The notes under the pieces were generated by a model. That model worked only from the letters and a program-made list of their open reading frames with translations, made no database searches and was not told where the DNA came from. This document shows positions 1 through 37,331 of a stretch of DNA of 37,331 nucleotides, piece after piece. How positions within the stretch are numbered: the stretch's first letter is position 1; the number at the start of each line of letters is the position of its first letter. This stretch comes from an uncultured Candidatus Saccharibacteria bacterium (lineage in GTDB: Bacteria > Patescibacteriota > Minisyncoccia > Minisyncoccales > GWA2-38-27): positions 1-37,331 of the forward strand of contig CAZSQP010000004.1 in the NCBI GenBank assembly GCA_964609075.1, written 5' to 3'. Both the position numbers and the translations under genes were made by a program.

Positions 1-5
1 GATTT

Positions 6-31
6 CCACCTATTCTTTTAGGTGGTTTTTT
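6..31 (+). terminator. Rho-independent terminator of the gene lying upstream of the window
   Basis: ccacct (6-11) pairs with aggtgg (20-25), 8-nt loop, then T6 (26-31). Confidence 0.6.
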
Positions 32-39
32 GATAGAAT
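31..39 (+). promoter_or_regulatory. Extended -10-like element TGaTAGAAT
   Basis: TG-n-TAGAAT ends 8 nt before the ATG at 48. It follows the pattern seen at other operon starts in this window. Confidence 0.3.
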
Positions 40-47
40 AAAATATT

Positions 48-926
48 ATGAAGACATCATTTCACAGAATTAAAACAAAAGATCATTTAGAGCTCCACGG
101 ATTGCTTTATCAGCCAGACAATAAAACTGAGACTGTTTTAGCTCATGTTCATGGGATGGCTGGTAACTTCTACGAGAACAAATGGTTGGACCAAGTGGCA
201 AAAATTTTAACAGAAAACAATATAGCTTTTTGTCCTTTTAATAATCGTGGCAACGGGCATGTTACCACCCTTATTCAAAGAAAGGATGGAAAGATTAATT
301 ACCCTAAAATAGGAAATACTTACGAGAAGTTTGAGGATTGTCTTATGGATATAGAGGCTCATATTGATTTTTTAGAAGAAAAGGGCTTTAAAAATATACA
401 TTTGTCAGGTCACAGTTTGGGCGCTCCCAAGGTCGCCTATTACGCATCTAAAACAAAAGACAATAGGTTGAAGTCAGTTATCTTTCTTTCTCCTTCTGAT
501 ATGCTTGGTTTAGTTAGGGATGATATGGCAACTTTCAAAAGAGATATTACGGAGGCCGAGAAAAAGAAGAGAAGCGGGAAAGGAAATGAGCTAATGACTA
601 ACGATATCTGGGGAGAATGTCCAGTTTCAGCAGATACTTATTTAAGTCTCTTTAGTGAAAATTCTGAAGTAGCAATCTTCAGTTTTCACAAGCTCGATGA
701 TGAATTTAAAGCATTATCACAGATTCCCCATCCCATTTTTGCTTTAATGGGTAGGAAAGATGATGTTTTGGTTATTCCTATAGAGAAGATTATGAAAATA
801 ATAGAAAAAAAAGCGAAATCAAGTTTAAAATGCGAGACAGAGATCTTAGGAGATGCAGATCATGGATATAAGGGATATGAAAAAAAAGTCGCTAAAAGTA
901 TTTTGAATTGGCTTCAGAAATTTTAA
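48..926 (+). CDS. Alpha/beta-fold serine hydrolase
   Basis: 292-aa ORF. It has a GHSLG nucleophile elbow, a later acidic GRKDDV segment and a C-terminal GDADHGY, consistent with a Ser-Asp-His triad. Confidence 0.75.
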   Translation: MKTSFHRIKTKDHLELHGLLYQPDNKTETVLAHVHGMAGNFYENKWLDQVAKILTENNIAFCPFNNRGNGHVTTLIQRKDGKINYPKIGNTYEKFEDCLMDIEAHIDFLEEKGFKNIHLSGHSLGAPKVAYYASKTKDNRLKSVIFLSPSDMLGLVRDDMATFKRDITEAEKKKRSGKGNELMTNDIWGECPVSADTYLSLFSENSEVAIFSFHKLDDEFKALSQIPHPIFALMGRKDDVLVIPIEKIMKIIEKKAKSSLKCETEILGDADHGYKGYEKKVAKSILNWLQKF

Positions 927-931
927 ATTTC

Positions 932-968
932 TATCAAACAGGTTCTAATATCATCCAGTCCGTGTAGC
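932..968. repeat. Copy 1 of a 37-nt imperfect direct repeat (partner at 2304-2340)
   Basis: tatcaaacaggttctaatatcatccagtccgtgtagc. 31/37 identical to copy 2, and 5 of the 6 differences are transitions. It starts 6 nt after the hydrolase stop codon. Confidence 0.75.
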
Positions 969-1011
969 CAAGTTGTATGTTCAAACTGCTCTCGTAATAA
1001 GGACGGTTTTT

Positions 1012-1020
1012 TGGTAAAAT
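1012..1020 (+). promoter_or_regulatory. Extended -10 promoter element TGgTAAAAT (leaderless-type)
   Basis: TG-n-TAAAAT ends 6 nt before the ATG at 1027. Confidence 0.4.
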
Positions 1021-1026
1021 AAAAAT

Positions 1027-1881
1027 ATGGAAAAGATTGTTATTCCTAAACCAAAAAATGATTCTCTTTTAGCACAATTAGAATCTTTGTATAAAACTTT
1101 TGAGGGTATTAAATCAAGAAAAAATTTAATTTTTGATTTGTCTTTAATTGATTGGGCTTGTCCTCTATTAATATTACCAATAAGTGCATATGTTAATAGT
1201 ACCCAGAGCAGTTGCGAAATAGAAGGTTCACCCGTTAAGTCTTATTTAGAAAAAATAGTTTTTCCAAAAGGTGTAGATTCTCTCTCATTATTTCAGAGAA
1301 AAGTTCAAAGATATAAAAGTTTCATACCGATAAGTGTATTAAAAAAGGAGGCAGGGGCATCGAGAGAAAGATTGGAATCTTTATTTTCAGAAAAAATATA
1401 TGAAACGCTTGGCAATGTTTCAGGAGCGCGAAATGCGGTTTGTTATCCAATAGCGGAACTGGTAACCAATATATTTGAACATAGTAAAAAAGATACAGGG
1501 TTTATCTTTGGTCAATTTTATCCCACCAAGGGTTATCTGGATATCTGTATTGTGGATTATGGAAGGGGGTTTGCAAGGGCATATAAAGAGGAGAAAGGAG
1601 TAGAGCTGTCTGATAGTGAAGCAATTTCTGAAGCCATGAAGGGCAACTCAGTAAAACCAGAGAAAGAAAGAGGATATGGAATTTGGACATCAAAAAAGAT
1701 TATATGTAATGTTTTAAATGGAGGCGGGTTTATCTTGATATCAGGATCCTCTGGATTGATTGCGAAAAAGCAAGAAGAAAAATTAACTTCTTTTCCGGAG
1801 TTTTACTGGCAAGGAACGATTATCGCGTATAGAATACCAAAACCATCAGGGGCACTTGATATTTCTCCGTTTTTAGAGTAG
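1027..1881 (+). CDS. GHKL/HATPase-like ATP-binding protein (RsbW/SpoIIAB-like C-terminal half, unassigned N-terminal ~130 aa)
   Basis: 284-aa ORF. N-box-like ELVTNIFEHS, G1-like DYGRGF and G2-like ERGYGIW appear in the order expected for a Bergerat ATP-binding fold. I see no His-kinase dimerisation/phosphoacceptor region. Confidence 0.6.
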   Translation: MEKIVIPKPKNDSLLAQLESLYKTFEGIKSRKNLIFDLSLIDWACPLLILPISAYVNSTQSSCEIEGSPVKSYLEKIVFPKGVDSLSLFQRKVQRYKSFIPISVLKKEAGASRERLESLFSEKIYETLGNVSGARNAVCYPIAELVTNIFEHSKKDTGFIFGQFYPTKGYLDICIVDYGRGFARAYKEEKGVELSDSEAISEAMKGNSVKPEKERGYGIWTSKKIICNVLNGGGFILISGSSGLIAKKQEEKLTSFPEFYWQGTIIAYRIPKPSGALDISPFLE

Positions 1882-1934
1882 AATTATATGTCTGCATATC
1901 TTTTATTAATTATTGTGATATAATAAATAAAAAC

Positions 1935-2288
1935 ATGACCAGAAAGAAAACGCAAAAAAAATTAATTATTTCACATTTGTTAGCCTCGATTATAAGCTCT
2001 CGTGATGTGATTAATATATTGGAGAAAAACATTAAAAAAACCAATGCTAATTTAGTTATCTTGGATTTTTCCAATGTTAAATTTATTTCTCGTTCTGCTG
2101 CTCATGCTTTACTTTTAATGCGAGAGAAGTTGCAACCAAGAAAAGATATTTCCTTTGTGAATACCAATGAAGATGTATCAAACATGTTGCGTATTGTAGC
2201 AGCAAACAGAGCTGTTTCTAAAAAGAAAAAACCAGAATTTAAACCCAAGAAGACCAATATTAAATCTTTGTTTGAGTCCTTGGCTTAA
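1935..2288 (+). CDS. STAS-like domain protein (DUF4325-like)
   Basis: 117-aa ORF. The segment LVILDFSNVKFISRSAAHALL resembles the core of STAS-like/DUF4325 proteins. It sits directly downstream of the HATPase-like gene. Confidence 0.55.
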   Translation: MTRKKTQKKLIISHLLASIISSRDVINILEKNIKKTNANLVILDFSNVKFISRSAAHALLLMREKLQPRKDISFVNTNEDVSNMLRIVAANRAVSKKKKPEFKPKKTNIKSLFESLA

Positions 2289-2303
2289 AAGGTATTTATT
2301 TTT

Positions 2304-2340
2304 TATCAAATAGGTTCTAACATCGTCCAGTCCACGGAGC
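2304..2340. repeat. Copy 2 of the 37-nt imperfect direct repeat (partner at 932-968)
   Basis: tatcaaataggttctaacatcgtccagtccacggagc. It starts 16 nt after the stop codon of the STAS-like gene. Confidence 0.75.
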
Positions 2341-2367
2341 TGCTGTACACGTATATCTCAAAAACTT

Positions 2368-2397
2368 TTGACAAGACTATACAGATTTGTATATAAT
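2368..2397 (+). promoter_or_regulatory. Sigma70-like promoter TTGACA-N18-TATAAT
   Basis: ttgaca at 2368-2373 and tataat at 2392-2397. Confidence 0.4.
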
Positions 2398-2419
2398 GAA
2401 AGTACTATGATCACTGCTC

Positions 2420-2447
2420 CTGCCTTCGGGCAAGGGCAGTTTTTTTT
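2420..2447 (+). terminator. Rho-independent terminator
   Basis: ctgcctt (2420-2426) pairs with aagggcag (2432-2439; 7 bp including one G-U), 6-nt loop, then T8 (2440-2447). Confidence 0.6.
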
Positions 2448-2467
2448 ATGATATAATGAATATGTTT

Positions 2468-2476
2468 TGGTATAAT
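2468..2476 (+). promoter_or_regulatory. Extended -10 element TGgTATAAT
   Basis: TG-n-TATAAT lies 26 nt upstream of the ATG at 2503. A second TGaTATAAT sits at 2449-2457. Confidence 0.35.
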
Positions 2477-2502
2477 AATAAAATATAAATAATCATAAAT
2501 AT

Positions 2503-5109
2503 ATGAACAAAAAACTCCTAATATATATATTAATAGCTATTGTTATAGTTATTACTTTAGCTGTAGGAACATTTTTAATATTAAGAAATGGTAAGTCTTC
2601 AGGTGAGGAAAGCGCCAAAACAGGAGAAATTGAAATAGTTGATTATTCTCCCCAAAAAGGGCCTGCTGGCTCATCTGTTTTTTTAAAGCTTAATTCGGTT
2701 CCGGATCAGTTTAAAGTAATGTATAACAATAAAGAAATTGCTGTTGAAGGCATATCAGAAGATACTGTGAGAATAGCGACTCCCTATGATATCGGATCAG
2801 GAGATATTCAAGTCAAATCAGGGAATAATGTAAGCAATTCAGTTCGCTTTACAGTTGAAGAGATGGAATTATTAGAATTAGCTTCTGAAACAGTAAATCC
2901 TTCTTCAGAGAAGCAAACAATAAGTTATGGAGACAAGATTGAAGTAACCCTCTCTCCTGGTTTGCTAAAAGAGTCAAAAAAACTTACCATTTCAGAGGTT
3001 AAAAATGCTCCCTCCAGTTTTATCAGCGAACAGACGGAAACTTATTCATTTGATGTCTCCTTAGAAGGAATGGAACAGCTGGACGGATATGTTGAAATAG
3101 GAGTGAAGTACGATCCTAATCTTTTGGATCCTGACAAAAATACTGAAGATCAATTTGTAGCTATGCGCTGGGATGAAGATGAAAATTACTGGGTTACTCT
3201 CCCCACCAGAGTCGATAACCAAAACCAAACTCTCTATATGCTCACAGATCACTTAACAGGCTTTGAATGGGGTATAATAGGGGCAGCTGTTTTGATCAGC
3301 AAGCCTGTTACTTTAGCTGGTGAGAAGCTTCTTAACAATTCTTATGTAACCTCTCAAGGAAACTTTAAAATTCTTTACAGTAAAGACGCAATAGAAGAAG
3401 ATGTCTCTTTAAATGATGATTGGTGGACAAAAAAGACTTATCCTGATGCAGGCCGGATAGATTATAAGTCTAATTATCCCAAAGTTATACAAGATGTAGG
3501 CAGTCTTTTTGAAACAGCCTTAGCCAGTTATATTAATTTGGGCTTTGAAAATCCAGTTAAGATAAAGGAGGAGTGGATAGGTACGGAAACGTATAAAAAA
3601 CCTATTATAGTTAAAATAGATTCCTGGTGGCTAGCTGTTACCGGCGAGCCTAATTACGAAAAGATATGGCAGAGAATTCATATACCAAGTATAAGATTAA
3701 AAGACAAAGACCTCATGAAAGCGACAATAGGGCATGAGCTGTTTCACAGGATGCAGGCAGAATATTATGGCAGAACAGGCTTCTTAGCTCCCAGCAGAGC
3801 CTGGTGGATTGAAGCTACGGCAGAATATGCAGGTCATAATGTTGCCTGGCCAGATGATATACCGGGACTAAATAATCAGGTAGGAATAGATTTCTTGAAT
3901 CATTCTATTTCTACTAAAGGATTAATTGAAGGAAATGGATGGTCCGAAAAAAGATATGAATATGCTTCAGCTGTCTTTATAAAGTATTTAGTTGAAAATA
4001 AAAGTTTGAATTTCAGAGAAATGGTTGAATACGGAAAAGAAGGAAATATTATGGAAAGATTGGATTCTTTTATCAGAAGCAAAGGCGGAGATCTCCTGGG
4101 TTATTACAGAGATTTTGCTGCCTGGGCTGCTTTTTCAAGCAATTCCTTTTTAGCAAAATATCCTTTGGCTGTATTTGGGGATGATAATGCATCTGATATA
4201 GTCAGTAAGAAAAACAGCATATCTTTATCAGACAACCAATCTTCTCTTGATATTGAAATAAATTCAACTGACGGGCAAGATACATTTGTAAGCGTCTTTA
4301 AACTAGCGGGAAGAAGTCCAGAAATTCCTTCGCCCTTAGTCAACTTGTCAGTCTTGTCTGGATCTGATCAAACCTCAATTGATGCTGAGCCCGGAGATGT
4401 TATATATCTTCTAGCTGTAAAAGGAAGTGGTAACGACAAACCAGTGAATGCCTTTGTTAGGAACAAAGGAGAAGAAAAGGAAGGTGAGGTTAGGCATACA
4501 TTTAATTTAAAAGATGATTATTCAGCTGAAATATGGGCTGTGAAGATTGAAGGAGCTTTAAAGCTTACAGGGAAATTTATAGGAGGCATAGAAGGGATGG
4601 GATACGGCCAAGAAGTTTACAGAGTAGGAAATACACAATACAGAATAGATATTGAAGGAGGAGTTACATTGTACATAGATTCAAATTGTGAGCTCTGGTA
4701 TCATCCTGAAATAGAAGAGGAAGGATGTGTTTATGATATCAGTGGTTCTTCTGAAGGCTGGTATAATCTTTATTCAAGAGACAAAGTAACCCTAAGCTCT
4801 GGTGAAAGCTATTGGGAAGAGTGGGAGCTCCATCCTTATGGAGACGCAAAGCCGGATTTAGCAGGAGACAGCTTGGCAGGAGTTATCAATAGTCTGGAGA
4901 ATTCATACTATCAGGCAAAATTAAATGATTTTTACTTCTTAATCAGGCCTTCAAAAAATGAGCCGAATATAATAAACAGTTTTCAAGGAGAGTATGATCC
5001 TAGTACAAATAAGTTTTATGCCGAATCTTTTGTTAACGCTATTCCCGGCAAAGGAGTATATGTGAAATGGGAAAGCCAGCCAGTTGAGACTAATTTTAAA
5101 AAAGAATAG
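2503..5109 (+). CDS. Membrane-anchored extracellular protein with an IPT/TIG-like domain and an HEXXH...E gluzincin-like metalloprotease motif
   Basis: 868-aa ORF. It has an N-terminal hydrophobic anchor (LLIYILIAIVIVITLAVGTFLIL) and an IPT-like segment (IVDYSPQKGPAGSSVFLKLNS...IQVKSGNNVSNSVRFTV). HELFH is encoded at 3733-3747 and is followed 22 residues later by WWIEATAEY, which resembles the M1-type WLNEGFA. Confidence 0.6.
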   Translation: MNKKLLIYILIAIVIVITLAVGTFLILRNGKSSGEESAKTGEIEIVDYSPQKGPAGSSVFLKLNSVPDQFKVMYNNKEIAVEGISEDTVRIATPYDIGSGDIQVKSGNNVSNSVRFTVEEMELLELASETVNPSSEKQTISYGDKIEVTLSPGLLKESKKLTISEVKNAPSSFISEQTETYSFDVSLEGMEQLDGYVEIGVKYDPNLLDPDKNTEDQFVAMRWDEDENYWVTLPTRVDNQNQTLYMLTDHLTGFEWGIIGAAVLISKPVTLAGEKLLNNSYVTSQGNFKILYSKDAIEEDVSLNDDWWTKKTYPDAGRIDYKSNYPKVIQDVGSLFETALASYINLGFENPVKIKEEWIGTETYKKPIIVKIDSWWLAVTGEPNYEKIWQRIHIPSIRLKDKDLMKATIGHELFHRMQAEYYGRTGFLAPSRAWWIEATAEYAGHNVAWPDDIPGLNNQVGIDFLNHSISTKGLIEGNGWSEKRYEYASAVFIKYLVENKSLNFREMVEYGKEGNIMERLDSFIRSKGGDLLGYYRDFAAWAAFSSNSFLAKYPLAVFGDDNASDIVSKKNSISLSDNQSSLDIEINSTDGQDTFVSVFKLAGRSPEIPSPLVNLSVLSGSDQTSIDAEPGDVIYLLAVKGSGNDKPVNAFVRNKGEEKEGEVRHTFNLKDDYSAEIWAVKIEGALKLTGKFIGGIEGMGYGQEVYRVGNTQYRIDIEGGVTLYIDSNCELWYHPEIEEEGCVYDISGSSEGWYNLYSRDKVTLSSGESYWEEWELHPYGDAKPDLAGDSLAGVINSLENSYYQAKLNDFYFLIRPSKNEPNIINSFQGEYDPSTNKFYAESFVNAIPGKGVYVKWESQPVETNFKKE

Positions 5110-5391
5110 TAAATTGCATCTGTTTTTATGGGAGGATTTTAGTTATTTCTTGCTTTATTGTCTTGGATAGAGCCACTAAATGGTTTTTTAGATTATTCTT
5201 TCTCTTTTTAAAAAAGCGGCTCTTGAGGAAATACTAGTACTGTTAGAAAAAAAGAACATGAGATTATTCATGTCATGGAATTTTAAATTATTTAAAAATT
5301 AAATTCATAATTAAGAAAAATCTATACTGTCTTAAAATATCCCATATTATTTTCAGTTTTTTTGATTATTATTTTTTTACATCGAAGAAAT

Positions 5392-5420
5392 TTGACAGGG
5401 TTTTTTAAAAAATATAAACT
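5392..5420 (+). promoter_or_regulatory. Sigma70-like promoter TTGACA-N17-TAAACT
   Basis: ttgaca at 5392-5397, exactly 17 nt of spacer, taaact at 5415-5420. It lies in an otherwise featureless AT-rich gap just upstream of the GC-rich island. Confidence 0.5.
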
Positions 5421-5426
5421 AGTATA

Positions 5427-5653
5427 AGTTGTTCTTTAGATGTCTGCGCGGACGTGCTGTACCAGAGAGGGGTGACACAAGGTCCTAGTTAAGGGAAAGA
5501 ACATGGATCCGCCCAAGGGTCGTCACAAGGGACGCAAGGAGAGTCACAGCGACCACGCGAACGAAGACGAAGCCCTCGAGCCCGACTAGCCAACACCGGC
5601 AACCAGCTCGAGAGAGTATGCGCCCCATTGATAAAAAATGGGGCGCTTTTTTT
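5427..5653 (+). ncRNA. Unclassified GC-rich structured-RNA candidate (alternatively a 5' leader/riboswitch-like element of tspO)
   Basis: Hand count gives 106/180 G+C for 5441-5620, against 10-25 % in flanking 60-nt blocks. It is bounded by a promoter and a perfect terminator hairpin. Internal helices: 5430-5437/5496-5503, 5450-5456/5476-5485, 5575-5581/5606-5612. The longest ORF is 28 aa. Confidence 0.5.
5620..5653 (+). terminator. Strong Rho-independent terminator
   Basis: gcgccccatt (5620-5629) pairs perfectly with aatggggcgc (5637-5646), 7-nt loop, then T7 (5647-5653). Confidence 0.8.
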
Positions 5654-5665
5654 ATTTTAATCTTA

Positions 5666-5674
5666 TGGTAAAAT
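5666..5674 (+). promoter_or_regulatory. Extended -10 promoter element TGgTAAAAT (leaderless-type)
   Basis: It ends 4 nt before the TTG at 5679 and 7 nt before the ATG at 5682. Confidence 0.4.
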
Positions 5675-5678
5675 AGTA

Positions 5679-6155
5679 TTGATGAAGTTAAATTATATTA
5701 CAATACCTTTGATCGTCATATTGGTTTCTTTAACGGGAAGCTATTTTACCTCTTTAGGAATGAGTTGGTATGATACTCTGACTCTTCCTTCATTTACTCC
5801 TCCAGGATATTTTATAGGAGCTGTTTGGACTGTTATCTTTATACTTACAGCAATATCTGCTCTTATTTTCTGGAATAAAAGGGAAGAGTTTAAAAGAAAG
5901 AAACTGATTATTGTTTTCTTTTTAATTAACGCCTTTTTGAATATCTTCTGGAGCTTTCTATTCTTTACTTCTCATTTAATAGGGCTGGCTTTAATTGAAG
6001 CTGTCCTTCTTGAGATATCCGTTATATCCTTAATGATTCTTCTTTATCCTAAGTCTAAAACAGCTTCAGCTCTTTTGATTCCTTACAGCGCCTGGACATT
6101 ATTCGCTATTTATTTAAATTATTTAATCTTTTCTTTAAATGTCTCAATACTATAA
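5679..6155 (+). CDS. tspO: TspO/MBR family tryptophan-rich sensory protein
   Basis: 158-aa ORF with five hydrophobic segments and WYDTLTLPSFTPPGYFIGAVWTVIF, typical of TspO. The real start is probably the ATG at 5682. Confidence 0.8.
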   Translation: MMKLNYITIPLIVILVSLTGSYFTSLGMSWYDTLTLPSFTPPGYFIGAVWTVIFILTAISALIFWNKREEFKRKKLIIVFFLINAFLNIFWSFLFFTSHLIGLALIEAVLLEISVISLMILLYPKSKTASALLIPYSAWTLFAIYLNYLIFSLNVSIL

Positions 6156-6903
6156 TCCAAAAAGAACCTCTAATTTATTTGATCCTGATTCAAGAGAGCC
6201 TTTTAGGCTTAGTCGCTCTAAGATAGATTTATTCTTGGAGTGTCCAAGATGTTTTTATCTGGATAGAAGATTAGGTATAGCTCGTCCTCCGGGATATCCT
6301 TTCAGCTTGAACAGTGCTGTAGATAAGCTTTTGAAAAAAGAGTTTGATTCTCATAGAGCAGAAGGATCTTCTCATCCTTTGATGGAAGAATATGGTATTG
6401 ATGCTGTTCCTTTTCAGCACGAAAATATGGAAGAATGGCGTGATAACAGAAAAGGAGTTCGCTATCTTCATAGAAAGGCCAATCTTCTTTTAACAGGAGC
6501 TGTAGATGATATTTGGGTAAATCCTAAAGGCGAGCTTCTGGTTATAGAGTATAAGGCGACATCCAAGAATGGAGAGGTTTCTCTTGATGCTGATTGGCAG
6601 ATAAGTTACAAGAGACAGGTAGAGTTTTATCAGTGGCTTTTAAGAAGGAACGGTTTTCAGGTTTCAGACGACAGTTATTTTGTCTATTGTAACGGGAATA
6701 CAGATCTAGAAGCTTTTGACAAGAAGATAGAGTTTGATATTAAAGTTATTCCGTATAAGGGTAGTGATAACTGGGTGGAGGATGCTGTTCTAGAAGCTAA
6801 AGAATGCCTTATGGGAGATGAAATACCCAAAGCCTCTGAAGATTGTGACTTCTGTGCCTATAGAAAAGAGACTTCTAATGTGGAAAACTCCCTTTCTTTC
6901 TAA
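6139..6903 (+). CDS. PD-(D/E)XK nuclease, Cas4/RecB-like with four Cys
   Basis: 254-aa ORF. GAVDDIW...LLVIEYKAT gives a D...E-x-K catalytic motif. Cys pairs occur as CPRC near the N-terminus and CDFC near the C-terminus. Confidence 0.65.
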   Translation: MSQYYNPKRTSNLFDPDSREPFRLSRSKIDLFLECPRCFYLDRRLGIARPPGYPFSLNSAVDKLLKKEFDSHRAEGSSHPLMEEYGIDAVPFQHENMEEWRDNRKGVRYLHRKANLLLTGAVDDIWVNPKGELLVIEYKATSKNGEVSLDADWQISYKRQVEFYQWLLRRNGFQVSDDSYFVYCNGNTDLEAFDKKIEFDIKVIPYKGSDNWVEDAVLEAKECLMGDEIPKASEDCDFCAYRKETSNVENSLSF

Positions 6904-6955
6904 AAATAGGATATAATGAAGTAACAAAGGTCGCAATTTAAATAGAAATAATATT

Positions 6956-7165
6956 ATGAAAGCTTTAAAAATTATTTCTCTAGTATTAGTTATTATCGGA
7001 GGTTTGAACTGGGGTTTAGTCGGCCTGCTTAATTTTGATTTGGTAGCTGCTATCTTTGGATCAATGTCTGTTATTTCAAGAGTAGTTTATGTTCTTGTAG
7101 GTTTGGCAGCCCTGGTTATGATCCTTGTTTCTCTTAAGAAAGAGAACAAAGGAGTTGAGGCCTAA
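6956..7165 (+). CDS. DUF378-type small membrane protein
   Basis: 69-aa ORF with two hydrophobic helices and IGGLNWGLVGLLNFDLV, characteristic of DUF378. Confidence 0.65.
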   Translation: MKALKIISLVLVIIGGLNWGLVGLLNFDLVAAIFGSMSVISRVVYVLVGLAALVMILVSLKKENKGVEA

Positions 7166-7178
7166 ACTTCTTTAAATG

Positions 7179-7212
7179 AAGCTCTGTCTTTTTTGAGGCG
7201 GAGCTTTTTTTT
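7179..7212 (+). terminator. Rho-independent terminator
   Basis: aagctctg (7179-7186) pairs with cggagctt (7199-7206), 12-nt loop, followed by a T-run through 7212. Confidence 0.55.
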
Positions 7213-7220
7213 GGTAAAAT
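7212..7220 (+). promoter_or_regulatory. Extended -10 promoter element TGgTAAAAT
   Basis: It ends 5 nt before the ATG at 7226 (small ORF). Confidence 0.4.
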
Positions 7221-7225
7221 AATGT

Positions 7226-7324
7226 ATGAGAAACTCAAACAAAAGATTAATTATTATTATAGTTTTAGGGCTTCTCGTTATAGCGGGTTGGTCTCTCTAT
7301 TACTATTTTCTTCTTAGAATATAA
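7226..7324 (+). CDS. Possible 32-aa single-pass membrane peptide (not in the ORF track)
   Basis: Translates as MRNSNKRLIIIIVLGLLVIAGWSLYYYFLLRI: a basic N-terminus followed by one hydrophobic helix. It sits between a promoter-like element and rsmI. Confidence 0.3.
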   Translation: MRNSNKRLIIIIVLGLLVIAGWSLYYYFLLRI

Positions 7325-7327
7325 TTT

Positions 7328-7999
7328 ATGGCAAAGTTATACATTGTAGCTACTCCTATAGGGAATATGGAAGATATTACAAGAAGAGCTTTAGATGTTT
7401 TAGAAAAAGCAGATCTTGTTTTGTGCGAGGATACTAGGGTGACTAAAAAAATCTTTTTAAGGTATGGTATCAAGACGCCTCTTTTAAGTTATCATCAACA
7501 CAGTAAAGTTAAAAGAGTAGAGGAGGTTATAGAGAAATTAAGAGAAGGGAAAAATTTAGCTTTAGTTTCAGATGCTGGCACCCCAGGTATTTCAGATCCT
7601 GGCAACAAGCTTATAGAAAAAATAAAAGAAGAGCTTAAAGACAAAGTAGAGATAAAACCTGTTCCAGGTCCTTCTGCTTTGACAGCGGCTGTCTCTGTCT
7701 CCGGTTTCCCTTCAGACAGTTTTCTCTTTCTCGGTTTTCCTCCTTCTAAGAGAAAAAGAAAGGTTTTTTTTAAAAAGGTTCTAAACTCAGAATTTCCTGT
7801 TATTTTTTACGAATCTCCCCATAGGATTTTAAAAACCTTAAAAGAACTAAAAGATCTTTCTCCTGATTTAGATATTGTTCTTTTAAAAGAACTGACCAAG
7901 AAATTTGAAAAAATATGGCGAGGAAAGATAAGAGATGTTTTAAAAGAAATAGATAAAGAGAAGATAAGGGGGGAGTTTGTAGTTATAGTTAAAAGATAG
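7328..7999 (+). CDS. rsmI: 16S rRNA (cytidine1402-2'-O)-methyltransferase
   Basis: 223-aa ORF. LYIVATPIGNMEDITRRALDVLEKADLVLCEDTR and SDAGTPGISDPG are typical RsmI/tetrapyrrole-methylase-fold motifs. Confidence 0.85.
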   Translation: MAKLYIVATPIGNMEDITRRALDVLEKADLVLCEDTRVTKKIFLRYGIKTPLLSYHQHSKVKRVEEVIEKLREGKNLALVSDAGTPGISDPGNKLIEKIKEELKDKVEIKPVPGPSALTAAVSVSGFPSDSFLFLGFPPSKRKRKVFFKKVLNSEFPVIFYESPHRILKTLKELKDLSPDLDIVLLKELTKKFEKIWRGKIRDVLKEIDKEKIRGEFVVIVKR

Positions 8000-8022
8000 C
8001 TTCTTGATGAAGAGTCCCTTTT

Positions 8023-8031
8023 TGCTATAAT
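8023..8031 (+). promoter_or_regulatory. Extended -10 promoter element TGcTATAAT (leaderless-type)
   Basis: It ends 6 nt before the ATG at 8038. Confidence 0.4.
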
Positions 8032-8037
8032 AAAGCC

Positions 8038-8250
8038 ATGCAGGAAGGAATAAACCATAGAGAATATAATATAAAGGGAGCTTCTTACCAGGATTCTGTT
8101 GGAAAATGGGTTCCTCAGGCTATGATATCTCCTATTAACAGATCGGAAGAGGAAAAGCCTGTTACCTGGCAGAGGAAATTTGAGAGCAAAACAAAAGCTG
8201 ACGCTTTTGCTACTCAAGGCGCTATTCTATACATAGACAATAATTTATGA
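8038..8250 (+). CDS. Hypothetical small protein
   Basis: 70-aa ORF that overlaps the next gene by 4 nt (ATGA). I cannot assign a family confidently. Confidence 0.45.
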   Translation: MQEGINHREYNIKGASYQDSVGKWVPQAMISPINRSEEEKPVTWQRKFESKTKADAFATQGAILYIDNNL

Positions 8251-8792
8251 AAATATCCAGAGAATTACCTCAATTTGATACAGAAAGAGCTATTTTTGTG
8301 GTTACCGGGAAACAGGAAGCCAAGTTTTATCTTGTTAATAAGGGAAAGATAAAGGAAATAGACTCTTTTAAGATAGAAAAACCCAGATATTCTGATAGAG
8401 AGGGATGGTTTAAAAGAAGAGTAAGAGGGTTTGTTATGGGATCTGGAGCTCCTTTAGAACCCAAGAAGCAAAAGATTATCAAGGACTTTTTAAAAAAACT
8501 CGAGAAGAATCTTAAAGGAACTCTTTCTAAAAATGAGGTAGATTCTATATATATCTTCTCTCCTCATTATCTTCTGTCCAGAGTTAAAAAAACTCTTCCT
8601 AGTTCTGCTAAAAAGAAACTAGAGATGACTATAGACGGAGAATACTATTTTCAGCATCCTTTTGAGCTTCTTGAAAAGATATCCTTAAAGAAGGAAGAGA
8701 AGAAAAAACCTAAAACAGAAGAAGCTAAAAAGCTTTTAAATAAATTCAAACAGGCTACCAAAGTGATAAAGGGCAAGCCTCCAAAAGAATAA
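8247..8792 (+). CDS. Hypothetical protein, possibly host-attachment/baeRF (eRF1-like) family
   Basis: 181-aa ORF. AIFVVTGKQEAKFY near the N-terminus, a central DREGWF and IYIFSPHYLLSRVKKTL resemble my recollection of the Host_attach/baeRF layout. The C-terminal tail is lysine-rich. Confidence 0.35.
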   Translation: MKISRELPQFDTERAIFVVTGKQEAKFYLVNKGKIKEIDSFKIEKPRYSDREGWFKRRVRGFVMGSGAPLEPKKQKIIKDFLKKLEKNLKGTLSKNEVDSIYIFSPHYLLSRVKKTLPSSAKKKLEMTIDGEYYFQHPFELLEKISLKKEEKKKPKTEEAKKLLNKFKQATKVIKGKPPKE

Positions 8793-8796
8793 TTTT

Positions 8797-9975
8797 GTGA
8801 AAAAATACAGCTGTTTCCTTCTAATTATCCTGTTTTTAGCAACAGCAATAGGAGTTGCTGATTTTTTAAGTTATCCTAAAAAATATCTTGCTAGCTCGGG
8901 CATGACTTTTTTAAATCAGAAACTTTTCCTTTCTAGTATAGATAAGATATTTCTTTCCTCTATAGAAGAAGAGAATGAAAAAGAGTTTGATCCTAAAACC
9001 GTTAGAGCAGTCTATTTTACCAGTTGGTCTGCTGGAAATTACTATCGTGTTGAAAGTTTAATTAATACGGCAGAGAAAACAGATATAAATGCTGTAGTGA
9101 TTGATATTAAAGATTATACCGGCCAGATAGGATATAAGAGTAATTTAGCTGAAGCTGAAGAATATGGAGCTGTTGTTAGAAAGATTTATAATATAGAAGC
9201 TTTATTGGAAAAGTTTCATGAAAAAGGAATTTATGTGATAGGAAGGATTACTGTCTTTCAAGATCCTGTTTTAGCCTCTGCCCGTTCAGATCTTGCTATT
9301 AAGAGCAAGTCTAAATTAGCTTCTCTAGGCGGTTTTAGCTCTCTTTGGCTGGATAGGTCCCGACTTTTCTGGCTGGATCCTTCTTCCAGAGAAGTTTGGG
9401 ATTATAATATAAATATAGCGAGAGAAGCTGTAGAGTTTGGTTTTGATGAAATAAACTTTGACTATGTCCGTTTTCCTTCAGATGGCGATCTCTCTGATAT
9501 GAGTTTTCCTTTATGGAAAGGAGAGAGGTCTAAAAGAGAGGTTATAAAGGAATTCTTCTCCTATTTAAGGGAGAATTTAAAAGATGTTAAAATATCAGCA
9601 GATTTATTCGGATTAGCTTCTGTAAATTATGACGATTTGGGGATAGGACAGGTCATAGAAGACGCTTTCTTGTATTTTGACTTTGTCTGTCCTATGATGT
9701 ATCCTTCTCATTATGCCACAGGTTTTCTGGGATTTGAAAATCCGGCAGAGCATCCTTATCAAGTAGTAAATCATTCTACAAAAAAGGCTTTTGAAAGATT
9801 GGAAAGAACTGAAGGAAACTCTTCTATCCGTCCTTGGCTTCAAGATTTTAACATGGGGGCTATTTACACAAGTTCTGAAGTGGAATCTCAAGTAAGAGCT
9901 ATTAAAGAAGCTTTGGGCGAAGATTATAAAGGATATATGCTTTGGAATCCTTCTAACTATTATAATATATTATGA
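8797..9975 (+). CDS. Putative TIM-barrel glycoside hydrolase (DUF4015/GHL-type), membrane-anchored
   Basis: 392-aa ORF with a GTG start and an N-terminal hydrophobic segment. Contains VRAVYFTSWSAG, INAVVIDIKDYTGQIGY and FDEINFDYVRFP. Confidence 0.55.
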   Translation: MKKYSCFLLIILFLATAIGVADFLSYPKKYLASSGMTFLNQKLFLSSIDKIFLSSIEEENEKEFDPKTVRAVYFTSWSAGNYYRVESLINTAEKTDINAVVIDIKDYTGQIGYKSNLAEAEEYGAVVRKIYNIEALLEKFHEKGIYVIGRITVFQDPVLASARSDLAIKSKSKLASLGGFSSLWLDRSRLFWLDPSSREVWDYNINIAREAVEFGFDEINFDYVRFPSDGDLSDMSFPLWKGERSKREVIKEFFSYLRENLKDVKISADLFGLASVNYDDLGIGQVIEDAFLYFDFVCPMMYPSHYATGFLGFENPAEHPYQVVNHSTKKAFERLERTEGNSSIRPWLQDFNMGAIYTSSEVESQVRAIKEALGEDYKGYMLWNPSNYYNIL

Positions 9976-10763
9976 CAGAGTCTATTATTCTAGGCGCAAT
10001 ACAGGGAATAGCAGAGTGGCTCCCTATAAGTTCTGAGGGAATGATTGTTTTAGCCAAAGTTAATTTATTCCCTGAAAGCTTAAAGATGACGGATTTAATA
10101 AGTTATGCTCTCTTTTTGCATTTGGGAACTTTCTTTGCAGCTTTAATATATTTTAGAAGAGAAGTTTGGGATCTTTTAAAAAGTCTTTTAAGATATAGAG
10201 AATCTGTCTTAGAAACTAAAAAGCAGATTAACTTTTATCTTCTAGCTACTTTTTTCAGCTTTCTCTTAGGAGCTGTTTTTTTTCTATTCTTATCTCAAGC
10301 AGAAAATATGAATTTGACTGGCAAAGGAATAACTTTGATTGTCGGAGTTATGCTTTGGATTACAGCTTTTTTACAGCTGAAGAAGAAAGAAAAAGGGAAG
10401 AAAGGATTTAAAGATTTAAAATCTTTTGACGGGGTTCTCTTGGGTCTTTTGCAGGGTCTTTCTATAATACCCGGACTTTCCAGATCCGGTATTACAGTCT
10501 CTGCTCTTTTACTAAGAAAGTTTGAAGAAGATAAAGCCTTAAAAATGAGTTTTTTGATGTCTCTGCCTGTTGTATTAGGAGGAAACATCGCTTTGAATCT
10601 GGGAAAACTCAATCTTTCTCTTGAAACTTTAGCAGCTTTCTTGTTTTCTTTCTTATTTGGAATATTAACTATTCATATCTTGCTTAAAATAGCCAGGAAG
10701 CTTAATTTCGGCCTCTTCGTCTGTTTCTTTGGAATATTAGTAGCAATATCTTTGTTAATATGA
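9972..10763 (+). CDS. uppP: Undecaprenyl-diphosphate phosphatase
   Basis: 263-aa polytopic ORF. AIQGIAEWLPISSEG and PGLSRSGITVSA are the two BacA/UppP signature regions. Confidence 0.85.
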   Translation: MTESIILGAIQGIAEWLPISSEGMIVLAKVNLFPESLKMTDLISYALFLHLGTFFAALIYFRREVWDLLKSLLRYRESVLETKKQINFYLLATFFSFLLGAVFFLFLSQAENMNLTGKGITLIVGVMLWITAFLQLKKKEKGKKGFKDLKSFDGVLLGLLQGLSIIPGLSRSGITVSALLLRKFEEDKALKMSFLMSLPVVLGGNIALNLGKLNLSLETLAAFLFSFLFGILTIHILLKIARKLNFGLFVCFFGILVAISLLI

Positions 10764-11770
10764 AAAAGATAACTTTTCCAAAAGCAGAACTTTGCCATAA
10801 AACGCCTATTGAATGGTGGTATTTTAACGGAAATTTTGGCAGATACGCTTTTATGAATTGTCTTTTCAGGGCAAATTTAAAAGAGGTAAAGCTTCCTCTT
10901 TTTTCTGGTATTCCTATTAAAACATTATATTTCGCCCATTCTCTTTTGTCAGATCTTAAAGAAAAGAAGTTCTATCCTTCAATAAAATATATTGTATCTA
11001 TTTCAGATGACAGTTTCTCAAAAGAGAAGCTTTTTATAAATTACACAGATCCTGTAGCCATAGACGGATACATTAATTCTGAAATAGTAGAAAAAGAAAA
11101 GTTTAGTTATCATTTAAAGACAGAGTCTTTGGATTTGGACTTAGAGTCAAAGAAGAAGCCTCTTTTGCAGGGAGGGAAAGGTTATTTTGAACTTGATAAA
11201 GTGAGTACTTATTACTATTCTTTAACTAATCTTCAGACAGAAGGAAAGATAAAATTAGAAGGAAAAGAGATAAAGGTAAAGGGAAAGTCCTGGATGGATC
11301 ATCAGTGGACAGAAACTAAATCCTTTAAAGATAATTGGATTTGGTTTTCCTTCCAATTTGAAGATAATAGAGAATTAGTCTGCTTTAAATACGGAGATGG
11401 AGAAAAAACCTATACTTCAGCCAGTATTTCCTATGCTAATGGGAAAGAAGGCCATACCAAGGAAGTTAGGATAATTCCTTTAAGTAAAACCTGGAAAAGT
11501 CCTAAAACAGAGAGCGAGTATACTTTGAATTGGAAAATAGAGATTCCTCCTTTTAATATTGATTTAGAGACAGAAGCTTTTATACCTAGTCAAGAAATGG
11601 TTTTTGGAAAGATAAATTATTGGGAAGGCCCTGTAAAAGTTAAAGGAGGAGTAGGCTTTATGGAGTTAGTCGGACGTCCCTCTCAGTACAGTAATTTGGA
11701 CTTTTTAAGGGACTTAGCTTTAGAAGCTGTAGGAAAAGCTAGATCTCAGTTTTTTCATAAAGATAAATGA
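10760..11770 (+). CDS. AttH/CrtC-like lipocalin-fold protein (hydroxyneurosporene synthase family)
   Basis: 336-aa ORF with IEWWYFNGNF, YYYSLTNLQTEGKI and GKSWMDHQW. Confidence 0.6.
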   Translation: MKKITFPKAELCHKTPIEWWYFNGNFGRYAFMNCLFRANLKEVKLPLFSGIPIKTLYFAHSLLSDLKEKKFYPSIKYIVSISDDSFSKEKLFINYTDPVAIDGYINSEIVEKEKFSYHLKTESLDLDLESKKKPLLQGGKGYFELDKVSTYYYSLTNLQTEGKIKLEGKEIKVKGKSWMDHQWTETKSFKDNWIWFSFQFEDNRELVCFKYGDGEKTYTSASISYANGKEGHTKEVRIIPLSKTWKSPKTESEYTLNWKIEIPPFNIDLETEAFIPSQEMVFGKINYWEGPVKVKGGVGFMELVGRPSQYSNLDFLRDLALEAVGKARSQFFHKDK

Positions 11771-11796
11771 TATCTTATTGATATAAACTTATATTA

Positions 11797-11805
11797 TGTT
11801 AAAAT
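11797..11805 (+). promoter_or_regulatory. Extended -10 promoter element TGtTAAAAT
   Basis: It ends 8 nt before the ATG at 11814. Confidence 0.4.
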
Positions 11806-11813
11806 AAAGTATT

Positions 11814-12887
11814 ATGGAAAGCTTGTTGAATATCCTAGATTATACTTTTTTTGGCAATACTATTGAAAAATACCTAATAGCTTTAGGTGTTTTTTTACTA
11901 GTTGTTGTCCTTTTGAAAATTATTAAGAGTGTAGGTATAAGGAAAATTAAGAAGTTTGCTAAAGGAACAACCACAGATATTGATGATTTAGCGGTTAGCA
12001 TTTTAGACGCTTTTGGCTGGCTCCTTTATCTCTTTTTGGGTCTTTATCTGGCTTTTCTTTTTATAGATCTCCCTTCTCTTTTAGAAAGAACTATCTCTTT
12101 TCTCCTTTTAATTGTTTTAGCTTTCTATGTTGTAAAAGCTTCTCAGAGAATTATAGATTATGGAGTAAGGAAGCTTTCTTTGAAGATGGAAGAAAAAGAG
12201 GAAGGAGAGTTTAATCCTTCTGCTATTAAACTTTTAGGAAAAATAGCTAAAGGTGTGTTATGGGGCTTTGCTGTAATATTGGTTTTACAGAATCTTGGTT
12301 ACAATGTTTCCACTTTGATTGCAGGTTTAGGTATTAGTGGAATAGCTATAGCTTTTGCTGTTCAGAATATTCTAGGGGACATATTTGCTTCGTTCTCTAT
12401 CTATTTTGACAAGCCCTTCCAGGTAGGAGATTTTATTGTTGTAGGAGACAATATGGGTACCGTTAAAAAGATAGGATTAAAATCTACCAGAATAGAAACC
12501 TTTCAGGGAGAGGAGCTGGTTTTGTCTAATAAACAGCTTACAGAGACCGGTATTCACAATTACAAGAAGATAGAAAAAAGAAGAGTTGTCTTTTCTGTTG
12601 GAGTGGATTATGCTACTCCAACAGAGAAGTTGAGAAAGATTCCTGAGATAATAAAGGGTGTTATAGAAAAAACTGATTTGGCTGAGACAGATAGAGTTCA
12701 TTTTAAAGAATTTGGCGATTTTTCTCTTAATTTTGAAGTCGTCTATTTTGCCAATACTTCAGACTATAATGAATACATGAATGCTAGAGAGAAGATTAAT
12801 TTGGGAATTAAAGAGGAGTTTGAAAAGGAGGGTATAGAGATAGCCTTTCCTACTCAGACTATCTTTTTAAATAAAGGTCAAAGCTAA
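11814..12887 (+). CDS. Mechanosensitive ion channel family protein (MscS-like)
   Basis: 357-aa ORF with N-terminal TM helices and an MscS core (GISGIAIAFAVQNILGDIFASFSIYFDKPFQVGDFI...GTVKKIGLKSTRI). Confidence 0.85.
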   Translation: MESLLNILDYTFFGNTIEKYLIALGVFLLVVVLLKIIKSVGIRKIKKFAKGTTTDIDDLAVSILDAFGWLLYLFLGLYLAFLFIDLPSLLERTISFLLLIVLAFYVVKASQRIIDYGVRKLSLKMEEKEEGEFNPSAIKLLGKIAKGVLWGFAVILVLQNLGYNVSTLIAGLGISGIAIAFAVQNILGDIFASFSIYFDKPFQVGDFIVVGDNMGTVKKIGLKSTRIETFQGEELVLSNKQLTETGIHNYKKIEKRRVVFSVGVDYATPTEKLRKIPEIIKGVIEKTDLAETDRVHFKEFGDFSLNFEVVYFANTSDYNEYMNAREKINLGIKEEFEKEGIEIAFPTQTIFLNKGQS

Positions 12888-12902
12888 TAATTTTTAAAAA
12901 AA

Positions 12903-13685
12903 ATGCTAAACAATTACTGCCAACAGCATAAAGGACTCTTTTTTGTCTGCTGGATTGTCTTTATTCTTCTTTTAGCTAGTCTTTTTATTCTTTCTGTAGT
13001 TTTAATCCAAAACGAAATAGAAAGGGGAAAGTATATAAGTCAGAATGTAGAGTCTAAAAACACCATATCTGTTTCAGAAACAGGAGAAGTCTACGCTAAA
13101 CCGGATCTAGCTTTAGTTGAACTTTCAGTAATCACAGAAAAAGCTTCTGTTTCAGAAGCTATGTCAGAGAATACAGAGTTAATGAATAATGTTATAGATG
13201 TTGTTAAAGAAGAAGGGGTAGAGGAAAAAGATTTGAAGACTGTTTCTTTCAATCTCTATCCAAGATACGATTATCTTGATTCTTACATATATCCTCCTTC
13301 TGGAAAAAGAGTGCTTACAAGTTATGAAATAAGGCAAACTTTGGAAGTTAAGATTAGGGATTTAAATAAAATAGGGCAGATTATCCAATCAGCTACAGAA
13401 ACTGGAGCTAATCAAGTTGGTCATCTTCAGCTTACTATAGACAACGAGGAAGAGTTGAAAAGTAAGGCAAGGGAAAACGCTATTGAGAAGGCAAAAGCTA
13501 AAGCAGAAAAAATGGCTGAACAGCTCGCTGTTGATTTAGGAGATATTGTCAGCTTTACGGAAAGCAGCTATGCCCCAATCTTCTATATGGAAAGGGCAGA
13601 AGGAATGGGAGGGGGATCACCCGATATTGAGATGGGAGAGAACAAAGTTGAAGTTACAGTGAACATCACCTATCAGACTAAATAA
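12903..13685 (+). CDS. SIMPL (DUF541) domain protein with N-terminal membrane anchor
   Basis: 260-aa ORF. ISVSETGEVYAKPDLALVELSV and the overall layout match SIMPL/BP26-like proteins. Confidence 0.65.
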   Translation: MLNNYCQQHKGLFFVCWIVFILLLASLFILSVVLIQNEIERGKYISQNVESKNTISVSETGEVYAKPDLALVELSVITEKASVSEAMSENTELMNNVIDVVKEEGVEEKDLKTVSFNLYPRYDYLDSYIYPPSGKRVLTSYEIRQTLEVKIRDLNKIGQIIQSATETGANQVGHLQLTIDNEEELKSKARENAIEKAKAKAEKMAEQLAVDLGDIVSFTESSYAPIFYMERAEGMGGGSPDIEMGENKVEVTVNITYQTK

Positions 13686-13700
13686 AAGATAACTTTATTT

Positions 13701-14135
13701 ATGGAGATAATTAGCAACGCTTTTGAAGATAATCAGGAGATACCTTCCAAATACACTTGTGACGGAGAGGATGTTAGTCCTCCTTTAAAGATCTTAGAAC
13801 TTCCTAAAGGATGGAAGAGTTTAGTTTTGATTATAGAAGACCCTGATGCTCCAGGAGGCGTTTTCGACCACTGGATAGTTTGGAACATATCTTCGGAGAC
13901 AATAAAAGAGGGGAGCCTTCCTGAGGGAGCTGTTGAAGGAACGAACAGTTTCGGCAAGAGATCCTACGGAGGACCTTGTCCTCCTTCAGGAACTCATAGT
14001 TATTCTTTTAAAGTTTATGCTTTGAACACTACTCTAGATCTTAGTCCCTCAGTGGGGAAAAAAGAGGTTCTATCTGCTATTGAAGGATGTGTTTTAGACC
14101 AGGCTGAACTAAAAGGTGTCTATGGCAGAGCTTGA
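13701..14135 (+). CDS. YbhB/YbcL family Raf-kinase-inhibitor-like (PEBP) protein
   Basis: 144-aa ORF with DPDAPGGVFDHW and GPCPPSGTHSYSFKVYAL. Confidence 0.85.
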   Translation: MEIISNAFEDNQEIPSKYTCDGEDVSPPLKILELPKGWKSLVLIIEDPDAPGGVFDHWIVWNISSETIKEGSLPEGAVEGTNSFGKRSYGGPCPPSGTHSYSFKVYALNTTLDLSPSVGKKEVLSAIEGCVLDQAELKGVYGRA

Positions 14136-14940
14136 TTTTTCCAGGATTTACTCTTTCTCTAAATTAAAGCTGTTTGAAAACTGTCCTAAGCTTTATCATT
14201 TTTTTTATCTAGATCCTGTTATCTCCCCAATAAAAAAGCAGTTTATAAAGCCCAGAGATTACAAGACAAAAGGTCAGGCGGTTCATGGGGCAATAACTCT
14301 TTTTTATCATCTTCCAGAAAAAGAAAGAACCTTTCCAAATCTTAAAAAGTGTTTAGCTGAGGCCTGGTTTTCAGAAGAAAATCCCTACAAAAAACCTCCT
14401 TTAGGAAAGGTGGGGGGATTTAGCAGTTTAAAAAAAGAGAGGAAGACCTATTTGGATTCTTTGGATCTCCTTAAGAATTTTTTTGAGATGGAAAAAGAAA
14501 GTCCTTCTTTATTCTTGATACCTACAGTTAAAATTAAGGATTCTTTTGAAGATTACGAAAAGATGATAAAACCCTTGAATAAGGACTTTTCTATCTCCGG
14601 TAAGTTTGACAGGATTGACAAGCTAGACGATGGTAGTTTAAGAGTAATAGATTTTAAAACGGGAAACAATGAGAGCGACCATTTTCAGCTTGAATTCTAC
14701 AAGCTTTTAGCTGAATTAAACTTTAAAACTAAAGTTAAGAAAGTTGGTTTTTACTACCTTTCTAAAAAAAAGATAAAAGAGATTGATGTTTCAGATGTAA
14801 AAAAAGAAGATTTAAAGAAAAAGGTTTTAGATAAAATAAAGGAAATAAGAGAAACAGAAACCTTTGATCCTAATCCCGGGAAGTTATGCTATCACTGTGA
14901 TTTTAAAGAGATTTGTCCTATTTATAATAAAAGGTCGTAA
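14116..14940 (+). CDS. PD-(D/E)XK nuclease, Cas4-like with canonical C...CX2CX5C pattern
   Basis: 274-aa ORF. It has FENCPKLYHFFY near the N-terminus, GKFDRID...RVIDFKTG as the catalytic core and CYHCDFKEIC at the C-terminus. The start is either GTG 14116 or ATG 14122. Confidence 0.65.
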   Translation: MSMAELDFSRIYSFSKLKLFENCPKLYHFFYLDPVISPIKKQFIKPRDYKTKGQAVHGAITLFYHLPEKERTFPNLKKCLAEAWFSEENPYKKPPLGKVGGFSSLKKERKTYLDSLDLLKNFFEMEKESPSLFLIPTVKIKDSFEDYEKMIKPLNKDFSISGKFDRIDKLDDGSLRVIDFKTGNNESDHFQLEFYKLLAELNFKTKVKKVGFYYLSKKKIKEIDVSDVKKEDLKKKVLDKIKEIRETETFDPNPGKLCYHCDFKEICPIYNKRS

Positions 14941-14946
14941 TAAAAT

Positions 14947-15270
14947 ATGGAACAAGAAAATTCTAAAAAAGAATATCCTGTAAGACTTGAAGTAGATTAT
15001 CCTCAAGAGAGCTCTAAAACCCTTGCTCTTTTGGGTATTCCTCTTTTCTTTATTAAGTCTATTCTTCTTATTCCCCACATAGTAATTCTCTATTTTCTGA
15101 ATCTGGCGCTACTGGTTATAGCTTGGTTGAGCTATTGGTTCATTCTTTTTAAGGGAAAGTATCCAAAACTCTTTTTTGACTTTATGGTTGGGGTTATGAG
15201 ATGGCAAGTAAGAGTTAATGCCTGGCTTTACAGTTTAGTGGATAAGTATCCTCCCTTTGATATAGAGTAA
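14947..15270 (+). CDS. DUF4389 domain membrane protein
   Basis: 107-aa ORF with two hydrophobic helices and a C-terminal YPPF motif, as in DUF4389. Confidence 0.55.
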   Translation: MEQENSKKEYPVRLEVDYPQESSKTLALLGIPLFFIKSILLIPHIVILYFLNLALLVIAWLSYWFILFKGKYPKLFFDFMVGVMRWQVRVNAWLYSLVDKYPPFDIE

Positions 15271-15271
15271 A

Positions 15272-15376
15272 ATGATAGATAAACTTCTTTGGCTTCTAGC
15301 ATTAATAGGAATGATCCTAGGTATAGTCTTTTTGAGTTATGTTATCTGGAGATTTTTTCAACTTTATTTAATATGA
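15272..15376 (+). CDS. Possible 34-aa single-pass membrane peptide (not in the ORF track)
   Basis: Translates as MIDKLLWLLALIGMILGIVFLSYVIWRFFQLYLI. The ATG lies 1 nt after the preceding stop, and its TGA overlaps the rdgB ATG (ATGA). Confidence 0.35.
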   Translation: MIDKLLWLLALIGMILGIVFLSYVIWRFFQLYLI

Positions 15377-15903
15377 CTCTTTTCTTTGTTACTCAAAATA
15401 AGAACAAAGTAAAAGAGTTTGGAGAGATTTTAGGTTTTAATATAAAACAGGCAGATGTGGAAGCAGAAGAAATTCAAGCTGTAGAAGTGGAGAAGGTGGC
15501 AGAGTACAAGGCAAGAGAAGCCTTTAAGAAATTGGGTAAGCCTGTTATTGTAGAAGATACAGGTCTTTATTTTAAAGAGTGGAATGGTTTACCGGGGGCT
15601 TTGGCTAAGTTTTTTGGAGAGAAACTTGGCTGGCAGGGCTTAGCAGACCTTTTAGGAGAAGAGAGAGAAGCTTTAGCTAAGACTGTAATCGGTTTTTTTG
15701 ACGGAAAAGAGTATAAAAGCTTTTCCGGTTCAATAGAGGGATCTATTTCAGAGAAGGCTTTGGGAGAAAATGGTTTTGGTTGGGATGTTATTTTTATTCC
15801 TCATGGATTTGACAAGACTTTTGCTGAAATAGAAAATAAAAACAGTATTTCAATGAGAAGAAAGGCTTTAGAGAAATTTAAAGATTTTTTAGGAAATGAG
15901 TGA
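15373..15903 (+). CDS. rdgB: Non-canonical purine NTP pyrophosphatase (RdgB/HAM1 family)
   Basis: MTLFFVTQNKNKVKEFGEIL, EDTGLYF, GLPGA and ISMRRKAL. The track ORF opens at 15289, but the first ATG in frame is at 15373. Confidence 0.8.
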   Translation: MTLFFVTQNKNKVKEFGEILGFNIKQADVEAEEIQAVEVEKVAEYKAREAFKKLGKPVIVEDTGLYFKEWNGLPGALAKFFGEKLGWQGLADLLGEEREALAKTVIGFFDGKEYKSFSGSIEGSISEKALGENGFGWDVIFIPHGFDKTFAEIENKNSISMRRKALEKFKDFLGNE

Positions 15904-16471
15904 GGAAACAAAAGAAAATATTTTCAACATACCTAATTTTATAACCTTCTCTAGAATTATTATTTCTTTTATAGTTCTTTATTTTATCTTTGCCGGTTTC
16001 AATGTTTTCTATATCATAATAGCTTTTCTTATTGGTATGGCAACGGATGCTTTGGACGGTCAGATAGCCAGAAGGTTTAATTTAAAAACAGATTTTGGCA
16101 GAAAGTTTGATATGGTAGCAGATAGAATTCTTCTTGTCTCGGCTGTCTTAGCTGTTTTAATAAAGTTCGGATTAGCGGATAGCGTTACCAAGCTTCAGGT
16201 TTCTCAAATTTTCTTGATAACCTCAAGAGAAATAATAGTCTTTCCTTTTTTAATAATGGTTTTTATCTTTTATGGTAAGAAGACACCTATTCCTCAGGTA
16301 AGGTTTGTAGGTAAAGCTGTTACTGTGATGCAGGCTTTAGCTTTTCCTTTAATTTTGCTGGATATATTCTATAATACTTTCGGCATTTCACTCTATTTTG
16401 CTATTGCTGCCTCTCTTTTAGGTATTATTTCTGCTCTCTACTATATTAGAGATACCAAAAATATAATATGA
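15896..16471 (+). CDS. CDP-alcohol phosphatidyltransferase family protein
   Basis: 191-aa polytopic ORF carrying the complete D-G-x2-A-R-x8-G-x3-D-x3-D motif (DALDGQIARRFNLKTDFGRKFDMVADR). Confidence 0.8.
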   Translation: MSEETKENIFNIPNFITFSRIIISFIVLYFIFAGFNVFYIIIAFLIGMATDALDGQIARRFNLKTDFGRKFDMVADRILLVSAVLAVLIKFGLADSVTKLQVSQIFLITSREIIVFPFLIMVFIFYGKKTPIPQVRFVGKAVTVMQALAFPLILLDIFYNTFGISLYFAIAASLLGIISALYYIRDTKNII

Positions 16472-17199
16472 AAACAGTAAAGATAAAAAATGTCGAAGTA
16501 GGGAAAGGGTTTACCATTTTTGGAGGACCGTGCGCTGTAGAATCAGAAGAACAGCTTTTCAAAACCATAGAAGCTGTTAAAGAAAATATAGATGTTATCA
16601 GAGGCGGGGCTTTCAAGCCAAGAAGCAAACCCGATAGCTTTCAAGGGTTAGGGAAAGAGGGACTGGAGCTTTTAAAGAAAGCAGGAGAGGAATTTAAAAA
16701 ACCCGTTATTACAGAGATTATGGATACTAGAGATATTGAATTGGTCTCCTCTTACGTTGACATTCTTCAGGTGGGAGCCAGAAATATGCAGAACTATTCT
16801 TTGCTAAAGGAGCTTGGTAAAATCAGAAAGCCTGTTTTTTTAAAAAGAGGTTTATCTGCTACTATAAAAGAGTGGCTTGGTTCTTTGGAGTATATACTCA
16901 AAGGAGGAAACGAAAAAGTTATTTTATGTGAAAGAGGGATAAGAACTTTTGAAAGGGAAACAAGATTTACTTTAGATTTGGCGGGAGCTTTCCTTGTTAG
17001 AGAAAAAACAAAGAGACCTGTAATAATAGATCCTTCTCATGCTACAGGAAGAAGAGATTTGATAGCTCCTATGGTAAAAGCCTCAAAAGCTGCAGGGTTT
17101 GACGGAGTTATGGTGGAGGTTCATTTTAATCCTGAAACAGCTAAGAGCGACAAAGAACAATCTTTAACTCCCGAACAATTTAATGCTCTGCAAAGTTAA
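16468..17199 (+). CDS. 3-deoxy-7-phosphoheptulonate (DAHP) synthase, short type I-beta
   Basis: 243-aa ORF with GPCAVESEEQ, RGGAFKPRSKPDSFQGLG, VGARNMQN and IIDPSHATGRRD. Confidence 0.75.
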   Translation: MKTVKIKNVEVGKGFTIFGGPCAVESEEQLFKTIEAVKENIDVIRGGAFKPRSKPDSFQGLGKEGLELLKKAGEEFKKPVITEIMDTRDIELVSSYVDILQVGARNMQNYSLLKELGKIRKPVFLKRGLSATIKEWLGSLEYILKGGNEKVILCERGIRTFERETRFTLDLAGAFLVREKTKRPVIIDPSHATGRRDLIAPMVKASKAAGFDGVMVEVHFNPETAKSDKEQSLTPEQFNALQS

Positions 17200-17407
17200 A
17201 GTCTTCCCTTGTTCTAAAAAAGAGGAAGTTATTAAAAAGTCAGAGGACAGTTTCGAGGTTAAGGTAAAAGAAAAGCCGGAGCAGGGAAAAGCCAACAAAG
17301 CCGTTCTAAGAGCTCTTTCTTCTTTTCTAGGATTATCTTTAGGTGATATAAGGATAATAAAAGGTTTTAAAAAAAGAAATAAAATATTAAAAATAGATGG
17401 ACTTTAA
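17183..17407 (+). CDS. DUF167 (YggU-like) protein
   Basis: 74-aa ORF with KVKEKPEQGKANKAVLRALSSFLG and a typical DUF167 core. Confidence 0.65.
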   Translation: MLCKVKVFPCSKKEEVIKKSEDSFEVKVKEKPEQGKANKAVLRALSSFLGLSLGDIRIIKGFKKRNKILKIDGL

Positions 17408-17726
17408 AGAATATCAAAAGCTTTCAAGGAAGACGGCTATTTACCCCAATAAAGATAATGACTTTATCTATGTTACTTTAGGTTTGGCTGGGGAATCAGG
17501 AGAAGTGGTAGAAAAGATAAAACATGTATTAAGGGATGATAAGGGTAAAATGACAGAAGAGACCAAGAAGGAAATAGCCAAAGAGTTGGGGGATACTCTA
17601 TGGTATATTTCCCAGCTTGCTACAGAGTTGGGGTTAGACTTAGAAGATATAGCTTCCTCTAATATAGATAAGCTCTTCTCTCGAAAGGAAAGAGGCACTC
17701 TTCCGGGAAGAGGAGATAATAGGTAG
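17397..17726 (+). CDS. MazG-like nucleotide pyrophosphohydrolase domain protein
   Basis: 109-aa ORF with LGLAGESGEVVEKIK and ELGDTLWYISQLATELGLDLEDI. Confidence 0.7.
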   Translation: MDFKEYQKLSRKTAIYPNKDNDFIYVTLGLAGESGEVVEKIKHVLRDDKGKMTEETKKEIAKELGDTLWYISQLATELGLDLEDIASSNIDKLFSRKERGTLPGRGDNR

Positions 17727-18683
17727 ATGGAAAATCCTGTTAGAGAGACAACTCTATATGTAGTTAAAAAGTCAGATCAGGTTAGGATTAATAGAGATGA
17801 TATAGAGAAGGTTGTTCAGAAATGGGCGAAAGGAAAATTATTAAAGCCCAAATGGTCTAAGAAATACTATTTTAAATCCCAAGATAGGAAGAAGACCTTA
17901 GACTACCTTATAATCTTAGCCGCTCTCAATTTTTGTTTTTGGTCTAAGGATAAAAAATGGAGCATAAAGTATGGGAACGAAAGATATAATGGATATTACG
18001 GTTTAACTTTAGCTTTGAAAAGATTCTTTAAAAAGCATCCTCAAAAAGCCAGTTTGGAATATTTTTCTTCAATACCTTTAAAAGAATTCTCTTTTATACT
18101 TAAAGGAAAGGGGGATTTGGCTTTTATGAAAAAGAGATGGGATATAGTTAGAGCTGTCTGCAGCTCTCTTTTGAAAAAATACAAAGACTCAGAGGACTTT
18201 ATAGATTCTTCCGATCATAAGTTTTCAGAATTAACTTCTCAGATATATAAAGACCTTCCCTTCTTCAACGATATAAGCTATTATAAGGGGAGAAAGATTT
18301 ATTTTCTAAAGAGAGCTCAGATTTTATGTTCTGATATATGGGGCTCTTTTTCTGGAAGAGGAATAGGTTATTTTAAAGATCCAGAATATTTAACAGCTTT
18401 TGCAGATTATAAGATACCTCAAGTTTTATCTTATTTAGGAATTCTGAAGTATTCAGCTTCCTTAAGAGAAAAAATAGAAAAGAAAAGTCTTGTTTTGCAG
18501 GGATCTAAAGAGGAAGTAGAGATTAGAAGCGCTACTGTTTGGGCAATAGAATATATTACAGAGGAAATAAATAAGAAAGGTAAGGATTTTTATCCTTTCC
18601 AGACAGACTGGCTTTTATGGAAAAAGGGTCAGAGGATGAAAATGAAAAAGCCTTATCATTTAACAAAAACAATTTTTTATTAA
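17727..18683 (+). CDS. Queuosine salvage family protein (DUF2419/Qng1-like)
   Basis: 318-aa ORF with LAALNFCFW, YNGYYGL and FADYKIPQVL. Confidence 0.65.
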   Translation: MENPVRETTLYVVKKSDQVRINRDDIEKVVQKWAKGKLLKPKWSKKYYFKSQDRKKTLDYLIILAALNFCFWSKDKKWSIKYGNERYNGYYGLTLALKRFFKKHPQKASLEYFSSIPLKEFSFILKGKGDLAFMKKRWDIVRAVCSSLLKKYKDSEDFIDSSDHKFSELTSQIYKDLPFFNDISYYKGRKIYFLKRAQILCSDIWGSFSGRGIGYFKDPEYLTAFADYKIPQVLSYLGILKYSASLREKIEKKSLVLQGSKEEVEIRSATVWAIEYITEEINKKGKDFYPFQTDWLLWKKGQRMKMKKPYHLTKTIFY

Positions 18684-18711
18684 AAGGTCGTAAATTAAAT
18701 TATTTAAATTT

Positions 18712-18993
18712 ATGTTATCCAAACTACCTGTAAATTTAGAAAAAGTCTCAAAAGAGAATATGGATAAAGAGATTCTGAGAGCCGGAATAATAGCAGAACT
18801 TGACGCTATCTCTTTTTACGAGCAGATGGCAGCTCTTACAGATAATGAAGATATAAAGAAAGTTCTTCTAGATATAGCCTCAGAAGAAAAAGAGCATGTC
18901 GGAGAGTTTGAAACCCTTTTAAACCGAGAAGATCCAGAACAGGTTGAAAAAGGAAAAGAGGGAAAGGAAGAAGTAGAAGAGTTGATAAAATAA
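18712..18993 (+). CDS. Small ferritin-like/rubrerythrin-family protein (EncFtn-like core)
   Basis: 93-aa ORF. ELDAISFYEQMA...VLLDIASEEKEHVGEFETLL gives a two-helix E...E-x-x-H diiron-type motif. Confidence 0.55.
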   Translation: MLSKLPVNLEKVSKENMDKEILRAGIIAELDAISFYEQMAALTDNEDIKKVLLDIASEEKEHVGEFETLLNREDPEQVEKGKEGKEEVEELIK

Positions 18994-19374
18994 ATGGCTG
19001 AAAAGAATCAAATCTACAAGTGCAATATCTGTGGCAACATTGTAGAGATCTTAGAGGCAGGGGAAGGTAAGCTGGTTTGTTGCGGCCAACCGATGGAGTT
19101 ATTGTTGGAAAAAACAGAAGACAAAGGGAGGGAAAAACATGTCCCTGTTATAGAAAAGAAAGATAAAGGTGTTAAGGTCAAGGTTGGCTCAGATCCCCAT
19201 CCTATGGAAAAAGACCATTTTATTCAGTGGATAGAGGTAAGATCTAACGGAAGAGTATTTAGAAAGGAATTAAAACCTGGAGAAAAACCTGAAGCAGAGT
19301 TTAATATTAAATCAGACAAAATAGAAGCTAGGGAATACTGTAATATTCACGGTTTGTGGAAATTCTCCGAGTAA
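18994..19374 (+). CDS. dfx: Desulfoferrodoxin (2Fe superoxide reductase)
   Basis: 126-aa ORF. It has an N-terminal desulforedoxin motif (CNICGN...CCG), KHVPVI and a C-terminal CNIHGLW. Confidence 0.85.
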
Positions 19375-19391
19375 TAAGTTAAAATAAGAAA

Positions 19392-20054
19392 ATGGTTACT
19401 CTTGCTGATGTAAAAAAGAATCCTCAGATTCTCCAATTTATCAAAAAGACAGAGGAATACCTGTCTCAATTAGCCTATACAGACCATGGTCTTCGCCATT
19501 CTTCTTTGGTGGCAGAGAGAGCTTTAAAGATATCAAATAAAATAGGTCTAGACAAGAGACAAGGAGAGCTGGCTTCTATTGCCGGCTTTTGTCATGATAT
19601 GGGAAACTTTTTAGGCAGAAACTATCATAATTATCTGGCAGCTATTCTCTTTCACCAGGTCTTTAAAGAAGATTTTGACCCATCAGAGATAACAGACATA
19701 ATGCAGGCTATTTCTACCCATGATGAAAGGATAAGGGAGGTAAGCTTTAAAAATCCTGTTTCAGCTGTAGTTGTCTTAGCTGACAAATCAGATGTTCATA
19801 GGTCGAGAGTTATGATAAAAGATTTAGAAAAGATTAAAGCTGATATTCATGACAGAGTAAATTACGCCACCACTAAAAGCGAACTGAAGATAGGAAAGAA
19901 GAAAATAACTTTAATTTTGAAAATTGATACTAATTTTGTAAAAGTAATGGAGTATTTTGAAATATTTACCAAGAGGATGGTTTTGTGCAGGAAAGCAGCA
20001 GAAAGCTTAGGTTATGACTTTGGCTTGGAAATTAATAAGTTTAAATTATTGTGA
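19392..20054 (+). CDS. HD-domain phosphohydrolase
   Basis: 220-aa ORF with HGLRHS, CHDMGN and HDE. TAAAAT at 19380-19385 ends 6 nt before the ATG. Confidence 0.65.
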   Translation: MVTLADVKKNPQILQFIKKTEEYLSQLAYTDHGLRHSSLVAERALKISNKIGLDKRQGELASIAGFCHDMGNFLGRNYHNYLAAILFHQVFKEDFDPSEITDIMQAISTHDERIREVSFKNPVSAVVVLADKSDVHRSRVMIKDLEKIKADIHDRVNYATTKSELKIGKKKITLILKIDTNFVKVMEYFEIFTKRMVLCRKAAESLGYDFGLEINKFKLL

Positions 20055-20055
20055 T

Positions 20056-20244
20056 ATGGAAAACACCCTTCTTTTAAATCCTTTAGTTTTACTTTTGATA
20101 TTCTTATGGACTATTCCTTGGAAAGTAGTTGCTTTATGGAAATCGGCCAAAAACAATCAAAAGGGATGGTTTATAGCTATTTTGATTTTAAATACCTTTG
20201 CTATTTTAGAGATAATATATATCTTTTACTTTTCTAAGAAATGA
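20056..20244 (+). CDS. DUF5652-like small membrane protein
   Basis: The first ATG in the 20014 track ORF. Translates as MENTLLLNPL...WKVVALWKSAKNNQKGWFIAILILNT, with two hydrophobic helices. Confidence 0.5.
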   Translation: MENTLLLNPLVLLLIFLWTIPWKVVALWKSAKNNQKGWFIAILILNTFAILEIIYIFYFSKK

Positions 20245-20717
20245 AAGAAGCTACTCTTTGTTTTTTAATTAAAGAAGGAGAAAGAAAAGATGTTCTTTTA
20301 GCCATGAAAAAGAGGGGTTTTGGAGTCGGGAAGTGGAATGGCGTAGGAGGAAAATTAGATGAGAAAGATTCAAGCATTGAAGATGCTGTAATAAGGGAAA
20401 CAGAAGAGGAGATAGGAGTTAAATTAAAAGATATGGAGAAGGTAGCTGTCTTAACCTTTACTTTTCCCTATAAAGAAGACTGGAATCAGAATGTTCATGT
20501 ATTTTTGGCTAAAGATTGGGAAGGAGAACCTAAAGAATCTGAAGAAATGGCCCCTCAATGGTTTAAAGAAGATGAGCTTCCCTTTGATAAAATGTGGGAT
20601 GATGATGCTTATTGGGTTTTAAGAGCTTTAAAAGGGGAAAAACTTAAAGCAGAATTTACTTTTAGAGAAGGAGAAAAAATAGATAAATATAATATTAAAA
20701 AGGTAAAAGAAGTATGA
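20241..20717 (+). CDS. NUDIX hydrolase (8-oxo-dGTP diphosphatase-like)
   Basis: 158-aa ORF with a Nudix box (GGKLDEKDSSIEDAVIRETEEEIGV). Confidence 0.8.
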   Translation: MKEATLCFLIKEGERKDVLLAMKKRGFGVGKWNGVGGKLDEKDSSIEDAVIRETEEEIGVKLKDMEKVAVLTFTFPYKEDWNQNVHVFLAKDWEGEPKESEEMAPQWFKEDELPFDKMWDDDAYWVLRALKGEKLKAEFTFREGEKIDKYNIKKVKEV

Positions 20718-21229
20718 ATATATACGAATTGATAGAAAAAAGAAGAAGCGTTAGAAAATTTAGAGATGAAGAAATTCCAGAAGAAAAACTCAAAAGAGTT
20801 CTTAACGCAGGAAGAATGGCTCCTTCAATACATAATGCCCAAGACTATATTTTTGTAGTAGTCAAAGACAAGAAAAAAAGAGAAGCCTTAAAGGAAGCTG
20901 CGGCTAGTCAGGAATTTGTAGCAGAAGCTCCTGTAATAATAGCTCCTGTTTCTACAAAACCGGAATATGTTATGAGTTGTGACGTACCGGCTTATGCTGT
21001 CGATGTAGCTATTGCCATAGATCATATGACTTTAGCAGCAGTAGAAGAAGATCTTGGTACTTGCTGGGTAGGAGCTTTTGATCAGAAAAAAGCGAAAGAG
21101 ATATTGAATATTCCTGAAAAATACAAGGTTGTAGAATTATTACCTATAGGTATTCCTTATGACAGACCTAGCGTTAAATCAAGAAAGAATATTTTAGAAA
21201 TAGTACGTTATGATGAGTTTTCAGAATAA
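20714..21229 (+). CDS. Nitroreductase family protein
   Basis: 171-aa ORF with RRSVRKF, APSIHNAQ and GTCWVGAF. Confidence 0.75.
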   Translation: MNIYELIEKRRSVRKFRDEEIPEEKLKRVLNAGRMAPSIHNAQDYIFVVVKDKKKREALKEAAASQEFVAEAPVIIAPVSTKPEYVMSCDVPAYAVDVAIAIDHMTLAAVEEDLGTCWVGAFDQKKAKEILNIPEKYKVVELLPIGIPYDRPSVKSRKNILEIVRYDEFSE

Positions 21230-21231
21230 TT

Positions 21232-21477
21232 ATGTTTGATAATCTTAAGAAAATAAAAGAACTCAAAGAATTACAAGATTCAATGGCTCAAGAGAGATTT
21301 GAGTCGGAGAAAGAGGGGACAAGAGTTGTTATGAATGGAAATATGGAGATAGAAGAAGTTTCTCTTAATCCAGATTTATCAAAAGAAAATCAGGAGAGAG
21401 TTTTAAGGGATCTGCTTAACGAGACTGCTAAGAAAGTGCAGTCTGCTATGGCTCAGAAATTTCAGGGGATGATCTAA
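21232..21477 (+). CDS. YbaB/EbfC-family nucleoid-associated protein (short)
   Basis: 81-aa ORF with GTRVVMNGNMEIEEVSLNPDL and LRDLLNETAKKVQ. Confidence 0.55.
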   Translation: MFDNLKKIKELKELQDSMAQERFESEKEGTRVVMNGNMEIEEVSLNPDLSKENQERVLRDLLNETAKKVQSAMAQKFQGMI

Positions 21478-21496
21478 GTTTGTTGAAAATTTACTC

Positions 21497-21525
21497 TTGA
21501 CAAGGTACAATTATGGGTATATATT
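21497..21525 (+). promoter_or_regulatory. Sigma70-like promoter TTGACA-N17-TATATT
   Basis: ttgaca at 21497-21502 and tatatt at 21520-21525, upstream of the DUF5320 gene. Confidence 0.5.
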
Positions 21526-21568
21526 AGAAATAGAAAGGTTTTTTAAAAATAACTAACTATTTAAATAT

Positions 21569-21928
21569 ATGCCATTTGGTAACGGACAAGGACCCGCAGG
21601 ACAGGGCCCAAGAACAGGAAGAGGGTTAGGCTATTGTTCAGGCTACTCTTCTCCTGGTTATACAAAATCTGGTTTTAGCGGTTATTCTGGTTGGGGTAGA
21701 AGTCTCGGTTGGTTTGGAAGAGGAGGCGGAAGAGGATGGAGAAATTGGTACTATGCTACAGGATTACCGGGTTGGCAGAGAGCAGGAAGGGGCTATTATC
21801 CCCAAACTTCTCAGCAAGAGAGAGATGTTTTAGAGCAAGAGAAGAATATGATTTCTGAAGAGGTTAAGGCTTTGGAGCAGCAGATGAAAGATGTTGAAAA
21901 GAGAATAAAAGAGCTTAAGAAAAAATAG
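21569..21928 (+). CDS. DUF5320-family protein (Gly/Arg-rich N-terminus, coiled-coil C-terminus)
   Basis: 119-aa ORF. MPFGNGQGPAGQGPRTGRGLGYC matches the conserved DUF5320 opening. The C-terminal region (EQEKNMISEEVKALEQQMKDVEKRIKELKKK) is heptad-like. Confidence 0.7.
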   Translation: MPFGNGQGPAGQGPRTGRGLGYCSGYSSPGYTKSGFSGYSGWGRSLGWFGRGGGRGWRNWYYATGLPGWQRAGRGYYPQTSQQERDVLEQEKNMISEEVKALEQQMKDVEKRIKELKKK

Positions 21929-21948
21929 TTCTCTTTATTCTTTTTTAG

Positions 21949-21957
21949 TGTTAAAAT
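21949..21957 (+). promoter_or_regulatory. Extended -10 element TGtTAAAAT
   Basis: It ends 8 nt before the ATG at 21966. Confidence 0.35.
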
Positions 21958-21965
21958 AGAATATT

Positions 21966-22151
21966 ATGAGTTTCAAAGAAGGTTTTTCTGAAAAAGGTAG
22001 AGGTCGTCAGCCTGGAGGGTTTAGTTTGGGACCTTCTGGAAAATGTATTTGCTCTAAATGTAAGAAGGAGGTTGATCATGAAAAGGGAATTCCCTGCTAT
22101 GAAAAAAAGTGTCCTTCTTGTGGGTCTAAAATGACCAGAAAAAGAGAATGA
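21966..22151 (+). CDS. Small Gly/Arg-rich protein with a four-Cys zinc-ribbon-like motif
   Basis: 61-aa ORF with GRGRQPGGFSLGPSGKCICSKC...CPSCG. It overlaps the next gene by 4 nt. Confidence 0.55.
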   Translation: MSFKEGFSEKGRGRQPGGFSLGPSGKCICSKCKKEVDHEKGIPCYEKKCPSCGSKMTRKRE

Positions 22152-22537
22152 AAATTTGTATTTCAAGTTCAGGTAACAATTTAGAGTCTCCATTAGACCC
22201 TCGTTTTGGAAGGTGTCTTTACTTTATTTTCGTTGATACAGAAAATGATGATTTTAAAGCAGTTTCTAATGCCGGTGTTAATGCTATGAGAGGGGCCGGA
22301 GTTCAGGCAGCTCAGACTGTTATAAATGAAGGAGTAGAATCTGTAATTACTGGCAATGTCGGTCCTAATTCTTTTGGAGTTCTAAATTCTTCTGGTATCA
22401 AAATATTCCAGGCTTCTCCTGGCATGAAGATAAAAGATGTCCTAGAAGATTTTAAAAATAATAATCTTAAAGAAATTACCCAGCCCTTTGGAAGATTCGG
22501 TCCTGGAGGCCGGGGAGGGGGCTTTGGAAGAAGATAA
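22148..22537 (+). CDS. NifX/NifB-C-terminal-like (dinitrogenase FeMo-cofactor biosynthesis domain) protein with Gly/Arg tail
   Basis: 129-aa ORF with MKICISSSGNNLESPLDPRFGRCLYFIFVD and VITGNVGPNS. The tail is FGRFGPGGRGGGFGRR. Confidence 0.8.
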   Translation: MKICISSSGNNLESPLDPRFGRCLYFIFVDTENDDFKAVSNAGVNAMRGAGVQAAQTVINEGVESVITGNVGPNSFGVLNSSGIKIFQASPGMKIKDVLEDFKNNNLKEITQPFGRFGPGGRGGGFGRR

Positions 22538-23766
22538 TGAGTAAAGATATCCTTAAAAAAGGACAAAAAGCTACTAATATAGCAGCTTTAACCACTGTTT
22601 TTTTTGCTATAGCAAAAGCTGTAGCCGGGTTTTTATCCGGTAGTATTGTTTTACTGGCAGATTCTATTCATAGTGCTGCCGATTCCTTTTCTACTTTTGC
22701 TGCCTTTTTAGGCCTTAAAATTGCTCAAAAAGAGCCTACAGAAAAGTTTTCCTACGGCTTTTATAAAGTAGAGAATATAACAGCTTTAATAATATCAGGA
22801 TTAATATTCTTCGCTGGAGGAACTATTGTTAAAGAAAGTGTTGATAAAATATTTACAGAATATGATTTAAAGATTCCCTTAATAGCTGTAGCTGTAGCTG
22901 TTTTGGACGCTATTGTTTTGTTTTTTGTTGGAAGTTATGAAATGAAAGCTGGAAAGGAAATAAATTCACAGAGTTTGATAGCTGATGGAAAAGAGTCAAG
23001 ACTCCATGTTCTTTCTTCTTCTGTTGTAGTAGTAGGTTTGATTTCAAGCTGGTTTAATTTTCCTTATTTAGAGGGAATTGCCGGTATTATTATTTCCCTC
23101 TTTATCTTTGAGGCAGGTTTTGAATCAGCTAAAGATTCTATCTTGGCTTTACTTGATGTCTCTCCAGACAAAGAAGTAGAAGAGAAGATCAAAAAGATAT
23201 TAAGAGGGATATCCGGATTGAGAGATTTTGATAATTTAAAGCTTAGAAAGTCAGGTCCTTTTATCTTCGGCGAGGTAGAGGCTAAAATTGGAAAGAAAGT
23301 AAATGTTAACAGAGCTTCCGAGATATCAGATAGTATAGAAAAAACTGTCAAAGGAAAAGTTAAGACAGTAGATTCTTTCACAGTATCCATCACTCCTTAC
23401 CAGACTAAAAAACAGAAAGTTTGTATTCCTCTTACAAAAAAAGAAGATATTTCTTCTCATTTTGGAAGGGCAGAGAGTTTCCTCTTCTTAGAGATTGAAG
23501 AAGGAGAGGTAAAGAGATCATACACTAAGAAGAATCCCTATAAAGAAAAAGAGGTTAGAGCAGGACTTAATACAGCTCTTTTTGTCGTTAAAGAAAAAGT
23601 AGACATTGTTATTACAAAGGAAATGGGTCCTATTTCTCTTCATACCTTAAGGGACAATATTGTAGACGTCTATAATATAGAAGAAGATAAAGTTGATAAA
23701 GTAATTGAAAAGTTCAATCAAGGGAAATTAAAGCCTTTGAAAGAAGCTACAAGGACCAAATTTTAA
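22537..23766 (+). CDS. Cation diffusion facilitator (CDF) transporter fused to a C-terminal NifX/NifB-like domain
   Basis: 409-aa ORF. The CDF part has LLADSIHSAADSFST, six hydrophobic segments and a cytoplasmic domain. The C-terminal ~115 aa (KVCIPLTKKEDISSHFGRAESFLFLEI...VITKEMGPIS) parallels the preceding stand-alone protein. Confidence 0.75.
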   Translation: MSKDILKKGQKATNIAALTTVFFAIAKAVAGFLSGSIVLLADSIHSAADSFSTFAAFLGLKIAQKEPTEKFSYGFYKVENITALIISGLIFFAGGTIVKESVDKIFTEYDLKIPLIAVAVAVLDAIVLFFVGSYEMKAGKEINSQSLIADGKESRLHVLSSSVVVVGLISSWFNFPYLEGIAGIIISLFIFEAGFESAKDSILALLDVSPDKEVEEKIKKILRGISGLRDFDNLKLRKSGPFIFGEVEAKIGKKVNVNRASEISDSIEKTVKGKVKTVDSFTVSITPYQTKKQKVCIPLTKKEDISSHFGRAESFLFLEIEEGEVKRSYTKKNPYKEKEVRAGLNTALFVVKEKVDIVITKEMGPISLHTLRDNIVDVYNIEEDKVDKVIEKFNQGKLKPLKEATRTKF

Positions 23767-23767
23767 T

Positions 23768-24598
23768 ATGGAGAAGATAGCTGTAACAGGAGGAAAAGGA
23801 GGTGTGGGTAAGAGTACTGTAGCTGTAATAATGGCAGCTGATTTTTTGAAAAAAGGAAAGAAAGTAATTTTAGTAGATTGCGATGTAGAATGTCCTAATG
23901 ATTATTTGTTACTTGGCGCGGATCTAAAAAAAGAAGAAGAGAAAATTTATGGAGAGTTTCCTGTTTTAATTAAAGAGAAGTGTACTAAATGCGGTCTTTG
24001 TGTTGAGACCTGCAGAGAAAACGCTATTTTCCAGCCTAGAGATAAGGACGGAAACCTGGACTACCCTGTCTTTATAAGAGATCTTTGCTCTGGATGTGGT
24101 GCCTGCTGGACTGTTTGTCCTTTTGGAGCTATAAAGCCTCAAAAAGAAGAAATTGGAAAGATATATTTAAATAAAGTTAAAGATCTTTATTTAATAACAG
24201 GAGAGGCTAAGGCAGGATTAGAGGAGACAGGTCCTGTTGTAGAGGGAACTAAAAGTTTTGCTGAGAAGATAGCTAAAAAAGAAAAAGCAGACATTGTTCT
24301 TTTTGACACTGCAGCAGGGACCCATTGTCCTGTAATAAACGCTTTAATGAATGTTGATTCAGCTTATGCTGTTACAGAGCCTACTCCTATGGGTAAATAT
24401 GATTTGAGCTTGATTTTAGATCTCTGTAAAAAGCTTGGAGTTCCAGCAAGAGTTATCTTGAATCAATCTGATTTAGGTGATAAAAGCAATATTCTTAAAG
24501 TAGTTGATAAATTCAAAACAGAAATTGAAAGAGAGATTCCTTATTCTAAAAAGATAGTAGAAGCCTATTCTAAAGGTAAATTACTTGATTATGTTTAA
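23768..24598 (+). CDS. MinD/ParA-type P-loop ATPase with inserted 2x[4Fe-4S] ferredoxin domain
   Basis: 276-aa ORF with a deviant Walker A (GGKGGVGKST), CTKCGLCVETC, CSGCGACWTVCP and DTAAGTHCPV. Confidence 0.8.
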   Translation: MEKIAVTGGKGGVGKSTVAVIMAADFLKKGKKVILVDCDVECPNDYLLLGADLKKEEEKIYGEFPVLIKEKCTKCGLCVETCRENAIFQPRDKDGNLDYPVFIRDLCSGCGACWTVCPFGAIKPQKEEIGKIYLNKVKDLYLITGEAKAGLEETGPVVEGTKSFAEKIAKKEKADIVLFDTAAGTHCPVINALMNVDSAYAVTEPTPMGKYDLSLILDLCKKLGVPARVILNQSDLGDKSNILKVVDKFKTEIEREIPYSKKIVEAYSKGKLLDYV

Positions 24599-25151
24599 TA
24601 TTAGTAAGAACAAATGCGTCGGTTGCGAACTTTGTAGAAATGTCTGTCCTGAAATAATAGAGCTTGTAGACGGAGTAGCAATTATTAAAGAGCAAAATGA
24701 AGAATGCTTGAGTAAAGCTGTCAAAGTCTGTCCTCAGAGAGCTACAAAAGAGATCAATCAGGATTTAGTCTTCGCTATAGGCACAGATGATAATGAGAAA
24801 ATAAAATCAGATGATCACGTAGGAATGTCAAATTATTTTCAGATATGGAGGTACTCTCAAGGAGAATTATCTTTTCAAGAAAAAAGAGAAAATGTTAAAT
24901 ACAAAGAAGATGAAACAAGAATTCATGGAGACCCGGGCAAGGCTAAAGCGACAGCTTCTGCTCTTAAGGGAGTCGATGTTTTAGTTGGGAAAATGATGGG
25001 TCCTAATATTGTGAGATTAAGCAGTAAATTTGTGCCAGTAATTACCAGAGAGCCTGAAATTAAAAAATCTGTAGAGATGATTAAAACGAATATAAACGAA
25101 ATAGTTGAAGAGTATGAAAAAGAGAAGAGACATGGTATAATTTTAAATTAG
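24585..25151 (+). CDS. 4Fe-4S ferredoxin domain fused to a NifX/NifB-like domain
   Basis: 188-aa ORF. CVGCELCRNVCP...VCPQRA is followed by LVFAIGTDDNEKIKSDDHVGMSNYFQIW...VLVGKMMGPN. Confidence 0.55.
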   Translation: MIMFNISKNKCVGCELCRNVCPEIIELVDGVAIIKEQNEECLSKAVKVCPQRATKEINQDLVFAIGTDDNEKIKSDDHVGMSNYFQIWRYSQGELSFQEKRENVKYKEDETRIHGDPGKAKATASALKGVDVLVGKMMGPNIVRLSSKFVPVITREPEIKKSVEMIKTNINEIVEEYEKEKRHGIILN

Positions 25152-25154
25152 AAA

Positions 25155-26807
25155 ATGAAAAAAGATTATTCAATTTTAATAGGGGGAAAAGCAGGACAGG
25201 GAACAAGAAAGGCAGGTTTGGTAATAGCCAAGCTTCTTTCTCAATTAGGATACAGGATATTTATCTATGATGATTATCAGTCTTTAATTAGAGGAGGTCA
25301 TAGTTTTTCCCAAATAAGAGCTTCAGATAAAGAGGTTTTATCTCATCGTGAAAAAATAGATTTTCTTTTAGCTTTAGATAAAGATACAGTAGAAAAACAT
25401 AAAAAAGATTTAGATAAGGAAGGAATAATAGTCTATAACAAAGACAGTTTTTCTCTTGATATTGAAAAATCTAAAGGAATAGCTGTTAAAGATATTGTAG
25501 AAAAAGCAGGAGGAAGCCCCATAATGGAGAATGTTGCTTTTGTAGCTTCTTTTGCCAAAATAGTAGGTATTAAGTGGGAGATGTTGGAGAAAGTTTTGAA
25601 GAAAGAGTTTAAAAAATACCAAGAGGTTAATTTAAAAATAGCAAAACTTTCTTTTGAAAAGGCAGAGGAGATTATTGAAATTAAGAAATTAAATAAGAAG
25701 ATAAAGACTCTTTTAACAGGCAACGAAGCTGTTTCTCTGGGGGCTGTAAAAGCAGGATTAGATATTTACATGGCTTATCCCATGACTCCTGCAAGCGGTA
25801 TTCTTCACTATTTAGCTAGACATAAAGAGGAGTTTGGCATAGGTGTCTGTCATTTAGAAAATGAGATAGGAGTTGCTAATGCAGCTATAGGATCTGCTTA
25901 CACCGGGGCTAGAACGATGGTTGGAACTTCAGGAGGAGGTTTTGCTTTAATGACAGAAGCTCTTAGTTTAGCAGCTCAAAGTGAGAATCCTTTAGTTATA
26001 GTTGAAAGCCAAAGAATGTCTCCTGGAACAGGAGTAGCTACCTATCAGGGTCAAGGAGATCTTCTTTTCGCTTTGACAGCGGGCCATGGTGATATTGTCA
26101 GATTTGTTGTAGCTCCAGGAGATGCTGATGAGGCCTGTTTATGGTCAGGGAAGGTAATGAATCTTTCTTGGAAATATCAAACTCCTTCTATTCTTTTAAT
26201 AGATAAAGAAATATCAGAAAGCACATTTAGCTTTGACGATAATGTTTTGAAGAGAATAAAAGAGGAAAAAAATCTTCTTTGGGACAAAAAAGGAAAATAT
26301 TTGAGGTATAAGGATACAAAGAAGGGAATTTCGCCTCTTGCTTTCCCGGGAGAGGATAATGTTGTTTCTAAATCAAACAGTTACGAGCACGATGAGTTTG
26401 GGATATCTGTAGAAGACAGAGAGAGCATTGTTAAAATGCAGAATAAGAGACTGAGAAAGTTTGAAGAGATGAGAAAGGAAATAGATAAAATGAAAGCTGT
26501 TAATGTCTACGGCAGAGGCAGCAAGGCGATTATTGCTTGGGGTTCTACAAAGGGTCCCGCTAAAGAGGCTGTTGAAAAGATGGGTTTGAAGATGATACAG
26601 CCTGTTGTTTTGGAACCCTTTCCAGAGAAAGAAATGAAGAAAGCTCTAAAAGGAGTTAAAAAAATAGCTTTGGTAGAAACAAACGGTTTAGGCCAGCTTG
26701 GAGAAGTTTTAAAATATCATGGAATAAAGGTAGATAAGAAATTTTTAAAATATGATGCTAGACCCTTTTTGCCAGAAGAAATAGAAAAAGAATTATCTAA
26801 TTTTTAA
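25155..26807 (+). CDS. korA: 2-oxoacid:ferredoxin oxidoreductase, fused gamma-alpha subunit
   Basis: 550-aa ORF. The N-terminal gamma-type region (ILIGGKAGQGTRKAG) is followed by an alpha-type region (GNEAVSLGAVKAG...YPMTPAS...GGGFALM). Confidence 0.8.
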   Translation: MKKDYSILIGGKAGQGTRKAGLVIAKLLSQLGYRIFIYDDYQSLIRGGHSFSQIRASDKEVLSHREKIDFLLALDKDTVEKHKKDLDKEGIIVYNKDSFSLDIEKSKGIAVKDIVEKAGGSPIMENVAFVASFAKIVGIKWEMLEKVLKKEFKKYQEVNLKIAKLSFEKAEEIIEIKKLNKKIKTLLTGNEAVSLGAVKAGLDIYMAYPMTPASGILHYLARHKEEFGIGVCHLENEIGVANAAIGSAYTGARTMVGTSGGGFALMTEALSLAAQSENPLVIVESQRMSPGTGVATYQGQGDLLFALTAGHGDIVRFVVAPGDADEACLWSGKVMNLSWKYQTPSILLIDKEISESTFSFDDNVLKRIKEEKNLLWDKKGKYLRYKDTKKGISPLAFPGEDNVVSKSNSYEHDEFGISVEDRESIVKMQNKRLRKFEEMRKEIDKMKAVNVYGRGSKAIIAWGSTKGPAKEAVEKMGLKMIQPVVLEPFPEKEMKKALKGVKKIALVETNGLGQLGEVLKYHGIKVDKKFLKYDARPFLPEEIEKELSNF

Positions 26808-26809
26808 TT

Positions 26810-27667
26810 ATGGATAAAAAAAATCTTGATACTTATGCTAAAAATACCTGGTGTCCTGGTTGCTCGAACTTCGCTATTCTTAACGCCTTAAAAGGCGCAG
26901 TCTCTTCCTTGATAGAAAAAGGAACGAGAAAAGAAGATATTGTTGTAGTTAGCGGGATAGGATGCAGCTCTAAAATTATTGATTATCTAAATTTAAACAG
27001 TTTTTCTTCTCTTCATGGTCGTCCTATTATTTCAGCTGAAGGTATAAAGCTGGGGAACCCCGATCTTAAAGTGATAGTATGCGCCGGGGACGGAGGAATC
27101 TATGATGAAGGAATTTCTCATTTAATTCATGCTGCCAAAAGAAATAGCGATATTACTGTTTTAGTCCATAACAACAGGCTTTTTGCCTTGACCACAGGAC
27201 AATTTACAGCTACCTCTCCCGAGAATTTTAAAGGAAAGTCTACTCCAGAGGGGAGCACAGAAAAGCCGATCAATCCGTTAAAAGTGGTTTTCTCTTCAAA
27301 TGGAACCTTTATATCAAGAGGATACTCTTTAAAGGCAAAGCATTTAGAGAATTTGATTGTTAAAGCAGTAAATCATAATGGATTTTCTTTTATTGATATT
27401 CTTCAACCTTGTATTTCTTTTTTCAATAACGTTGCTTTCTATAACGAGAGAATATATGAGTTAGAAGACAATGATTTAGATTCAAAAGAGAAAGCTCTAG
27501 AAAAGATAGAAGAATGGGATTATGATAAAACAGAAGGAAAAATCCCTATAGGTTTGTTTTACAATATTAAAGAACCTGCTTATTGGAAAGAAAATTTGGG
27601 TAATTTAGATTTTTCTCAAAAAAGAAAAGAGGTCGATTTTAAAAAGTTTTTAAAAGAAAATCATTAA
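26810..27667 (+). CDS. korB: 2-oxoacid:ferredoxin oxidoreductase, beta (TPP-binding) subunit
   Basis: 285-aa ORF with WCPGCSNFAIL, GIGCSS and GDGGIYDEG. Confidence 0.85.
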   Translation: MDKKNLDTYAKNTWCPGCSNFAILNALKGAVSSLIEKGTRKEDIVVVSGIGCSSKIIDYLNLNSFSSLHGRPIISAEGIKLGNPDLKVIVCAGDGGIYDEGISHLIHAAKRNSDITVLVHNNRLFALTTGQFTATSPENFKGKSTPEGSTEKPINPLKVVFSSNGTFISRGYSLKAKHLENLIVKAVNHNGFSFIDILQPCISFFNNVAFYNERIYELEDNDLDSKEKALEKIEEWDYDKTEGKIPIGLFYNIKEPAYWKENLGNLDFSQKRKEVDFKKFLKENH

Positions 27668-27669
27668 AT

Positions 27670-27999
27670 ATGTCTTACAAAGTAAATAAAGAAAAATGTT
27701 TAGGTGTTAAAAACTGTGGTGTTTGTATCCAGAGTTGTCCCGGTGCTACAAAAGAGGGAAGCGACGGAAAAGCTGAAGTTGCAGACCAGGAAAAACTAGA
27801 GCAATGCGGAGGAGAAAGTGTCTGTCCTATGGGGGCTATAGAAAAGGCGGATGGAGATTCTCAGCCTCAAGCAGAAAGACAAGCTCAGCCTCCTTTCCCT
27901 GGGCAAGGTAGAGGAATGGGAGCTGGCAGAGGAAGGGGTCTTGGTAGAGGACCCAGAGACGGCAGAGGAAGAGGAATGGGTGGGGGCGGAAGAAGATAA
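27670..27999 (+). CDS. Ferredoxin-like 4Fe-4S protein with a 35-aa Gly/Arg-rich C-terminal tail
   Basis: 109-aa ORF with CGVCIQSCP and CGGESVCP. The tail is PFPGQGRGMGAGRGRGLGRGPRDGRGRGMGGGGRR. Confidence 0.7.
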   Translation: MSYKVNKEKCLGVKNCGVCIQSCPGATKEGSDGKAEVADQEKLEQCGGESVCPMGAIEKADGDSQPQAERQAQPPFPGQGRGMGAGRGRGLGRGPRDGRGRGMGGGGRR

Positions 28000-28000
28000 A

Positions 28001-28312
28001 ATGATTGAAATTACCGGTCAAAACTTTGAAGAGGTAATAAATTCAAAAGAGCCTGTTTTGATTGACTTTTGGAGTCCAGGTTGTCCTCCTTGTGAAATGA
28101 TAGCTCCTATTATTGAAGAAATTGATAAAGAGTTTAAAGAAAAAGTGAAAGTAGGAAAAGTTAATGTCAGAGAGAATCCTGATTTAGCTCAGAAATATGA
28201 AATTATGGGAGTGCCTACTTTGATTATTTTTAAAGAAGCAGAGCTGAAAGAGAGGGCAACAGGACTTCGCTCTAAAGAGGTTATTGAGAATAAATTAAAA
28301 TCATTGTTATAA
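28001..28312 (+). CDS. trxA: Thioredoxin
   Basis: MIEITGQNFEEVI...DFWSPGCPPCEMIAP...GVPTLIIF. The track ORF opens at 27851, but that stretch is an alternate frame of the Gly/Arg tail. Confidence 0.85.
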   Translation: MIEITGQNFEEVINSKEPVLIDFWSPGCPPCEMIAPIIEEIDKEFKEKVKVGKVNVRENPDLAQKYEIMGVPTLIIFKEAELKERATGLRSKEVIENKLKSLL

Positions 28313-28316
28313 TTCT

Positions 28317-28829
28317 ATGGCAATTATATCCAATATAGAAAAAGATAAAGCAGAAGAGGAAGCAAAAGGGGTCTACGATAAGTTTGAAAAAGATACAGGT
28401 AAGGTTCCAGAATGGGTAAAAGTAATGGCTCACAATCCCAAAGTGGTTAAGGAGTTTACAGAGCTTTTCAAGGTCGTAATGAAAGAGGGATACATAGAGC
28501 CTTTATTGAGGTGGAAAATAGCTTATACTGTCTCTCAGACCTTAAAATGCCGCTTCTGTGTTGATGTGACAGAAAAAATGCTTGTCAGTCTTGGAGCTGA
28601 TAAGGAAACTATAAGAAAAGTTAAAGAGAGAGAAGGACTTGAAGAGAAAGAGAAAGAGGTCTTGGAATTAGTCAAGAAGGTAACTGAAACCGCTCAATGC
28701 GATACAGGTCTTTTTAAAAAATTAAAGGAGAATTTTTCTGAGGCAGAGCTTGTAGAAATAGTTTCTATTATAGGTTTGTTTAATTACATTAATAGATTTA
28801 ATAATACATTTTGTATTCTTCCAGAGTAA
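28317..28829 (+). CDS. Carboxymuconolactone decarboxylase/AhpD-like family protein
   Basis: 170-aa ORF with a CRFC CxxC motif in an all-helical context (IAYTVSQTLKCRFCVD). Confidence 0.6.
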   Translation: MAIISNIEKDKAEEEAKGVYDKFEKDTGKVPEWVKVMAHNPKVVKEFTELFKVVMKEGYIEPLLRWKIAYTVSQTLKCRFCVDVTEKMLVSLGADKETIRKVKEREGLEEKEKEVLELVKKVTETAQCDTGLFKKLKENFSEAELVEIVSIIGLFNYINRFNNTFCILPE

Positions 28830-28830
28830 G

Positions 28831-29961
28831 ATGTTTAAAAAAACTCTTTTCTTCGTTTTAATCTTAATTTTGTTTTTAAGTTTTTTCTCTCTTGTTTCAG
28901 CTCAAGGAAAGATTGAGCTTAATTTCTTTTACAGTAAAACCTGTCCTCATTGCGCCAAAGAGAAGACCTTTCTAGAAAATGAGATAGTTAGCAAATATTC
29001 TCAAGTTGAATTAAATAAGCTTCTTATTTCAGAGAATGTGGATTTTCTTAAAGATTTTTACAAAGAATATGATGTTCCAGAAGCAAAGTATGGATTGGTT
29101 CCTATACTTTTTATTGATGGAAACTATTTCTTAGGTTTTAATGAAGAAATAGGAGAAGAGATAGAAGAATGTATTTTGAGTAAGATAGAAGGAGAGAAAG
29201 AGCCGTGCCCTTCTTCCGAAAAAGAAGATATAGTCAGTATTCCTTTTTTGGGAAAGATAGATGCTAGTAAATATTCTCTTCCTGCTCTTTCCGTAGTTTT
29301 AGGTTTTTTTGATGGCTTCAATGTCTGTTCTTTAGGGGCCCTTGTTTTGATTTTAGGCTTAGTTTTGGCTTTAAGAGAAAGAAGAAAGATATTTATCTAC
29401 GGAGGAGTATTTATAGGGACTACAGCTTTAATTTATGGTCTTTTAATAGTAGTTTGGCATCAGATTTTTTCTTTTCTTGCCTCTTATTTAAGAGGAATGG
29501 AAATATTAATTGGTGTGCTTGGTATTTGCGGAGGAGCCTATTTTTTAAGAGAGTTTATAAGGTTTAGGAAGTACGGTCCTACTTGTCAGAACCAGGGTAA
29601 TATTTCAAAATTTACTCTTAAGATAAAAAAGACCCTTCAAGAATCAGAGAGTATAATTCTGATAATAGGCAGTTTGCTTTCCTTTGCTGCTATAATAACT
29701 ATTGTAGAATTTCCTTGTTCTGCTGCTATCCCTGTTTTTTTCGCTTCTGTTCTAGCCGAGGCTCAGCTTCCTGTTTCTTTATATCTTCTCTATATAGCTA
29801 TCTTTGTTCTCTTTTATATGATAGATGAGATTATAGTTTTCCTTATAGCTTTCTTTACTATGAGTATTAGAATAGCTTCTCCTAAATTCACTACTTGGAT
29901 TACTTTATTAGAATCTGTTATTCTCTTTATCCTCGGTTTCTATTATTTATTTGGTTTTTAA
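28831..29961 (+). CDS. Secreted thioredoxin/glutaredoxin-fold domain fused to a CcdA/DsbD-like polytopic membrane domain
   Basis: 376-aa ORF. It has a signal-like N-terminus, then FFYSKTCPHCAKEK, then six or so hydrophobic segments with GFNVCSLGAL and VEFPCSAAIP. Confidence 0.55.
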   Translation: MFKKTLFFVLILILFLSFFSLVSAQGKIELNFFYSKTCPHCAKEKTFLENEIVSKYSQVELNKLLISENVDFLKDFYKEYDVPEAKYGLVPILFIDGNYFLGFNEEIGEEIEECILSKIEGEKEPCPSSEKEDIVSIPFLGKIDASKYSLPALSVVLGFFDGFNVCSLGALVLILGLVLALRERRKIFIYGGVFIGTTALIYGLLIVVWHQIFSFLASYLRGMEILIGVLGICGGAYFLREFIRFRKYGPTCQNQGNISKFTLKIKKTLQESESIILIIGSLLSFAAIITIVEFPCSAAIPVFFASVLAEAQLPVSLYLLYIAIFVLFYMIDEIIVFLIAFFTMSIRIASPKFTTWITLLESVILFILGFYYLFGF

Positions 29962-29964
29962 TTT

Positions 29965-30687
29965 ATGGATTTTTCGGAAACTTTTACTTGGGTATCTATA
30001 TTTGCGATCTCAGCTGCTATAATTAATGGGTTGGGTATCTTAGCTATTTTTAGGTATAGAGAATGGGCAGAAAAGACAAAACCCTATTTTATGTGTTTTG
30101 CGGCTGGGGTTTTAGTTTCTACTCCCTTAATGCTGGCCTTGCCCCAGGCAGTTAAGAAGAATTCTTACGCAGGTTTTTTTGCTTTAATAGGATTTCTGTT
30201 TATGTTCTTTTCCAACGAGCTGATAAAGTATCGTACAAAGCAAAAGGAGCTTGCCTTTGGTATAACAGCAGCTGAAGGTATTGGAATTCACTCTTTTGTT
30301 GATGGAATAATTTATGCTGTAACTTTCAGTGTTAGCATATTTACAGGATTTGTAGCGGGAATAGGATTGGTAATCCATGAGTTTGCAGAAGGGGTTATAA
30401 CTTACCTTGTTTTATTGAAAGGCAATATGAATAAGAAAGTCGCTGCTTTCTATGCTTTTTTAATAGCATCTTTAACTACGCCCTTAGGCGCTTTTATAGC
30501 TTATCCCTTTATATCTAAACTGGGGGATGAAAAATTAGGATTAATGCTTGGTTTTGTATCAGGTGTTTTAATTTATATCTCTGCTTCTCATCTTTTACCC
30601 GAGGCAAGAGAACACGAAAAGAAGCATTCTACCCTGGCTTTTATAGCTGGAGTATTACTGGCTTTATTTATTGTATTGTCGAAATAA
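29965..30687 (+). CDS. ZIP family metal transporter
   Basis: 240-aa polytopic ORF with GIGIHSFVDG, IHEFAEG and SHLLPEA. Confidence 0.8.
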   Translation: MDFSETFTWVSIFAISAAIINGLGILAIFRYREWAEKTKPYFMCFAAGVLVSTPLMLALPQAVKKNSYAGFFALIGFLFMFFSNELIKYRTKQKELAFGITAAEGIGIHSFVDGIIYAVTFSVSIFTGFVAGIGLVIHEFAEGVITYLVLLKGNMNKKVAAFYAFLIASLTTPLGAFIAYPFISKLGDEKLGLMLGFVSGVLIYISASHLLPEAREHEKKHSTLAFIAGVLLALFIVLSK

Positions 30688-30713
30688 AGTTTTATAAGAG
30701 TTATTATTTAATT

Positions 30714-30905
30714 ATGGTTTGTAAGTGGTTTAAAATTTGTCCTCTAAGGAAATTGGAAAAAGAAGAGAGGATTTCAAATAAATGGAGAAAAGAATATTGT
30801 GAAACAGAGGATAACTGGAAAAATTGTAAAAGGTATCAAGCAGAAGAAAAAGGTCAACATCACTCTGACAATATGATGCCAGATGGTACTTATGAAAAAT
30901 ATTAG
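30714..30905 (+). CDS. Small conserved four-Cys protein
   Basis: 63-aa ORF (CKWFKICPLRKLEKEERISNKWRKEYCETEDNWKNCKRYQAEEKG..HSDNMMPDG). From memory it resembles a family in anaerobes that is often labelled uracil-DNA glycosylase without a glycosylase fold. Confidence 0.45.
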   Translation: MVCKWFKICPLRKLEKEERISNKWRKEYCETEDNWKNCKRYQAEEKGQHHSDNMMPDGTYEKY

Positions 30906-31839
30906 AACTTATTTAGTTTCTTCTCTAATTGTATTTTTACTCATTTTATCTGGGGCCCTCTTTTTTCTGAAGAAAGAAAAGGATTTTACCATTATTGTTC
31001 TTCCTGACACTCAGAAATATTTTTTAGATAAAGAAGATTCAGAAGTTTTTAAAGGACAGATCGAGTGGATTCTAGAGAATAAAGATTTAATGAATATAAG
31101 GTTTGTAACTCATGAAGGAGATATTGTAGAGAATTGGGATAATGAAGGAGAATGGCAGAAAGCTAAGTCTATCATAAATCTCCTTTTCGAGAATGAAGTA
31201 CCCTTTAGTGTTGTGCCTGGTAATCATGATCATAAGGGCTATGACACAAAAGGCTCCTCTTTTTTTTACAATAAGTATTTTCCGGAATATTATTTTTCTA
31301 ATAAGAAATGGTGGGGCGGTAGTTATAACGGCAACGATAACAACTATCAGCTTTTAAATATAGAGGGTATAGAATTTATCTTTCTCAATTTAGATTGGTG
31401 TCCTTCTCAAGATGAGATTGAATGGGCTAACAGTATTCTAGATAAATATCCAGAAAGAAGAGCTATCTTAACTACTCATGGATATCTCGATGACGCTACC
31501 TCTACCAGAAAAGGAATTCATGGATGTCATAATACCAATTATATTTGGGACGATCTTGTGAAAAAGCACGAGAATCTTCAGATTGTTCTATCCGGTCACG
31601 AACACGATGATGATGGAGAAGCTTTTAGAAGGGATGTTAATCTATCAGGTAGGCAAGTTTATCAGATGATGGCTGACTATCAAGGAGAACCCAATGGGGG
31701 TAATGGTTGGCTGAGGATTCTTTTATTTTCCCCTTCAGATGATAAAATTTATATTAAAACATATTCTCCTTATCTTGATAAATATGAGGAAGATAGTAAC
31801 AGTCAGTTTATCTTAGATTATAATATGGCAGGCAATTAA
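30883..31839 (+). CDS. Calcineurin-like metallophosphoesterase, membrane-anchored
   Basis: 318-aa ORF with an N-terminal hydrophobic segment, HEGDIVENW, PGNHD, TTHGY and SGHEH. The start may instead be the ATG at 30892. Confidence 0.75.
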   Translation: MVLMKNIRTYLVSSLIVFLLILSGALFFLKKEKDFTIIVLPDTQKYFLDKEDSEVFKGQIEWILENKDLMNIRFVTHEGDIVENWDNEGEWQKAKSIINLLFENEVPFSVVPGNHDHKGYDTKGSSFFYNKYFPEYYFSNKKWWGGSYNGNDNNYQLLNIEGIEFIFLNLDWCPSQDEIEWANSILDKYPERRAILTTHGYLDDATSTRKGIHGCHNTNYIWDDLVKKHENLQIVLSGHEHDDDGEAFRRDVNLSGRQVYQMMADYQGEPNGGNGWLRILLFSPSDDKIYIKTYSPYLDKYEEDSNSQFILDYNMAGN

Positions 31840-31867
31840 GGGAGTCTAATTAGCAAGAATACGAAAA

Positions 31868-32341
31868 ATGAAGAGTTTAATAATCTACAAATCCATTCAT
31901 CATAAGAATACTCAGAAAATAGCTAAAGCAATGGCTAATGCCATTCAATCAGACTTAGTCTGTGTTGATGGTCTAGATAAAAGCATTTTATCTGATTATA
32001 AATTAATTGGTTTTGGCTCTGGTATTTATTTTGGAAAGCATCATAAAGATTTATTAAAATTAGCAGACAATATCTCCGGTAACAATAAGGTGTTTATTTT
32101 TTCGACTAGCGGCTTAAACAACAAAGGAAATTTCTTCAATAATATTCGCCTTGGCGCCTTTCATTTTCATAATCATTTAAAAAAGAAACTCTCTGATAAG
32201 GGATTTAAGGTTGTAGGAAAATTTAATTGTCCTGGTTTTGATACAGCCGGTCCTTTCAAGTTTTTAGGGGGCATAAGCAAAGGAAGGCCAAATAATAAAG
32301 ATATTAAAAGAGCTGAAGACTTTGCTCTTAGTTTAATATGA
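31868..32341 (+). CDS. Flavodoxin-fold protein
   Basis: 157-aa ORF with MKSLIIYKSIHHKNTQKIAKAMA and LIGFGSGIYFGKHH. Confidence 0.55.
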   Translation: MKSLIIYKSIHHKNTQKIAKAMANAIQSDLVCVDGLDKSILSDYKLIGFGSGIYFGKHHKDLLKLADNISGNNKVFIFSTSGLNNKGNFFNNIRLGAFHFHNHLKKKLSDKGFKVVGKFNCPGFDTAGPFKFLGGISKGRPNNKDIKRAEDFALSLI

Positions 32342-32949
32342 GAGAAGAATTAAGAAAAATAAAGGAAGAGGTTATAAGCTGTAGCAAGTGTCCTCTTTCT
32401 GATTATAGAAATAGAAACAATTATTATCCTGTTATAGGTGAAGGAGATCATAACGCTAAAATAGTTTTTATAGGTGAAGCTCCAGGATTACAGGAAGCTA
32501 AGAGTGGACGTCCTTTTTGCGGAAGAGCCGGAAAGATTCTAGATGAACTTTTAGATTCTGTAGGTATAAAAAGAGAAGAAGTCTATATCACCAATATATT
32601 AAAAGACAGACCTCCCGATAACCGTAATCCTAAAGGAGAAGAAATTGAAGCCTGCGTACCTTTTTTAGATAGACAGATTAAAGCTATTAATCCTGAAATA
32701 ATTTGTACTTTGGGCAACTTTGCTACAAGATACATTTTCAAAAGATATGGTTTAGGAGATAAGCTTCAAGGGATCAGCAAGATTCATGGAAATGTTTTCT
32801 CCTTAGTCTCTGGGAAGCAAGATTCCCTTTTTGATAAAAGAGGAGTTGAAAAAATTGTGGCTTTCTATCATCCTGCAGTAGCTACTTACAATATTAATAT
32901 GAAAGACGTTTTAAAAGACGATTTTAAAGTTTTGAAGAGTTTTAAATGA
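32338..32949 (+). CDS. udg: Uracil-DNA glycosylase, family 4
   Basis: 203-aa ORF with CSKCPL, GEAPGLQEAKSGRPFCGRAGKILD and HPA. Confidence 0.85.
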   Translation: MREELRKIKEEVISCSKCPLSDYRNRNNYYPVIGEGDHNAKIVFIGEAPGLQEAKSGRPFCGRAGKILDELLDSVGIKREEVYITNILKDRPPDNRNPKGEEIEACVPFLDRQIKAINPEIICTLGNFATRYIFKRYGLGDKLQGISKIHGNVFSLVSGKQDSLFDKRGVEKIVAFYHPAVATYNINMKDVLKDDFKVLKSFK

Positions 32950-33386
32950 GCTTGAAAGAGTATAAAAAGAAGAGAAGATTCAATGAAACTCCAGAGCCTG
33001 AAGGAAAAGTTTCTAAAACTTCAGAAAAAAGATTTGTGATCCAAGAACATTGGGCAAGCCACCATCATTTTGATTTTAGGTTAGAGATGGAAGGAGTTTT
33101 AAAATCCTGGGCTGTTCCTAAAGGAGTCCCTGAAAAGAAGGGGATTAAAAGACTTGCTGTTCAGACAGAAGATCATCCCCTTGGTTACATAGACTTTGAG
33201 GGAGAAATTCCAGAAGGTTCTTATGGAGCAGGAAAAGTTAAAGTTTTTGATAAAGGAAATTATGAACTAAAAGAGAAAGAAAAGAATAAGATAATCTTTG
33301 AATTAAAAGGTAAGAAAGTGGAAGGGGACTATAGCTTAATAAGATTTAAAAAACCAAATCAGTGGCTTCTATTTAAATTAGGGTAG
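32946..33386 (+). CDS. Stand-alone LigD-type 3'-phosphoesterase domain protein
   Basis: 146-aa ORF with FVIQEHWASHHHFDFRLE, LKSWAVPKG, TEDHPLGY and GAGKVKVFDKG. Confidence 0.8.
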   Translation: MSLKEYKKKRRFNETPEPEGKVSKTSEKRFVIQEHWASHHHFDFRLEMEGVLKSWAVPKGVPEKKGIKRLAVQTEDHPLGYIDFEGEIPEGSYGAGKVKVFDKGNYELKEKEKNKIIFELKGKKVEGDYSLIRFKKPNQWLLFKLG

Positions 33387-33467
33387 CATTACTTTTTTTC
33401 TGAAACCATGTTATTATTTAATATGGGTAATAATTCAATTAGGATTTGAATAACTGAAATACTTTTT

Positions 33468-34343
33468 ATGAAAAAAATAGCAATTGCATCAGGAAAAGGA
33501 GGAGTAGGAAAATCAATGCTTTCCTCTTCTTTATCCATTCTTCTTTCTAAAGAAAATGATATTGTGGTTGTTGATTGTGATGTTGACGCTCCCAATCTTG
33601 CTGTTTGGTTAGGAGAGCCTGAAAACTGGAAGAAGATAGAAAAGATAAGCGTTTCAGAGAAACCTATTATAAAAGAAAATAAGATAGGAGAAGAGAAAGC
33701 AAAAGAGTGTGCTAAAAAATGCAGGTTTAACGCCTTAGAAATTGAAGAGGGCAAGTTAAAACTCAATCCTTTTCTGTGTGAGGGTTGTGGAGCTTGCGAG
33801 TTTTTTTGTCCTAAAGGGACAGTAAAAATGGAGCCCGTTAAAAGCGGGGAAATAAAAATTAAAGAGACTAAATACGGTTTTCCTATTTTCTCGGGACATC
33901 TTTATCCTGGAGAAACCGGTTCTGGAAAAATAGTCTCTGAAATTAAAACCAGGGCTGAAAAAGCTTCTAAAAAGAAAGACTTCATGCTGATAGATTCTGC
34001 TCCTGGAACGGGTTGTCCTGTCATAGCTTCCTTACAAGATGTGGATTTAGTGTTGTTAGTTACAGAACCTACTCCTTCTGCCTTTTCTGACCTCAAAAGA
34101 GTCTTGGAAGTTGTCAATCATTTCAATATTCCTTGGTTGGGAGTGATTAATAAATGGGATATTAATAAAAGTTTGAGTTCTGAAATAGAGAATTGGTTTG
34201 GAGAAAAAATGATAGGGAAAATATCTTATGATAAGAATGTTTTCAAAGCCATCTCTAATTTGAATCCTATTATGGAAACAGATTTGAAAGCTAAAGAAGA
34301 GATAGAAAATATCCACTCTTCTCTTATTTCCATGACCAGTTAA
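33468..34343 (+). CDS. Second MinD/ParA-type P-loop ATPase with ferredoxin-like insert (first cluster motif degenerate)
   Basis: 291-aa ORF with SGKGGVGKSM, CEGCGACEFFCP and DSAPGTGCPV. The first motif is reduced to CAKKC. Confidence 0.75.
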   Translation: MKKIAIASGKGGVGKSMLSSSLSILLSKENDIVVVDCDVDAPNLAVWLGEPENWKKIEKISVSEKPIIKENKIGEEKAKECAKKCRFNALEIEEGKLKLNPFLCEGCGACEFFCPKGTVKMEPVKSGEIKIKETKYGFPIFSGHLYPGETGSGKIVSEIKTRAEKASKKKDFMLIDSAPGTGCPVIASLQDVDLVLLVTEPTPSAFSDLKRVLEVVNHFNIPWLGVINKWDINKSLSSEIENWFGEKMIGKISYDKNVFKAISNLNPIMETDLKAKEEIENIHSSLISMTS

Positions 34344-34389
34344 AAGTTGTGGAAAAAGTCTTCTTTTTAAGAAGAAAAAAAGGTTAGAT

Positions 34390-34418
34390 TTGACCTCTTT
34401 TTTTATTAGAGATAAAAT
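34390..34418 (+). promoter_or_regulatory. Sigma70-like promoter TTGACC-N17-TAAAAT
   Basis: ttgacc at 34390-34395 and taaaat at 34413-34418, 42 nt upstream of the reductase ATG. Confidence 0.45.
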
Positions 34419-34460
34419 AAGGTAATTGTCATTTTTTTAGAAAGACTAAATAATAATTGT

Positions 34461-36734
34461 ATGACACCAAAAAGAAAAATCGAGAAAGTTAAGAAGAGAG
34501 ATGGGAGAATTGTTAAATTCGATTCTACCAAAATAGCTGATGCTGTTTCCAAAGCAATGAAAGCTGTGGAGGAAGGTGATGTTGAAAAAGATCCCTCAAA
34601 GGTATCAGAAAGAGTAGTCAAGGAATTAAAAAAGCGTGTTCCCGAAGGCCACATACCTGAGATTGAAGAGATTCAGGATCTAGTGGAGGAAGTATTAATA
34701 CTACTGGACTTTCCTAAGACAGCTAAGTCTTACATTATCTACAGACGAGAAAGGGCCAGAGTTAGGGAAAAAAGAAGAGCTGTTCCGGATGAAGTTAAAA
34801 AACTAGCTGAAAAAAGCAAGAAATATTTTTCTAATGCTTTAGGGGAGTTTATATACTATAGAACCTATTCCAGATGGCTTCCAGAAAAAAGACGTAGGGA
34901 AACCTGGGTTGAGACAGTGAATCGCTACGTTGATTTTATGAAGGAAAATCTTGGTAATAAGTTGAAGGAAAAAGAATATGAGGAGATAAAAGAAGCTGTC
35001 TTAAATCATGAAGTAATGCCCTCTATGAGGTTAATGTGGTCAGCTGGCAAAGCAGCAAGAGCTGCTAATGTTTCTGTTTATAACTGTTCTTACATTGCTC
35101 CCAGAAAACTTGGTGATTTTGCTGAGATTATGTACCTTCTAATGTGTGGATCCGGAGTAGGTTTTTCAGTAGAGAACCAGAATGTTCAGCAATTCCCAAT
35201 TGTAAAACATCAGACAGGGGAAACCATCCCTATTTATATGATTGAAGACAGTAAAGAAGGCTGGGGTGATGCTTTGACTCTAGGACTTAAAACTTGGTAT
35301 GAGGGTAAAGATATCAAGTTTGATTATTCTAAGATTAGGCCGGCAGGAGCCAGATTGAAAACTATGGGAGGAAGAAGCTCAGGGCCACAGCCTCTTAAAA
35401 GTCTTCTTGATTTTAGTAGAAGTAGGATCCTAAATAATCAGGGTAATAGATTAAGCAGTCTTGATATTCACGATATTATTTGTAAAATTGCTCAGTTAGT
35501 CCAGATGGGAGGAGTTAGGAGGTCAGCTTTAATATCTCTTTCTGATTTAGACGATGAAGAAATGAGAGAATCAAAAACAGGTCATTACTATATTACCAAT
35601 CCCCAGCGTTCCATGGCTAACAACTCAGCTGTTTACAATAAGAAACCTATTGCTACTCAGTTTATAGAGGAATGGCTTTCTTTGGCCAGAAGTGGATCTG
35701 GAGAGAGGGGTATTTTCAACAGAGGGGGATTGGAAAAACAGATGCCTCCCAGGAGGTGGGAGAAGTTTAAGAAGTATTATCAGTCCTGCGGGACAAATCC
35801 TTGTGGTGAAATTGTATTGAGAAGTCATGCATTCTGCAATTTGACTGAAGTGGTGGCAAGACCTGATGATACCAAGCAGTCCCTTTTAAGAAAAGTTAAG
35901 ATAGCTACCATTCTAGGAACTTATCAGGCTAGCTTTACTGATTTTAAATATCTTTCCAAAGAGTGGAAGAAAAATTGTGAAGAAGAGAGTTTGTTAGGTG
36001 TCTCTATAACCGGTCAATGGGATTGTCCTATTGTTCGTGATGAGAAGACAATTAGCAATCTTCGTGAAGAGGTTATTAAAATTAATAAAGAGTATGCCAA
36101 GAGAATTGGTATTAATCCAGGTCTTGCTGTTACCTCTGTAAAGCCCTCAGGAACTGTTTCTCAGTTAGTGAATGCTGCAGCTGGCATGCATCCCAGATAC
36201 GCCCCCTATTACATCCGTCGTGTTAGAATTTCGGCTTCAGACCCTCTCTTTCATATGTTAAAAGAACAGAAAGTTCCTTATCACCCTGAAGTTGGAGAAA
36301 CCGAAGCTTCAGCTTCCACTTATGTTCTTGAGTTTCCAGTCAAATCTCCTAAGGGTTCTGTTTTTAGAAATGATTTAACAGCTCTTCAGCAACTTAAGTA
36401 CTGGGAAATGATCAAAAGAAACTATACAGAACATAATCCTTCCAATACTGTTTTAGTTAGTGATGATGAATGGGTCCAAGTAGCTAACTGGCTTTACGAA
36501 AACTGGGATATTCTAGGAGGGCTTACTTTTCTTCCTCGAGATAACCATGTTTATCAGCTAGCTCCTTTTGAAGAAATTAGCGAAGAAGAATATAATAAAC
36601 TGATTTCTCGTTTTCCTGAAATTGATTATTCTCAAATTCTCGCTTATGAAGAAGACGATAAAACTGAAGGAGGACCTGGAGGTTGCGATGGACAAGTTTG
36701 CGAAGTGAGTCCTGGCCAGAAAAAGCTTCTATGA
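34461..36734 (+). CDS. nrdJ: Class II (adenosylcobalamin-dependent) ribonucleotide reductase, RTPR-like, with N-terminal ATP-cone
   Basis: 757-aa ORF. It has an ATP-cone-like VKKRDGRIVKFDSTKIADAVSKAM, then YYRTYSRW, and TNPCGEI (Cys codon at 35802-35804). A C-terminal CDGQVC pair is also present. Confidence 0.8.
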   Translation: MTPKRKIEKVKKRDGRIVKFDSTKIADAVSKAMKAVEEGDVEKDPSKVSERVVKELKKRVPEGHIPEIEEIQDLVEEVLILLDFPKTAKSYIIYRRERARVREKRRAVPDEVKKLAEKSKKYFSNALGEFIYYRTYSRWLPEKRRRETWVETVNRYVDFMKENLGNKLKEKEYEEIKEAVLNHEVMPSMRLMWSAGKAARAANVSVYNCSYIAPRKLGDFAEIMYLLMCGSGVGFSVENQNVQQFPIVKHQTGETIPIYMIEDSKEGWGDALTLGLKTWYEGKDIKFDYSKIRPAGARLKTMGGRSSGPQPLKSLLDFSRSRILNNQGNRLSSLDIHDIICKIAQLVQMGGVRRSALISLSDLDDEEMRESKTGHYYITNPQRSMANNSAVYNKKPIATQFIEEWLSLARSGSGERGIFNRGGLEKQMPPRRWEKFKKYYQSCGTNPCGEIVLRSHAFCNLTEVVARPDDTKQSLLRKVKIATILGTYQASFTDFKYLSKEWKKNCEEESLLGVSITGQWDCPIVRDEKTISNLREEVIKINKEYAKRIGINPGLAVTSVKPSGTVSQLVNAAAGMHPRYAPYYIRRVRISASDPLFHMLKEQKVPYHPEVGETEASASTYVLEFPVKSPKGSVFRNDLTALQQLKYWEMIKRNYTEHNPSNTVLVSDDEWVQVANWLYENWDILGGLTFLPRDNHVYQLAPFEEISEEEYNKLISRFPEIDYSQILAYEEDDKTEGGPGGCDGQVCEVSPGQKKLL

Positions 36735-37273
36735 TCTATGTCTTAACAGGTGAAGGGAAAGGAAAAACTACTTCAGCTGTAGGAATGGGAATTAGGGCTG
36801 TTGGAGCTGGAAAGAGAGTTTTAATGATTCAGTTTTTAAAGACTGGGACTTCTGAGAATAAACTTATTGGGAAAATAGATCACTTTGATATTAAAACCTT
36901 TGGAAGAGAAGGTTTTTTCTTACCTAAAAGCAAGTTAGAAAAGAATCCTCAATTCAAAGAATCTGGAGTTAAGCCTTTAGAAGACAAAGATCTTAAATTA
37001 GCAAAAGAAGGTTTTAAACTGGCAAAAGAGAGTTGTAAAGAATATGATCTTTTAATTTTAGATGAGATTTTTATAGCCTTAAAGTTTAAATTGCTGGATA
37101 AGGAGGAGGTTATTAATTTTCTTGAGAAGAATAGAAGTAATTTAGATATAGTTTTAACTGGCAGAGATTGTCCCGAAGAAGTTATAGAGTTAGCTGATTT
37201 AGTTTCAGAGGTTAAAGAAAAAAAACATTATTATAAAAAAGGTGTAGCTCCAAGAAAAGGTATAGAGTTTTGA
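36731..37273 (+). CDS. cobO: Cob(I)yrinic acid a,c-diamide/cob(I)alamin adenosyltransferase (CobO/BtuR type)
   Basis: MIYVLTGEGKGKTTSAVGMGIRAVGAGKRVLMIQFLK and LILDE. The ATG at 36731 overlaps the reductase stop (ATGA). The track ORF opens earlier, at 36683. Confidence 0.8.
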   Translation: MIYVLTGEGKGKTTSAVGMGIRAVGAGKRVLMIQFLKTGTSENKLIGKIDHFDIKTFGREGFFLPKSKLEKNPQFKESGVKPLEDKDLKLAKEGFKLAKESCKEYDLLILDEIFIALKFKLLDKEEVINFLEKNRSNLDIVLTGRDCPEEVIELADLVSEVKEKKHYYKKGVAPRKGIEF

Positions 37274-37331
37274 TTATGATGAATTCTATTCCAAAGTGCA
37301 ACATTTTTCTTTTTGATTGAATACCTCATAA

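Follow-up and report, generated by a model that had tools for sequence, protein, structure and literature searches.

The two imperfect 37-nt direct repeats which bracket a GHKL ATPase gene and a STAS gene in the analyzed stretch of DNA (37,331 nt, hereafter the window) are probably diverged attR-type junctions of small parcubacterial cassettes that use tRNA gene 3' ends as integration sites, and the GHKL-STAS pair is cargo between two such junction scars. We could demonstrate the anatomy of the junctions, their organization in arrays, their linkage to tRNA genes, and the fact that tRNA ends and flanks are duplicated. In the mechanism that we propose, a junction would consist of an element-derived head mimicking a T-arm (AAACAGGTTCTAACATCGTCCAG), the displaced acceptor strand of the target tRNA, and the original tRNA flank, which would usually carry a terminator plus a TGGTAnAAT promoter reading into the next gene. 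Repeated integration at one tRNA gene would push older cassettes outward, giving the order tRNA, cargo 1, junction, cargo 2, junction. The contig would thus begin inside such an array, with a tRNA or junction located off the contig, followed by a hydrolase gene, junction 1, the GHKL-STAS pair, junction 2 with the native flank, and the chromosome. The general principle, i.e. tRNA-targeted islands, partial-tRNA repeats and accretion, is already known in other bacteria.

The repeat copies and their surroundings in the window

The following features, all on the + strand, were recognized at the start of the window:

1..47, +, right side of an earlier junction unit, where the contig begins; terminator hairpin (6-25), T-run, extended -10-like TGATAGAAT (31-39), ATG at 48
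48..926, +, alpha/beta-hydrolase gene, 292 aa; Pfam DUF1749, Hydrolase_4, Abhydrolase_1
932..970, +, junction copy 1; head AAACAGGTTCTAATATCATCCAG (936-958), pseudo-tRNA acceptor-strand tail TCCGTGTAGCCA (959-970)
971..1026, +, rest of unit 1; inverted box, GGACGG plus T-run, extended -10
1027..1881, +, GHKL (Bergerat-fold) ATPase or Ser-kinase-like protein, 284 aa; GHKL domain about 130-284
1882..1934, +, intergenic spacer; extended -10-like TGTGATATAAT just before the STAS start codon
1935..2288, +, STAS-domain protein, 117 aa; Pfam STAS PF01740, over the cut-off
2304..2342, +, junction copy 2; head AAATAGGTTCTAACATCGTCCAG (2308-2330), pseudo-tRNA tail TCCACGGAGCTG (2331-2342)
2343..2447, +, junction-2 flank ('family 3' tail); promoter, then a short conserved hairpin transcript or terminator
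2503..5109, +, secreted or membrane-anchored protein, 868 aa; HExxH motif, weak collagenase M9 and TIG matches

The 37-mers at 932-968 (TATCAAACAGGTTCTAATATCATCCAGTCCGTGTAGC) and 2304-2340 (TATCAAATAGGTTCTAACATCGTCCAGTCCACGGAGC) are identical at 31 of 37 positions, five of the six mismatches (C/T, T/C, A/G, G/A, T/C, T/G) are transitions, and the copies begin 6 and 16 nt past the TAA stop codons at 924-926 and 2286-2288. A recount thus reproduced the identity, the share of transitions and the stop-codon distances given in a preliminary description of this DNA, and likewise its statement that exactly two genes (1027-1881 and 1935-2288) are enclosed. The weaker similarity beyond the 37-mers which it mentioned is also real and runs downstream, fading, up to a common TCAAA(AA)C box; without gaps the repeat stretches to 908-968 and 2280-2340 at 77% identity. 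A 30-mer pattern allowing up to 3 mismatches has exactly two sites in the whole 37,331-base window, both of them the known copies (0 expected by chance, 100 shuffles). The same two copies are the sole matches within the window of an nhmmer model built from 137 metagenome copies (E 6.7e-9 for junction copy 1, E 9.3e-12 for junction copy 2). Copy 2 matches the pattern of our metagenome scan exactly, and the tail of copy 1 is similar to the tRNA-Asn 3' strand CCGCGGAGCCA. The tails of both window junctions, however, mismatch every tRNA seen, and given this and the divergence of the two copies (31/37) the cassettes of the window may be old and fixed.

The first 47 nt of the contig show the same layout as positions 1001-1026, and a terminator nearly identical to the one at the contig start (CCACCTATTTATTTAGGTGG) trails a motif copy in a metagenome locus (L087). 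The break in the contig is therefore likely to have occurred at a repeat copy immediately ahead of its start, and a further motif copy or a tRNA gene would be located beyond this point. ARAGORN detected no tRNA gene or pseudogene in the window, and the tRNA gene anchoring the array would also lie beyond the contig start. Junction copy 1 directly follows the hydrolase gene, as junctions follow cargo genes in arrays; the hydrolase gene is thus the cargo upstream of this copy and probably a cassette itself.

The remainder of unit 1 contains a degenerate inverted box (GTTCAAAC, 979-986), GGACGG plus a T-run (1001-1012) and an extended -10 element (TGGTAAAAT, 1012-1020). This element ends 6 nt before the ATG of the GHKL gene, which suggests a leaderless-type promoter at 1012-1020; the order hairpin, TTTTTTGGTAnAAT, ATG also precedes the GHKL gene in six related loci (L001, L003, L005, L011, L020, L022). 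The STAS gene may possess its own promoter, judging from the -10-like box in the intergenic spacer, and a similar box is found in L001 and L003. Behind junction 2, the flank comprises a perfect TTGACA-18-TATAAT promoter (2368-2397) and a stem (2413-2440, folding z -3.5) followed by T8. This family 3 module was found in nine loci, in six of them right behind a motif copy, and the hairpin in the window has a paired C/G insertion which preserves the stem. The gene at 2503..5109 is the first one beyond the last recognizable junction, with no further motif copy in the window.

A probable family of cassettes at tRNA 3' ends

The junction motif was detected in at least 120 metagenome contigs, compared with an estimated chance expectation of a few tens of contigs at most. 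Its conserved head of 23 nt (AAACAGGTTCTAACATCGTCCAG) resembles a T-arm and is nearly invariant across cassettes with different tRNA targets (Asn, Gln, His) and different cargo. The head is followed by a tail copying the 3' acceptor strand of the host tRNA and then by the native downstream flank of that tRNA; the tails CCCCGGAGC and CCGCGGAGC, for example, are identical to tRNA-Asn/Gln acceptor 3' strands. Of 150 copies, 122 have the end of a co-oriented ORF (at least 50 aa) in the 150 nt upstream of the motif (median distance from stop codon to motif ~41 nt), and the cargo ahead of the motif is varied, including a methyltransferase, a hemerythrin-like protein, a reductase, a HIT protein and small membrane proteins. 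Arrays of co-oriented copies are found in L104 (8 copies in 5.9 kb), L070 (4), L079 (4) and L088 (3); every array copy has the same orientation as the genes, and a different small gene precedes each copy. Pairs of units are alike to the right of the motif in 125 cases and to the left in 6, and the left edge of the similarity is concentrated at -2 to 0. The head thus lies at the border where variable cargo gives way to a conserved flank, and the same flank families recur behind it after different cargo.

Intact tRNA genes co-oriented with the motif and located up to 2.5 kb from it were found upstream of the first motif in 15 cases, downstream in one case and on the other strand in none, with similar amounts of sequence searched upstream and downstream. 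The linked tRNAs are Asn (seven), Gln (four), His (two), Ser and Arg, those for Asn, Gln and His being located 0.3-2.1 kb upstream of the motif. Behind the insert, two metagenome loci and several loci bearing the GHKL-STAS pair have a second copy of the tRNA 3' end, of its flank, or of both. In L083, a copy of the final 17 nt of tRNA-His with 85 nt of its flank is found behind the motif at a distance of 2.09 kb (score 103), and in L107 the end of tRNA-Asn (from -4) plus 53 nt recurs 1.8 kb away (score 79). At pair-bearing loci, the duplicated segments extend from -7 to +56 (L005), -14 to +37 (L014) and -9 to +31 (L042) relative to the tRNA end. Furthermore, the sequences natively flanking tRNA-Asn equal the tails of repeat family 2 in L156 and of repeat family 1 in L119. 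The att-like duplication proposed in the preliminary description is thereby substantiated, as is the proposal that the two genes form an inserted cassette.

None of the motif contigs among the matches listed (at least 120) carries the pair, including those with arrays of up to 8 copies; the motif also follows the STAS gene in several relatives of the pair. We have therefore dropped the idea of a motif private to the pair, and the repeat is not a footprint of this particular cassette alone. Dispersal of the 37-mer had been named in the preliminary description as a refuting outcome; the 37-mer is indeed dispersed, but it is so because the junction sequence is common to a family of tRNA-targeted cassettes with many cargoes.

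No recombinase gene was found between junctions or between a tRNA gene and the first junction, and the about 1.4 Mb of sequence in our loci contains three tyrosine-recombinase matches (L035, L175, L041), a weak negative as most contigs are short. Since the pair cassette contains no recombinase, it is not the self-contained mobile module envisaged previously: either it has become fixed, or any movement must rely on an enzyme whose gene is located elsewhere. Taken together, the earlier interpretation holds with respect to the att-like duplication, the inserted cassette, the protein folds and the pairing of the genes, but neither with respect to a cassette-specific repeat nor to a self-contained cassette. 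Recombination was presumably site-specific and of the tyrosine- or serine-integrase type, with the crossover in or just after the T-loop, and the head would represent a recombinase-binding arm.

Three other origins of the repeats are conceivable. The motif might represent the left half (R''-L'') of attC-type sites, in which case the arrays would be integron cassette arrays or CALINs and the pair would have been moved by an IntI-type integrase. Co-oriented arrays with one site per small cargo gene are in line with this, the TTCTAAC of the head is close to the RYYYAAC consensus, and about 10% of the units have an inverted partner (GGACGTTAGAAC, GTTCGAACTTGT) 62-87 nt downstream (inverted-partner score of at least 18 in 12 units versus 2 in the upstream control). 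Yet about 90% of the units lack an R'-like box, and GTTnnAAC is no more frequent downstream than upstream. In addition, the site is tied to the downstream flank and not to the upstream ORF (125 pairs versus 6), the opposite of attC; the units bring their own terminator and promoter and fold no better than shuffled sequence (z 0.33 and 1.2); the tails are tRNA 3' ends; and intact tRNA genes anchor the arrays. No IntI-type gene was found near the arrays with tblastn (using an IntI1 sequence) and Pfam scans of these short contigs, and a search of the literature on integrons or attC in Patescibacteria/Parcubacteria, and on DUF4325, returned nothing relevant. We regard an integron origin as extremely improbable. 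If, on the other hand, the motif were a dispersed intergenic element (MITE- or REP-like, or a 3'-UTR or operator motif), its copies would be uninformative about the arrival of the pair. The wide occurrence of the motif on contigs without the pair would fit such an element, and so would its constant placement in the sense strand, with a stop codon ahead of it and a terminator or promoter behind it, as well as the terminal inverted repeats of family-2 units (~118 nt), which resemble those of MITEs. We nevertheless consider this very unlikely: there is no target-site duplication at unit edges, inverted ends occur in about 10% of the units only, no Rfam match was obtained, folding does not exceed that of shuffles, and the 15:1 upstream bias of tRNA genes, the tails copied from tRNAs, the duplicated tRNA flanks and the ~75-fold excess of repeats flanking the pair (see below) would be left unexplained.

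The same architecture could also arise by homologous recombination, i.e. by a RecA-dependent, Campbell-type event after natural transformation and without any dedicated recombinase. Circular or concatemeric cargo DNA with a copy of a tRNA flank would then recombine with the resident flank, for which 50-100 nt of homology would suffice. The cassettes do lack an integrase, and the duplicated segments are long and variable (32-158 nt) and include 3' ends of protein genes such as rplL without a head. However, a near-invariant 23-nt head across tRNA targets and cargo argues for a site recognized by a sequence-specific protein, the left boundary of similarity is sharp (-2 to 0), and in the parallel case of Dehalococcoides a dedicated integrase is present (PMC3146451). 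Homologous recombination is thus unlikely, and we prefer site-specific integration at tRNA 3' ends.

Several more specific candidates for the repeat were rejected. A MITE or REP is contradicted by inverted ends in family 2 only, the missing edge duplication, the common orientation of all array copies and the weak folding. A structured RNA or riboswitch does not fit shuffle-level folding and the loss in arrays of a GGTTC/GAGCC stem seen in some copies; a search against Rfam 15 gave no match at gathering score in the window and nothing relevant at E <=10 around the repeats or in array loci. A small ORF or gene remnant was dismissed as no ORF of at least 20 codons in a shared frame exists across the copies on either strand; conservative changes are seen in both frames of the repeat copies. 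In a VR/TR repeat of a diversity-generating retroelement (DGR), mismatches should be confined to adenines of one copy and the repeat should be part of the 3' coding end of a target gene; here the mismatches are not so confined, and the copies are non-coding and located after unrelated genes.

Going beyond the single cassette, one trans-encoded recombinase might serve an integron-like capture platform on tRNA genes in Parcubacteria, perhaps also in other Patescibacteria; we put this forward tentatively and hold it to be rather improbable. The recognition site of such a recombinase would be the 23-nt head together with T-arm and acceptor-end sequence of tRNA-Asn, -Gln or -His, and mini-cassettes without an integrase, each comprising one to three genes plus a terminator and promoter of its own, would be stacked into arrays. 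The GHKL-STAS pair would then be one of its most successful cargoes, or might even help in the process. Patescibacteria have tiny genomes with few recognizable mobile elements, and their ways of acquiring and exchanging accessory genes are not well understood. Searching for the junction motif is a simple route to their variable gene pool in metagenomes. The motif also accounts for contigs that break off as this one does at the window start, points to a recombinase encoded elsewhere, and flags GHKL-STAS as a widely shared two-gene module in Patescibacteria, a candidate regulator or conflict system.

The GHKL-STAS pair as probable cargo

The first protein of the pair matches the Pfam model HATPase_c_2 below the cut-off (E 1e-4), and PF02518 is annotated on several of its homologues. 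Its N, G1 and G2 boxes are invariant across 17 homologues (E144/N148, D177-G179-G181 and G216-G218, i.e. ExxxN, DxGxG and GxG). Length and sequence vary little among relatives (280-286 aa, 52-83% identity). The AlphaFold model (pLDDT 87.9) retrieved weak Foldseek matches below significance, solely to the ATPase domains of Hsp90 and GyrB; a PDB sequence search with a profile of the protein gave no match. Together, the conserved boxes, the sub-threshold HATPase_c_2 match and the weak structural matches to ATPases support the GHKL/HATPase fold assigned earlier. The N-terminal ~125 aa form an alpha/beta domain with no Pfam match, which is possibly STAS-like: in a profile-profile comparison with the STAS partner, FDLSxLxW and LDFSxVKF are in register (E 0.006, probability 6%). 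The second protein had been called STAS-like and similar to DUF4325, of which the first part is confirmed (PF01740, 25.4 bits versus a cut-off of 22.6) and the second is not (DUF4325, E 0.071 only). It has 79 homologues; in the alignment, F-[IV]-S-R-S-A-A-H and R-[IV]-V-A-A-N are invariant motifs, and S52, R53 and S54 are likewise invariant. R53, between the two invariant serines, presumably occupies the position of the phospho-serine in the canonical DSSG motif of SpoIIAA, which we aligned manually.

In 56 of 56 related loci the STAS gene is located directly 3' of the GHKL gene; the genes do travel together and are an obligate pair. Neither a sigma factor nor a PP2C gene was found beside them in the window or in the inspected neighbourhoods of relatives, in agreement with the preliminary description. 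The profile scores of the pair against RsbW and SpoIIAA models are far below the cut-offs. The two proteins most likely work in an RsbW/RsbV-like manner; fold and gene linkage suggest that the GHKL domain could bind, and perhaps phosphorylate, the STAS protein around S52-R53-S54.

With strict search patterns, the pair was found in about 50 loci among 185,579 species genomes, and its distribution looks patchy. Its neighbours differ in each relative, even at 75-83% protein identity. Direct repeats scoring at least 48 flank the pair in 15 of 46 loci; within those loci, 8 of 1799 control positions have such repeats (~75-fold excess for the pair). L005 has the order tRNA-His, pair, pseudo-copy, Fic, pseudo-copy, and the pair is also found in inserts downstream of tRNA-Met (L014), tRNA-Asp (L024) and tRNA-Glu (L042). 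At other loci the duplicated 3' ends belong to protein genes, namely rplL (L003, L007, L017) and a gene for an S1-domain protein (L011). As the duplications in L003 and L011 are 3' ends of protein genes without the head motif, different mechanisms or element families may be at work. A tyrosine integrase gene adjoins the pair at a single locus (L035). A tblastn search with the flanking proteins of the window against all fetched loci revealed no orthologous empty site, nor was an excised circle observed.

The GHKL-STAS pair might be an anti-phage or other conflict module instead of a housekeeping-type partner-switching regulator. Its position as cargo in variable junction-bounded cassettes, beside Fic and SocA/Panacea-type genes, its seemingly patchy occurrence, and the fusion of distant relatives to RecQ-like SF2 helicases (P0351, P0260) would agree with such a role. 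In addition, a PADLOC-DB 2.0 search produced a match to the N-terminal region of the DrmA model (E 1.6e-7), which is local (positions 101-243 of 1750), and a weak match to PDC-M65A. No other DISARM genes are present, however, and PADLOC-DB 2.0 assigns the pair to no described defence system; the preliminary description could not name one with this composition either. There is also no linked nuclease or other effector, no relatives were found on IMG/VR viral contigs, and length and sequence are very uniform. Moreover, the Bacteroidota relatives of the GHKL protein, both of which are followed by a gene of 119-125 aa similar in size to the STAS gene, adjoin dnaX or type IV pilus genes. This makes a conflict function rather doubtful; the conservation and the ordinary-looking contexts in Bacteroidota fit a cellular regulator as well as mobile cargo.

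Comparison with known systems

With RsbW/RsbV and SpoIIAB/SpoIIAA, the pair has in common a GHKL protein with N, G1 and G2 boxes encoded beside a small single-domain STAS protein, and relatives are annotated by JGI as 'anti-sigma regulatory factor (Ser/Thr protein kinase)' and 'anti-anti-sigma regulatory factor'. In contrast to these systems, the kinase gene precedes the STAS gene, the kinase has an extra N-terminal domain of ~125 aa, and a linked sigma factor or PP2C phosphatase is missing.

The arrays themselves are reminiscent of integron arrays, with co-oriented, small and mostly uncharacterized cargo, one conserved site each and no recombinase in the cassettes. They differ from these in that most units lack the imperfect palindrome and R' box of attC, the site travels with the downstream flank and holds a tRNA 3' end, and the units include a terminator and a promoter; neither IntI nor attI was found. 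Prochlorococcus tycheposons, which are associated with partial tRNAs and in which successive integrations push older elements inward, are likewise found in streamlined genomes, use specific tRNA targets, have partial tRNAs on both sides and carry plug-in cargo (bioRxiv 10.1101/2020.12.28.424599). By definition, however, tycheposons possess replication genes and a tyrosine (or large serine) recombinase facing inward; neither was found here, and the 23-nt head is specific to the present family.

The ssrA islands of Dehalococcoides are similar in that they are located in tandem behind a tRNA-like gene, each bounded by a short repeat of the 3' end of this gene, and in that some of them lack an integration module or integrase (cis-mobilizable, accretion; PMC3146451). 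A conserved, element-derived motif directly upstream of each repeat cannot be aligned to the gene, and the crossover was therefore placed in the T-loop (PMC3146451). These islands, however, are 10-30 kb in size, with a serine-recombinase integration module present in 16 (PMC3146451). The units described here, in contrast, are 0.3-2 kb long, carry one to three cargo genes without a recombinase, and use several tRNAs (Asn, Gln, His and others) in Patescibacteria.

Junctions in the window

In Parcubacteria, a large family of tRNA-targeted mini-cassettes has one junction sequence in common, and the repeat around the GHKL-STAS gene pair is that junction. Direct comparison of the 37-mers at 932-968 and 2304-2340 bore out what the preliminary description had read from the sequence: 31 of 37 positions are identical, and all but one of the six differences are transitions. 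The copies begin 6 nt past the stop codon of a hydrolase gene and 16 nt past that of the STAS gene, respectively, and weaker similarity flanks both on either side. Within the window, a 30-nt pattern allowing up to three mismatches has only two sites, with none expected by chance. Each junction consists of a conserved 23-nt head and a tail copied from a tRNA 3' acceptor strand; together with its right-hand flank it forms a unit. The array is laid out as follows.

Contig start, + strand: right-hand part of a unit, with a terminator (6-25) and TGATAGAAT
48-926, + strand: hydrolase gene, next after the contig-start unit
Head 936-958, tail 959-970, + strand: junction 1, matching the block model
After junction 1, + strand: T-run, then TGGTAAAAT, the latter stopping 6 nt short of the GHKL start codon
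1027-1881, + strand: GHKL gene (284 aa), between junctions 1 and 2; HATPase_c_2 score slightly under the Pfam cut-off
1935-2288, + strand: STAS gene (117 aa), between junctions 1 and 2; above the Pfam STAS threshold
Head 2308-2330, tail 2331-2342, + strand: junction 2, matching the block model
2368-2447, + strand: flank of junction 2, with a perfect sigma-70-type promoter (TTGACA-18-TATAAT) and a short hairpin transcript

A terminator almost identical to that at 6-25 follows a motif copy in L087, and the promoter-hairpin flank of junction 2 is kept in nine loci, in six of them directly after a motif copy. Besides the window, this module occurs in L013, L057, L065, L076, L105, L160, L163 and L177. 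Its conserved transcript of about 40 nt, which starts within about 15 nt of the promoter (ACTATGAnCACT...CCTGC(C)TTCG(G)GCAAGGG...T-run), amounts to a hairpin terminator with a UUCG loop and could act as a tiny RNA, attenuator or insulator; in the window a paired C/G insertion preserves the stem.

Pattern and model searches found no further motif copy in the remaining 35 kb of the window. Homologues of its TspO (5679-6155) and DUF378 (6956-7165) genes are located directly after motif copies in other loci (L133, L132), which together with the junction layout indicates that the window holds the outermost part of an old array of cassettes. Among these cassettes is the GHKL-STAS pair, and the first 7 kb or so of the window may be an older part whose junctions have decayed.

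Window G+C is about 34%, the + strand carries almost all ORFs of at least 90 aa that look like real genes, and its proteins have their homologues in Parcubacteria/Paceibacteria and other Patescibacteria. GC skew is positive across positions 1-37331; a single replichore holds the whole contig, and gene-strand bias is strong. A 232-nt stretch (5392-5655), located in the 570 nt that separate an 868-aa gene from TspO, reaches 53% G+C versus 34% for the genome, with a promoter-like site (TTGACA...TAAACT) before it and a strong terminator (5620-5646) at its end. Rfam gave no match to it even at E 1; the stretch contains no ORF, recurs in none of the fetched loci, and may be an unrecognised RNA gene. 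A 36-nt tandem repeat (27907-28002) forms the 3' end of ORF 27670-27999 and encodes a C-terminal run of Arg-Gly-rich repeats (GRGMGAGRGRGLGRGPRDGRGRGMGGGGRR).

The junction motif and tRNA genes

When metagenome contigs were scanned with AYAGGTTCTAAYRNCRTCCAG, at least 120 contained the motif; by our own estimate, a few tens at most would be expected by chance. Neither the GHKL nor the STAS protein is encoded on any of these listed contigs. The repeat is not a private footprint of this cassette. Several contigs carry co-oriented arrays, the largest with 8 copies in 5.9 kb (L104), in which the copies are set apart by small, unrelated genes, one or a few at a time. The block conserved among 137 distinct copies reads AAACAGGTTCTAACATCGTCCAG, with a less conserved (T/C)CCCGGAGC on its right; the window copies match the block model with E-values of 9e-12 and 7e-9. 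In an all-against-all comparison, units shared sequence right of the block in 125 pairs and left of it in 6, similarity beginning within 2 bases of its first base. The block is therefore an edge, with variable cargo on its left and a few flank families on its right.

The (T/C)CCCGGAGC region has the sequence of the acceptor strand at the 3' end of tRNA-Asn and tRNA-Gln, or in other copies that of tRNA-His. Intact co-oriented tRNAs within 2.5 kb of the first motif lie upstream in 15 cases and downstream in 1, with 0 on the other strand. In L083 a segment made of the final 17 nt of tRNA-His and 85 nt of its downstream flank recurs right after a head 2.09 kb away. A tRNA-Asn end and flank recur likewise in L107, and repeat families 2 and 1 have as their tails the sequence that natively follows tRNA-Asn in L156 and L119, respectively. 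This anatomy is that of attL/attR sites of elements integrating into tRNA 3' ends; repeated integration at such an end would yield stacked cassettes.

Tandem repeats of about 30-45 nt adjoin tRNA genes in Patescibacteria (L005, 4125-4205; L170, 3040-3140; L077, 165-240), with GGCGTGCCAATGGCCTCCTTCGCTAAAGCTAC occurring two to three times in tandem in L005. An array of four motif copies in L070 is preceded, at a distance of a few kb, by a group I intron (Rfam, 61 bits), a LAGLIDADG endonuclease ORF, a tRNA and dnaX (3224-3448 and 5962-6672, both - strand).

The GHKL-STAS pair and its surroundings

The proposed HATPase/GHKL and STAS-like folds were both upheld, the latter by the Pfam match. In an alignment of 17 homologues of the GHKL protein the Bergerat-fold N, G1 and G2 boxes are invariant, and its confident AlphaFold model (pLDDT 87.9) gave weak Foldseek matches, exclusively to Hsp90 and GyrB ATPase domains. 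Residues 1 to about 125 form a distinct alpha/beta domain without a match in the Pfam search, which aligns weakly, in register, with the STAS motif of the partner. In the STAS protein, F-[IV]-S-R-S-A-A-H is invariant. The genes do travel as a pair: the STAS gene directly follows the GHKL gene in 56 of 56 related loci. Neither a sigma factor nor a PP2C phosphatase accompanies them in the window, as noted previously, or in the inspected neighbourhoods of relatives. From fold and linkage, the most economical reading is a switch like RsbW/RsbV, which would work by binding or phosphorylation.

A profile search with the GHKL protein retrieved 210 cluster representatives at E <1e-30, including Bacteroidota proteins of about 300 aa, each followed by a gene for 119-125 aa, and a few fusions to RecQ-like helicases. 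P0351 (1370 aa) and P0260/P0350 (1266-1376 aa), annotated by JGI as RecQ-type superfamily II helicases, contain a distant full-length GHKL relative (N-terminal domain and ATPase) in their C-terminal part. The PADLOC DrmA model matches the ATPase region locally. Cargo context, this local match and the helicase fusions make a conflict role possible.

Neighbours of the pair differ even among relatives with 75-83% identical GHKL proteins (MacB/PD-(D/E)XK; rplJ-rplL; a tRNA cluster and Fic; dnaX; a run of small unknown genes). dnaX also occurs close to the pair in L059 and, in L183, immediately precedes the Bacteroidota relative. When we aligned the 300 nt before the GHKL gene with the 500 nt after the STAS gene, repeats scoring at least 48 flanked the pair in 15 of 46 non-redundant loci, versus 8 of 1799 same-geometry control positions in the same loci. 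The repeated sequences vary from genome to genome. In four loci an intact tRNA and a copy of its end or flank enclose the pair (L005, His; L014, Met; L024, Asp; L042, Glu); in L005, where the repeat is the tRNA-His 3' end plus flank, the next gene is Fic, followed by another copy. The earlier idea, an inserted two-gene cassette with an att-like duplication on its flanks, was correct in outline. Elsewhere the repeat is the rplL 3' coding end (L003, L007, L017) or, over 158 nt, the 3' end of an S1-domain gene with its terminator and promoter (L011). These protein-gene ends lack the head motif, which suggests a second route, or plain homologous recombination.

Mobility and relation to known systems

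Contrary to the earlier idea of a self-contained module, the cassette does not carry the means of its own mobility: no recombinase was found in or beside junction-bounded cassettes of the fetched loci. None of these loci offers an empty site orthologous to the window, and no circular form was observed. Tyrosine recombinases occur in three loci only. One is L035 (98-4995, a Patescibacteria MAG), where the pair directly follows a tyrosine integrase gene (2060-3031) and the block has an IS200-type Y1 transposase gene on each side (98-553, 4555-4995).

Integron attC sites fail as an explanation on their defining features, flank linkage being on the right side (125 versus 6 pairs); MITE/REP elements, a structured RNA, a coding remnant and a DGR repeat likewise fail on theirs. 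The closest described parallel to the junction arrays are the tandem ssrA islands of Dehalococcoides, whose crossover was assigned to the T-loop and some of which are without an integration module (PMC3146451). The tycheposons of Prochlorococcus follow the same logic at tRNAs (bioRxiv 10.1101/2020.12.28.424599). The principle of tRNA-targeted, stacked integration is thus already known; new are the very small, promoter-carrying cassettes without an integrase, their 23-nt head, which is conserved in Patescibacteria, and the GHKL-STAS pair as recurrent cargo.

Follow-up and report, generated by a model that had tools for sequence, protein, structure and literature searches.

The intergenic region upstream of tspO in this Patescibacteria (CPR) fragment contains an abrupt GC-rich block of ~206 bp (5441–5646), referred to here as the island. 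We tentatively favour reading it as lineage-specific, recently acquired GC-rich DNA that may stem from the tail of a GC-rich gene, which would be transcribed as an orphan RNA of ~225 nt and whose terminator would insulate the promoter of tspO. The island is neither a riboswitch nor a native protein gene, and no conserved function could be demonstrated for it.

All positions refer to the window, that is, the whole stretch of 37,331 nt that was analysed, which has a mean G+C content of 34.7% and carries every gene on the + strand. The names borne by homologues of its TspO protein include "Patescibacteria group bacterium". The gap between the gene for an 868-aa protein and tspO is 572 nt long and by far the longest intergenic region of the window, the runner-up having 219 nt. 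Its G+C content is 18–31% over the first 310 nt and then ~59% from position 5441. Counted in blocks, G+C amounts to 6/60 at 5281–5340 and 15/60 at 5341–5400, compared with 106/180 (~59%) at 5441–5620, which reproduces exactly the counts given in the initial annotation (106/180, and 10–25% in the 60-nt blocks of 5281–5400). The 180 nt of 5441–5620 (A 54, G 56, C 49, T 21) are rich in purines and poor in T. Among the 120-nt segments of the whole window with a G+C fraction above 0.55, the island is the sole non-coding one; the other G+C peak (27820–27999) encodes part of a small ferredoxin-like protein, namely its RGG-rich tail. The identical island, together with both flanks, recurs in the Logan assembly of run SRR15425350, which is independent of the present one, and it is therefore no assembly quirk. 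The AT-rich spacer 5' of the promoter contains no ORF of at least 30 aa and shares only T-rich runs with the relatives. A search for a decayed gene, in which six-frame tblastn compared the entire gap with all related loci, gave only noise. The coordinates of the features are collected in Table 1. A conserved multi-copy intergenic motif was also observed in the host genome.

Table 1 Features of the gap between the 868-aa protein gene and tspO, with both neighbouring genes.
Feature	Position	Strand	Basis or remark
868-aa HExxH protein gene	2503–5109	+	Upstream neighbour of the gap
AT-rich spacer 3' of the 868-aa protein gene	5110–5391		~18–31% G+C
Sigma-70-type promoter match, TTGACA-N17-TAAACT	5392–5420	+	Promoter scan, 10/12 match
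Putative transcript body, including the abrupt GC-rich block from 5441	5427–5619	+	Composition, folding, Rfam
5' "domain": 8-bp helix 5430–5437/5496–5503 around GGACGUG/CAC..GUCC	5430–5503	+	MFE; z = −0.19
Imperfect direct repeats AGGGGTGACACAAGG/AGGGTCGTCACAAGG and CAAGGGTCGTCACA/CAAGGAGAGTCACA, with four CAAGG	5468–5548	+	Repeat scan
28-codon ORF MDPPKGRHKGRKESHSDHANEDEALEPD	5503–5589	+	Shares the frame of ATG 5440, one TGA (5473) intervening
5'-most of the two 3' stem-loops: hairpin CUCGAGC/GCUCGAG enclosing a small stem	5575–5612	+	MFE
Intrinsic terminator: perfect 10-bp stem with 7 G-C, 7-nt loop, T7	5620–5653	+	Scan
tspO extended −10 element TGGTAAAAT	5666–5674	+	7 nt before ATG 5682
tspO (TspO/MBR family; downstream neighbour, outside the unit)	5682–6155	+	Pfam PF03073 (TspO_MBR), E = 3.5e-36

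The promoter and the hairpin–T7 terminator with which the initial annotation had framed the island were both recovered by our scan. The match TTGACA-17-TAAACT is probably a real promoter, since such matches concentrate in intergenic DNA and end near start codons: 11 of the 20 + strand sigma-70 matches of at least 10/12 fall in the small intergenic fraction of the window, and several of those in the window stop 4–9 nt 5' of a start codon. An identical hexamer pair is located 3' of the homologous (868-aa-type) gene in the relative L008. The gene starts of the window show no Shine-Dalgarno sequence and typically have a −10-like box just 5', which, together with the intergenic sigma-70 matches, indicates that the host relies on canonical sigma-70 promoters and that many of its mRNAs are leaderless. 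Transcription of the putative RNA is predicted to start at ~5427. The terminator pairs 5620–5629 with 5637–5646 and continues into the T7 run at 5647–5653. In the alignment to L003, this T-run corresponds to the T-run 5' of the tspO promoter, and the 3' end of the spacer in the relatives likewise consists of a terminator and a T-run at the same place, directly 5' of the tspO promoter. Terminators directly 5' of leaderless-type promoters were also noted as a feature of the host genome.

The initial annotation had further suggested that a TGgTAAAAT element lets tspO be transcribed separately, and this element was confirmed: TGGTAAAAT is conserved in L002 and L003, both of which lack the island, as GGTAAAAT(A/G)G(C/T)ATT(A/G)ATG. 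Its short distance to the start codon predicts a leaderless tspO mRNA. Because tspO has a predicted promoter of its own, a free-standing unit is the better framing of the island, and its position between a promoter and a terminator makes a stand-alone RNA of ~225 nt (~5427–5653) the most likely product, a reasonable prediction from these signals.

The folding of the putative RNA was compared with that of dinucleotide shuffles. With z = +0.67 (+ strand) and z = −0.33 (− strand), the folding energy of the body (5427–5619) is in neither orientation clearly below that of the shuffles, and the body does not qualify as a structured RNA; the same held on the + strand for 5427–5506 (z = −0.19), 5504–5619 (z = −0.66) and 5440–5580 (z = +1.26). 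Exceptional folding is limited to the 3' end of the island, where the CUCGAGC hairpin and the terminator (5570–5655, + strand) reached z = −5.89, with 0 of 200 shuffles folding equally well. The z of −2.65 obtained for the whole region on the − strand is due to the palindromic terminator; a minus-strand RNA was rejected, as the folding gain is gone without this palindrome and there is no terminator in the − orientation. The helices drawn by hand in the initial annotation are all present: 5430–5437/5496–5503 is a perfect 8-bp inverted repeat, and the GGAC/GUCC and CUCGAGC/GCUCGAG helices turn up in the MFE folds. Those in the body are no more than expected by chance (z = −0.19, −0.66 and +0.67 for the segments above), and the description of the island as RNA-like and structured had to be given up. 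The ~225-nt RNA would thus be largely unstructured save for its two 3' hairpins.

The island is a member of no Rfam family and is not a known housekeeping RNA. Rfam 15 gave 0 matches at the gathering score over the whole window and, at E ≤ 10, only noise on the terminator and flanks (best E = 0.54), with none over the body. ARAGORN detected no tmRNA and no tRNA. These scans agree with the view, first formed by eye, that the hallmarks of known RNA families (tmRNA, RNase P, SRP RNA, riboswitches) are missing, and the covariance-model scan upholds the orphan status of the island.

One frame of the island is coding-like. Three-base periodicity was detected by chi2 over 5476–5589 (p = 0.0012) and over the 28-codon ORF (p = 0.007); as both frame and span were picked post hoc, the periodicity is suggestive only. 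The phase pattern in the ORF frame is GC3 0.72 > GC1 0.60 > GC2 0.44. The geometric-mean RSCU of the ORF is 0.58, compared with a minimum of 0.83 among 381 host windows of 28 codons. The coding-like phase and a codon usage foreign to the host suggest that the core derives from GC-rich coding sequence rather than from a selected RNA fold. The periodicity could instead reflect the CAAGG repeats, whose copies at 5478, 5514, 5526 and 5535 share one codon phase (xxC AAG Gxx).

The conservation of the island was examined by two synteny routes, namely the contigs of relatives whose TspO is 86% (L002, GCA_964648705.1, the nearest), 83% (L003/L004, GCA_964509645.1, the second nearest) and 63% identical, and those of relatives whose 868-aa protein is 81%, 67% and 55% identical (L006–L008). 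The island is absent 5' of tspO in L002, L003/L004 and L005, and unrelated sequence without the island follows the homologues of the 868-aa protein in L006–L008. In L003, mgtE ends 133 nt 5' of tspO, and in L002 a different gene and a repeat element occupy the upstream side; only the T-run and the tspO promoter can be aligned between the window and the tspO relatives. As the gene order 5' of tspO differs in each relative, the spacer is a synteny breakpoint and prone to rearrangement. Two candidate kinships of the island were rejected: that with a GC-rich stretch 3' of the orthologous gene in L006 was not significant, and that with the multi-copy AAACAGGTTCTAAC element, which occupies the same slot in L002, showed a pairwise resemblance within noise, the profile of the element missing the island.

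Wider searches gave the same picture. No island was found by nhmmer at E ≤ 10 in 80 tspO loci of GTDB species, and Rfam detected only tRNAs in 13 of these loci. A covariance model of the 5' domain likewise gave nothing in these 80 loci; over 635 kb of related loci its sole match was to itself. Exact words from three parts of the island, which sense only relatives above ~90–95% identity, had 0 matches in GTDB species genomes (22-mer) and in JGI metagenomes (22-mer and 20-mer). Four 18–20-mers had only two chance matches in viral contigs, both in contigs of 60–69% G+C, and a blastn search of phage, plasmid and E. coli records gave nothing meaningful. Conservation or covariation in relatives, without which the initial annotation had held its own proposal to fail, was thus not found. 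The available relatives are fairly distant (81–86% amino-acid identity), and secondary loss may have occurred in them. As the searches sense close relatives, a more diverged family may exist, though nothing positive pointed to one.

Taken together, several features argue for acquired DNA: the abrupt compositional block, unique among the non-coding DNA of the window; its absence from the corresponding syntenic position in the closest relatives, and its location in a breakpoint spacer; a body that folds like shuffled sequence, with 3-periodicity in one frame and foreign codon usage; and the lack of matches in Rfam, phages, plasmids, E. coli, the genome and metagenome word scans and the protein representatives. 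The block may have entered, or arisen in, the rearrangement-prone spacer after the split from the nearest sequenced relatives, coming to lie behind a native-type sigma-70 promoter and running into a strong terminator. Its source was perhaps the 3' end of a GC-rich gene together with the terminator of that gene. The terminator would shield the leaderless tspO promoter, which starts ~13 nt behind it, from upstream read-through. Of the known kinds of element, those closest to the island in how it would work are orphan sRNA units and gene remnants acquired by horizontal transfer (3' fragment plus terminator). It resembles such remnants in its deviating composition and abrupt borders, its foreign codon usage and GC3 > GC1 > GC2 pattern, its absence from relatives and its location at a synteny breakpoint. 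It differs from them in that neither a donor nor a protein homologue was found, so that an acquired origin is suggested by composition and by absence from relatives. High G+C argues either way: a block of 59% G+C in a genome of 35% G+C would decay if neutral, implying recency or selection, and it may therefore mean that the sequence is selected for a function.

The main rival to the acquired-DNA reading is a young trans-acting sRNA or sponge RNA, an account that fits the layout and the persistently high G+C and that we consider rather unlikely. Its open, purine-rich 5' and central part would pair with targets or sponge a protein through (C)AAGG/GUCACA motifs, and the two 3' stem-loops would stabilise it. 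The sequence signals for a credible promoter and a strong terminator stand in the right geometry, and a highly structured 3' end (z = −5.9) behind an open body is the usual layout of bacterial sRNAs. A like order of promoter, short RNA, terminator and promoter also occurs 5' of the 868-aa protein gene, and high G+C kept in an AT-biased genome hints at selection. The four CAAGG motifs belong to imperfect direct repeats of 14–15 nt, which allow two readings, a basic peptide of repetitive sequence contributed by a GC-rich donor gene or a repeat at the RNA level. The four copies have P = 0.0004 for CAAGG itself and P = 0.16 for any 5-mer reaching four copies, and the enrichment is therefore not robust. 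Further points against an sRNA are that no conservation was found in the relatives or collections examined, that no CAAGG clusters occur elsewhere in 654 kb of related loci, that the 50 gene starts of the window scanned by duplex energy showed complementarity no better than that of shuffled controls, and that the genes of the window yielded no candidate partner protein of the CsrA or Hfq type.

The island shares with orphan (species-specific) sRNA genes a free-standing unit of ~225 nt between protein genes, in which a sigma-70-type promoter is followed by an unstructured body and then by two 3' hairpins, of which the second is a Rho-independent terminator. It differs from them, as far as sequence signals tell, in its unusually high G+C, in its length, which is long for a base-pairing sRNA, and in its one coding-like frame. 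With sponge RNAs of the CsrB/RsmZ type it has in common a predicted non-coding transcript with several close A(N)GG repeats (CAAGG ×4, AAGG ×5); unlike them, it has only one true AAGGA, its motifs do not lie in hairpin loops and are not robustly enriched, and the window showed no gene for CsrA. The more specific proposal of a functional regulatory RNA confined to this lineage appears somewhat less probable again; in such an RNA of ~225 nt, the in-phase CAAGG/GUCACA repeats would either bind away an RNA-binding protein or base-pair with targets, and selection would keep the G+C high; a dual-function RNA that also encodes the charged 28-aa peptide is a possible variant.

A small protein gene, comprising either the 28-aa ORF or ~50 aa from ATG 5440 with read-through of the TGA and received by recent horizontal transfer, is improbable. 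The ORF, ATG and TGA described in the initial annotation exist, and the frame has both a start codon, with a UAAGGG box 6 nt 5' of the ORF ATG, and the periodicity and GC3 > GC1 > GC2 pattern in exactly its phase. A native small ORF did not hold up, owing to the non-host codon usage, which lies far outside all host windows, and to the absence of any homologue: phmmer with the 37-aa frame gave 0 matches among 1.84 billion protein representatives. The Shine-Dalgarno-like box carries no weight, since the host genes, mostly leaderless, make no use of such sequences. TGA is an ordinary stop in the host, ending 12 of 47 genes, which rules out UGA as a sense codon of an alternative genetic code. An open frame of 38–50 codons is expected by chance in such T-poor DNA (~1.6 stops per 50 codons, calculated).

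A divergent structured housekeeping or catalytic RNA beyond the reach of the Rfam models, such as 6S RNA, is very unlikely. In favour of it, the GC-IGR discovery approach builds on the fact that a GC-rich island in an AT-rich genome often turns out to be a structured RNA, and the sequence of 6S RNA is poorly conserved. Against such an RNA stand the silence of Rfam over the body even at E ≤ 10, the negative ARAGORN result and the shuffle-like folding. In the MFE fold the 5' and 3' ends of the island are not complementary, and there is therefore no 6S-like rod. A housekeeping RNA would also be expected in relatives; neither the 635 kb of related loci nor the word scans revealed anything similar.

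Equally little probability attaches to a mobile element, a template repeat (TR) of a diversity-generating retroelement (DGR) or an assembly or contamination artefact. Similar 11-mers flank the island (TAAACTAGTAT at 5415–5425 and TAAAATAGTAT at 5669–5679), both of which are −10 regions; its richness in A and its AAC triplets recall a DGR template, and it contains BamHI and XhoI sites. The search for terminal inverted repeats gave only AT-rich low-complexity inverted matches, and no further copy of the island exists in the window or in 654 kb of related loci. No DGR variable repeat, with mismatches allowed at A, matched at least 85% of the non-A positions anywhere in the window, and no reverse transcriptase was found among the 40 ORFs scanned (up to position 28829). 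The same sequence with both flanks in the Logan assembly and the lack of an E. coli, plasmid or phage match also speak against an artefact.

Least tenable is a terminator-type leader or riboswitch of tspO, proposed in the initial annotation with GGGGUG (5469–5474) pairing with CGCCCC (5621–5626) as an antiterminator. The island does resemble such leaders: it lies directly 5' of tspO, shares its strand and has an intrinsic terminator at its 3' end. The 6-nt complementarity exists as well; it is short and appears in neither the MFE nor the centroid fold. Against a leader speak the lack of a folding signal in the putative aptamer region, the absence of the island at the tspO of the nearest relatives and at the 80 GTDB species loci, and the conserved, predicted promoter of a leaderless tspO between terminator and gene. 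Neither a conserved aptamer nor, in Rfam 15 or the literature searched, any tspO-associated riboswitch was found.

On the present evidence, the island is an orphan of a single genome without structure or conservation. It provides a cautionary case, in that a GC-rich island with a promoter and a terminator in an AT-rich genome is insufficient proof of a structured RNA or a riboswitch. By-products of the analysis concern the host genome, with its sigma-70 promoters placed 4–9 nt before start codons, its leaderless genes without Shine-Dalgarno sequences and its multi-copy intergenic motif. If the island did encode a real regulatory RNA, it would join a very small set of sRNA candidates from the Candidate Phyla Radiation, a group whose post-transcriptional regulation has hardly been explored.

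The gene for the 868-aa HExxH protein is preceded by a promoter, a short RNA, a terminator and a second promoter (window 2368-2476), which is the order found at tspO. The predicted transcript is ~45 nt long and may carry the code for a leader peptide of 14 codons that overlaps the terminator.

A conserved intergenic element was present in multiple copies in the window and related loci, comprising the core AAACAGGTTCTAAC followed by ATCRTCCAGTCCRCGGAGCTGC, with a T-run directly preceding every copy. Its nhmmer profile gave E-values of 1e-5 to 3e-15. The genes downstream differed, encoding HATPase-like, 868-aa and NYN proteins, MgtE and, in L002, TspO; the slot upstream of tspO is occupied by this element in L002, whereas it holds the GC island, an orphan GC-rich block, in the window. 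Rfam contained no match for the element and RNAalifold found no consensus structure for it; it looks not like an RNA fold but like a DNA-level motif, for instance a promoter-associated site or an operator.

Coordinates of promoters, terminator and copies of the intergenic element
Feature	Locus	Position	Remark
Perfect promoter, TTGACA-18-TATAAT	window	2368-2397	upstream of 868-aa gene
Hairpin terminator	window	2420-2439 plus T8	~22 nt past promoter 2368-2397
Second promoter, TG-extended	window	2448-2476	27 nt upstream of 868-aa gene ATG
Intergenic element	window	928-985, 2300-2354	
Intergenic element	L002 (tspO locus)	115-171	
Intergenic element	L003 (tspO locus)	135-192, 2610-2660	
Intergenic element	L004 (tspO locus)	337-387	
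Intergenic element	L006 (868-aa homologue locus)	3348-3403	
Intergenic element	L007 (868-aa homologue locus)	3693-3740	
Intergenic element	L073 (related locus)	611-570	- strand
Sigma-70-type promoters near start codons (examples)	window	8004-8031, 11778-11805, 28284-28313, 34426-34454	

Two GC-rich stretches were observed in relatives. In a different Patescibacterium, the tspO locus L005 (GCA_964482065.1, contig CAYZWC010000034.1) carries an unannotated intergenic island of ~300 nt (2135-2432, G+C 0.52-0.55), with TTGTCA-17-TATAAA upstream and a GC-rich terminator; it had no match in Rfam and no sequence relationship to the GC island of the window. In L006 (GCA_964648705.1), a purine-rich, GC-rich stretch of ~80 nt ending in a T-run (6190-6260) lies immediately 3' of the homologue that is 81 % identical to the 868-aa gene, on a contig that stops 156 nt past that homologue. 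This stretch differs from the window island, to which its similarity was not significant.

Intragenic G+C peaks in the window (27670-27999 and 21569-21928) are accounted for by Arg/Gly-rich (RGG-like) protein tails. The first (…GQGRGMGAGRGRGLGRGPRDGRGRGMGGGGRR) belongs to a small ferredoxin-like protein, the second to a DUF5320 protein. ORF 27851-28312 is an over-extended thioredoxin with its true start at ~28001.

A promoter-like sequence, ATGACG-16-TATAAT, was also observed on the - strand within the first tspO codons (window 5697-5719), directed toward the GC island; no terminator in - strand orientation was found for it.

Across the window, canonical sigma-70-type promoters end 4-9 nt upstream of start codons and gene starts are without Shine-Dalgarno sequences; the majority of this Patescibacterium's genes therefore appear to be leaderless.
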